64,000 bases of DNA, from positions 63,049,852 through 63,113,851 of the forward strand of contig JARDVH010000097.1 in the NCBI GenBank assembly GCA_030324005.1. The letters run 5' to 3'. Source of the stretch: Negaprion brevirostris (Eukaryota). The notes below the pieces were generated by a model. That model was not told the DNA's origin. It ran no database searches and saw nothing but the letters and a program-made list of their open reading frames with translations. A program made the position numbers and the translations under genes. This document shows, one piece after another, positions 1 through 64,000 of this stretch; the first letter of the stretch is position 1; every line of letters begins with the position of its first letter.

Positions 1-185
1 CTACCTCGCTAAATATATTTAAGACGCGGGTAGATAGGTTTTTGGTTGGCAAGGGGATTAAGGGTTATGGGGAGAAGGTGGGAAAGTGGAACTGAGCCAC
101 TTCAGATGAGCCATGATTTTTTTGAATGGTGGGGCAGGCTCGAAGGGCTAGATGGCCTACTCCTGCTCCCATTTCTTATGGTCTT
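1..185 (+). mobile_element. CR1/HER1-type LINE 3' end
   Basis: RT C-terminal region plus the gatggcctactcctgctcc...ttcttatg tail. Confidence 0.85.
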
Positions 186-419
186 TTTTTTTTTGCAAAT
201 AAAGCAGGTTCTTCTGGAACCCTTGTCATGCTTTGCTCAATTTATTACATTTATTAAGCGTCAAGGCCATACATTTTATACCTTTAAGATAATCTGACTA
301 GCATTTTCTTTTTCCTTAATTTCTCTTAACTGCTAACTTTCTCATTAGAGTTGAGGATAATTCTCTTCCTATTTGGTATTCAAGTGTCTGTGCCTCAAAA
401 AATCTGAGATTGCTTTCTT

Positions 420-1515
420 AGAAACGTAGAATAGAGGTGCGGGAGATGACCCTTCAAGCTTGTACCACCGTTCAATATGATCATGGACTTCCAGTATCCC
501 ACTCCTGTTTTTTCTCCATATCCCTTTAGCCACAAGGGCCACACCCGCTTCCTCTTGAACATATCTAATGAACAGATTTCCGTGGTAGAGAATTCCACAG
601 GTTCACAACTGAATCAAGAAGTTCTTCCTTGACTCAGTCCTGAATTGCTTACCCCTTGTTCTTGGACTGTGACCCCTAGTTCTAGATCCTCCGCCTCCGC
701 CACAAACACTGGAAAATTCTTCCTGCATCTAACCTGTCCACTCCCATCAGGATTTTATATGTTTCTGAGATTCCCCCTCATTCTTCTAAATTCCAGTGAG
801 TGCAAGCCCAGTCGATCATGCTTTCTTCATATGTCATACTGTGGATGCTGGAATCGGAAACCAAAAGGGAAAATGCTGGAAAATCTCAGCAGGTCTGGCA
901 GCTTGCAAGGAGAGAAAAGAGCTGCTGTTTCGAGTCCAGATGATCCTTTGTCACAGCTAGCCATCTTGACTCGAAACATCAGTTCTTTTCCCTCTTTACA
1001 GATGCTGCCAGACCTGCTGAGATTTTCCAGCATTTTCTCTTTTGGTCTGCCATTCCAGGAGTCGATCTGGTGAACCTTCATTGAACTCCCCCAATAGCAA
1101 GAATGCCCTTCCTCAGAGTAGGGGACCAAAACTGCACACTACACTTGAACTGTGGACTCCAAGGCCTGTATAACTGCAACAAGACGTCTTTACTCCTATA
1201 TCAGATCCTCTTGCTATGAAGGTCAGCATGCCATTAGCTTTCCTCACTGCCTGCTGGGCATGCCAAAAGTGACTGTTCACTGTGATACCCAGGTAACGTT
1301 GCATTTCCCCTTTTCCTAAACTGCCACCATTCAGATAATCTTGCTTCCTGTTTTTGCCACCAAAGTGGATAACCTCATTATCCACATTAATTGTATTTGC
1401 CTACTCAGCCTGTCCAAGTCACCCTGCAGCCTGTTAGCATTGTCTTCACAGCACACATTGCTACCCAGCTTAGTGTCATCCACAAATTTGGAGATATTGC
1501 ATTCAATTCCTGCGT
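420..1515 (-). mobile_element. Degenerate CR1 LINE 3' portion, interrupted by a palindromic element at ~836-1047
   Basis: Minus-strand RT remnants (VIHFGGKN, AVRKANGML). Confidence 0.85.
836..1047. mobile_element. Palindromic Penelope-like-derived repeat
   Basis: Long inverted arms aaaatgctggaaaatctcagcaggtctggcagc / gctgccagacctgctgagattttccagcatttt. Confidence 0.75.
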
Positions 1516-2059
1516 CTAAGATCTTTGAGGTTTTAACGCTTGTTTTTTAAACCCTATAAGATTTCGGATGTTCTTCCAGCTGTTATTGGTTCCAATGTAA
1601 AGCACGCCATTTAGCTGCTGTCCCTGTGACATTCCATCTTGCCCTTCATTCTGGCACCAGGAAGGCAATATCATTAGGGATTCATTGTTATGAATATAAA
1701 ATAAACTGTGTTCCTCATTCTACTTTGACCTACAAATATAAAACACTAATATATTGGCATTCTGTCATCCATGGCAAATGCAGGAGCTGATGGTAACAGA
1801 TCAAAGATAAAATGTCTTCGTTTATACCTGTTCCTTTCCTCCGTTTTATCCAAACCTATTGGAGAAGTTGCTTATCTGAGACCTAAGAATCAGTTCCCTA
1901 TGCCCAACATTTTTATTCTTAAAGAATATTTTAAGATTCTGTAAGTTACTTGAATACATGATGATAAAAAAACTTGGCAGGTAGTAGTTTTGGTGTAACA
2001 AATTAAGAGGAATTGCTAAGTAACAAATAATTAATAGCCAGGTGATAATTTACAAAGTG

Positions 2060-2325
2060 GGGCAGCATGGTGGCACACTGGTTAGCACTGCAGTCCCACG
2101 GTGGCAGGGACCTGGTTCAGTTCCAGCTGCGGGTCACTGTGTGGAGTTTGCACGTTCTCCTCGTGTCTGCATGGATTCCTCTGGGTGCTGTGGTTTCTTC
2201 CCACAGTCTAAAGATGTGCGGGTTAGGTTGATTGGCCATGATAAATTGACCCTTGGTGTCAGGATTAGCAGAGNNNNNNNNNNNGGTTGTGGGATTAGGG
2301 CCTGGGTGGAATTGTGGTTGGTTTG
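2060..2325 (+). mobile_element. HE1/V-SINE-type tRNA-derived SINE
   Basis: tRNA-like head (tggcacactggttagcact) and central gtggagtttgcacgttctcc...ggtttcttcccacagtc domain. Confidence 0.85.
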
Positions 2326-2822
2326 ATGAATTAGCTCAGATGCTGGTTGATGCTAGTTCTGGTCTAGTCTGACTTTTCTCCTGGATGATCTTTCTCCTGT
2401 GAACCAGTGAAATCAAAGTTTAGCAATACAATCAAAAATACACAGTCTAGTCATTTTGGGTTGTCTCTCTCTGGTCATCTCTTGATAAACTGTACGCTCC
2501 AATACATTGTCAAACTAATTTCTGTTTAATCATTTTGAATTGCTCAAACTTCATACTTTTTGTACCTAATAAACGTCTACTTTTATACATATTAGGAATA
2601 ATATCCTTAATTTACTTCTAATCTAATCAATGCAAAACAGTACTTTCAACGCAACTCAGCAGTTAACTTTGCTTACCAAAAGCCCACATATAAAGTACTG
2701 CATCTAAAATTCATTGTACAAGGGAAATGTATGAAAACACATTTCTTACAGAATATGAATTATGCTTTAACCAAGAATTTCTTGTAAATTGTGATTAAAA
2801 TTACTTCTTCCTTGATGCTTAG

Positions 2823-2978
2823 CGAGTTGTGGAGCTGAACCCAGTACAGAAGGACATGATTCTGAAAGTGGCTGATTTGCTGTGTAATAATGGAGACCTG
2901 ATTGATGGAAGAGCTGAGTACTGGGTGGAGAAAGCAGCCAGACATTTTCCTGGTAACGGAGTAGTTTACAAGTTGAAG
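2823..2978 (+). CDS. RANBP2: RANBP2 exon (~human exon 4), RVVELNPVQKD...YKLK
   Basis: ttag| acceptor, aag|gtaagc donor, 156 nt; N-terminal TPR-region peptide. Confidence 0.93.
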
Positions 2979-3329
2979 GTAAGCTATAACGTTCCCCATT
3001 GTAGAACTTAGATAATAAAATATATTTGAAAAATCAATAGTTTTGTCAGCTGTGTCCTGTTCATTGGCTGCAGTAACGAGGTGCTAAGTCAGAAGTATCC
3101 AAGAAATTTAGAAGTTTTTGGAACTTAAACTCTGATAGAAATAAGGTTCATAACTGTACCCTTGCATTTTATAGCTCTTAATTTTCCCTGAACAAATAGG
3201 GTATTTAAGATATTTGAATTGTTGGTTATGTAAATTCTAACATTGAATTTGTGACCCCGTTGTAAGCTTTTCTCTGCTATTGCAGTAACTATACTTAAAA
3301 CATGTGTTCGTCTGTTTTTTTTTCAAAAG

Positions 3330-3560
3330 GAGAAGTTGCTGAGCACAAAGGGCGAATTGGGCCATTCTCAACTGTTCGACCTCATTCAGTCAGAATTACA
3401 TTCTAGGCCCGATGATCCACATGCTAATATTCGCTTGGTGAAATTCTATTGCTCCATTGGGAAACTTGAAGAAGCAGTGAATTTCTGCATTCATACAGAA
3501 AAAAGAAGAGCTCTTTGCAGAAGTCTGGAATGGTATACCTGCATGGTACAAACACTGAAG
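3330..3560 (+). CDS. RANBP2: RANBP2 exon (~exon 5), EKLLSTKG...VQTLK
   Basis: aag| acceptor after T tract, aag|gtatgt donor, 231 nt; LFDLIQSEL motif. Confidence 0.93.
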
Positions 3561-3960
3561 GTATGTAATAGTGTTTTTTTTTTGCTACTCTTTCTGCAAT
3601 GTTCTGTATCCTCTTTAAAAGCTATATAAAAGTCATACTCTATTTTCTTTGTGCTAATGAAAATTTCAACTTCAAATTGATTTAAAGTTTGTTTTCTACA
3701 AAGAAAGGAAGTAGCCTAAAATATGTAAGTGCAAATTTTTTGGAAGAACTAATTACTCATTTGTTATCTTAAATGGCTTTTCATAGCATGTAATCCAGGA
3801 AAGGAGGAAGGTAAAAGTAGACTCTTTTCTCTGCTCCATCTGATTTTGGTGTCCAGTGGAGGGAGTGGTATCTTATTAGAATTGTTTTGCCCCCAGTATA
3901 GGACATAAGGCTTTCAAACATTCTAAGATCTGTGGCATTTATTCTTGTACTATCCTGCAG

Positions 3961-4103
3961 AATAATCTTGGTTCAACAAATGTGTCAGCTGATAAAAGCA
4001 GACGGAGATTCTTGCAGAAGGAATTGCTGCTGGCTTCCTCTAATCTTTTGTACTTGACGTTATCGACCAGAGATGTCCGAGATGCTATTAATGCTCTGAT
4101 GAG
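3961..4103 (+). CDS. RANBP2: RANBP2 exon (~exon 6), NNLGSTN...LTLSTRDVRDAINALM
   Basis: ctgcag| acceptor, ag|gtaaag donor, ends in phase 2; LTLSTRDV motif. Confidence 0.9.
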
Positions 4104-6699
4104 GTAAAGTTTTGTATGTTCTAAATTTTTTTGTTACTCCACTGGCTTGAGCTGAGCTCAGTGTCTGAGTCTCCTGTTCTCCCTTTCCTGTTGAGTTCTT
4201 GAACGTGGTATTGCCTGCCAAATCAGTTCCCATTTTTCTCAGAATTCCATCTTTTTATCCCTTTTTGGTCAGGTTTCTACTCTTGTCACAATACCAAAAC
4301 AGTTCTAATCAAAGTCACAAATTATATTTCCCTCCAGGTCCTTCTCATACTATCTTGTCTTTGACGTAGATGAGGGGAAATGTTTTCTGAGGGTTGTACG
4401 ACTTTGAAACTCTGCTTCAGAAGGTGATGGAAGCAGACATTGAATATTTTTAAGGCAAAGGTGGATAAAATTTTGTAAGTCATGGGAATTGTGGTCATTG
4501 GGGATAGATAGAAATATGGAACCTGAAATGCAGAGAACAATAATGATTTTATTGGATGGTGAATCCAATTTGAGGGGCCAAATGGCCTAGTTCTGCTACT
4601 TCATATGTTTGTATTCAAAAATCACACATCCTTTGAATTTCATTGAAGTTCAATGCAGGAAGTCTAACTGATTGCACTGTTTACCTTGATGTTTGTGGTG
4701 AACATGTTGAAAAGAAACTTTCGGGTACCCTGTATTTATTATNNNNNNNNNNNNNNNNNNNNNNNNNNNNNNNNNNNNNNNNNNNNNNNNNNNNNNNNNN
4801 NNNNNNNNNNNNNNNNNNNNNNNNNNNNNNNNNNNNNNNNNNTTTTTGGTAAATTTGTGGGATATGGTCAGGTGAAGGGACATTTAGAAATCTAAAGGGA
4901 AATGTCAGAACACTATGGCATGGAATGATTTGAGTAAAGGCAAGCAAGGTGAGGCAGTAAGAGGGTACCAGGAACTGTGCATCAGTGAATTAGATCCATG
5001 TGAAAGAACAGTGGTAAATAAAATTTGAGGCTCTTTATCTGAATGCACAGAACATTCATAATGACAACTAAATTTGGATTAAATGGATTTGACTTGATTG
5101 CCTTTACACGATGAAGTTTAGGAAATTAATATTCAGAATATTTTCGAAAAGACAGTGGAAAAGGAACAGGGAGTGTAGTCAAGTAGTAAAGGATGATGTG
5201 AGAGCATTGGTGAAAGGAGTTTGGCTTGGAAGATCAGGAACTACATTCTGTATGATAGAGTTAAGAAGAACAAGGGTCAGAAAACATTTGTGACACTAAT
5301 TTATAGGCTGCTTAACAATTGTTATATTGATTGTATGAATCAAATTGACAAATGTATTCTGGATGATGCATTTGTAGAAGACCACAGTTTCCCAGCGAAT
5401 ATATCGTGAAATCAACTAAGTGTGAACTTGTTTCATATCTAATGATGTAATGAAACAAAATTAGTAAAATATCCTCTGGGGGTGGGGTGATCAAAATACA
5501 ATCAAATTTTATCTTAGGTTTGAGAATGACATACTCAAATCCAAACAATTGAGCCAGTTACATGAGGGAAGAACTGGCTAATGCTGATTGAGCTGAAAGG
5601 TAGGGTGGTAAATTTTAAAAAAAAAGTGGAAAGAATTCATTGTTGTTATGGCATGGCAGATAAGTGTCCAAATCCCAAACGTAAAATTGTATTTATGTAG
5701 CGGTAACTGGAGTGAAGGTTGGTAATCATCAGACCACTTGTGGTGATTTCCAAATATTAAACATAAGCATTTATTAATATAAAGAAAATAACAGAGAACA
5801 TGATTAGACAGTTAATACTACTTCAATGAACATTATGTACAAGATATCGCTGAAATAAACTGAACTAAAAATTCCTTTTCAAGGCAACAGTCCTTGGCTT
5901 CCAGTAACATTACCTCGCAATGCTCTGCTACTCTAGGGGAAATCTCACATAGGTTCTCCTCTCCAAGAGTGGTGGCGTTCACAGGTTTGGCTTCAGCACA
6001 CAGTCTTGGTAAAACTTTCTCAGTCACACCAAACATCCTTCCGTCTCACTTGGGTATTTTTTTTCCTCTTTGATCTTCCACTCTTTTTTGTTTCTGCAGT
6101 CCTTTAGCAGCTCCTCCTCCCAAAATTAATCAACCCTTTCCCCCATTACTTCATGGCTAATATATATGTAAAGTAAACTTCCTCCCAATTGTGTTTTGAA
6201 ATCACTATCTGCCTAATGTTAAAATTTCAAGTCGAGTTGCTTCCCTGGAGTCTCATTTATTAGCATTTCAACCACTGCATTTACACCTTCTTTATTGATG
6301 TTAAAACCTTTGTAGTCTTCAGTTTAATTCTAGTGTCAAAAGGTTACAGGAATAGGGCCTGGGTCGGATTGTGGTTAGTGCAAACTTGATGGGTCGAATG
6401 GCCTCCTTCTGCACTGTAGGGATTCTATTAATTAAACCAGTTACACCCATGCATGCGCACATTGTTTCCCAGTATTTGATAATACTGCAAAACTGTTAAG
6501 AATTTTCATTTTTTTCTCATTGTTCAACAAAAAATAAAAACATCGAGACAGATCCTGAACAGTGACTTGCAGCAATGTTAAAGATTGTGATAGATGAAAA
6601 GAGCCTTGCAATATTTTGAAGAATAACAACCTGGACTTGGGTGAATTCTTGGGTTGGGGGCGGGGGTGACCAAAAACATTGAGAGGAAATAAAATGAGA

Positions 6700-7290
6700 A
6701 ATTAACCAGGGATGAACAGACTAAAAGCTTTTAAACATTTTAATGTTGGTCCTTTCTAGAAGTAGCAGCAGGGAAGTTAATGGGAAATGAAGAGGTGACT
6801 GTGAAATTGACAAAATATTTTTACATTTTTCCTTAGTAAAAAAAAGTTATGAACCACAGTAGTGAGGGACTAAAGCAAGGAACTTGCTTGTAATTAGCAT
6901 TGACAGGATAACTATTCGAGAAATTTAAGATTAAAAGCTGACAAATCTCTAGAGCCTGATGGTATCAGTCCATTAGTGTGGAGAGACATTTGGCTTACGT
7001 ACAGAAAGCAGAGAGTAGGGATAAAAGAAGCAATTTGAGGTTGGCAGGTCTTGACTGGTGGAAGGCCAGGAGGATCAGTGTGGGCCTCCAGTATTTACAA
7101 AGGAGATTAGAGTAATGTATCCAAGTTGACTGATGATACACAGCTAGTTGGAAATATAAGCTGTTGCTTCAATGACTGGGAACAAGCGGGCAGATAGATT
7201 CCTAATAGAAGTGAATGTAAGCTTCACAAGAATAGAAAAGCAGAATGTTTTTGTTATGAAAGGCAATTTGTAAATGTTGCTGTTTGGAGA
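6700..7290 (+). mobile_element. Degenerate CR1 ORF2 fragments
   Basis: KSxxPDG-like, cagagagtagggataaa and ccaagttgactgatgatacac (SKFADDT-like) remnants. Confidence 0.65.
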
Positions 7291-7389
7291 GTTGACAGGC
7301 AATCTGTCCCTTGATGTAGGACTTCATACACACAAGAAAAGCAGCCACATCCTTTGGCTGAGTCTTTAAAACAAAAGTTTAAATAAACT

Positions 7390-8430
7390 GATCTTGAAAA
7401 AGGTGCATCTCCACCCTGATCACACTAAATAACATCCCAGTGGAAATGGTTGGCAAATTCTGTGAACTTGGATCCGTAAGTACAGACAATCTGTCCGTTG
7501 GTGCAGACCTTCGTGCACATGTGGGGAAAGCAGTTCTCAGCTTTGGCTGACTCTTTGAAAGTATGCATGGAATAGCATCAAGCTGACCTGGGGACCAAGC
7601 TGATGGTTTGAGATGCGTTCTTGGCACCTTGCTGTATGTCTGTGAAACATGGATGATTACAGCTATCGAGGAAAGAACTTCAACCATCTTTGCTATCCAC
7701 AGCATGTTATGGTATTTCCTGGCAGGACAAAATCATTAATACAATAATCATGTCAAAGGTAGACCTCAAATCTGTGAACAGTCATTAAGCTGATGTGACT
7801 TTGTTGGATCAGGCATGAGATAGAATGCAAACATATTCCCAAGGACTCTTCTTGATAAGGTAGTTGGAGCCAGTGATCAGCAGAATGGCCAAAGCTTTGT
7901 TTCAAAGATGTTTACAAGCATGGCATGAAGACCCTAGACCATAAGAACATAAGAAATAGGAGCAGGAGTAGGCCATCTAACCCTTCGAGCTTGCCCCACC
8001 ATTCAGTAAGATAATGGCTGATCTGTCGTGGCTCAGTTCCACTTTCCCGCTGTCTCCCCATAACCCTTAATCCCCTTGCCTATCAAAAACCTATCTACCC
8101 GTGTCTTAAATATATTTAGCAAGGCAGCCTCCACCACTTCAACGGGCAGAGAATTCCAGAGATTCACCACCCTTTGAGTNNNNNNNNNNNNNNNNNNNNN
8201 NNNNNNNNNNNNNNNNNNNNNNNNNNNNNNNNNNNNNNNNNNNNNNNNNNNNNNNNNNNNNNNNNNNNNNNNNNNNNNNCTCTGGGCTGATGTGCACCAC
8301 CACAATTACTAGTAGCTACAGCGGCTTGGCATTGGATGTCATTAATGCTGGCCTACAATAGCACATGGTAGCTTCAGGTGAGGCATGTGGCAGAACTTGC
8401 CTCTTCAACCATCTGCAGAGGTGTGCTATA
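7390..8430 (+). mobile_element. RTE-like LINE RT remnant, split by a minus-strand CR1 3' end (~7940-8180)
   Basis: ITLNNIPVEMVGKFCELGS and LLYVCETW-type RT C-terminal motifs; CR1 tail cataagaacataagaaataggagcagg at ~7940. Confidence 0.6.
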
Positions 8431-8499
8431 TAACGATACCCTATCTGAAATGGATTTGTTGTGTATCTATCATCTTTGGTAGCTAAGGATTCAGGAATA

Positions 8500-8975
8500 T
8501 CCAAGGAAGAATGTACTCAGCTTGGAGTTAGTACATTGACATTTCATTTTATTCGACTCTGGGAGAAGAGTGTTAATCAACGATGAGCAGGGTAAACTCA
8601 ACTAGGTCTATATTTTCTGGAGTTTAGAAGGATGCGATGACCTCATTTAATCAAACAAGGTTCTGAAGTGGCTTGACACTGTAGACACTGAAATATCAAT
8701 TTTCCTGGCTAGGGAATCTAGAGCGTGGGCACATCCTTGGTTAAGGAGTCGATCATTTAGGACTCAATTGAATAACTGTTTTCACTCCTAGGGTTGTAAN
8801 NNNNNNNNNNNNNNNNNNNNNNNNNNNNNNNNTTCATCATTAAATATATTCTAGCCTGAGTGAGACTTTTCGTCGTCTAGCAATCGAGCGGGTGCGAAGA
8901 TGGAGTTGAGCCAGAAGATCAGCCATAATTGTATGAAATGGCAGAGCATGTTCAAGTGGCTGACTCTTGTGCTCC
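8500..8975 (+). mobile_element. Degenerate CR1 3' region
   Basis: LGLYFLEFRR-like RT C-terminus followed by a 3'UTR. Confidence 0.65.
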
Positions 8976-10106
8976 AATGGGGATTAGTAAAATGAATTCC
9001 AATTTAGTCTGCAGTTGGTGATGGTGGACAGTTTGATAAGTGAGACTTTGGTCCCCAGGTCAGCTTGATGCTATTCCATGCATATTTTTAAAGAGTCAGC
9101 CAAAGGTGATAACTGCTTTCCGCACGTGTGATGAAGTTCTGCACCAAGGGACAGGTTGTCTGTACTAATGGATGCAAGTTCACACAATGAAAATCCAGTC
9201 CTTTCATTTGTATAGAGTTGACAACTTGTCTGGTCCTTGGCATGTTTGTTGGGATAACAACCTTGATGTTCTTAGAGCAGCAAAACCCATCAAATTCAAC
9301 GACAGCAGAGAGGAAGCTGTGCTATAGAAATTATTATAGAACAATGCTTGTATATAAATATTTGAAAAGCTAGAAGTAGAACCTTGGGATACTGGAGATA
9401 ATTATCTCAGCATTGGAAAATAAGGCAGTTTAAGTTTATTTATTAGTGTCACAAATAGGCTTACATTAACATTAATGTAACACCGCAGTGAAGTTACTGT
9501 GACAGTCTCCTTTTACATGCATTATAAGGTGTATATTGCCTTTAACCAAGGTTTTGATCACCTATTCAAAAATTGTATAGTTGGTGTCAAATTTTGCTTG
9601 CTAACAATCCTGTGAAATGATTTGGAATGTCTATATAAAAGAGTTGATCATTGAGAGAAGTAGGAATGGAACTGAGAGCAGACCAACAAAAGGGAAGCAG
9701 GGATACTTGGTTTTGTCTAGCTTTACTATAATTTCTGACATATTCTACAACCCCAAAGACATGTGGGTTGGATTGATTGGCTGTGTTAAATTGACCCTTA
9801 GTGTCAGGAGGATTAGCAGGGTAAATTTGTGGGGTTGCAGGGAAAAGGCCTTGATGGGATTGGTGTCATTGGAGGATTGTTGGGCCAAATTGACACCACC
9901 TGCACTGTAGGGATTCTATAACTAAGGTCCATTTCTAACCATGTCACAACCAGTGACTTTTTTTAAAGATGAAAATGTAATGTTGGTAGCAAGATCCTGG
10001 ATAAAGCAAGGACAAAGGGTACTTTAAGCCCATGTGTTGCCCTAATGGTCTTTAGGAAAATTCTGACAATTCCTTAATGCTTTTTTGAACTTTTGTTTTG
10101 TTTTAG

Positions 10107-10302
10107 TTTTGATCATGCAATGCATATCTCAAAATCCTATTTAACTGCAACAATAGATGATCTTTCTGTTACCTTCACTGAAATGAGAGGACAACTCTAT
10201 TTACATGCTGGAACATTACTTCTAAAGATGGCTCAACAGAATGAGATTCGGTGGAAAGCAGTTATAGACCTTGCAACATTATGCTATCTAATTGCCAATC
10301 AG
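10107..10302 (+). CDS. RANBP2: RANBP2 exon (~exon 7), FDHAMH...CYLIANQ
   Basis: ttttag| acceptor, cag|gtaaac donor; HAGTLLLKMAQ motif; phase 2 to 0. Confidence 0.93.
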
Positions 10303-10408
10303 GTAAACATTTCCACTTTTTAAAGCTCTTGATCAATTGCCATGAAAATGTTGTAACTGACATTGTTTCTAACAGTGTTACTATACTAAATAATCCATAT
10401 GTTTCCAG

Positions 10409-10499
10409 GTTCCAAGACCCAAACTGAAATGTATAAAGTCCGAAGAAACAAACCAAGAATTGATAAATTGGCTAGCAGCAGACAGGCAAAGTCAATCAG
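10409..10499 (+). CDS. RANBP2: RANBP2 exon (~exon 8), VPRPKLK...DRQSQS
   Basis: ttccag| acceptor, g|gtaaca donor, 91 nt. Confidence 0.92.
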
Positions 10500-10627
10500 G
10501 TAACACTTTAATGTCAGTTTTGTTTCTTAGTAGACCTCAAAATAACATGCAGAAAGGTTTGTTGCTTTTTTTTGTACAGAATCCCTGCCAATTGACATTT
10601 TAAGATCAGCCCCTTCTGTTTTTGTAG

Positions 10628-10837
10628 GACATATGTTAATAACCTTAATGCTGGGGAAGCCTGATTTTCACAAAGAAGTGGTGGAGACTTTTGCGAACAA
10701 AAGTGGCCAGACTGCATTACTTGAAGCACTATTTGGAAGTCAAATATCTGTTGAAAGGTCATTCCTGGCCAATGATGATATCAGAAATGTAACTGGAGAG
10801 CAACCAGATCTAAATGAGCTCATAAAATGGGACGATG
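10628..10837 (+). CDS. RANBP2: RANBP2 exon (~exon 9), HMLITL...KWDD
   Basis: tgtag| acceptor, g|gtagga donor, 210 nt; VVETFANKSGQ motif. Confidence 0.93.
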
Positions 10838-11223
10838 GTAGGAAACTATCAAGATTTTAAATATTCCTCTGCTTCATCTTTTAGACTGTGGTATGATTAC
10901 ATTTGAATATCCTGGTTAGTGTTATTGGATTATGTTCTCATCACGGTGCTGTTGCTGTGCTCTACTCATTTTTGAAATGAGAGACAGGAAGCCATCTTGA
11001 ACATATTTTGTTAGCTGGATGCCTACTGAATATTTGTCTGGGATAAATTAAAAGGCAAATTATTTATTAAGATATTTTGCAGCAAAGCTAATCCCACATC
11101 AAACTTTGGTTAAAAATTATATTTTAGATTACATAATTTAACAGGATTCTTTGCTTCTTTTGGTATTCCTAATGTACTATATAGTTTGATAAAACCACAG
11201 TTTTGCTTTTTGGGCTTTCTCAG

Positions 11224-11405
11224 CTTCTGTTAAATTGCATGGTGGAAATCTGCAGCATCTTGCTTGGCTTGGTTTGCAGCAGTTTTCAATGGACCAGTTA
11301 CCTATGGTGCGGAATTGGCTGAAGCAGTTATTTCCTCGACTGCCCCAAGAAACATCACGGCTTGAGACCAATGCTCCTGAGACTATTTGCATTTTGGATC
11401 TTGAG
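11224..11405 (+). CDS. RANBP2: RANBP2 exon (~exon 10), SVKLHGG...ICILDLE
   Basis: ctcag| acceptor, gag|gtaggg donor, 182 nt; ETSRLETNAPE motif. Confidence 0.95.
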
Positions 11406-11490
11406 GTAGGGTTAAAGCGATCTCATTTTTAAAGTTCTAGCAGAAATGGATGATCTTGGTCAGCATTAAAATTAAATATTTTTATTTCAG

Positions 11491-11666
11491 GTTTTTCTTC
11501 TTGGAGTGATATATTCAAGTCACACACAATTACAGGATAAATCAAATCTTCACTACGGTTTGCACCAACCAAGGTGTATGCCACTACCGATCAGTAAACT
11601 CCTCTATACAGACCAACAGAGAGCTTGGTGGGACGCTGTTTACAGCCTTATCCACAAAAGAGCACA
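11491..11666 (+). CDS. RANBP2: RANBP2 exon (~exon 11), VFLLGV...WWDAVYSLIHKRA
   Basis: tttcag| acceptor, ca|gtaagt donor, 176 nt. Confidence 0.95.
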
Positions 11667-11765
11667 GTAAGTATGCTAATAATTTTAATAATGAATTAAC
11701 TGCACAATTGTTTTGAACATATGTTGAGACAAAACTAAAAACCATTTATTATGTTTTTCTCATAG

Positions 11766-11889
11766 ACCTGGTACATCAGCTAAATTAAGACTCTTGATTC
11801 AACGTGAGCTTGGAACCTTGAGGGCACTAGAAAAGCATGGACTTCAACCTGCTCTAATTATACATTGGGCACAAAGCCTCCTTAACATT
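11766..11889 (+). CDS. RANBP2: RANBP2 exon (~exon 12), PGTSAKLRLL...HWAQSLLNI
   Basis: catag| acceptor, att|gtaagt donor, 124 nt; EKHGLQPAL motif. Confidence 0.95.
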
Positions 11890-12369
11890 GTAAGTCTCAA
11901 TCGTGGTATTTTTTTTGAGGAGATTATACAGTAGCATAATGGAAGTTGAATTATGATCTAACTGAATTATGATTTGACTTTTCATGCACCTTTTATAATC
12001 GAAGAACTGCAGTCACCTCGGTTTTTCTTATTGCAAAAGTATATATCTGTCAAGGTGGTTCATTAATCCAGGATCATCCTCAAACAACTTTCCACCTCCT
12101 TCCCCCATTTTGTGCTAGCTGGTATTGTAGCCTGACTACTGTTGTTTCAAACTACCATTCCACCTCCAAACTCTCTCTGTTCCTGCCCTTGAATGTAATG
12201 GTATCTTTGAAATCCCATCACTTCTGCCTGCAACATTGCTTGAATCTCTCTGGTTGGATATTTGCCTCTGTAATATAGTACTCAGTCACAGGTGGTATTT
12301 GACTTTCTGTGGTGCACTCTTTTTTTGACCCTTTTGCAGTGATCATCTTCCTTCAGTGCTCCACCTCTT

Positions 12370-12685
12370 AGAATGATAGACTCCCTACAGTGCAGTAGGA
12401 GGCTATTTGGCCCGTCGAGTGTGCACCAAAAACAATCCCACCCAGCCCCTGTCTCCATAACCCAATGTATTTAGCCTGTTAATTCCCCTGACTCTAAGGA
12501 GCAATTTAGAATGGCCAGTTAACCTTACCTGCACATCTTTGGAGTGTGGGAGAAAAGCAAAACACCCAGAGGAAACCTATGCAGATGGGGGAGAATGTGT
12601 GGGCTTTGCACAGTGACCCAAGGCCAGAATTGAACCTGGATCCCTGGCACTGTGAAGCAGCTGTGCTAACCACTGCCACCATGCC
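12370..12685 (-). mobile_element. HE1/V-SINE copy
   Basis: Reverse complement of the head and central domain seen at 2060 and 20207. Confidence 0.85.
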
Positions 12686-13316
12686 TAATTCTTCAAGATT
12701 GTGATGTTTGTTTCCACACTTACGAATTGAGATATAGCCAGAGCATCTCCAGCAATAGCTTCGTTGAATTCTCCAATTTTCAGATAATAAACCACATATC
12801 CATATTAGTATCTTAATATAATAGTCAGCAGGTACAGTAAGATGTATCATTACTGTACAGTAAGATACAGTAATGATGTACAATTACTACTTGCATGTTC
12901 AAAGGGCTGTTAGGTCCACTTGTTTCTCATCTATGTGCTGCCTTTCAGTGACATAATCTGCAGTGTGGAATCTACTACTGCCTGTGTGGCATCTTCTTTC
13001 TCTGCTGTCTGTCTTCACCCTCTCTCTGCATTTGTGGTTTTGGGCTTCTTATCCTGCAGTTTACTACAGTTAAGTTTGGAATAACTGAAGCCAATGCCTT
13101 TTGCCTGTTGAGGTGACCAGCCCTGCTGATTCAACAACCCCACTTTCCCCAAACACTGTTTCAGCTGTTGGAGCAGAATTGTTGAAAGCAAGTAAAACAG
13201 CTCGCAATGTTAAGATTTTTGTCCTATTGTAACCTTGTGGATGTGCTATTATCGTTTCAGAAATTCCAATTTGAGATGTTTCACCATTTTATTTGAATTT
13301 TGTTTTCTCTATACAG

Positions 13317-13478
13317 GGAAGTGGATTAGATTCATACTATGACCAGAAAGAATACATTGGGCGTAGTGTCTACTACTGGAGGAAAGTTCAACCCTTGCTG
13401 CAGAGCATCAGAAAGAAAAGGAGCATTCCTGAGCCTATTAATCCTTTGTTTAGACACTTCCGTAGCAAGGATATTAAG
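13317..13478 (+). CDS. RANBP2: RANBP2 exon (~exon 13), GSGLDSYYDQKEY...SKDIK
   Basis: atacag| acceptor, aag|gtacta donor, 162 nt. Confidence 0.95.
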
Positions 13479-15369
13479 GTACTAATATGGGCATATAGTT
13501 TTTCAGCTGAAAATTGGAGACTTCAATAATTATGCATTCATTTGATAAGGTATATAGAACATAGAACACTACAGCACAAACAGGCCCTTCGGCCCACGAG
13601 TTGTACCGATCACATCAACACCTACCAACNNNNNNNNNNNNNNNNNNNNNNNNNNNNNNNNNNNNNNNNNNNNNNNNNNNNNNNNNNNNNNNNNNNNNNN
13701 NNNNNNNNNNNNNNNNNNNNNNNNNNNNNCAATGTGTTCAGTCACATTATCGAAGAACTCAACTAGGCTTGTAAGGCACGACCTGCCCTTGACAAATCCA
13801 TGCTGATATGTATATGTTGCTCATAGTTAATCACATTTCTGTCACTTGCTATTTTTAGTTGTGGTAATTGCCAGTTATAACTAGGCTGCCTATTTGTCCC
13901 ATCAACAGATAGCAAGGGGAATGGAAGCAATCTTGAAGCTCACTAATACGGTAAATCAGAAATAGGTGCTGAATAGCTCCCAATTATAAAGCCAGCTATT
14001 AAAATTAGTTGAAACTTTTTAAACTTATGGCTGCCAGCTTGGGTGCTAAATTAAACTGAGCACTTGCCATTGGATGCAATTATAAAACTAGAGTTTAGAA
14101 CAAAATGGTTACATTTCTGCATTTGAAAGGTCTGGTAGTTTCTAAATGAGACGATGGTGGCATGATGGTTAGCATTGTTGTCTTTCAGTGCCAGGGTGGG
14201 TTGCCCTTTCAAAGTCAGTGCAGACTCGATGAGTGTCTCCATTCTGCGCTATAGGGATTCTGTGACTTTGTGCAGGTTCCTAGACACTGTTAGTAGAAGA
14301 GATAATTGCTTCAGCTTGCACTGTATGTATTTGCCAGAATTTTGATAGTCTGTCCCTTAGCATGCATCTGGACTTTTGTATGCATGCCCCTCCAACTCTT
14401 GTCACTGAAAATTGCTGCAGATCTAGCTACTACAGAAAACATTGAACAGCAGTTTGATTGCATAATTTATCAAAGGAAGATTGAAGTATGAAATCAATTT
14501 TGAAAACAGGTAGATACTAATATTTTCTGATCTGTCAGCAGGCGCAGTAAGACTTGAGTAGATAAATCTGAGGAGAAACCAGTGAATAAGCAAAAATTGG
14601 GGCAAACTGTGAACTGTCTTTGTTTTTTTCATTTGTTCTAAATGGCATCAGGTACACTTCTAGTTTCAGAATTCAAGAAACCAGGATTCATCAACACAAC
14701 GTACCAGTGTTCGGTTTGGAAAAAGGTTCTGACTAATGTCCTGAAATTAAGTTTATTTAAACCCTATTTTTAAAACTGGCTGTAGAAAGATGTATTTAAA
14801 AATAAGAAATACAAACAATTTAGCATTACAAAAAGATGAAACTTTTGCTTTTCCGTATTTCATGCAGTTATATTTTTCTATATCTGTAGTGGATAAGAAA
14901 CGCTTTCATAAATGAATTGCATTAATCTCTTTCCAAATAATTTCAGGGAAGGTTTTCAATCTTCCCAGTCTACTACAGTATTATACATACTGCCTTGATG
15001 AAGCTTTTCGTACTAATGAACTAAATGAAAAAAAATTCTAAGTTATACCTAGGAGAAGAAAACCCTGGGTTGTTACCCTTGAAGATGAAACAAACTAAAT
15101 TCTTTGTCAATCGCCATGAAAAAAGGCAACCTTGATAGGATTGTTGGAAGTGTTCATTTCACAAATTATTCAGCAGATCGTGCAGCTTTGTGGACGTCAG
15201 TCTTTCCACAAGTTTGTCCTTCAACTGCCCATCCAATTTTCTTTTAAAATCATTAATTGCTTCTGCTTCTACCATTCCTCAGTGGGCAACTGGTTCCAGA
15301 TCATTACCACTTACTGTATACCAAAAAATCCTCTTCCCCCAAAATCTCTTGCCCAAGACCTTATATCGG

Positions 15370-15583
15370 TTCAAAAACAGAAATTGCTGGAAAATCTCAG
15401 CAGGTCTGATGGCATCTGTGGAGAGAAAAGAGAGCCAACATTTTGAGCTGCATGAGCTGACCGCTGAACGGTCATCCAGATTTGAAACGTTAACTCCATT
15501 CTCTCTCCTCAGATGCTGCCTGACCTGCTGAGACTTTCCAGCTTTTTGTTTTAGATTCCAACATCAGCAATATTTTGCTTTTA
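15370..15583. mobile_element. Palindromic Penelope-like-derived repeat (same family as 836-1047), nested in a CR1 remnant
   Basis: ctggaaaatctcagcaggtc ... gacctgctgagactttccagc arms; gaaacgttaac motif. Confidence 0.72.
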
Positions 15584-16582
15584 CCTTAAATCAGTTTCCT
15601 TCTGGTTCTTGTGTCATCTGTTAATGGGAACAGTTTTTCCTTGTCTACCATAGAATCTTGTACATCTCTATCAAATCTCTCCTCAATCTGTTGTACTCCA
15701 GAGACTACAGTCCCAGCTTTTCCAGCTTAATTTTGTAACCAAGATCACCCATCCGTGGAATCCTTCTAGCAAATCCATCCTTACATCATTCCTAAAGCAT
15801 AGTGAACAGAACTGGACTTCATACTTTAGTTGGGGTCTACCCAGAGCTTTATAAACGTTCAGCATCACTTTTTTTTGTACTCAGTGTCACAACCATTCTC
15901 AGTATGTTCTGCCACCTTCAAACATAGATCCATATGCATCCTCCCATGTTTCTCTGTACCTGTGTGCTCTCTTTAGAACTGTGCCATTAAGTCAGCATTG
16001 CCTGTTCCTATCCCTTCTGCCAAAATACGTTACCCACAATTAGTATTGTGCTGGAGATTTTTGGAAAAGATAAAGGGAAATGGAATAAAGGGTTAGCTAG
16101 GGAATCTAATTTAAAACCAGTTAGAAATAGAATCCTGTAATCAGCCATGGTATTGAATGTAGAGCAGGTTCAACCAATTGTCTGGTATTCTGCACCTATT
16201 TCTTCTGTCCAGCTGATGTCCAGTTCTTGGAATACTGTAGGAGACCAAGAACAGATCTCACATGGTTTGGAATGGAGAGGTAACGTGCTACATGACCAGC
16301 AGCTCAGGTCGCATTTGTGAATAGATTGAGGACTGTTCTTGATCACTGATTCCGCAATTGAACACTGTGTGGAGGATCTGATGATATGAGCAGTGAGTAA
16401 AAAGTTCAAGGTTAATAAATAAGTAAACCACTCAACTTGTTGTTACAATCCTCATGGAAACCACTCACTTTGGAAAAATAAATTTGAGTTTCAAGGGACT
16501 GACAAATCGTCTGACAAGATTTCAAGCTTTACTCTAACAAACTAAAAACAACATTGACTACCCGTTATTTAGTAGGGAATTG

Positions 16583-16802
16583 GGGATTGATTTAGCTCAG
16601 TTGGCTGGACAGCTTACTAGTGATGCCAGCAGCATGTGTTCAGTTCCCTTACTGGCTGGGGTTATTTATGAAGGCCTGCCTTCTCACCCTTTACTGTTTT
16701 GCCTGAGGTTCGGTGATCCTCAGGATAAATTGTGACCAGTCTCCTTTCCTCTGAGTAAGAGCAGCCTACAGTTGTCTGGGAGGATGGTGACTTTACCTTT
16801 TT
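16583..16802 (+). mobile_element. tRNA-derived SINE of a second family
   Basis: tagctcagttgg A-box-like head, gttcagttcc B-box-like motif, ctttaccttt tail. Confidence 0.55.
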
Positions 16803-17868
16803 AATAGGCTTAATCATTAGGCTACAGAAATGATTTCCCCCCCCCCCCGTGCAGTATGACTAAACATGACAAAGTCCCATGCCATATTTTTCCTGGGGCT
16901 CAAGTGGAGATTTTATTCTCCTACAATAGCCCAAAGCTATTCCCTGGTCCTGGTGGTGTGTTTCCTTTCTCTTCTATATGGGTAGCTTCTAATCCTTCAA
17001 CTGTCTTCCACTGAGGGTATATTGGTGAGTCCTCCTTTTCTCTTGTCTAGAATCGTACAATGCAGAAGGATGCAGTTTGGCCCGCTAAGCTTGCAACGGC
17101 AACAGTCCCACCCAGGCCCTATCCTCATAAACTGTTGTCTAGGTTGAGCGAATCTCCAAGCTTCCTTTTTGCAAACTTGATCTCTTCAATCTGAGCAGCA
17201 ATTTCTACCCATGTTCTGCGTAGTTAACAATAAGTTCAGTATTGTCTCTGCCTCGCACTATCTTGTGTTTCTAGTGGGATTTAGTATTGCTTTTGTTTGC
17301 TTAATTGTATCTTGGGTTGTGGACCCATGAAGAAACATCTGGGATGTGACTTGAATACCTTCTTTTGTGTGGTGACAGTGGTATTTTAGAAATACAATAG
17401 CAATGGTAGACCTACCCCAAATCAGAGGCCATCAAAAAAGTCGTGCAACATCTATAAATTAGATCTCTGAAGCAGTATGACCAATTTAAAATTATCCCTC
17501 CTTAATTATCACTTGGGTTATAGGTTTATTATGACTTTCCAGTTCGGTTTCTGTTACATGAGCGCATTGAATTTTATCTGAGCCCTGGGATCACATTGTA
17601 TGCTTCCATTTTACAATACAAACTTAAAACCATGACTTTGGTTTTAGTGGAACATGACCAGCGATTGTATCGATGCTTCATCCACTTTGAAAAGGATGCT
17701 TTGGTTGAGCTCCAAGCTCAAACAAAAGATGAAAAGTTATACTGGAATTTTTGCAGCCTTTAATGGGAGGCAAACACACAGGAAATTGTGTAGAGCTTTT
17801 ATTTAAAAATTCAGTATGTATTAGATGCTGATTACACTGTATAACTGAGAACTATTCATTTATTTTAG

Positions 17869-18006
17869 GTCACTGAAGTTAAAGATTATGAAAAAGAAGT
17901 GGAAATTGCTTTTGCTACACTTGATGTAGTTGATGGAAAAATTGATGAGGCAATCGCTGCTTTTGAATCTATCAATAATATTGTTGCGCATTGGAACCTT
18001 GCTTTG
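17869..18006 (+). CDS. RANBP2: RANBP2 exon (~exon 14), VTEVKDYE...HWNLAL
   Basis: ttttag| acceptor, ttg|gtaagt donor, 138 nt. Confidence 0.95.
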
Positions 18007-18086
18007 GTAAGTGACTGCAGAACCTATTATATTTAAAGGCATGTCTACAAGTGCTGATGTAATTTGCAATTTACTGGTTTTGTTAG

Positions 18087-18236
18087 ATATTTCACCGGCG
18101 ATCTGAGGAATATGAAAATGGTGATGAGATGGCTTCTGATGAGCAAGAAGAATGCAAAAATTGTTTACTCAGCAGCAAAGAATACCTCCGAAAGGTCCTA
18201 AATGAAGCTGAATCTAACATTGTGGCTATTGACCGT
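18087..18236 (+). CDS. RANBP2: RANBP2 exon (~exon 15), IFHRRSEE...VAIDR
   Basis: gttag| acceptor, cgt|gtaagt donor, 150 nt; EQEECKN motif. Confidence 0.93.
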
Positions 18237-20206
18237 GTAAGTGCCCATGAATTAATAGATTGTAAAGCGGAAAATACCATTGTGAATGAATGCTATCTTT
18301 AAAAATTACATTATGTAAAAACTAATTCAACATTAGGCCAGCTCATAATTATTTCATCAAAGAAACTTCAGTAATTTAAGTGGCATTAGGTTCTTTATTA
18401 GCAATTGTCATATTTCATGCAGACTTGAGATTAATTTTCAATTCTATGAATCCTAAAAGGTTTACCCAATGAAGAGCTGAGCAGTGCAGACTGGGAAAAC
18501 TTTGAGCTTTGTGCTCTGGTCTTTATTGATGTAGAAAATATCCATCTTGGCACTATAGAGGGTGTCCAAATTTGATCTGTGTTCATGGCTTGGGGAAAGT
18601 TAGTCATAGTTCTGTTTACCTATGTTCAGCATCTATTGCAAGTACATATTGGATGAAAACACAATCTGCATGTGTGGATGGTCTACTGAATAGCCTCCAG
18701 GCGGTGTCCTCCAATCTTGTACATAAAAGTAGGCCATTTAATCGCTTGAGCCTGTTCCATCATTCAGTAAGATCATGGCTTGCACCACACTTCTTTTACC
18801 TGTTTGTCTCATATTCCTTAATTCGGTCAACAAAAATGAATCATTAATAAACAGCATTGCCATATGCAGAAGAAAATTTTTAATTTCTGACATCCTCTGT
18901 GTATCGAAGTGTTTCCTGATTGTACTTCTGAAAAATCTGCTTCCAGTTTTTTTAGCTTGTACCTGCTCTTTGACTGCCCAAACAGTGGAAAATAGTTCCT
19001 TATCTACTCTATCTTTATCCTTAATATCTTGACAATTTCAGTGAAACTTCCCATTAAATTTAATTCCATGTAGCATACTGCTAGATTTTGTAAGCGCCTC
19101 CCAACTTTACCCTTGAAATACAGCTATCATTTTGGTAACCCTAACCCTGCACTCCCTCCAAGGCCAAGATATCCTTCCTTTATTCTTATGCTGTGGACAG
19201 TAGTCTAGGTGTGAACGAACCATGCATCTGTATAGCTGAAGCATGTACTCTTAGTCTTTCAGATATAACAAAAAGATTCCATTTGTCTTTTTAGATTATT
19301 TTCCACCTGTTCATGAGATTTTTAATGTGCAACCCCACAGCAACCCAAAATGACCTATGCAGGCTGCACACAATTCTGCCTCTTAACCCTGTTTGCATAA
19401 CCACACTTAAAAATTAAAGGAGTGCCACATACTTAAGCAATGCATTCTCACAATCCAATGAAAAGAGGATATGTTACCCTCAAGGCTCTGAACAATTGTT
19501 TTTCACCATTCGGGAAATGGTGTTCAGGAACACCATTCATGTTCCAACTTCTTAAGTTCAAAGTGGATGACTTGACATTTGCCCAGTCACTTAAAACTAT
19601 ATTTAAAAAATTAATAGATTATGCTTCCATCTACACTACTAATGATGCTTTCTATCTTACTGTCATTAACTGTGACTTTCTACCCCATTATCTAAGTGAA
19701 ATACTTGAATCATGAATAGTTGAATTGCAGCTCAGGTCCTTAAACCACATCACCAATCCCATCCTTCCCATTGAAGTACTCACCAATTGTCTCTATCATG
19801 TTCTGCTCAATCAATTTCCTGACCAAGTCGATACTTTGCTTTTAGTTTCACAAGCTTCTGTTTTACTGTATACTTGGAATTTCAGCAGATGCCTTCTGAA
19901 ATGTGCATGATTAATAGTTGTTTGGCTAGATAGACACTTGGGCTTATCTTTGATAAATGGAAGAAAATATATTTATGCTTGATGTGCAGCAATACTTGAG
20001 ACATTAAACTGAGACCAAACCTTGCTGTTCAGCTGGATACTATAGCGAGAAGACTGTCTCCATGTTCCTGCCAAACAGATTAATTGACCATTATTTCAAC
20101 TACTATTCATGAGTTCGCACTGAAGTTACTTAGTGTTGGCCTGCATAAGTTACTATTCAGCAAAAGCCATTCATTTGGCTTTTCTTGGTGCACTTCATTC
20201 AAGTGC

Positions 20207-20697
20207 TACGGTAGCACAGTGGTTGGCACTGCTGCTTCACAGCTCCAGGGACCTGGGTTTGATTCTCGGCTTGGGTCACTGTCTGTGTGGAGTTTGCACA
20301 TTCTCCTCGTGCCTGCGTGGGTTTCCTCCAGGTGCTCAGGTTTCCTCCCACAGTCCAAGGATGTGCAGGTTAGGTTGATTGGCCATGCTAAATTGACCGT
20401 AGATGCATAGGTTAGAGAGGATTAGTGGGTAAAATATGTAGTGATTGGGGGTAGGGCCGAAGTGGGATTGTGGTTGGTGTAGACTTGATGGGCCNNNNNN
20501 NNNNNNNNNNNNNNNNNNNNNNNNNNNNNNNNNNNNNNNNNNNNNNNNNNNNNNNNNNNNNNNNNNNNNNNNNNNNNNNNNNNNNNNNNNNNNNAAATAT
20601 GTAGCGATATGGGGGTAGGGCCTGGGTGGGATTGTGGTCAGTGCAGACTCAATGGGCCAAATGGCCTCTTTCTACACTGTAGGGTTTCTATGATTCT
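20207..20697 (+). mobile_element. HE1/V-SINE copy with its tail repeated across an N-gap
   Basis: Head and central domain; gggcc...gggattgtggt...gcagact tail seen twice. Confidence 0.85.
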
Positions 20698-20914
20698 AAT
20701 TACTGAGAAGGAGGCGATGCACAATATTTTCCTTTCTGAATCCGTGGGTTGGGAAACAATGCTTGTGTTTTTCCTTGTGACTATTTAGAATTTGGACTAT
20801 TCTAATGCTCATCCTTGGTTTTTAGCCAGTATGTGGCTATTATGGCTTTTTGCATCTTCCCCTTATCAAACTCCTCTTGAACTAATTCTATAATGTGTTT
20901 TTTTTAAAAACAAG

Positions 20915-21124
20915 TTGCCTGTATCAATAGATACAGTGAAAGAAATGATGGAGTTGGTAAATCAACACCTTCAGGAATTTAATGGAGATGTGCTTGGCCA
21001 TGGAGAAGAAATAAATGAATGTTCCCAGACAGCTGAAAATGGCATTTCCCTGGAATCATTACAAATTAAACAGTCTACCCCATCTCCAACAAAGTTAACT
21101 CCTTCACCAACCAAGAGTTACAAG
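20915..21124 (+). CDS. RANBP2: RANBP2 exon (~exon 16), LPVSIDTVKEM...PSPTKSYK
   Basis: aag| acceptor, aag|gtaaat donor, 210 nt; STPSPTK motif. Confidence 0.92.
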
Positions 21125-21660
21125 GTAAATTTAGGATTTGCAAATTAACTTGAGTTCTACAAACGACAGCATTGTGTAGACTTCCAGTTCATACTTTTAG
21201 TGGAGAAATAACTTTTGCGTTGATACTATCCACTTCCTTTTTTCACCTCTTTCATGCCATATACATGAGCATTATGCTGTCATCAGTGATACTTCAGTTT
21301 TCATCTCGTACATGATCTTGCACCCAAAAATAAATAGTTCCACATTATTTATATTGTCAACTTTGTTGAAGCATTAAAACAAAATGTAAACTATACTTAT
21401 TAATTGTGGATGCATTGTTTTAAATTTGTAAGAAGCTAAATGATTGCACAGATATTAACATTATGGATGCTTGCAGGTTTGGTGTGAATTGAAAATAACT
21501 AAGGATTGGATGTTTCATTCAATTAGTTATGAACAGGAAGAATAGTTGGAATAGAATTTTAACCTTTAAATATCATAGTAAAAGTTCTAAGCAGTTCCAT
21601 TCTGAACTTTTCTTGAGAGATTTTATAAATTGTTGTAAAACTTAATTCATCTGTTTTCAG

Positions 21661-21744
21661 TGGTCTCCAAAAACTCCACCTCGCTGGGCTGAAGATCAGA
21701 AGCATTTGTTACAGGTGCTTTGTCAGCAAGTAGAACAGCTGAAG
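21661..21744 (+). CDS. RANBP2: RANBP2 exon (~exon 17), WSPKTPPRWAEDQ...QQVEQLK (start of the oligomerisation coiled coil)
   Basis: tttcag| acceptor, aag|gtatat donor, 84 nt. Confidence 0.95.
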
Positions 21745-21854
21745 GTATATCATCTTTGGAAATGTAAAAATTTTGTGTGTAGCTAGTAAAAAACTAGTGA
21801 AATTATGCATATTTTCCCCTTGTTTAACTTCTTTAGAAGAGGGGGCCGAAGGGT

Positions 21855-22718
21855 GGGTAGTAAATTTGCTGACGACACCAAGATTGGTGGAGTAGTGGCT
21901 GAGGTGGAGGGCTCTTGCAGGCTGCAAAGAGACAGTGGTAGGATGCAGAGCTGGGCAGAAAAGTGGCAGATGGAGCTTAACCCTGATAACTGAGGTGATT
22001 CATTTTAGTAGGACAAACTTGAATGCAGATTACAGGGTCAATGGCAGGGTTCTGAGAAATGTGGAGGAACAGAGGGATCTTGGGGTTCATATCCACAGAT
22101 CTCTGAAGGTTGCCATTCAAGTGGATAGAGCCGTGAAGAAGGCTTATAGTGTNNNNNNNNNNNNNNNNNNNNNNNNNNNNNNNNNNNNNNNNNNNNNNNN
22201 NNNNNNNNNNNNNNNNNNNNNNNNNNNNNNNNNNNNNNNNNNNNNNNNNNNNNNNNNNNNNNNNNNNNNNNNNNNNNNNNNNNNNNNNNNNNNNNNNNNN
22301 NNNNNNNNNNNNNNNNNNNNNNNNNNNNNNNNNNNNNNNNNNNNNNNNNNNNNNNNNNNNNNNNNNNNNNNNNNNNNNNNNNNNNNNNNNNNNNGGGATT
22401 GATAGAGTGGATGTGCAGAGACTATTTCCTCAAGTGGATGTAGCTTTTACTAGGGGGCATAACTATAAGGTACATGGTGGGAGATTTAGGAGGGATGTCC
22501 GAGGTAGACTCTTCACTCAGGCTGGTTGGGGTGTGGAATAGGCTGCCTGCTGTGATAGTGGAGTTGGACACTTTAGGATCTTTCAAGCGGTTATTGGATA
22601 GGCACGTGGAGCACTCCAAAATTATAGGGAGTGGGATAGCTTGATTTTGGGATTGGACATAGCTCGGCACAACATTGAGGGCCGAAGGGCCTGTACTGTG
22701 CTGTAATGTTCTATGTTT
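21855..22718 (+). mobile_element. CR1 LINE 3' part
   Basis: SKFADDTKIGG, WAEKWQME and EQRDLGV motifs; ctgtactgtgctgtaatgttctatg tail. Confidence 0.9.
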
Positions 22719-23380
22719 CAGCTCAATTGCTATTTACTCATCATTCAGCATAACTATTTGTGATTTTTACCAGTTTTACAGAGAGGATGCAGTTATAAAT
22801 AAGCTAACATAATGAATGTATACATAGTGGCAATGTGTGTGGTAATTCATACAATCTGGGCAAAGCTAAGTGGTAAATGCATAGGGAGTGTTCATAAGCA
22901 GGATAGGACAGTTCCATATATTAACTGTCCTGTCATGGCAAAATAACTTGGTGAAATTCATGACGCAATTTGTTGCAATCGGCTTGTACTAATTCAGGTA
23001 TTCTATGATGGGGAAGGCAGAAACCTCTTATTCATTGAGACCCATATAAATTCGACTGTAATATCCTGTGTAGGAATTGCATGTTCAACATGCAGTGGTT
23101 AACAAGAGTATGAACAGCATTATTTGGCTTGTATTTTGAGTGGATGCAGGTGCATGTATGTTCCCTAATAACTACTGGGTGTCATCCAGTGCTGATTTAT
23201 AAAGTGTTGGTTCCCTGCTTTTGCCTTTTGTTTTAGGAGCTGCATTTTGAATGGCTAATTTGATTAGGGCATGAATCTGCTCCTGGTCAGTGCCCATGTT
23301 GTCTTGAATTGATGCAGTAAGATAACTTGGCTTTTAAAAAAAAAATTATGATCAATTGAGATTTTTCTATATTGCTAAAG

Positions 23381-23522
23381 GACGAAGTGCGTGAACTGAA
23401 GCTAAATAATTCAAATACAACTGAATCGCCACGTCCACGATGGCACACAGACAGTTATGGTGCTGATACCCATCTGGAAAGCTACCAGGGAACTCACAGT
23501 TTTCAGGGGGCACCATTAACAG
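23381..23522 (+). CDS. RANBP2: RANBP2 exon (~exon 18), DEVRELKLN...FQGAPLT
   Basis: aaag| acceptor, g|gtaaat donor, 142 nt. Confidence 0.92.
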
Positions 23523-24118
23523 GTAAATCCAATGCTCACTGACTTCCATCTGTAAAATGTGTTGAGGGGAGAAACTATTAAGTTTTGATTCCTTGCTGTG
23601 AATAAAGTGCATTATCAATGTTACCATGCATCTAGGCCATAAAGTGCCTTTAATAACCTGGTACAATCAGGTGCAGCCGTTGTGCTGAACTGTATGCCTG
23701 AGTATTGAACAGTAAGCAATATAATTTATCTGTAAAACGACTATTTAAATTGGACATGTACTGTTCTAGTTAGTTTGGGTAACTTGAGGCATTTACTAGT
23801 TTGAATCAAGTGAATTGTTTCAATTCACAAGTTTTTGCTCACATAATTGAGTGAAGGTTTAAGGAATTAATGCTGAAGTAGAAAGTGATTTAAATTCAAA
23901 TTTTAGGGGTTGCCCAATAATGTACAGTGGGTTCTAGCTTGTTTCTGTTTAAAATAATCACCTCAGAACATTAGTTTTTGGCTCGAGCTGGTAGGTTCAA
24001 GTAAAGTTTTAAAAAACTTGTTTTTAAAAGCTTATATAAACAGTATTTTAATATTTTTGTGTATTCTGTTAATAGCCATTGAGACATTAAAGATATAAAC
24101 TAACAAATAAACTCTTAG

Positions 24119-24213
24119 TTTCTACCTCAGGACCTTCTGTGTTCTACAATCAATCACCAGCATATAACTCCCAGTATCTTCTTGGAGCAGCAAACAATGC
24201 AACTCCAACCAAG
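24119..24213 (+). CDS. RANBP2: RANBP2 exon (~exon 19), STSGPSVFYNQSPAYNSQYLL...TPTK
   Basis: cttag| acceptor, aag|gtatct donor, 95 nt. Confidence 0.93.
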
Positions 24214-24298
24214 GTATCTAACAATATAATATGACAGCAGTTGGCATATATGTATGCATTGACCATCTAATATTTGACAATTGTTTTCCTTAAAATAG

Positions 24299-27200
24299 CC
24301 TCCTGCGTATGGAATTGGTCGGATTGCACCACAACAGTCAATGTATGGATATCAGCAGCAAACTCCTACACCACCTGTTCAGAGCAACTCTGCTTGTATG
24401 TACTCGCAGGATATGTATGGAACACAATTGCGTTTTGAATCTCCTGCAACTGGATTACTTTCACCATTTGGTGACGATTACTACAAGCATGGTGTTCCAC
24501 AAACCAACACAAACCCACCATTGCCAGAGCCTGGTTACTTCACTAAACCAACAGTGGGAATGCAGCTGACTAAGCCTACAGAAACTAAGGGGATGGAATT
24601 TGGAAAACGCAACCAACAAATGCAAAATGAAACTACAAAGCTGCCTTTGGGTACTGGAATAATGCATTCCACACCAGCAACAACATTCAAATTTAACTCT
24701 AATTTCAAGAATAATGAGGGGGATTTCACATTTTCATCACCACAGATGAAGGCCCAGACACCATCTTCATCAGCCAGTGATAGCCTTCTGGGCATTTTAA
24801 CTGCAGGTAGATGTATAAAAAGTGACCAAATTGTAGGACACGTGTTTACACAAGAAGCAGTACCCAGTCGAGGAGGCTTCTTTTCCTTAAGAGGGCAGGA
24901 CCCCTTTGATAATTCTTCAGCTCAAAAGCAAAACAAAAACTCATTCAACAATGTTTTGAGTAACCAGACATTTGGTTTCAAGGATGCTGGCAAAGTGACT
25001 GGAGTCAATGTAGAAGACAAAGTTGGTGAAAGTGATGGGGACAGCGTTCCTGATGAAGATGGTCCACATTTTGATCCAGTTGTACCACTTCCTGATAAAG
25101 TAGATGTGAAAACTGGAGAAGAAGATGAAGAAGTACTGTTTTCCAACAGAGCTAAGCTCTTTCGTTTTGACACTGAGACCAGAGAATGGAAAGAACGAGG
25201 CATTGGACATGTGAAACTACTACAACACAGGGCATCTGGCAAAATCCGACTCCTGATGAGACGGGATCAGGTTCTTAAAATCTGTGCAAATCATTATATA
25301 ACCGCAGATATGAAATTGAAGCCGAATGCAGGATCTGATAAATCATGGGTCTGGTGTGCTTTAGATTATTCTGATGAAATGCCGAAACCTGAGCAACTTG
25401 CTGTTCGATTCAAAACTGCCGATGAGGCTGCATTGTTCAAAACCAAATTTGAAGAAGCACAAACCTTGGTGAAAGGTCAAAAGCTGAAAGCAGACAGCCC
25501 ACCCAGTCCAGAAAATAAAACTGGAATCAAAATCAGGTCTGAAGACACCCAATTGGGTGCCACGAAGTCTACAAGTGATGTATCTAGATTTGGTGCTCAG
25601 TTCATCAAGAAAGATGGCGAATGGGATTGTAACACTTGTTTTGTACAAAATTTTGCTGCTGCTTCTGTGTGTGTGGCCTGCCAGAGTCCAAAAACCATTA
25701 TTCGAAAACAGGCTTTACCTTCCATTTCGCAAACCCCAGTGCAAAATGGAAGCGAAGTTGGAGCAACTGAGAAGGTTGCTACAGTGTTTACTAAAACAAT
25801 AGGATTTGGCGATAAATTTTCTAAGGAAGGCCAATGGGATTGCAATGGATGCTATCTCAGCAATGAAGCTGCCTCATCACATTGTGTAGCTTGCCAGGCA
25901 CCACGTGTCAACAGCAAGGATGGCATTACTTCAGCCATTCAGGCACCTGCAACATTTGCGTTTGGTGCCAAGAAAGACTTTGCAAAGTCGGCTGTACCTG
26001 CTAGCTTTGGTCCACTATTTGGAAAAACGGACGGTCGATGGAACTGCGATGTATGTAGTTGCAAAAATGAAGCAACTGCATTGAAGTGTGTGTCTTGCCA
26101 GGCATTAAATACATCTTCTAAAGGCTCTGGGGTATCATACAGTCAACCAGCAACTACTTTTAAGTTCGGTTTTGACAGTGCACCTGTGAAAACACCTAAA
26201 GGATTTGATGCATTTAACAAAAAGGAGGGACAGTGGGATTGTAGGACTTGCTTGATAAGAAATGATGGAAATGTGGCAACATGTCCAGCCTGTCAGACAC
26301 CCAAGCCTGATGATAGCATGACAGTTGTTACACCTATGAGTCAGCCTGCATCAGCATTGAAGTGCAGTGAAAGAACATCTGCACAGGGAACATTTGAAGG
26401 ATTGTTTGCCAAAAAGGAGGGACAATGGGATTGTGCCACTTGTTTTGTGAGAAATGAAGCAAATGTGGCAAAATGTGTTGCCTGTCAGACAGCTAACCCA
26501 AACAGTAAAGCAGTAGGTACTTCAGCTACTGCCTCCTTTGGTCTTTCTGGTGTTTGTACTAAATCTGATGCACCTGAATCAGAATTTAAACTTAACTTTC
26601 CCGCAAGTGGCGTTAAATTTGGCCATAGTAATGGCTTGACAACTTTCAAAGTTGAGGCGTCGACTTCAAGACCATTTTCTAGCACACCATTTGCATTTTC
26701 TTCACCCAGTTCAAGTGGTGGATTTAAATTTGGATTGCCTGATACGAACAAAGATTCTAGTGATAAAGTTAGCCAGCCACTACAGGAAGGATCAGCTGCA
26801 CTCTTTTTAAAATCTTTTGCTGAACAGCAAAAAGAGAGAGAGAGAATGCATTTGAAACCTAGTGGAGAGACAAATCAAGCACTTGATACTTCAAGCCAAA
26901 GTGAAGCTTTTTTTCTGGGCAAAAACACTCACATCTCCTCTTTTGCTGATCTTGCAAAAATATCCGGTAAAGAATTTCAGTTTGGTCAGAAAGATCCTAA
27001 TTTCAAAGGTTTTGAAGGAGTGGGTCAGCAGGTGTTTTCAACATGCATTACAACAGCTGCTTCTGCAGAAGACGAAGATGATGAACTGTACAAAACTGAA
27101 GAAGGAGATAATATTCATTTTGAGCCAGTGGTTCTCATGCCTGAAAAAGTAGATCTCATTACAGGGGAAGAAGATGAAACAGTACTTTACTCTCAGAGAG

Positions 27201-28934
27201 TTAAGCTATTTAGGTTTGATACAGAAACCAGCCAGTGGAAGGAACGTGGTGTTGGAAATCTCAAAGTTCTCCAAAACAAAGCTAATGGCCGGCTTCGGAT
27301 ACTAATGCGCCGAGAGCAAGTTTTCAAGGTGTGTGCAAATCACTGGATCACTACCACAATGAATCTGAAACCCTTAATGGGCTCTGATAGGGCATGGATG
27401 TGGTTGGCTAGTGATTTTTCAGATGGTGAAGCCAAACCAGAGCAACTGGCAGCAAAGTTCAAGACTCCTGAGCTGGCTGAAGACTTTAAAGAGAAATTTG
27501 AAGAATTTCAGAGGTTATTGCTAGATATCCCACTGCAAACACCTCATAAATTATTAGACAATGGTAGAACAGCCCGGCTAATAGAAAAGGCTGAAGAAAT
27601 GAAGAGCGGTTTAAAGGACTTGAAACTTTTTTTGAAAGATGAAGGAAATGTAATAAGCTCTGTTTCTGAAAGCAGCAATACCTCTGGTTTAGTAATTAAA
27701 CCACATTCAGAAAGTACTGGGCCTACATTGGAGTGGGATAATTATGATTTGCGTGAAGAAGCCTTGGATACAAGTGTATCTAGCACTGCATATGGCTCCC
27801 CTGATACTAGCAGTCCAGTGAGGAAAAACCTCTTCCGCTTTGGCGATTCAACAACTGGATTTAACTTTAGTTTCCAACCAAACTTGAGTCCATTAAAATC
27901 TCCCAAACTGAACCATAGTGGGTTATCTGTGGGTACAGATGAAGACTCAGAGTGTGGACAAGAGGAGGAGAAGGACATTCAGCATTTTGAGCCAGTCATT
28001 CCACTGCCTGATTTGATTGACGTATCAACCGGCGAGGAAAATGAGCAAGTTATTTTCTGTCATAGAGCCAAACTCTATCGATACGACAAAGAAGTATGTC
28101 AGTGGAAAGAAAGAGGAATAGGAGATCTGAAAATTTTACAGAATTATGATTCTAAAAAAGTTCGGATAGTTATGAGACGGGACCAGGTGTTAAAAATCTG
28201 TGCTAATCACTGGCTAACGCCAGAGGTAAGAATTGAGCCCATGAAAGGAACAGAAAAAGCCTTTATTTGGAGTGTAATGGATTTTGCAGATGATGAGGCA
28301 AAGATGGAACAGTTGGCTGTACGATTCAAGCAGCAAGAAGTTGCCAACTCTTTTAGAGACCTCTTTGAAGAGGCTAAGAAGGCTCAAGAGCAAGGAACGT
28401 TAGTCACACCATTGTCTTCAAGGGGGAATACACCAAGAGAATCCCCATGTGGTAAGATTGCAATATCAGTGTTGGAAGAAACTATTAAGGAGGCAACAGA
28501 GCAAGCAGATATATGTGTTGCACCTCCAACCAGTGCTGTCAAGTCAGCAAGTACTTCCTTGACAGAAGCACCATTGTATGCCTCTGTCTCTCCTCCAAAA
28601 TTTGTATTTGGATCTGATTCTATGAAATCAATCTTCAGCAATGAGAAAGAAAGGCCTTTCACCTTTGGTGGTTCAGCAACTGGTTCCTTATTTGGTTTCA
28701 GTTTTAAAAGTGCTGATCCTATACTAAAGGGCCAAGTACAAAATGGTTCCTCTGCCACTAAGAACAAACTGCAGGAAGTGACGAGTGGTGGATTTGATTT
28801 TCGTAAAGCAGCTGCATCTCTATCAAAGTCCACAACTACTAGCCTATTGCCTTCAACCACAACAGAATATGTTGAAACTGCTTTTGCATCAAAGGATACA
28901 TCCAAGCACACGGCATTTAATATGCCACAAACTG
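24299..28934 (+). CDS. RANBP2: RANBP2 giant exon (~exon 20, 4636 nt): FG-rich region, RanBD1, 5 RanBP2-type zinc fingers, RanBD2, BICD2/kinesin-1-binding region (LEWD), RanBD3
   Basis: 1535-aa ORF with three WKERGxG / KxCANH RanBD signatures and W-x-C-x2-C-x3-N-x6-C-x2-C fingers; atag| acceptor, g|gtaagt donor. Confidence 0.98.
25615..26490 (+). repeat. Array of five RanBP2-type zinc-finger coding repeats
   Basis: Trp codons of the WxCxxC motifs at 25622, 25835, 26039, 26234 and 26426. Confidence 0.95.
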
Positions 28935-29554
28935 GTAAGTTGCTGTAGTAATTCAAAAGAATATTATGTAAGCAGACTTGTTTACTCTGGTCCAGTTTGA
29001 CAACAGACCATTGGTCCTATCTTTGTTAACGCTGTATCTGTTACTTTTTCACTTGTTATACCAGCTATGTATTCCCCTGCAGTCATCCTGTGCCCATATA
29101 ATTATTTTGCATCTTAAATATGTCTTTTTCATGTTTCCTTCTCTCATTTACACATCAAACCTCTTCAGTGCATCAGTGTTATCTACTGCAATCATGTCAC
29201 ATAACAATTAGTTTCCCATTGTGTAAAGAAATTAATCCTAAATGCTTTCTAGTTTATTTGGACTATCTTATGTATGCCGCCTTTTTTGTATTCATCAAGT
29301 TGGAATAGTTTCTCAGCATCTACCTAACAAATGCCTTCATAATTTTGAAACCTCTGTAAAGTCTCCCCTTGATCTTGACCGGTGAAGATACCTAATTTTC
29401 CCTTCATGTCAATTCTGGTAACCATATTGTACATCTCACTTTCTCCAGTACGTCAATGTTCTGTTTTTATATAGAGACTCTACTTGCACGCAGTAATGCA
29501 ATCTAACCAAGTTCTAAATTTAATATTGCCGTTTTATATCACTTTCTATTGTTA

Positions 29555-30458
29555 GAGCCATGGAACATTACAGCACAGAATCAGGCCTTTTGGTCCTCCT
29601 TGGTTGTGCCAAACCATTTTTTGGCTAGTTCCACTGACCTGCACCGGAACCATAATCCCTCCACACCCCTCTCCTCATCCACGTACCTGTCCAAGTTTTT
29701 CTTAAATGTTAAAAGTGAGCCTGCTTTCACCACTCCATTTGGTAGCTCATTCCACACACCCACCACGCTGAAGAACCTCCGCCCCCCCCACCCCCACCAC
29801 CAAATATTCNNNNNNNNNNNNNNNNNNNNNNNNNNNNNNNNNNNNNNNNNNNNNNNNNNNNNNNNNNNNNNNNNNNNNNNNNNNNNNNNNNNNNNNNNNN
29901 NNNNNNNNNNNNNNNNNNNNNNNNNNNNNNNNNNNNNNNNNNNNNNNNNNNNNNNNNNNNNNNNNNNNNNNNNNNNNNNNNNNNNNNNNNNNNNNNNNNN
30001 NNNNNNNNNNNNNNNNNNNNNNNNNNNNNNNNNNNNNNNNNNNNNNNNNNNNNNNNNNNNNNNNNNNNNNNNNNNNNNNNNNNNNNNNNNNNNNNNNNNN
30101 NNNNNNNNNNNNNNNNNNNNNNNNNNNNNNNNNNNNNTTTAAGGAATTATGTATGTATTCCCAGATCCCTCTGTTCTATTGCACTCGTCAATGTCCTACA
30201 GTTTACCTTATGTTCTACCTTGGTTTGCCCTTCCAAAGTGCAAAATCTCTCACTTGTCTGCATTAAACTCCATCTGCCATTTTTCAGCCCATTTTTCTAG
30301 CTGGTCTAAATCGCTCTGCAAGCTTTGAAAACCTTCCTCACTGTCCACTACACCTCCAATCTTTGTATCATCAGCGAATTTGCTGATCCAGTTTACACGT
30401 TTATCATCCAGATCATTGATATAAATGACAAACAACAATTGGCCCAGCACTGATCCCA
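29555..30458 (-). mobile_element. CR1 LINE 3' part (gapped)
   Basis: GSVLGQLLFVIYINDLD...SKFADDTKIGG...WQMEFNADK on the minus strand. Confidence 0.9.
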
Positions 30459-31682
30459 AAAGATCAGTTCTAGAAATTAACTCTTGTGCTTTACAGGCCA
30501 TATTACTGTACTGACTTGTGTTTATCAATTCACAGATCTTCCTTTTCTGGTATCCTAAATTTATTGCCCAACAAAAAGTGACCTCCTTATCCCTCTTACC
30601 AAAGTGGACCAGTCCAGATTTTGCCCCACACCGTCTCCTGAAAATCTTACTAAACCTTGTGTCGCAATGTTTGTTGTTTACACCTCTGCATTAGTTGACC
30701 ATGTAAATTAGTGGCTTGCTCACATTTTTTTAAGTTGCTGAACTGCAGAGAAATACTACTTTTCCCACAATTAAGCTCAGCAATAATCTATATCTGCATA
30801 AGCAGAGCAAATTTATGGGTGAGCAGTATAATTGCAGATTGAGAGAATTTTGTTTTCAATCTAATACATAAATACTTATTGCTGTTTAATTATACTTCTA
30901 GCACTTGTAGTGTTAACACATGTATATTATAACACATAACAACAGGAATAAGCCACTCTTGCCCTTTGTGACTGCAGCACAGTTTAATAAGATGATGGCT
31001 GACCTGACTGGTCTTGACTCTATCCACAACCTTTTGCGATCCTTGTCAATCAAGAATCTTGTCTAACCCAGCCGTAAAAATATCCAATAAGCCAGACTCC
31101 ACTGCTCTTTGGGAAAGAGAATTCCACAAACTACCAGTGTTTTGAGAGAAATATTAATTTCAAGTGTTTCATTATCAAATTTGTTTCATAATTTGAAGCA
31201 TTTGTAACTTTTAATTTTTAAATTGAAACTATAAGTTGCATGGGAAGTCATTGCTTTGGTTTCATTGTATGACAGGGTTCACTTAGCGCCATTGGATAGA
31301 GACCAAGCACTCAAAAAAATGCTATTTCAATTAATCTAAGTAAATCGGATGTTACTGGAATTAACCTGATTAAATCAAATTTGATTTAGAGAATTACGTG
31401 GGAAATTATTTCAAGTATAAGGAAATGAGCAGCATCCACTGTTAATTGTTTTGGTTTTTTTTCTATTGGTAACTTAAGATTTTAAGTTCCCCTTCATTAA
31501 GGGGGTTGGGGGAGGTCTGCAATTTCTTCATCAGAAGTAGCTTATAAAAAATGATTAAATGATTAGACTGAGAGAAGTGTGCAAGTGTGGCTGTAAATTA
31601 GTGCCTTGCATTTTGAGAAGGGTCCATTTCTCTTGGCCAACATTTTGCATCTAGTCATTGATACAGGAATTCTTATTTTTAG

Positions 31683-31760
31683 GATTTAATTTTAGCCTTT
31701 TCAAATCTAATCCATCGGCTTTTTGGACCAGCACATCTGTCCCACAGTGTGACAATAAAG
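31683..31760 (+). CDS. RANBP2: Probable RANBP2 cassette exon, 78 nt, GFNFSLFKSNPSAFWTSTSVPQCDNK
   Basis: tttttag| acceptor, aaag|gtattt donor, phase 1-1, open frame, FG-nucleoporin-like composition. Confidence 0.8.
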
Positions 31761-34339
31761 GTATTTCTGGTGTCTTGAGCAGCAGCCTTGCATCAAAATT
31801 GCAAAATGGTACTGCAATGGTGTGTTTATTTAAAACAAATAGTGGTCTGCTCCTGTACAATCTAACTCCTGCATGCAATACTTTTTGACTTAGAAAATAC
31901 TTTAATGAGCATGTTTTTTTTAAAGACTGTTTTGTGCTTAAAGGGGAAGAAATGGTCATGACAGGACATCACTGTTGTCCATAATTGAATGCATTCAAAT
32001 CAATTATTTTCTCAATGTTTTTCCTCTATTTTTGCCAAAACTGACTTAATTGGCAATTTTGGGGTCACCCTTTTCTATACTCCTGGGATTTAGCCAGGTT
32101 TATCCACCTGAGATCCTCATGACTTCTGCTGAATTGTTGCATGTTTTCTGTGGAGCAAGACCTGACTAGTTAAGTTTAAAATTGGTTTCATGGAAACACT
32201 TGAACTAACACTCACTGTGTGCTTGTGCATGTCCTTCTATCTACCTCTTGAGCTCTATCTGTCCTCTGCTGCCCTCTCCCTTTTTTAATGGTCCCTGTTA
32301 GGAGCATTTTCCCCACAATCCACCTAGCCTTGTCATGCTTTTAAATCTCTAGACTGTTCGCAACCTGATTTCCTGCTGCTGATGGTTTCTGTAAAGATGG
32401 GTCCAGCTTCCATTTGCTCTACCCAAGGCATCCTTCGCCTTGCTCATTGTAATTCTTCTTCTCCCCCCATGGTACTGCACCTGCCATTCCTGCCTCCTCA
32501 CAATTTCTAGCCATCTTTTAGGATCAAATCTCTGACCCTCTGTCCATCTTGTTCCCTTTTGCACCAGAATCTCTGAACTAGCCATTCTGTATTAGTGCCT
32601 TGTGGAAAAGCTATTGCTCTCAGCGCAACTTGTGGGCTGAAGAGCCTGTTTGTGCTGTAGCTTTTCTATGATTCTCCTGGATAATTCTAACACTCTTTAG
32701 AACCATGGTGGGCTACCACCTTACTAATGCTGTGCACTAACTAAATTTTCCACCATCTTTCCTGCTGTAGCAGCTTTCAATATGACTCTCAACACTCAAC
32801 CCATCTTGGCCCTGTCCCAAAATTCTCCCAACATATTATCATCCTAGGTGTTGTACTGCCTTCAATCATCATAATAGAATGGTTTAGCAAATCTGCTGAT
32901 AACTTGCTCACCAAATTCACCTCCATCTAATTTCTGCACCATGATTAAGTACCAGTTGCCTTCCCAATTACTTGCTGTACTTGCCTGTGGGCCTTGCGAT
33001 TGATATGCAAGAACACCCCCACCCCTTTCATGCTTCTGCATTTACTAGATGCTTTTTTTTAAATAAAAGTAATCTGATTTACCTTTCCTATCAAAGTGAA
33101 TGATTTCACATTTCTCCATAATGGGCAAGAAATTGACAACTTTTCACTCCATAGGCCAAATCTTCCAATCTCTGATCTGGAAATTAGGCATACAGCCAAA
33201 AATGTGCATCTGGACTCTGAGAGCCCTTGACATGAAGACCTCTGTGGAATTGTCGAGGAGGTTTTAACTTCTAATGCGTGATTCCCCAGCTTCCTGCCCC
33301 CTCTGTAAATGTCTGAGTCCAAGCTAGAGTTGGAGACTTGGGGTAGTTCTAATGTACGTAACCTGAGGAGTTGTGCAGGAGATGTTAAGACAGATTAAAG
33401 GGGTACCTCCTTAACTGACACCCCAATTACTTAAGACTCCCCACCCAACTAACCACCTTATCATTTGTTCCCTAGCATTCAAAGACTGAACATTTGAACT
33501 TAATTTATAGCAGCTAGTGCTCTAAAAATGGGCCGTGTCTATTGATCAATCATCAATCCATGCGTTAGTGCATTTGTACCTGTCGACCATGGTTTAGAGA
33601 CATGTTAGTGACTAAAAATATGTTTTCATAGTTCTGGGAAAAATTGAGTTATCAGAACCAAAGTAAAGGGTGCAGAAGCTGGGAAATGAGTAGAATATTT
33701 AAAAGAAATCTAATGTATGTTTTGGTGGGCTTACAATGAATGTCTATGAAAAGCACATTGTTAGAGAGGGCAAGCAAAGTTCAGGAAGTAAGTAATAATT
33801 GGAAGATATAAACGTGAAAAATGGGTGGGAATTGCAAGAAAACTGAAGTGAAAGCAGGCTATAGCAATCATAGGTGTATCTTTTTCTTTGCAGAGATGAT
33901 TTCTGGAAGGTTTGTGCACAATGATTGCAGGCCAGGGCTAGTCAGGCGTAATCCTGACCAACAGATTCTCCCAGGTGCAATTGCTGCTGGGGGCAATTTG
34001 ATCTTTCCTTCTCTTCTATGCTAGTTTTCATTCAGTCTCAAAGGTGTCTGTAGCACTTAGAATATAGCATCTCTAGACATCATGATCTAGGGCCTGTGCA
34101 TCCCACTGATGATGGTTGTGGAATGGAGCAGCTTGAACACCTGTTAAATTTCCCTTAACCGCGACTGCTCAATGTCAATAATCTGAGATTCCCTAGTTGT
34201 GCCACAACCAAAGTCTCTGTGTAATTCTGGTCAATCTTCTGCATACCTATTGCAAGGAATTGACATTTCTTCCCAGAATAAGGTACGGTATTCTAGCTGA
34301 AGGATAATCTGTGACAGATTTGGCCTAACCTCTCTTTAT

Positions 34340-34640
34340 CATAGAATCCCTACAGTGCAAAAAGTGGCCCACTGAGTTTGCACCAGTGTGCTGAAAGAGC
34401 ATCTTACCCAGGCCTGCCCATCTCTGTAATCCCATTTACTATAACTAATCCTCCTTACTACAAATTCCTGGATACTTGAAGGGAAATTTTGTATGGCAAA
34501 TCCATTTAACCTGCACATCTTTGGACTCTGCGAGAAAATTGGAGCACCCAGAGGAAACCCATGCAGATACTAGGAGAATGTGCAAACTTCACAGACACTG
34601 CAGTTCCCATGGCTAGAATCAAACCATCATGCCACCCCTA
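34340..34640 (-). mobile_element. HE1/V-SINE copy
   Basis: cctgcacatctttggact...gagcacccagaggaaacccatgcaga. Confidence 0.8.
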
Positions 34641-35131
34641 AAAGCTTTATACAGCCAAGGATCCCCATATGCTTTTAAAATTAACTTGTTGTGCCACCTT
34701 CCATGCGTGAGCCACTGTCATTGCTCTGCCACTCTGTTTAAATTTGTTCAGTTTATATTGTCTCTTTATTCTTCTTCCAAAAGTGCCTTAGTTACTGCTT
34801 AACAATCAATTTAATCCATCATGTGTCTTCCCATTTCACCAGTTTCTGTACCCTCCCGAGCTCAGCTATCTCACTCCTCGTCCAGGTGGTGTCACCTGTA
34901 AGTTTTGTTTTGCTCCTATTCCCAAGCCCAGGTCATTAATACATATCGAAAAGAACAGTGGTCTTCTGGTGAGTGCTGTTTTGAACCTCTGCTATCTATA
35001 CAGGTTCATCCAATAATGTAAATCAGATTACTTTTTTACTTTTTTAAATGACTGTTAGTAAATGTAGAAGTTCTAGAATTCTGACCTAGTCACAGTGAAG
35101 GAACATCAAGATACTTAGTTGCTTGGTAGTA

Positions 35132-35404
35132 CACAACTTGAATATCACTGAAGAGACATGCTATCAACGCTTTTTTGTACTGCACGCATCAGAACTGACA
35201 GTGCCAAATTTCAAAAAGAGCAGCAGTTTTTACTCCATATAAAAAGGTGCTGATTGTTTGGCAAGTTTACTCTGTTTGAGGATTGCTATGGAAAATGCAG
35301 AATAAATTGTTGTTTCTTTTGAAATTTGGCATTTTTGCATTGTTCTTGAGTGTGAGATGAAAAGCTTCAACAGCATGTCTCTTTATTCAGCAGTATTTAA
35401 GTGG
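35132..35404. mobile_element. Imperfect palindromic repeat (second family), possibly Penelope-derived
   Basis: aagagacatgct...tgccaaatttcaaaa is mirrored by ttttgaaatttggca...agcatgtctctt. Confidence 0.6.
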
Positions 35405-36027
35405 TATGTTTCCAAGTCAGAATGATATTTGGAAGGGGAATTGTAGGTGATGTTCCCATACCCTTGTCTTTTTTTAATTTGTTTGTTCACAGAATGTAAG
35501 TGTCACTGGCTATTCCAGCATTTATTGCCCTTGAGGCTGGTGGTGAGCTGCTGCCTTGTACTGCTGCAGTCCATGTCTTTCCAGATGTTAAGTTTCAAAG
35601 GTGCCTTTGAAGGAACCTTGGCATGTTGCTGCAGTGCAATTCTGTATGGTAGACACTAATGGTGGTGGAGTGAATGAGTATTTTAAGTAGGTGGATGAAG
35701 TGTGATGTAAGCTGCTTTGTCTTGGGTTGTGTTGAGCTTCAGGGATATTGATGAGGCTGCACGCATCCAGATAAGTGAAGAGTATTCCGTCACACTCTTG
35801 ACTCGTGCCTCGTAGATGGTGAGTAAGCTTTGAATCAGGAGATAAGTTATTTGCTGCGGTATTCCCAATCTTTGACCAGTTCTTGTAGCTATGGCATTTG
35901 TATGGTTGGTCTAGTTAAGATTTTGGTAAATAGTAAATCCAGGAGGTGATTGGTACGGTTTCAGCATCACCAGTGTTGAAATCCGTTCTATCATAGTTTC
36001 ATCCGTTCAATCTATCAATATCTCTTT

Positions 36028-36348
36028 AGAGTCATAGAGGTTTACAGCATGGAAACAGGTCCTTCGGCCCAACTTGTCCATGCCACTCTTTAGAACCCCT
36101 AAACTAATCCAATTGCCTGCATTTGGCCCATATCTCTCTATACTCATTGTACCCATGTAACTATCTAAATACTTTTTAAAAGATAACATTGTACCTGCCT
36201 CTACTACTATCTCTGGTAGCTTGATCCATTCACTCACCACCCTCAGTGTGAAAAAATTGCCCCTTTGGACACTTGTATCTCTCCCCTCTCACCTTAAACC
36301 TATGCCCTCTAGTTTTAGACTCCCCTACCTTTGGGAAAAGATATTGAC
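36028..36348 (-). mobile_element. CR1 LINE 3' end
   Basis: LPEIVVEAGTMLSFKKYLD RT C-terminus and tail on the minus strand. Confidence 0.85.
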
Positions 36349-37836
36349 NNNNNNNNNNNNNNNNNNNNNNNNNNNNNNNNNNNNNNNNNNNNNNNNNNNN
36401 NNNNNNNNNNNNNNNNNNNNNNNNNNNNNNNNNNNNNNNNNNNNNNNNNNNNNNNNNNNNNNNNNNNNNNNNNNNNNNNNNNNNNNNNNNNNNNNNNNNN
36501 NNNNNNNNNNNNNNNNNNNNNNNNNNNNNNNNNNNNNNNNNNNNNNNNNNNNNNNNNNNNNNNNNNNNNNNNNNNNNNNNNNNNNNNNNNNNNNNNNNNN
36601 NNNNNNNNNNNNNNNNNNNNNNNNNNNNNNNNNNNNNNNNNNNNNNNNNNNNNNNNNNNNNNNNNNNNNNNCTTTAATTTGAGCCATCTGTCTTTATTTA
36701 ATCTGATAAATGGATCTTTATTGTATTGAAACCAAAATGCTAGAGATACTCTGGTTTGGCAGGATCTATGGAAGGAGAAACGAAGTAAATGTTTCAAATC
36801 CATGCTGCCTGACATTGAACTTTTCCAACTTTTTTTTGTTTATTTCATATCTCCAGCGTCCACAGTATTTTGCTTTTGTACAAGAACATAAGAAATAGGT
36901 GCAGGAGTAAATCTCACAGTCCATCAGCCTCCTCTGCCATGCAATGCAATCATGGCTTATGTTAGACTTCAGTTCCCTCAGACCAAAAGCCTGTTTAGAT
37001 CTCTAGAACATTGCCTACCTTTACCTCATTCCCACCTCATTTGTCATAGTCAAAACTTTAACTCTGTAGTACTGTCAGCTGTTTTCTTCCAAGCAGTGTA
37101 ACCCATTGATTCCAATGTCCAAATTTATACCCTTCAGCAGTCTGTCTCTCTATGTTCTGGATACAGTGCCATCTTTAACCACCTACTTCCAGTGAACCAA
37201 TTTTTGTTGGCCTACTCCTGCTCCTATTTCTTATTTCTTATGTTCTTATGTTTTAATTCCCACTTTCTCAGGCCACTTTAGCTCCCTGCTATCTTCCTTT
37301 ATACCTGGTCACTGCATCACCATTCCCTTTATTCTGTCATCACTCCTGTCTCCCTGTGCCCCTATCCCCATCCTTTTGAAATGGCTTCATGCCTACTTAT
37401 TCAATCATGCTTTAGATTACCCGGCCTATCTTGTGCTTTGTTCATTTTAAACTGCAAAGTACTTTTGAATGTTTCTTGATGTTAAAGTTGCTATACAAAT
37501 GCAAGGTTTCATTGTCTAATAACTGATTTTAACCTGTGTTCCTCGTACTCAAATTTTCATCTGCATTATGATTTCTGTTATGCATTTGAATGCTACCATT
37601 ATGCTATGCTCTCCTGAAATTGTCCTATCATGTAAAGCCTTTTAATACAAGTCAGAGTTGTAATGTATGGTTATGATATTTAAAAAGCAGCATAGAAAAT
37701 TATTGGGTGAAGTAGAGGGTGAATGAGAGGTCTACAATGTCCATTTAGTTTCCTGATATTGTACGAAATGTAGATTTGCTAATATCATTAATTCTGCCCT
37801 TTCAGATGACAATTAATTCAATTGATTCTTTTGTAG

Positions 37837-37977
37837 CTGATGATGATGATGTACAGATTGTTTTTGTACTGACACCCAAACCTGAACAGGCGGCTCTTGC
37901 AAAGCAACTGCAACTTCCTCCAACATTCTTCTGCTACAAGAACAAGCCTGGCTATTTTAGTGATGACGACGAGGACG
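37837..37977 (+). CDS. RANBP2: RANBP2 exon (~exon 21), IR1 of the SUMO E3 domain, [13 protein letters not shown]...[14 protein letters not shown]
   Basis: ttgtag| phase-1 acceptor, g|gtgaga donor; SIM plus LxLPPTFFC motif. Confidence 0.93.
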
Positions 37978-38133
37978 GTGAGATGTGCTTAGTCAAAATC
38001 TCAGCCCTTGCTGGTGATCAATTTTTTATTGGTGTATCTGTAATTCAATGAGGATTAGTACCATCAGTTGTAGGCATTTGTTTCTTTTCTCAAAAACTGT
38101 CAATCTGGACACTTTAGCTAGTGTTAAACTAAC

Positions 38134-38430
38134 ACGGTAGCACAGTGGCTAGTGCTGCTGCCTCAACTCCAGAGCCCTGAGTTCAATTCCTGGCTTGGGT
38201 CACTGTCTGTGTGGATTTCCTTCAGGTGCGCCGGTTTCCTCCCACAGTCCAAAATGTTCAGAGGAAACTGGAGCTGTGCTAAATTGCCCCTAAGTGCCCT
38301 GGGATGTGTAGGTTATAGGGATTAACGGGGTAAATATGTGGGGTTTTGGGGATAAGGCCTAGGTGGGATTGTGTCGCTGCAGACTTGATGGGCTGAATGG
38401 CCTCCTTGTGCATAAAGAGTTTCTATGATA
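38134..38430 (+). mobile_element. HE1/V-SINE copy
   Basis: cacggtagcacagtgg head, ggtttcctcccacagtccaa, characteristic tail. Confidence 0.85.
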
Positions 38431-38715
38431 ACAAAATTAATCTTCTATCATGGCTTTCAGCCTGTCCTGTTTCTCACCCAGTCTGACACGTGCTCTTGCA
38501 GCCTGCCTGCTGCACTTCTTGCCCACCTTGCTCTTGCACCACATAAATTAGAAAGTTCAATTATTTGACGACTTTTGTGTACCGACTGTTGGCTGAACAA
38601 AGCATATCATTGTCATCTGATTTGTTTGGATATTTCAGAGGCAGAATCCTGTAAGCTAGATTTTACATTTAAATCCAAATTACAGATGCCGCATTAAATT
38701 ATGTTTCTGTTTTAG

Positions 38716-38799
38716 ATGAAGACTATGAAACTGCCATTAAAAAGCTCCAGGGAAAATTGTATCCAGATAAGCCAGAAAAACACAAGTCATCTAACACAG
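38716..38799 (+). CDS. RANBP2: RANBP2 exon (~exon 22), M segment, EDYETAIKKLQGKLYPDKPEKHKSSNT
   Basis: ttttag| acceptor, g|gtacag donor, 84 nt, phase 1-1. Confidence 0.92.
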
Positions 38800-38875
38800 G
38801 TACAGATTTGAAATTGAAGCAAAAACAGTGTTGTAACTGAACCACCAGAAGATTAATTTCAGAATTTTGTGCCAG

Positions 38876-38962
38876 GTGAACTCTTGGGAACTGCTAGAAA
38901 TTTGTGCCCAGGTGAACAATGGGAGCAGTTGCATCCTAATGAACCAGAAGATTTCGCTGCAG
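38876..38962 (+). CDS. Candidate extra RANBP2 exon, ELLGTARNLCPGEQWEQLHPNEPEDFAA
   Basis: gccag| acceptor, gcag|gtaaat donor, 87 nt, phase 1-1, stop-free, resembles the KLYPDKPE motif. Confidence 0.5.
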
Positions 38963-39202
38963 GTAAATTTTTAACCTAAATCTACAAGTAAAATAACTTC
39001 GTTTTAATTGTGATCTTTACACTTGAGATAAAATGCCAGAAACTGTTAAAAGACTTGATGAAAGTTTGTACCCAGATTAACAGGTGAATAGGCGTACCAG
39101 NNNNNNNNNNCATACAGCAAGCCTATGAAATGGTCACTGTTTTGTACTGAAGGTTTCCTTGTGATTGTGACAAAAATTTAAACTCTAATTTTCCAATTCA
39201 AG

Positions 39203-39274
39203 GTACATCCTTGCAAACCAGTGATACAAAGCTCTATGCAGATGAGCAAAGTGAACATCAATCCTGTGTAGCAG
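39203..39274 (+). CDS. Candidate extra RANBP2 exon, TSLQTSDTKLYADEQSEHQSCVA
   Basis: ttccaattcaag| acceptor, gcag|gtatgt donor, 72 nt, phase 1-1; aligns without gaps to the 3' half of the 38716 exon. Confidence 0.6.
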
Positions 39275-39841
39275 GTATGTGTTTTAGAAGGTCAATACTT
39301 GTGAAGTTATCTGTGGATTTGATATTAGTATTGGCACCTGCAAATGGACTTGCATGGTTTGAACAGATGGCTACAAATTTGTGGCTTNNNNNNNNNNNNN
39401 NNNNNNNNNNNNNNNNNNNNNNNNNNNNNNNNNNNNNNNNNNNNNNNNNNNNNNNNNNNNNNNNNNNNNNNNNNNNNNNNNNNNNNNNNNNNNNNNNNNN
39501 NNNNNNNNNNNNNNNNNNNNNNNNNNNNNNNNNNNNNNNNNNNNNNNNNNNNNNNNNNNNNNNNNNNNNNNNNNNNNNNNNNNNNNNNNNNNNNNNNNNN
39601 NNNNNNNNNNNNNNNNNNNNNNNNNNNNNNNNNNNNNNNNNNNNNNNNNNNNNNNNNNNNNNNNNNNNNNNNNNNNNNNNNNNNNNNNNNNNNNNNNNNN
39701 NNNNNNNNNNNNNNNNNNNNNNNNNNNNNNNNNNNNNNNNNNNNNNNNNNNNNNNNNNNNNNNNNNNNNNNNNNNNNNNNNNNNNNNNNNNNNNNNNNNN
39801 NNNNNNNNNNNNNNNNNNNNNNNNNNNNNNNNNNNNNNNNN

Positions 39842-39925
39842 AAAAGACAGTGTCTATACCCCTAACCACACTATCCCCAATTACCACTACATTCCTCTTT
39901 ACTTCTTCCTCTTTGTCCATTCTCT
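39842..39925 (-). mobile_element. CR1 ORF1 (SGNH/GDSL esterase-like) fragment beside an N-gap
   Basis: RNVVVIGDSVVRGIDTVF contains the GDS nucleophile block typical of the CR1 ORF1 esterase. Confidence 0.7.
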
Positions 39926-40396
39926 CCCCACCAGCTTTCCCACCCCTACTTAAACAATTTGTTAGGTAATACTAAACCACATGAGTCCTGCTCAGTGCTT
40001 CAATTTTGCTTAAATCTCTCCCAAATATTTCCACCTAACTCCTTGAAATTTATTTGGAGCTAGTTTTGTCCCAAATACTATGGCCCAACATCACTAGCTC
40101 ATTTGTCCCAGCATTAATGTCTTTTAAGTCTGGCTTCTAGGTAGATCATACCTGCCAGTAAAAGACTCTACGTGCCTTGAGTCTGTGTGAATTTTTTTGA
40201 GATTGCCAGCAGTCATTGTAGCAATTGTTCTCATGCTTGATGGAAATGGAGTCCTTCAGGCTAACATTGTTTTGAAGGAACGCAAAATTGAGCATTTGAT
40301 CATTACATAGCAATTGATACTGAAGTGATTTATTTCAAGTTTCAATCAGCCATTTTCTTTCCAGTATCTTTTATAGCCTTATACTTTTCATCATAG

Positions 40397-40596
40397 ACTC
40401 CGGTAGGAATAATCTTATAGAAGATGACGACAAAGACTGTATCCTTGTGTGGGAGAAGGTGCCAACCCCTCAAGAGAAGTTGAAGGCTGAGAAGTTATTG
40501 CTTCCTTCCACATTTTTTTGTGGTTTAAGCAGTGACACTGAAGGAGAGAAGGAAGATGATGACTTTGAGAGTGAGATGAGAAAAGTTGGGGCAAAG
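40397..40596 (+). CDS. RANBP2: RANBP2 exon (~exon 23), IR2, ...KDCILVWEKVPT...LLLPSTFFCG...KVGAK
   Basis: catag| acceptor (alternative in-frame acceptor gives a start at 40421), aag|gtgaga donor. Confidence 0.92.
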
Positions 40597-40916
40597 GTGA
40601 GATTTAAAAATGCCTTACTATAACCAATTGATCGTGGATCCTGGTAATGACCTTAATTCAGATCATTGTAATTACGACACACACAGGACTTGCAAATATT
40701 GTCACAGTTTTTCATGAAAATCATCCCTCATTTGGACTGATATTTGTATTTATTACATAGCAAAATTGAGGCTGTGCTGCTTTGAATTAGTAAGTACTTA
40801 CGATTTGAAACTGTCAAAAGAAATGACCAAAAACAGAAAATGCTTGCCAAATTCAGGTCCAAGTCCATATAACTCTTCAGAATCATAGGGACTTAAAACA
40901 TGTAATTCCTTAAGTA

Positions 40917-43900
40917 TGTTAGGGATGTGGGTTTTAACAGAGAAATGAAAATGTTTGCCACACATGGATTCAAAATAACAGATTTATTGAACACTTTTCC
41001 AATTCGACAGTAACGCAGCAGCCTTCAACACCCAAATGGCATCACATCAAATTGTGAACAGCTCTTAAAGCAGTCTGCAACCATTTTAAAAGTTATTACG
41101 ATGTTATACATGGGGTCAGTAATACTCTGCATGGTACTATGCATCATCAACCATTATATATAGTCAATAAAAAAGTTGATCAAGAACTCTGGAATTAGGC
41201 TGTCCATGACCTTAAAAGTATGATTTGCAACTTCAGTAGATACAGAATTAGTTCCAAGAGAAGAAGCATAATTTTAACTCCTGTGTAGTAGCAACACCAC
41301 CAAGCAACTCGGATACAACTAAACCTTCTATATTAATATTCACAGTACTAGGGATTAAAGAAGTTGGTCCGTCTTGAGATTATTCTGAGAAATCATTTCA
41401 AAATAAACATTCAGTTGGCATGATGTTGCCAAACTAGTTCATCTTCCTTTTGAACCATGTAAGAAATTGACCTGTTTTTACTAAAACTATGGCTGGTATA
41501 CATTTTTCACTCGTGGCATAATTACATACTAACACTCAATCTCCATGTTGAAATGACCATGATTTTGTCCTCACACCATGTCTAACAATTTGGAGATTGT
41601 TATTGATCCTCTATATTTCTGAAGCTTTTGGAGACAAACATAGTGCTCAGCTTTCTTTGAGTTAATAATGCAGGTGTACTTTGGGTAGCTAATGTGAGTA
41701 GTGTTTAAAGAAGATGCCAAAAAGCTAAATAATATTTATTTTGGGATGATCCTCAATCTTGTGACATAAACTGTGAACCATTTTCTGCTCTGGTTTACCA
41801 AATCTTGCAAAGGTTTTGTCAAATTTTTCAACGGTTTGTTCCGTTGTAGTAATTATCATTTCTTTTTGGCCATTTTGAATGTACAGCAATTACGATTTAA
41901 GAACATGTAACCCTCAACGGACCAGCAAAATCTACATGTTGCCATGGCATTTTAGGCCACTCCTAAGGGTGAAAAGGAGACAATGGTGATGCATTTCTTA
42001 TTCGTGCATAGGATGGGCACTCTCCCCAACTTGTTCTTCAATCTGTGCAACCAAACCCAGCCACCAAAAATAACTCTTTTCCTTCACCTGTCCTATAATA
42101 GGATGTCCTTCATCTGATTGTTCAAGATCTTTCATGCTGTCTAGGTGGAATGATGACTCAGATTCCTCACAATAGACACCCACCTTTGGACAGTCAACTC
42201 GAGTTTCCTTGACACGTATGGTTTTGAATCAGGATGCAACATTGTGTTCCAGCTATCATTTTATTTCAATTCCATATCCATTATCTTCCCCATCACAGGA
42301 TTATTTCTGTATGTTTTTGAACTTGAGATTTGCTCACAGGCAAATGACCTTCTAGTGACAAAAAAAAATTAGCAAAGCTACCTGCTCAACAGGTAAAGGG
42401 TGATAATGCATTAGCATAGCACCCTGACTGACAAAACTTTATATTGTAAGTGTGCAATCAGCTAGTAGCTAATTATGATATTCCTTTATATGGCCAAAAA
42501 TATAGTGAAGTGTCGATGATCAGTCAATAGTGAAATAATGATCATGTAGGTAATGATGAAACTGTCATACTCAATGCTGCTTTTTCAAGCTAAGCACAGT
42601 TAAATTCAGCACTAGTCAGAGTATGTGAAGCAGCAGCTATTGTCTGTTCTTCTCCCAAAGGCATAATATGCAAAACTAATGCCTCTACTATATAAGGTGA
42701 AGTGTCACAAGCAAGTAGAAATGGTAGCTTTGGATTAAAAGGAACTAATCCTTCAGATTTCTGCAAAGCACCTTAGACATCCTTGCATGCTTTCTCACGT
42801 TGTTGTCCAGTCCCNNNNNNNNNNNNNNNNNNNNNNNNNNNNNNNNNNNNNNNNNNNNNGGACCATCCAATTTCATGATGGGTACGAAAGGGGTAGCCCA
42901 GTCATTCATAACTGGCTCTAATACAGCATTTTTAACAAGTCATACTAATTCTTCTTCAATCTTGGGACGAATTGCATACGGTGCTACTTTATGAAATTTC
43001 TTGGTTGACTACTATTTCACTTGAACTCCCTTCAGTGAGCTATGTGTGTCTCTGAATACATTCTTGTATTTATCCAGATGCTGCTGTAGGTCTGTTTTGG
43101 CATCAATCATTCCAGTTAAGCTTTATCTTCTCCAACTGGAAAATTATCACATGGAGAGGCAACTTGTCAACTCTGGCCATTATGTAAACTTTTAATGTCA
43201 CAATCTCTTCCAGTTGTGTCCTTAAAATCACATCAGCTGATTTTAAAGGAAGATGTTTCAGCTTTTGTTAGTAAGTAGTCTCAGGAATTAAAGATACTTC
43301 TCCTTAGGATCTTTTCTTGATATTTTCAATGAAACAAAATCCTGTTCATCGCCAATTTGTTTTCTTTCTATAATTTCCTAACAATGTTAGTGGTGTGGGT
43401 TTTAACAGAAAGAAATATGTAGTTTTGCACACAGTTTCTAAGTAACAACAGATTTATTCAAGAGCTGTTCTCTGCTCTGCACGGAGTACAAAACGAAGTC
43501 AATACCCTAATGGCATTGTGTGATCAGCTCTTAAAGCAACCTGCATAAGAATATAAGAAATAGGAGCAGGAGTAGGCCTTCGAGCCTGCCCCGCCATTCA
43601 ATAAGATCATGGCTGATCTGAAGTGGACGAGTTCCACTTTCCCACTTTCTCCCCTTAACCCTTAATTCCCCTGTCTATCAGAAACCTATCTACCCATGAC
43701 TTGAATATATTTAGCGAGATAGCCTCCACCACTTTAATGGGCAGAGAATTCCAGAGGTTCACCACCCTTTTGAGTGAAGAAGTTCCTCCTCAACTCTGAT
43801 CTAAACTGCAACACCCCCCATCTCCAATCTTGAGGCTGTGCCCTCTAGNNNNNNNNNNNNNNNNNNNNNNNNNNNNNNNNNNNNNNNNNNNNNNNNNNNN

Positions 43901-44144
43901 NNNNNNNNNNNNNNNNNNNNNNNNNNNNNNNNNNNNNNNNNNNNNNNNCTAACTTCTTTGTTCTACTTTTTCCAAACACTTATCCCAGTCTGTAGGCGGG
44001 CTTCCAGAGCATTAGCCTATTACAACTTGTCCCTGTCTCTTTTACACCAATAGAGCGGTAGTATAGCTGCATGCACAGTTCATAATGTTCTAAAAACCAA
44101 TCAACTCTGTACACACTTTCATCACAATAAATCCTTACACGACA
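40917..44144 (-). mobile_element. Highly decayed LTR retrotransposon (Ty3/Gypsy-like) with two similar LTR-like flanks; CR1 3' end inserted at ~43545-43850
   Basis: Direct repeats starting tgttag.g.tgtgggttttaacag at 40917 and 43385; PBS-like tggcgatga (minus strand) near 43350; faint integrase/RT-like remnants. Confidence 0.5.
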
Positions 44145-44321
44145 GTTAAAACACTTGGTACTAGGTATAGCTAGACCACAGTGTGATTAATTGCACTTCT
44201 GCATACGTGCATGAGATTACAAACTATACAAAAACCTTATGGCTTTTATATTCTCATCATTTGTGAACCTTGTGTTTATTGTAGTTAATTAGAAAGTGGT
44301 AATAATTTGATTTTGTTACAG

Positions 44322-44532
44322 ATGGCACAGGAAAATACCGTCAGCAGCTCCACTGATGTCGGTTCTGCAGTCCACTTGAATGAACAGACTACTTCCGCAC
44401 AAGTCGATGTTTCAGACGCTGAAGCAGACCTTGCATCGCAGTTTGAAATTAAGGAATTTTCAGATGTGGATGTCGGCCGGCCCATTGATTTAACAACTAA
44501 AAAAGAAATGGAACCTGATTCCACTATCCAAG
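44322..44532 (+). CDS. RANBP2: RANBP2 exon (~exon 24), MAQENT...RPIDLTTKKEMEPDSTIQ
   Basis: ttacag| acceptor, g|gtacaa donor (alternative end at 44544); PxDL[ST] motif. Confidence 0.88.
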
Positions 44533-45983
44533 GTACAAAAACAGGTGATAAGAATTAGGGTCAAAATATTCCTATTAGGTCAATGTAATGAATGTACAAT
44601 GATTTTGATCCAGTGACAGTGAAGGAACTTCCAGATGGTGGTTTTCCCATGTATCTGCTGCCATTGCCCTTCTAGATGGGAGTGGTCGTGGGTTTGGAAG
44701 ATGCTAGCTAAGGAACCTTGGTGAATTCCTCTTCAAGGCAGTTAAAACATCTCTGACCAAAGTTTTATTCACCTGACCCAATATTTCCTTTTTGCCTTGG
44801 TGTCATACTGTTTTACACTGCACCTGTGAAGCATGTTGGAATGCTTCATTACTTTAAAAGGTGCTATATTAGCACAAGTTGTTGGAATGTGTTTTCACTG
44901 ACCCAAATGCCAGTGTTCCATGGGTTGTGGGAATGGGGCCTGGTGGGTTTGTGGTCAGTGCAGACTCGATGGAGTGAATGGCCTCCTTACGCACTGTAGA
45001 GATGCTATGATTTTATGAACACCTCCATCCATCTTTTAAAATTATAAATGTTTCAATAGTCAACTATCATTCTTCTTCACTCCCACAACACAGGAACTAT
45101 TGGTGTTTGGGTCAGAGAACACATTCCAACAACAACTTGTGTTTATATAGCACCTTTTTAAAGTAATGAAGCATTCCAACGTGCTCCACAGGTACACTGT
45201 AAAACAGTATGACACCAAAGCAAAAAGGACATATTGTGTCAGGTGAATAAAACTTTGGTCAAAGATGTTTTAAGTGTCTTGGAGGAAAATCAGGTAGAGG
45301 AACACCTATCAATGGAGTGTTGTGGGCTTGGTGAAGGTTGCAGACACAGGGTAGAACAAACCCGTGGAGAGGTATAAAAACAAGAATGATAATTTTAATA
45401 TAAAGACATTGCCTGACGGATAGATAATGCAGGTCAGCAAACAGGTGGTGGGGTGGGAGGGGCACGGACTTCCTGTGAGTTAAGACACAGGCAATAGAGG
45501 TTTGGATGACCCCAAATTTACAGCTGAGTTTGACGGATTCTTACCTACAAGGGAGACACAAAATTGTGAGGGGGAAGCCCAGAAAGTGAAGTTGAGGCCA
45601 CAGTCAAATCATCAATGCAATTGAAGAGCCAAATGGTTGATTCCTCCCATTTCTTGTGGGTGACATCTAACTTCTCAAAACCTTTCAATCATTTACAAGG
45701 CAAGAATGATGGAATGCTGTCTTGTAACACGTGAAGGTAAGAGCAGCTAGTGCATTGGAAGCTTTACTCCATGTATAGTTTGTTTCATTGCAAGGCCAAA
45801 ATCTGCAACTCCATAACGGTACTGTAGTGTGTCATCTTCACACTGATTGGAATAGTTTAAGAAGTTGGCTCACCATTTCTGGAGAACCGTTAAAGGATGA
45901 ACAGTGATTTATTTGCCTTGCCATCGACTTCCACCCTGTGAATGAATGAAAAAAACATTTTTTGTGGCTCACAACTCTTAAGT

Positions 45984-46287
45984 GGGCACAGTGGTTAATA
46001 GTGCTGCCTCACAATGCCAGGGACCCGGGTTCAATTCTGGCCTTGTGTATGTGGAGTTTGCATGTTCTCCCCATGTCTGCGTGGGTTTCCTCCAGGTGTT
46101 CTGATTTCCTCCCACACTGCAAAGAGGTGGATTGGCCATGCCAAATTGCCCAAGCTATGTAGGCTAGGGGGGTTGGTGGAGTAAACACCTAAATTTACAG
46201 GGTAAGCCTGAGTAACAGTCGGTGCGAACTCGATGGTCCAAATAGCCGCCGCCGCCACCTCCACAGTAGGGTTTCTATAGTTCTATG
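45984..46287 (+). mobile_element. HE1/V-SINE copy
   Basis: ggcacagtggtt...gggacccgggttcaattc...gtggagtttgcatgttctcccc. Confidence 0.85.
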
Positions 46288-46549
46288 AAATAATTATTTT
46301 TTTAGTTTAGAGCAAACAAAAGAAGCTCACATCTTAGTACACTGAGTTGAACTGGATTTAAACAGAACTAAAAGATAAAAATAGTGTTTAGATTTTACCA
46401 GATCATACACTGGAGTAAGGAAATTGGTTAATTCTGTTCTGATAATGTGGAACCAACTTCAAATTGGTTCACTTGGGAAATTTGCTAAGGATTTAAAGTA
46501 GTGATGTCTGTGCGTATTGAAATTCATTTTTAAAAAATTCTTTGACTTA

Positions 46550-46770
46550 GATGTCCAAAGATGTGCAGATCTATGACTGAGAATCCAAAGATGTGCAGGT
46601 TAGGTTGATTGGCCATGCTAAGAAATTGCCCCTTAGTGTCCAGGAATACGTAGGTTAGCGGGATTAGTGGGCATAATATGTAGGGATATGGGGGTAGGGC
46701 CTGGGTGGTATTGTGTTCAGTGCAACTTGATGGTCTGAAGAGCCTCATTCTGCACTGTAGGGTTCTATGA
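46550..46770 (+). mobile_element. 5'-truncated HE1/V-SINE
   Basis: ccaaagatgtgcaggttaggttgattggccatgc plus tail. Confidence 0.8.
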
Positions 46771-46905
46771 TTAATACATCATTCTGAATAGCAATTCATG
46801 TTTTACGGCATACCCAATGATAAAATGGTAACTGCTTATATTTTTATCTAAATTTCTCCTAAATGTGTTTTTTGTATTTATAATACAATTTTTTTAATCT
46901 TCCAG

Positions 46906-46998
46906 ACAATGGCATGTTTGGATTTGGTGCCTCCACAATACCTTCTTTCGCAGATTTGGCTGCACAGAGTACAGAAGGATATAGGTTTGCACAGAAAG
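46906..46998 (+). CDS. RANBP2: RANBP2 exon (~exon 25), NGMFGFG...SFADLAAQS...AQK
   Basis: ttccag| acceptor, g|gtagta donor, 93 nt; SFADLA motif. Confidence 0.92.
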
Positions 46999-47451
46999 GT
47001 AGTATGAGTTGCTGCTCTAACTATAAAAGTGCACACACACAAGTGGTGTCTTGTGTAGTATAAGCCTTTGGTCAAGAATATGTAAAGATCAACAATGGAT
47101 AACAGTAAAACAACAAATGTCTCTTTTCATACAGTTTAATTTCCTGACTATTGTTAACTTGATAGTCTTGCAGAATCATTCCCCTGCTAGTGTGAGCTGG
47201 CCTGCTGTATATCTGAACTTTAGGAGGACTAGATAGCAATCTGGGTTATTGATAGAAAAAAAATACCAGTGTCCTAATATTAGGTTGAGTTGCCCTATCT
47301 TACAGATCAAGAATCCCATGTTTAATTTCTGATCGTTATTGTTACCTTGGCCAGAATGGGTACGTTATTGTTAGTCTCAGTATGGCAACAAATAAATACA
47401 TTGGCTGTGCATTTCTAGAAACACTGACACTGTCACACGTTTGTGGGGTGA

Positions 47452-47645
47452 CAGAAAATTTTTGAAAATAGCAGGTCAGGTGATATGTGTGAAAAGAAAC
47501 AGTTAACATATCAGGTCTATGACCTTTCACAGAAGTTCTGATGAAATGTCATCGATCTGAAACTGAAAATCGACCCAAGCTTGCTGGATAGTTCCAGAAT
47601 TTTGTTTTTATTTCAAATTTCCAACATCTGCAGTATTTTGCTTTT
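47452..47645. mobile_element. Palindromic Penelope-like-derived repeat with back-to-back decayed hammerhead cores
   Basis: CTGATGA at 47538 and GAAAC at 47559, with a mirrored copy on the minus strand at 47502-47533. Confidence 0.6.
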
Positions 47646-48402
47646 GTGCAAGTCTGTGGATATTTGCTTATCTGTGGTGCCCCTCCTCCTACTTTGCTAA
47701 TACGAGTTCAAACATCAGTATGGCTGTTTGGAAGTATAAATTTAGTTTCAAAGTTTGGAAATGAAATAAGTTGTCGGTTAAATTGACCCTGAAGCTTTCA
47801 GACTGTTTTAAAAATAAAATCCAAAACTGGATCACTTCTGGCTCCAAGTGAGCTGTGTGAATAAGGAGGAAAGAAGAAAAATTAAGAACAGAGCTGCAAG
47901 CCAAAATAATCACTCCGTTTTGAAGTTACTGCTAACGCACCCTGCAGCTGTGTAAGTTATTGCACTTAGCTGCATGAAACTTTAAATCCGAGCTTAATTG
48001 TTTAGTTAATTCTTTGCCTTGCTTTTTCTTACTGAATAAAACCATTCAGCAGCTATAACTTTCATATACAGGCTGAACAGTTTTGCTTACTAAAATGCGA
48101 ATAACGACAAAAGGAAAGTTTACAAATGTCAACTGTTCCAATTTATTTAACTTATGCATGAAAGCAAATTTATTTTTAACAAGACATTTTCCAATTCAGT
48201 AACAAATCTTGTTTGAGTGGAATTTATTCTTTTCTAAACTGAATATCTATTTGTAGCTTGGATATTTTCTTGGTGAATTGTACTGCTGTAAAGTGTCAAG
48301 TTGCATTGTACTTCTGCTTTTTAGTGGTTTTTATTTTTCAAACTAAATGATGCTGTCTTAAATTTTCTGGCAATTTACTTCTGAAATCTGCACAAATGTT
48401 TA

Positions 48403-48830
48403 CATAGAACACTACAGCACAAACAGGCCCTTCAGCCCACAAGTTGTGCCGATCACATCTATACCTACCAAGCCAGAGAACTATCTGTAACTTCCAATGC
48501 CATTAGATCCTATATACTCATCCAGAAGTCTTTTAAAAGACCCCAGCAAGTTCACCTCTACCACCACCGACGGCAGCCGATTCCACTCACTCNNNNNNNN
48601 NNNNNNNNNNNNNNNNNNNNNNNNNNNNNNNNNNNNNNNNNNNNNNNNNNNNNNNNNNNNNNNNNNNNNNNNNNNNNNNNNNNNNNNNNNNNCTCTGCAC
48701 CCTCTCAATAGCTTCCACATCTTTCCTGTAGTGAGGCGACCAGAACTGCGCACAGTACTCCAAGTGGGGTCTGACGAGGGTCCTATAAAATTGCAGCATT
48801 ACCTCCCGACTCCTAAACTCAATTCCTCGA
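48403..48830 (-). mobile_element. CR1 LINE 3' part
   Basis: LVRPHLEYCAQFWSPHYRKDVEAIERVQ. Confidence 0.9.
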
Positions 48831-48904
48831 ATGAGTGGCTTGGAATGGTGCAGTTTTATTTTCTAGAACGCTCTTGATAATGCAATTTTCTTTAAAAAAA
48901 ACAG

Positions 48905-49044
48905 AATCCAATTTCACATGGGCAAATGCAGGAACAGCTGTCTTTTCTTCAATGATGCCCAGAACTGTATTGGATGAAGATGATGGTACTGATGTGGTAT
49001 CTAGCGATGATATCCACTTTGAACCGATAGTTTCTTTACCTGAG
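48905..49044 (+). CDS. RANBP2: RANBP2 exon (~exon 26), SNFTWANAG...IHFEPIVSLPE
   Basis: acag| acceptor, gag|gtaaaa donor, 140 nt. Confidence 0.93.
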
Positions 49045-49353
49045 GTAAAAAAGCACACATTCTGTCAAACAATTTACATAATTGTTCAGGGGAAATGTGC
49101 CATTATCTTTTGGAGATTCTGAATAAATGTAAAAGTCATAAATTTAAATGCAACTCTACATGTTATAGTTGTCTTAGTCTAATTTGTTCAGTTATTCTGT
49201 CGCCTAAAATTTGGGCAGTAACTAATACTGCAATGCAAGCGCAGACCAATGTTTGTCCCTTTTTAGAAGTGCAGAAATCTTAGAAAAGTTGAATTGTCAT
49301 CAAAGTCCATGTAACAATTCTGTAAAATTAATAAATGCTACTAACCTCACTAG

Positions 49354-49627
49354 GTTGAGACAAAATCTGGTGAAGAGGATGAGGAAGTTATATTTAAAGA
49401 AAGATGTAAGCTGTATCGATGGGACCGAGATATTTCTCAGTGGAAAGAACGTGGTGTTGGAGATCTAAAAATTCTGTATCACGCCGAAAAGCAGTGCTAC
49501 CGTATTCTAATGAGGCGAGAACAAGTTCTCAAGGTCTGTGCGAACCATGTTATTACTGAGGAAATGGAACTCAAATTAATGAATACATCAAATAATGCAT
49601 TTGTTTGGACTGCAGCAGATTATACTG
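49354..49627 (+). CDS. RANBP2: RANBP2 exon (~exon 27), RanBD4 core
   Basis: ctag| acceptor, g|gtgagt donor, 274 nt; WKERGVG and KVCANH motifs. Confidence 0.96.
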
Positions 49628-49853
49628 GTGAGTTTATGTCCTGCATTAAGTTCCATACAATTTATTTTTAAAAAGCCAGTCATCACCCCCAATTGTATTG
49701 CAATGAAGAATATTAATATTCTGCATAGACTGCAAGTCCTTTGAGTGCTGGTGAACTGCTTTTGCTTTGAATTATTTGGTGAATTTTTATAAAAATTAAA
49801 GTCACCCCTCGCCAATAGGCAAAAAAGTAATATACCTGTTGGTACTTTTTCAG

Positions 49854-50188
49854 ATGGCGAAGCAAAAATAGAGCAACTTGCTGCCCGATTCAAAACTCCC
49901 GAGTTGGCTGCTGTTTACAAAAAGAAGTTCGAAGAATGTCAAAATGCACTTTCACAGCTTCAAAAATCTGAAGAATCCCAAGTTATGGCTCAATCTGATA
50001 GTAGCAATCCTGTTGTTTATTTTGATGTATCAGCTGGCAAGGAGGTCTTGGGACGAATTACCATGGAATTGCTAGCAAATAAAGTTCCGCGAACAGCTGA
50101 AAACTTCAGAGCCCTCTGCACTGGCGAAAGGGGCTTTGGATATAAAAAATCAATATTTCACAGGGTTATTCCTGAATTTGTTTGCCAG
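49854..50188 (+). CDS. RANBP2: RANBP2 exon (~exon 28), end of RanBD4 and N-terminal half of the cyclophilin domain
   Basis: tttcag| acceptor, cag|gtaatt donor, 335 nt; [15 protein letters not shown] and FHRVIP motifs. Confidence 0.96.
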
Positions 50189-52864
50189 GTAATTAGTTGC
50201 CTCACTTCCCTGTGTGTTGGTCGCTTTTTTTTTGGCAGGTGAAGGCTGTTTGTAGCTGTAATGTAAAAATCTATGTCAATATCTTGTTTTTGTGCTAAAG
50301 GATGATGAGAGATGTATGTGTAGTGAGTTGTAGATTGACCAGTTGAATCCAACTATCTCATGTTTAATGGATTAGTGTCTGCTATTGCTGAGACAAGTGA
50401 GCATGATAGCACAAATTTATAAATTAAATCTTCCAAAATTACATGGAATATACAACGTAGTTGCAGGCATTTTGGCTCAGCTAGTTTCTGCTGGTGTTTA
50501 TGTTCCAAACGAACCTCCCCCAATATCATCTACCTCATAACAGCCTTTTAGCATATTTTGCAGTTGCTGTTTCTGTTCTGTTCTCATCTTGTTTCCTTTT
50601 GAAATCTAATTTGTTTCAACTATTTTTTGTGGTTCTAAATCTCTCACTCTAACCACTTGAGTAAGTACATTTTTCCTATTGGATTTATTAGATTTTGTTG
50701 GGTTCATGGCCCCTACTTTAAGATTAAGTGGAAACATTTTCTCCATTCTCTTCTGTTCAATTTAGTGAATTTAAATACCTCTTGGGCTATCCAAGCTCCT
50801 CTCTTTTTTAAGAAAAAAATATTCCAAACTATTTAATTTTTTTTGGTAGCTGTGATCTTCCAGTTTTGGCACTATCTCTTTTTTTTGCACTTCTCCAGTG
50901 CTTCTATCTTTTGTTTATAGTGTGAAGCTAGAACTTTGCACAGTGCTCGTGTAGCCTGGCCAGTATTCTTTATAAACTTAGCTTCTATTTTTGAATTCTC
51001 TGCCTGTAGAAGTAAATCACCATAGTTCTATTAGCATTGTTATTTGTTAACATTATTGCTGATCTACGATACTGTTCTTAATAACTTTACCTATATCCCT
51101 GTCTCACCTATCTTTTATTTCCTAAAGTGGTAAAGGTGACTTTTCTGTATTTTCTACCCAAGTGCCTCATTTTGGCTATCTATGTTAAAGTTCATTGGTC
51201 ACTTAACTGTCCATGCATCAAATTATGCAGGAAGCACAAGGCCAATTTGCACATAGCAAGATTCTGGTCTGAGAAAGTGTCCTGGATTTTGTGGTTGGGA
51301 CAAAATAATGGCGCTTGCTGTTTCTGCAGGCTTTTGAATGTTGAATAGCTATTAGCTGTCTGCTCAGCATGGCACTCACTACAAAGGGATCTTGGTGTTA
51401 GACCATGGCAAGGTGCATCAAGGCTGTTCAACCAGTCAGATTGAAGAATCTTCTCTGAGGCCCACAGAATCTAAATCAAGAATTCTAAAACAGATTCAAA
51501 TCATGCACAGAAAGCAGAAAAAAATTGTGATTAAGATAGCAATAAGAGACAGGAAAAGTAGAAAACATGTCCACATATTTTGAATCTCTAACACTAAATT
51601 CTGAAGAATGAGACTTCACTGTTGTAAAAGTAAATTTTCACACCCACGTAATTTTGGGAGTACTTAAGGCTGATATCACGGTTTAACAAATCACTTCTAC
51701 CTGAATGCACAAGTCCCAGCTTTTTGTGGCATGTTTAGCCACAAAAAAGAAGTTGAGTATTGCAACCTTTCACACCTTTGCATTGATTTCAATGCTGTGC
51801 CTATTGGTCAGCACCATTATTTATTGAACACCCTGTGGAGAGGGGTACCTCAGATCTCAACTTCTGGATTTCTGGCTTTAATTTTGTGTGTAGACTTCAG
51901 ATTGCTGAATAATAGACCGCTGTTAGCCTTGCCATTATTCTCAGTACAAAATTTCAAACTATATTGCCTCCCAGTAAGGGGTGTAAAAAGTCCTGGGAGG
52001 CCAAAGATTGTTCAATTTTCAGCAGTAACATTGTATCACTTCTCAATCACCATAACAATGAAGCTTGTCCAGTCTAATTTAAGAGACAGTTATCAGCACA
52101 AGATACCTCCCTTCAACATCCAAAGCTTCCTGATGTTTATTTATAGTCACAACATATTTTGAAATGCAGCAGAAAATTTGACCCAGGAAGAGATGACATT
52201 TAACCCAGTGGGGAGGAAGATGTACCATGTAGATTCGCAACTGGACAACAGGCTCCTCCTCCTGTCTTCACTGCCATGTGTTCTGCCCATCACCTCCATT
52301 GCTTTGTCCTCCTGTGCCATCTTTTATCTTGCCATTGCCTTCTCTTCCTTGTTCCAGTTATTGGCCATGCTGTAATACTTGCTTGAACTGTTGATATGCA
52401 AATATGTGCATTGAGAAACAATTTTCTCTTTGGTCTCAATTGATTGAAATAAGGATCTTTATTTAAAAATTGCAACTAGATGGGCTGTGAAGTTCTGAAT
52501 CTAACACTTGTGATTATTTTCCCAAGTTTGTGGCTGATTTCCTTCAGTATCCTTTCTGATAGGGTAACCTATTTGGCTAAATGGTAAACTTTCCAAATGG
52601 CTTGCTCATTTTCAATTCATTGGTAATTATTTAAAATTTAAGATGGTCTCAAAGACAGCCAAAGGGAGTGGGCTGAAATTTAAAATCAGCAAGAGGGAGT
52701 GTTATTTAAATATCTGTGGTGGCGAAGCAGATGAGAATGCAACGACTGAAATGAGACACAGAAAATGTACTTGGATGCCAACAGGACAAAGTTTAGAATT
52801 TAGGTGGAGAGTATCTTTGTAATATTTTGAGTATTATGTAATATGAATTGCATTCTTGTTTCAG

Positions 52865-53173
52865 GGTGGTGATATCACAAGGTCCGATGGAACTGGTGGA
52901 AAATCTATTTATGGCGATAAATTTGAAGATGAAAGCTTTGTTATACGTCACTCTTGTCCTGGTTTGTTGTCCATGGCAAATTGTGGGCCAAACACCAATT
53001 CTTCACAGTTTTTCATCACTCTGAAAGAAACCAAGCATTTAGATTTGAAGCATGTGGTTTTTGGTTATGTAAAAGAAGGTATGGATGTTGTGAAGAAGAT
53101 TGAAACCTTTGGCTCAATAAGTGGCCAAGTGAGTAGTATCATTATGATCACTGATTGTGGACAGATTTCTTGA
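52865..53173 (+). CDS. RANBP2: RANBP2 last coding exon (~exon 29), cyclophilin C-terminal half to the TGA stop
   Basis: tttcag| acceptor; GGDIT...LSMAN...HVVFG...DCGQIS*. Confidence 0.97.
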
Positions 53174-53877
53174 ATGGAGAATACCAAGTTTCCCTCTGGT
53201 TGTGCACTCTATTTAGGATTTGAAATGGTGTAATATTGGATATTGCTGGTGTAAACTGTACTGGTCTAAACATTGGATGTACAAATTATATTGACTGCTA
53301 CCAGCTGTCAATTTTTTTAAATGTTGAATTGCATGTTTCAGAATAAAGGTTTTGGCAAACATTTAATGAGCAGTGGCATTATCTTAAATGTACACATGAT
53401 TTTTCTGACGTTTTGCAGTTCCAGCCAACTGTACAGAGCAGTCTTTAAACCTGGCAATCAAAGTTTGAACTATAAAAAGTTGCTACTATATATTAAAAAA
53501 ATGCAACATTTGAGAATTAAGGTGGAACTTAGTAACTGCATTCCAGGACTAAAAATGGTAATTATCTAACAGGATTTGGTCATTTTAACCAGGTTTTGCA
53601 TATTTTTGTTGCATTCATTTTAGAGCAACCAAAACACTAGGTGTTTTATTAATGTAAAAAAAAAAATCCTGGAATGGGGTTAAATTTGCTGATGGCCCTG
53701 TTACCAAGATTAAAGTTCTGCTGTTAACATTGCAAATACTGGAACAGATTGACACTATTGTAAAATGTAAAGTCTTTTTTAAACACAGATTTTCTAGTAT
53801 TTGCTAATGAGATTGGCTGTGTAATTTTAAATTGGTAAATTTAAATAGTTAAAACCCATAACTTTATAAATATTTAT

Positions 53878-53985
53878 AATAAAAGAATAGATCTATCTAC
53901 TGGTGATTTTAAGCAGTTTCCTTTCTACTGGTTTGTTTCAAATTCATGCAAACTTAGTGAAGGCACATGCCTAACCAGCAATAAA
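53878..53985 (+). terminator. Candidate RANBP2 polyadenylation signals (AATAAA at 53878 and 53980)
   Basis: Two AATAAA hexamers 0.7-0.8 kb after the stop, each followed by T/GT-rich sequence. Confidence 0.55.
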
Positions 53986-56149
53986 TGTTACTGTACCTTT
54001 CTAAATGTTTTCAAATTGTGCATTTATTCTTTATTCCAAGATAGTTTTGGTAAGATATTAGCGGCATGGTGTATTTAAGAGATTAATACATGGTTACAAG
54101 TACTATATTAAGTCGTCCTTCCATGGGAACTACTTTTCTTCCTCTTGCCAGCAGTCTTAATTACAATCTCAAAAGGATTTTATTCGATGTAAAGCTTTTT
54201 TCTCCATTTAAGTTCTGTTAAAGACGAATTTGAACTCTTGCCCTTTTTTGAATTCCTTTTATGCAGCTGCCAGCAAGCGATGCTTTTTCGACATGTAAGT
54301 ATTTTCTTATGAAAGTGTTTTCAAACTTTGCATTCTTTTATTATACAAACAGAAGGCCCATGTAGCAGGAAGTACCTACCATGCCATCCCCTCCAAGTTG
54401 AATTTGCACATGGAATTCATTCTGTTTTCTTCCTGATGTTTTCATAATGAATGCTTTTTTTGGGTCACACATCCTAACCTAAATTTTTTTTAACCACCAT
54501 TTTTTTAATCACCTTGTGATTTTTGACCCAGAAGTATGTCAAGGAAAATGTGTAATTTATTTAATGTCTGTGGAATCTTTCTTCCAAGAATATTTGAGAA
54601 GGACTTTTAAAAGAAGTTTGCAATTATAAAGGGATTTTTTTGGATAAGAAATACATGTGACCTGGTGACCCTTGACCTGGAAGTAGTATCAGTAGGATGC
54701 TAGAAGTTGTATGGCTGACAGACATGGAGAGTCGCAGCAAGTGGAGATAGGAAGGCATATTTGCAAGGAGCTCTCTGTGATACAGTTGGGACAAAGCCAA
54801 AGATGGGGTTAGAGTAGACATTTGTGAACTGGACAATTCAAATATTGCTACTTCAATTTTGCAAGAGCTTACAATGATTTAATTGGGTATATTGAAAGGC
54901 GTCTCTGGGGAAGCCAAGCCATTAGGACTGTTGTAAATCTAGCTAAATTCTGCAAGCATGTGCTGTTCAGGTAGCAACCATCTCCAGGGACCTCTGGAAT
55001 ATGGCTGCTAATGAGCACAGCACAACTCAATTGAGCGGTAAACTGAAAGATCTAAGGCAGGATTCTCTGGCTGTGTAAACCCCAAGACTGGAAATTCCCA
55101 ACTAAGCTAAAACCTCTGACTAATTTTTTTTGTTTTGCCTGCTATGATTCCTGCAGCGGGTGAGATGGGAGATTTTCAGCCTTCGTGTACCAGAGGCTTA
55201 GTTGGAGTTGCACATTGCCACGTGTCTGTAAGGAATAATGCAGGTACTTGTGGTTATGTAACATGCATCTTTGTAAATTTCACTTTAAATAGTCTCTACA
55301 ATTTTATTTTATCATTTGCCTGTTAATTCATGTTTAATGTTTGTTGGTTCTGATTCATATTAAAGTATGAAGATACAAAAAGTGAAGTTTTGTTGGTAAA
55401 TTCTTTTGGAGATAATTCATTAAATGTAATTACTTTGGTTTATGGTTTCCACACAGGAATTTGAGTTATGGTGATTTGCACATTGCTTGTCATGCCTAAT
55501 AAAGGCATGTCATTTTATGAAATTTCTGCTGACACTTCTCAATTACAAATAAAATCAATGGCTTCCACAAATCGTGTGAATTTGGTATTTGAACAGCAGG
55601 CAGTATTAAGTCCGGAAAATGCCTAATTAAATATGGACCAAGGTGATAGTACCTCACAATCATTTGTGAAATTCTCACATTTTATTGTTTTAAGAATGGA
55701 CCAACACCAAAGACTATGGGGTTCCTAGACTGCTTGTTTCCATGTTTTCTACTGTACGAAGGGAAGATAGAAACCACTGATCATTATTAATTTCCCATTG
55801 TGTCATGACAGTCTACCCATTCCAAATAGTGGAACCTTGTTAGTCTGAGAATCAGACTGAAACTGGATGCAAATCTTCAAGTAGTCAAAGTACTTCACCT
55901 GTTCTAGTTTCAAAAGTTCACATAAAAACCAACTTCCTAGATGTTTTTGCCACAATAAACTGCTCAATCTGTTGTGAGCCCGTCACCTTGCAGGTTGCTC
56001 ATTTCAACTTTAAATCATCAAATCCATTCAAGAAACCACAAATCTATTATGTGGGAGACTGAATTAATCTATCCGTAAAAAATGTACTGATCTGTATCCA
56101 AATTCTGTGTGAAACAGGAACATGTATTTGTTATTTTGAGATAAATATG

Positions 56150-56440
56150 TGGTGGTGTGGTATTGTTACTGGACTAGTAACTGGTAAATCCAGGCTAATG
56201 CTCTGGGCATCTGGGTTTGAATCTCACCATGACAGATGGTGAAATTTGAATTCAATAAAAATCTGGAATTAAAAGTCTAATGACCATAAAACCATTGTCG
56301 ATTGCTTTAAAACACATCTGGTTCACTAATGTCCTTTACTGAGCATTTGTAATGTTCCTAATATAGTTGACCCTTAAATAGGCAGTTGGGGATTGGCAAT
56401 AAATTTTGGCCCAGGCAGCAACACCCATGTCCCCTAAATT
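56150..56440 (+). mobile_element. tRNA-derived SINE (third family; second copy at ~60830-61090)
   Basis: Shared ctggactagtaa...ggttcaaa/ggtttgaatc...aaatctg..att.aaag motifs at both sites. Confidence 0.65.
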
Positions 56441-56789
56441 ATTTAATTGGAATGCATATCCTAAAAGTAAGAAAATGCGCACCTCTCAGTACAAAACATG
56501 TTGATTGCAGACAGAACAGATACATCCTGTCTTGCATCATCATTAGGAGATCATGACTCTTAATGTTCAGTTCTCTAATTTTCCTTCAAGTTCCTGACAG
56601 TCTCTAAACAGGACCACCTGCCTACTCTAAAGATTGGTACTAGTACCATTACTGCATCAAATAGAGGGATGTGTGAAAACGTGGCTCAAGGGTTATTATA
56701 GAAGAAAATTTTATATTTTTGAATAAGGGATCAAAGGTGTGTTGAACGGTGGCGCAGGCAGGAAAGGTTGCAACTCGATATTCTATTAC

Positions 56790-57035
56790 TCGACAGACTG
56801 GAGGGACTGATTGTGGACAAGTCCCCAGGACCGGATGGAATGCATCCAAGGGTTCTGAAAGAAATNNNNNNNNNNNNNNNNNNNNNNNNNNNNNNNNNNN
56901 NNNNNNNNNNNNNNNNNNNNNNNNNNNNNNNNNNNNNNNNNNNNNNNNNNNNNNNNNNNNNNNNNATCTTATTGAATGGCGGGGCAGGCTCGAAGGGCTA
57001 GATGGCCTACTCCTGCTCCTATTTCTTATGTTCTT
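56790..57035 (+). mobile_element. CR1 fragments (KSPGPDGMHPRVLKE plus 3' tail across a gap)
   Basis: Canonical CR1 RT motif and tail. Confidence 0.85.
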
Positions 57036-58189
57036 ATTACCAGTCACTAAAGTAAGCTTGAGGGGCCAATTGGTATATTCAAGCTAATTTCTGACTCATT
57101 GAGATCATTTTGGGGAAAAAGGATGGGAAAAATTTGAGTACTGGCTAAACTTTTTCCCTATTAGGGATGTCACTTTAGACTAAGTGGATATACCCTTAGC
57201 CTGGATTCTTTCAGCTAGCTGGAGAGGCTGGGCTTCTTTTCTCTGGAGCAGAGAAGTCTTAGAGGGGAGGGGAGGAGAAGGACTTGATTGAGGTGTATAA
57301 AATTAAGGGACTAGCAAAGGGGGACAGGAAGGAACTTTACTCTTTAAGGATCTTAGGTGAATTACCTGCTAGACAGCATCTTCCAACCCCATGACCACTT
57401 CCATTTAGGAGAACAAGGGCAGCAGATACATGGGAAGACCACCTGCAAGTCCCCCTCCAAGCTACTCCTCATCTGACTTGGAAATATATTACCATTCCTT
57501 TACAGTTATTGAGTCAAAATCCTGGAATTTCTTCCCTAATGGCGTTGTGGGTCAATCAACAGCATGAGGACTGCAGTATTTCAAGAGGACGACTCACCAT
57601 CATTTTCTCAAGAGCAATAAATGTGGGCCCGCCCACATGTCCCATGAATGAATAATAAAAAAAATCCATGGCCCTGGACATTGATCTTTAAGTTAAGAGG
57701 TAGGAAGTTTTTACCCAGAGGGTGTTGAGAATCTGGAACTCTGAAAGGATTGTGAGAAACACAGCTCACAGTTAAACAATTTAGTCAAGTCAAGTTCTGA
57801 AGGAGCAAGATTTTATTTGACGTTCNNNNNNNNNNNNNNNNNNNNNNNNNNNNNNNNNNNNNNNNNNNNNNNNNNNNNNNNNNNNNNNNNNNNNNNNNNN
57901 NNNNNNNNNNNNNNNNNNNNNNNNNACCTAACTTTAAGCTATTTCTCTATGCTGTACAGATATATGTGTTAACAGCATCTTTACCTATTGCTCACAGGAT
58001 GGTAGAAGAGGGAACGTGACAACGTTTAAGAAGTACTTAGATGAGCATTTGAAATACCATTGCACACAGGGCTTCAGGCCAAGTGGGGGAAAATGGGACT
58101 AAAACAGCAAGATGTTTGATGGCCTACACGGACACGATGGGCCGAACGGCCTCTTTCCAAGCTTTGAAGCAATTTCCTTATTAAGAGGG

Positions 58190-58442
58190 TGATCCGGACT
58201 TTTTAATTGAATTAACCCCGAATCCTCTGGCTCACCGGTCCAACATCATAATTTCCAACCGGTTCCATACATTTTATGCTGTGTTCATTCAAATGTAATT
58301 GCTCTCCACTTAGGAGTGGGGATTTAACAAACCGGTGCGGGTCCAGGTGCTGAAATGGCTGTCGCCATGGCGACTAGCCACCCTTTGACCTCTGAAGAAC
58401 CGGAAGTTCCGGTTCAGGGGGCTCGAAATTCGAACGGTTGTC
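58190..58442 (+). promoter_or_regulatory. CpG-enriched promoter/5'UTR with an RFX X-box-like palindrome and an ETS-site inverted repeat
   Basis: Local CpG enrichment in otherwise CpG-poor DNA; GTCGCCATGGCGAC at 58361-58374; GAACCGGAAGTTCCGGTTC at 58397-58415. Confidence 0.7.
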
Positions 58443-58622
58443 ATGGAGCTGGCTAGCAGCGTTATGGGGAGTAATGACGATCAGGCCCTGGACTCCATTG
58501 TCGAGCGCTTAAAACGCCGTTACCTCGGCAATACGGAGGCAGAGTGCAGCAGGAGGGTAGCTGACACTGGACATGGGAGCGTGGAACAGTTCAAACCGAG
58601 GTTCCAGCACTCTGAGGATCAG
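58443..58622 (+). CDS. CCDC138: First coding exon of probable CCDC138 (coiled-coil domain-containing 138)
   Basis: Good Kozak context (gtcATGg), cag|gtgaga donor; DSIVERLKRRY resembles the recalled human N-terminal DLVVESLKSRY; RANBP2-CCDC138 synteny. Confidence 0.7.
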
Positions 58623-58744
58623 GTGAGAGGATGGCGGAGGTTCAAAGGTTGGCAGGCTACTCTGGTAGCTGGGCTAACACGACAGGGCTGGGGTGCTGTG
58701 AAAGGAGCAGCGTGTCCCTTACCGTGCACTTCAGCTTGTAGAAT

Positions 58745-59062
58745 CCTTTAGAATCGTAGAACCCTACAGTGCAGAAGGAGGCCAGTCGGCCCATTGAATC
58801 TGCACCCACCGCAATCCCACCCAGGCCCTATCCCCGCAAACCTCACATATTTACTCTGCTGATTGCTCTGATACTAGGGTCAATTTAGCAAGGCCAGTCA
58901 ACCTAATCTGTGCATCTTTGTACTATGGGAGGAAACTGGAGCACCCGGAGGAAACCCTGCAGACGCTGAGAATGTGTAGCTCCCACGCAGACAGTGACCT
59001 GAGGCTAAAACTGAGCCGTGGTCCCTGGTGCTGTGGAGTAGCAGTGCCACTGTACTGCCCAT
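58745..59062 (-). mobile_element. HE1/V-SINE copy in the first intron of the downstream gene
   Basis: gggaggaaactggagcacccggaggaaaccc plus tail. Confidence 0.85.
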
Positions 59063-62000
59063 CAGCCTTGGTCAATATTGGGCATTCATCTTTGTTTGAG
59101 AGATCGTGTGCAAAGCATTCTCTGGAGAAGCTATTGCACTAAAAATCCGAAACCTCAAAGATAAAGGCAATAACCTGAACCACTGGTAAATTGGCACTGA
59201 GTAGATTAGAGCAATGAATGCTGGAAGACTGATAGGGAAATGGGTTTTGATTTACAGGGTATTGTCATTAGTAGTTGGAAAAGTTGGAGCTGAATTATAG
59301 GGTATGGCTCCCCCAAGACTGCTGGGGATAGTCTGACTAGTTATATAACAAGGGCATTAGGGAAGGTTTAAACTAAATAGTGGAAGGAAGGGTTCATTAT
59401 CTGGGAAATTTGGTAAATTACAGGGAAATAAAGGGTAATAAGGCAGGGTAGCAATTTGGGTGATAATTACCAGATTATGGCTAGGAGGGACAGAACATGC
59501 ACCTGCAGTTAAAGCCAGAGGTTGCAAATATGCAATGCAAAGTTAAAGGTTTTGCACCTGAATGTATGCAAGATGCATAATAAAATTGATGAACTGTTGT
59601 CACAAATTTAAATAAATGTGTATGACCTGTTAGAGTCTTGCACCCTACATCTCTTTGTGGCGATCTCTCGTTTCTCTCACCTATCACTAACCTACTTTGC
59701 TCTAACTAATCTTATACAATATATTATCCATCACATTCTCCCTCACTTTGCCTCTGAAGAAGAGTCATATTGACTTGAAACATTAACACATTTTGTCTCT
59801 GCACGGATGCTGCCTGGCCTGAATTTTTCTAGCATTTTCTGTTTTTTTTTTTATCTGCAATCATCACGGGTGGCTTCAATTTATGTGTAGCTTGAGACAA
59901 TCAGATTGGCAAAGGTTGCCTGGAAAATGAGTTCATCAAGTATATTTGGGNNNNNNNNNNNNNNNNNNNNNNNNNNNNNNNNNNNNNNNNNNNNNNNNNN
60001 NNNNNNNNNNNNNNNNNNNNNNNNNNNNNNNNNNNNNNNNNNNNNNNNNNNNNNNNNNNNNNNNNNNNNNNNNNNNNNNNNNNNNNNNNNNNNNNNNNNN
60101 NNNNNNNNNNNNNNNNNNNNNNNNNNNNNNNNNNNNNNNNNNNNNNNNNNNNNNNNNNNNNNNNNNNNNNNNNNNNNNNNNNNNNNNNNNNNNNNNNNNN
60201 NNNNNNNNNNNNNNNNNNNNNNNNNNNNNNNNNNNNNNNNNNNNNNNNNNNNNNNNNNNNNNNNNNNNNNNNNNNNNNNNNNNNNNNNNNNNNNNNNNNN
60301 NNNNNNNNNNNNNNNNNNNNNNNNNNNNNNNNNNNNNNNNNNNNNNNNNNNNNNNNNNNNNNNNNNNNNNNNNNNNNNNNNNNNNNNNNNNNNNNNNNNN
60401 NNNNNNNNNNNNNNNNNNNNNNNNNNNNNNNCTGTTTGCAGTTGTAAATTTGCCAGGAAAAGTTGAATCTAGTAACTAATATAGCAAGTATGTTTTTAAT
60501 GAGGTGACAGTTAATAACTGAAAATAAACCTCACTTGTCCAGAAAATGAGCAAAATGTATGTCTCATTCCTTCAGGTTTTGACTTGTTTTAGATATTTCA
60601 AAGTAAAATTTTTATACTTTGTCCTTTCTCTTCTTTTCCCTTTTAAACCAATTTATTTTGTTGTTTTTGTACGTGATTATACAAATTATATGTATTCACC
60701 CTTCTTAGTCCTTCCTCTGTTTCTCAATTTTAAATCTCATTGGTGAACAAGAAACACATTTATCAAAGCCACAGTGTGATACTGCCTTTGCTATGCCATT
60801 GTTAGCTTGCCCTTCCACCAATTTGGGCAATAATGGTAATGTCACTGGATTAGTAATCTGGGCATAGGTTCAAACTCCACCATGGAAGCTTTTAGGGTTT
60901 GAATAATTTCAAATTCAGAAAATCTGAAATTGAAAGCTAGTCCCAGTAATGGTGAGGGTGATGTCGTTAAAACCTGCCTGGTACACATGACTACAGACCC
61001 ACAATCATGTAATTGACTTGTCACTGATCTCTGAAATTGCCTCGCAAGCCACTCAGTTCAAGGGCAATTGGGGACAGGCAGCAAATGCTGGAAAATGTCA
61101 GCAGATCTGGCAGAGAGAAACAGAGTTAACATTTCAAATTTGTATGACTCCCAGAATGATCATGGCTCTGAAAAAGTGTCATATGGATTCAACTGTCAGT
61201 TCCGTGGAGACTGAACCATAATTGCCAGATATGCTAAGTTTTCCAGCATTTTCTGTTTGTATTTCACAATTCCAACATCCACAATATTTTGCTTTAATGT
61301 GGGTATTTTTTAAAAAAATGGTTGACAAATATTTAAAAATCTAAATGTGAATGAGCAAGTTTAACTAATGAGGCACACCACAAAATCATCTTGTTTAAGA
61401 AAAGTATGGCCTTTTGTGGACCAATTGCTCAGACAGGCACTTGTCCAAGGCCCATAGGGCTTCTATGGGTGTTTGCATGGCAAACTCCTGTCGTCTAACC
61501 ATCCAAAAAGACTAGAGCCCACTACAGGGCATGTGGGACCCAAGTACAGGTCACACAGCTGTATATTGTGAATCAGATTGCATTGTTTTGATCTATTATG
61601 ATTTTGCAATGTTTGAAACAGGTAATATAAATTGGAATATTCAATTCAATGTCAGTTTAGTTGCAGAAAGTGAAATAAAGAAGGAAAGAGAGGTTGGATG
61701 AAGACCCAGATATGGGATAGGAAAAAAAAGTTAAATTTTTAAAATACTTCTGTGAAGAAGCAAATGCTGAAGAAATGATATGCTTGTACAAGTTAATTTT
61801 CAGTGCCAAAGAGGTGGTTTATGGGTAATTGAGACTTAATCACCATAAAGATATTTAGACTGGAATGAGTAGGTCTGTTTTTGGGGGGGTGCTTTTTACT
61901 CATGGAGACCAACACATTAAAATAATCAAATTTACTAAATGACCCTGGCGATAAACCAATGGACACTTTCACTTTTTATAACTTATTCAACATAAATTAA

Positions 62001-62080
62001 ACATGAATAGGCAATGTGTAGTATTAGGGATCAGATTAAAACCTCCAAGATACATTAGAAGTTACCCTAGACCTCTAGTT

Positions 62081-62246
62081 TTAGTTTTACCCTATTGATG
62101 ATAAAAAGTGTTGTTGCAATAGTGATCCTGCTCAGTATGAGAGGAACTACAGGTTCAGACATTTAGTGTATGTGCTTGGCAGAGGAGCCAATGGTACGAT
62201 GTTACCATCTGTGGGATTATGACTAAATGCCTCCAAGTCAGAATCC
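62081..62246 (+). pseudogene. 28S rRNA-derived fragment (3' part of the LSU rRNA), diverged
   Basis: ttagttttaccct...atcctgctcagtatgagaggaac...ccatctgtgggattatgact...aagtcagaatcc matches a conserved vertebrate 28S segment, with CpG-type substitutions. Confidence 0.88.
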
Positions 62247-62419
62247 TTTCTCTCTATTTTTGTATGAGCATAAATAAGGTGCTCTGCTCCAAGTTTGGTT
62301 CTATTGACCCACTAGGAAGCTTTTATTAAGATAGGCTTTATTTAAGAATACAGTTTAACTATGACGAAAACAAATTAACATTTTTGCCAATTTAAATACT
62401 TAATCATGGCATTCTTATT

Positions 62420-64000
62420 ATAGAATCCTGATGTTTAAGGATGATATAAGGGTAGTAATGAGAGATGATATAGGTTCTATGGAAAAAAGGTTGAATCCAT
62501 TTGTTGGAAATTAGAAATTGAAGAGAATAAGTCACTGATAGGCATAGTATATAGGCAACCAAATAATAACACTACAGTGGGGGAGCAATAAACAAGGAAA
62601 TAATCGATGCATGTGAAAATGGTATAGCAGTTATCATGAGGGATTTTAATTTACATGTCGATTGATCAAACCAGGTTGGTCAAGGCAGCCTTAAAGAGGA
62701 GTTCATACAATGTGCCTGCGATAGTTTCCTTGAACAGTATGTGATGGAACCTACGAGGAAGCAAGCTTTCCTAGTCTGGTCCCATGTAATGAGACAGGAA
62801 TAATTAATGATCTCACAGTTAGGATCCTCTTGGAAGGAGCGATCACAGTATGGTTGAAATTAAAATACAGATGGAGTGTTTAAAAGTAAAATCCAATACT
62901 AGTGTCTTGTGCTTTAACAAAGGAGATTACAATGAATGAGAGAGGAGTTGGCTAAGGTGGACTGGGAGAAAAAACTTTATGGTGGGACAACTGAGGAATA
63001 GTGGAGGACTTTCAAAATGGTTTTTTGCTGTGCTCAGCAAAAGTATATATGTGATAAGGAAGAACTGTAGGAAAAGAGGCAATCAGCCATAGGTACCTAA
63101 GGAAATAAAGGAGGGTATCAAATTGAAAGAAAATACATACAAAGTGGCAAAGATTAGTAAGAAACTAGAGGATTGGAAATCTTTAAAGGTCAACAGAAAG
63201 CCACGAAGAAAGCTACAAAATGTAAAATGGATTGTGAGAGTAAACTAGCTCAGAATATAAGAAGATTGCAAAAATTTCTATAAATATATAAAACAAAAAG
63301 AATGGCTAAAGTAAACATTGGTCTTTTAGACAATGAGAAGGGGGTTGTTATAACTGGAAGTGAAGAAATAGCCGAGGCGTTGAACAGGTATTTTATCGGT
63401 CTTCACAATGGGAGACAAATAACATGCCAGAAATTGATGTCAAGAAGGCTATGGCAGGTGAGGACCTAGAAATGATCACTCTCACTAAAGAGGTAGTGTT
63501 GGGCCAACTAATGGTGCTAAAGGTAGAAAAGTCTCCTGGCCTGATGGAATGCATCCCAGGGTACTACAAGAGGTGGCAGGGGAAATAGCAAATCTAGTTG
63601 TAGTAATATACTAAAATTCACTGGACTCTGGGGTGCTTCCCGCAGATTGGAAAACAGCAAATGTGACAAAGGTAGATAAAGGCAGGTAACTATGGGTCAG
63701 TTAGCTTAATTCCTGTAGTAGGGAAAATGCTTGAATTGATGATCATCGAGGAAGAAATAGTGAGACATCTGGGTAGAAATTGTCCCATTGGGAAGAAGCA
63801 GCATGGGTTCATATGAAAAATAGGTCATGTTTAATGAATTTACTGGAGTCCTTTGAACACATTAGGAGTATGATAGACAATGGGGAAACAGTGGATGTGG
63901 TGCATCTGGATTTCCAGAAGCCATTTGACAAGGTGCCGCACCAAAGTCTGCTGCTTAAGATAAAGGTGCACAGTGTTATGAGTGATATATTAGTATTGGT
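62420..64000 (+). mobile_element. Long degenerate CR1 ORF2 (endonuclease-RT), runs off the window end
   Basis: IGIVYRQPN, IMRDFN, KSPG.DGMHPRVL, DWKTANVT and DVVHLDFQKPFDKVPH motifs with stops and frameshifts. Confidence 0.92.

Follow-up and report, generated by a model that had tools for sequence, protein, structure and literature searches.

The window (the whole stretch of 64,000 nucleotides of Negaprion brevirostris DNA that was analysed) holds RANBP2, the giant exon of which has the RanBP2 proteins of white shark and catshark as its top homologues (92% identity). The exons of the IR1-M-IR2 module (Table 1) lie in the order usual for vertebrate RanBP2/Nup358 (PF12185; PDB 1Z5S, 3UIN, 3UIO, 9B62), and neither the two repeats nor the conserved start of M have been disrupted, but between M and IR2 the shark gene has two extra spliced exons, here called X1 and X2, and one dead exon. 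The IR1 exon and the IR2 exon both pass the PF12185 cut-off, and the IR2 exon also matches RanBP2 chains in the PDB (9b62_E, 7r5j, 3uin, 1z5s). The Ubc9-binding IR1-M unit ends in a conserved part encoded by the first ~20 codons of the M exon, and the acidic-helix-GKLY stretch that follows IR1 is present in the M exon of the window and in 23/23 M exons. Judged from conservation alone, binding of Ubc9 and SUMO1-RanGAP1 and E3 activity would be expected of the shark IR1-M-IR2. The stretch 38660-39100 has a single match in the genome. The flanking introns carry high-copy repeats (~38130-38420 and 39817-39913 of the window), with very high contig depth, which are probably SINE-type elements. At the IR2 acceptor (40397), paired models of many relatives differ by one valine, as from a 3-nt alternative acceptor; in the window, no second AG lies three bases upstream of this acceptor.

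Table 1. Exons and exon-derived features between IR1 and IR2 of RANBP2 in the window.
Feature	Coordinates	Strand	Description
IR1 exon	37837..37977	+	141 nt, phase 1-1; SIM, motif II helix, LPxTFF core; Pfam PF12185 E 1.7e-17; GT..AG joint 37977 to 38716 in two contig sets
M exon, parent unit	38716..38799	+	84 nt, phase 1-1; PF12185 positions 43-60, E 2.6e-4 (taken alone, under the curated cut-off); joints seen
X1, M-family copy	38876..38962	+	87 nt, phase 1-1; joints 38799 to 38876 and 38962 to 39203; DNA likeness to M and X2
Second X1 acceptor copy, within X1	38899..38917	+	36 nt downstream, in frame; CCAG/GTGA at 38911/38912; direct repeat D7, 79% identity
Dead middle copy (pseudoexon)	about 39028-39132	+	TAA 39078-39080, frame lost after; 3' end approximate, 10 N at 39101-39110; skipped by joint 38962 to 39203
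X2, M-family copy without 12 nt	39203..39274	+	72 nt, phase 1-1; 27/46 nt to M; joints both sides; orthologue in 18/22 species
IR2 exon	40397..40596	+	200 nt; short acidic lead, SIM, motif II, LPxTFF core; PF12185 E 1.5e-22; joint 39274 to 40397

Between the IR1 exon and the IR2 exon, four units stand in tandem at a spacing of ~150-175 bp: M, X1, the dead middle copy and X2. A preliminary description of this DNA had recognised X2 as a duplicate of the M exon and had proposed the layout IR1-M-M'-IR2. The duplication is borne out by the similarity among the units and by splicing in two relatives, but the layout has to be corrected to a four-unit array, because X1 also belongs to the M family and a decayed copy lies between it and X2. 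X2 itself had been described accurately as a stop-free segment of phase 1-1 with an acceptor (...ttccaattcaag/G) and a donor (GCAG/gtatgt), and the counts of its likeness to the end of the M exon, 27 of the last 46 nucleotides and six of the last 15 residues, are exact. Shuffled sequences gave a mean of 12.8 +/- 2.9 nucleotide matches, and none of 100,000 reached 27. The 46-mer of M was slid over the plus strand, and X2 was the best of 63,954 window positions after M itself. From end to end, X2 aligns as M minus a single 12-nt gap, with acceptor and donor in register (P 0.0075). X2 is nearer to X1 (DNA score 47) than to M (38), and 0/2000 shuffles scored as high as X1 against M or X1 against X2. 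At the DNA level, five of the six unit pairs had P <0.01 against shuffles; the pair of the dead copy and X2 did not rise above shuffles at that threshold. Family profiles gave E values of 2e-6 for X1-X2, 1.7e-5 for M-middle, 6e-5 for M-X2 and 4e-4 for X1-middle, and weak values (E ~0.02) for M-X1 and middle-X2. The units are adjoining homologous exons, all of phase 1-1 and with aligned splice sites, which is the pattern of tandem exon duplication. The contrary reading, that the X2 segment is intronic and resembles M by chance, could be argued from the shortness of the segment, from its going unrecognised by Pfam and from a runner-up match in the window just one base lower (26/46), but the likeness persists without the three splice-consensus bases (24/43, P 8e-5), the segment is annotated in 18/22 species, and both of its predicted splice sites are used; this hardly credible reading is refuted by the observed junctions.

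The junctions come from a comparison of four sequencing runs, two of which, from related organisms and different studies and presumed to be of RNA, contain exon joints. Contigs of these two related species carry all four GT..AG joints of Table 1 (IR1 to M, M to X1, X1 to X2 and X2 to IR2), and joints of this kind, free of introns and placed at canonical sites, are a sign of spliced transcripts. Among runs on record as RNA, none was listed as containing the stretch, and a run (X16) that shares its organism code with the best-matching DNA run had no cover over these exons, which tells neither for nor against their splicing. One contig of 4797 nt reaches from IR1 to IR2, and the 243 nt that separate the two are the sum of M, X1 and X2 (84+87+72), so that the dead unit is skipped; the joined reading from IR1 to IR2 is open for 194 codons, and X1 and X2 together add 53 amino acids between the two repeats. 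The last three of these joints are among the junctions that the preliminary description had proposed to look for, and the exclusive M-to-IR2 joining that would have spoken against it did not occur. No exon-skipping joint is among the joints listed in the two spliced contig sets, a listing that stops short of 76 weaker joints, and rare forms are dropped by contig building. Mutually exclusive use of the exons was ruled out by the presence of M, X1 and X2 together in one contig and in most gene models.

Annotated isoforms were tallied in 78 RefSeq-type models from 22 cartilaginous species, 76 of which cover both M and IR2. The full set of copies of the species is present in 70/76 models, and isoforms that skip a copy are annotated in 5/76: X1 is skipped in four models from three species of two orders (S. 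canicula, C. plagiosum and, twice, C. punctatum) and X2 in one model of Amblyraja, a skate. A direct join of M to IR2 was found in 0/76 of these models; the tally excludes six further UniRef models of Callorhinchus, probably homology-based, in which little or nothing separates M from IR2. Among galeomorphs, X2 is included in 38/38 isoform models, always at a length of 24 codons. In whale shark and zebra shark, X1 begins at the internal acceptor copy (the 38911/38912 site), and one sawshark model ends X1 at the same place; the CCAG/GTGA sequence thus appears to serve as an acceptor in the former and as a donor in the latter, like a dual-specificity splice site, and a genomic deletion is a possible alternative for the start of X1 in whale shark and zebra shark. 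The introns within the array (38800-39202 of the window) are very short, with 76 nt from M to X1, and the dead copy, if it were spliced, would be flanked by introns of 65 and 70 nt; one may speculate that tight intron spacing favoured loss of the middle copy.

The preliminary description had looked to a possible effect in this lineage; the array itself is shared more widely, as 22/22 cartilaginous fishes examined carry one to three copies, with two in the chimaera Callorhinchus. An X2 orthologue is present and in frame in 18/22 species, so the stops or frameshifts in relatives that had been named as a sign against X2 were not encountered there; no model of Heptranchias, Rhinoraja (a single truncated one), Hypanus or Hemitrygon contains X2. 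Nine species (sevengill shark, sawshark and batoids) and 0/10 galeomorphs have an intact middle exon, and stingrays retain only X1. The dead copy in the window is the orthologue of this intact exon, as it shares 12/19 residues before and across the stop with the exon of Heptranchias (score 56, versus at most 36 in shuffles). A DNA contig that is possibly the assembly's own data is identical to the window over 38940-39100. Taken together, exons derived from M form a tandem array that is spliced and is shared across the chondrichthyans, and in this shark one of its members is dead.

The spacer between IR1 and IR2, measured from core to core, is 137 residues in the window and 78 in orangutan, in agreement with the earlier claim that it had been lengthened. 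It is 89 residues in lamprey, 72-91 in lobe-finned vertebrates (69 proteins) and 62-86 in 109 of the 118 ray-finned proteins with two cores. Because all cartilaginous fishes examined carry copies and the spacers of outgroups are short, the array is most simply read as a gain on the chondrichthyan stem, on an outgroup sample without bichir, gar, lungfish and hagfish. Expansions at the same site, with a similar or far larger gain in length, occur in elopomorphs (97-388 residues in seven proteins, from eels, conger, bonefish, tarpon, moray and halosaur) and in acipenseriforms (114-120 residues in paddlefish and one sturgeon protein), but those of elopomorphs are simple T/E/P/Q-rich repeats, and neither the elopomorph nor the sturgeon inserts could be matched to the shark exons (lowest P 0.02 and 0.04 among 36 tests). 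Similar exon starts had hinted that the sturgeon/paddlefish insert is homologous with the shark exons; the idea was rejected because a test did not support it, and these inserts are treated as independent. A spacer value of 248 for Acipenser ruthenus was discarded as an artefact, having been measured from IR1 to a second IR1 copy. In some sturgeon models, IR1-M or IR2 blocks are duplicated internally; one of these models is flagged as unverified, so assembly error is possible.

The copies have kept little of what makes M recognisable. Both core motifs of M (the helix and G-K/R-L-Y) are present in 23/23 chondrichthyan M exons and in 0/51 copies (0/19 X2, 0/23 X1, 0/9 middle). Pfam has no match for X1 or X2, a SUMO consensus site was found in 0/51 copies, and a SIM-like match in 1/51. 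Among 3093 windows of 24 residues compared across five galeomorph lineages, X1 is at the 2nd and X2 at the 7th percentile of identity, with IR1 and IR2 at the 52nd; across 11 chondrichthyans, X1 is at the 4th and X2 at the 2nd percentile, with IR1 and IR2 near the median. Few stretches of the protein thus evolve faster than the copies. In an AlphaFold model of the basking shark protein made with a 30-sequence alignment, helices are predicted in IR1, M and IR2, and X1-X2 has no secondary structure at a pLDDT of 26-29, in a model of generally low confidence (pLDDT 46 on average and <50 even in the cyclophilin domain). Low pLDDT in the IR region is soft evidence, since this region is expected to need its partners in order to fold. 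The copies are predicted to be disordered, but by charge and hydropathy X2 is near the order-disorder boundary (0.41 versus 0.42).

The loss of the core motifs bears on the suggestion that X2 is an M-like element of its own for IR2, or a second Ubc9-wrapping site, by which Ubc9 would be bound twice or more strongly. X2 does stand directly before IR2, and KLY-x-D is kept by the X2 of the window and of four other species (5/19), but most X2 orthologues have another residue in place of the tyrosine and the helix and G-K/R-L-Y are missing from every copy, which makes the suggestion very unlikely. A new short motif unrelated to Ubc9 binding, for phosphorylation or for binding a partner, is improbable, if less so: the fixed length of X2, the pattern KL-x-x-D-E-Q-R-E-H-K-S in most galeomorphs and a mean identity of 0.69 would fit such a motif, but this identity is low for the protein, as given above, and equal to that of the linker after IR2 (0.68), even the dead copy retains 12/19 residues in its best stretch, and X2 is absent from all models in 4/22 species.

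The place of the insert can be set against the human complex. The crystallised human constructs are residues 2631-2695 for IR1 and 2709-2771 for IR2 (PMC3281653, as excerpted); from residue numbering and the orangutan spacer, crystallised IR1 extends over the ~20 conserved residues with which the M exon begins, and by residue numbering the shark insert maps to the short stretch between the two constructs. The region after IR1 is not inert, since IR1-M-IR2 protects RanGAP1-SUMO1 16-fold better than IR1 alone according to excerpts of the same source. In cryo-EM of the human complex, as described in excerpts of PMC12246119, disordered segments flank IR1, and IR2 is mobile and without density; the same excerpts state that SUMO2 modification of Borealin does not need IR2, summarise another published model in which IR2 is catalytic once IR1 is occupied, and treat as unsettled whether IR2 must cooperate with IR1-bound RanGAP1-SUMO1/Ubc9.

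The preliminary description had also supposed that the added spacer might be tunable by splicing and might change the geometry of the E3. Stated fully, in-frame cassettes derived from M would set the reach of IR2 from IR1-bound RanGAP1-SUMO1/Ubc9 and so tune E3 output. Every unit is indeed an in-frame cassette, the skipping of X1 in two orders, the skipping of X2 in a skate and the shortened X1 of one sawshark model lend slight support to tuning, and the model of a catalytic IR2 summarised in PMC12246119 would give it a target. Against it stand the full set of copies in nearly all models, the inclusion of X2 in every galeomorph model, full inclusion among the joints listed in both spliced contig sets (contigs that drop rare forms), an IR2 that has no cryo-EM density and is dispensable for Borealin in the excerpted account, fish spacers that vary from 62 to 388 residues, and neognath birds without an IR2 core. 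We consider a splice-tuned reach of IR2 unlikely. Changed or splice-tuned E3 geometry is the less likely outcome: changed geometry is not supported so far, because the copies are without the M core, lie outside crystallised IR1, and precede an IR2 that is already mobile in the human complex.

The reading that we prefer, at a probability of about three in four, is that X1 and X2 are tandem copies of the M exon that are spliced in close relatives and act as a tolerated, flexible acidic linker, with both repeats working as in other vertebrates. An exon-plus-intron unit of ~160 bp would have undergone duplication in the stem lineage of chondrichthyans, two or more times before chimaeras diverged; the copies, inserted past the Ubc9-wrapping part of M, would then have lost its contact motifs. 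Each unit is a multiple of three and of phase 1-1, so the reading frame survives whether a copy is retained, skipped or lost. Copies would later have been dropped piecemeal and differently by lineage, and the dead copy of the window would be one such loss. Some selection on the length or the inclusion of the copies is possible, since every one of the 22 species has held on to one copy or more from a time before chimaeras branched off, and X2 is constant in length and inclusion among galeomorph models.

With PMC8373072 and PMC2394523 as the frame, in the parts excerpted, the array would be an ordinary case of co-included tandem exon duplication. Most tandem duplicated exons join the constitutive isoform, as stated in excerpts of PMC8373072; the mutually exclusive ones of that source are alike in being adjacent homologous internal exons, but the shark copies are included together and not swapped. 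The H2d-H2a duplication of vertebrate COE/EBF, in the excerpted description of PMC2394523, is likewise an old, lineage-wide copy of a small exon that is spliced together with its parent, but the COE copy repeats a recognisable helix, whereas the shark copies have lost the core of the parent, number up to three and were lost independently by lineages. The exons are already within public gene models of sharks, rays and chimaera. No published account of their origin from the M exon was found in a search that lay outside most subscription journals and supplements, where species alignments may stand.

Pieces of the module have also changed in other lineages. Among 101 lobe-finned proteins, the LPxTFF core of IR2 is lost in 32/32 neognath bird entries and kept in 3/3 palaeognath entries; most neognath IR2 also have an altered SIM, and ostrich, kiwi and tinamou keep both SIM and core. 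PF12185 still finds two stretches in falcon, at 124 bits versus 167.5 in ostrich. From these sequences, neognath birds may represent a natural loss of IR2, of which no published description was found in literature searches, and which may surpass the shark array in interest. The IR2 of lamprey is more like IR1 than is the IR2 of jawed vertebrates, and a F-K-N-L-P-G-Y stretch is kept after its core, which fits an origin of IR2 from IR1 by an older duplication. Some batoid proteins (Pristis, Leucoraja) end in a RanBP1 domain followed by IR1-M, with an IR1-M core that looks intact; the Pristis protein starts with a RING and a B-box, which marks a TRIM-like gene with a copy of part of RanBP2.

As a tolerated linker, the array presents the birth, divergence and death of exons within one kilobase and is of modest interest. 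If IR2 reach were tuned by splicing after all, the array, the eel expansions and the neognath loss would form a natural series of long-linker, short-linker and IR2-less proteins that tests IR2 as the catalytic repeat. The wide range of fish spacers and the degenerate IR2 core of neognath birds speak against the need for IR1 and IR2 to keep a fixed geometry, and they are natural variants with which it may be tested.
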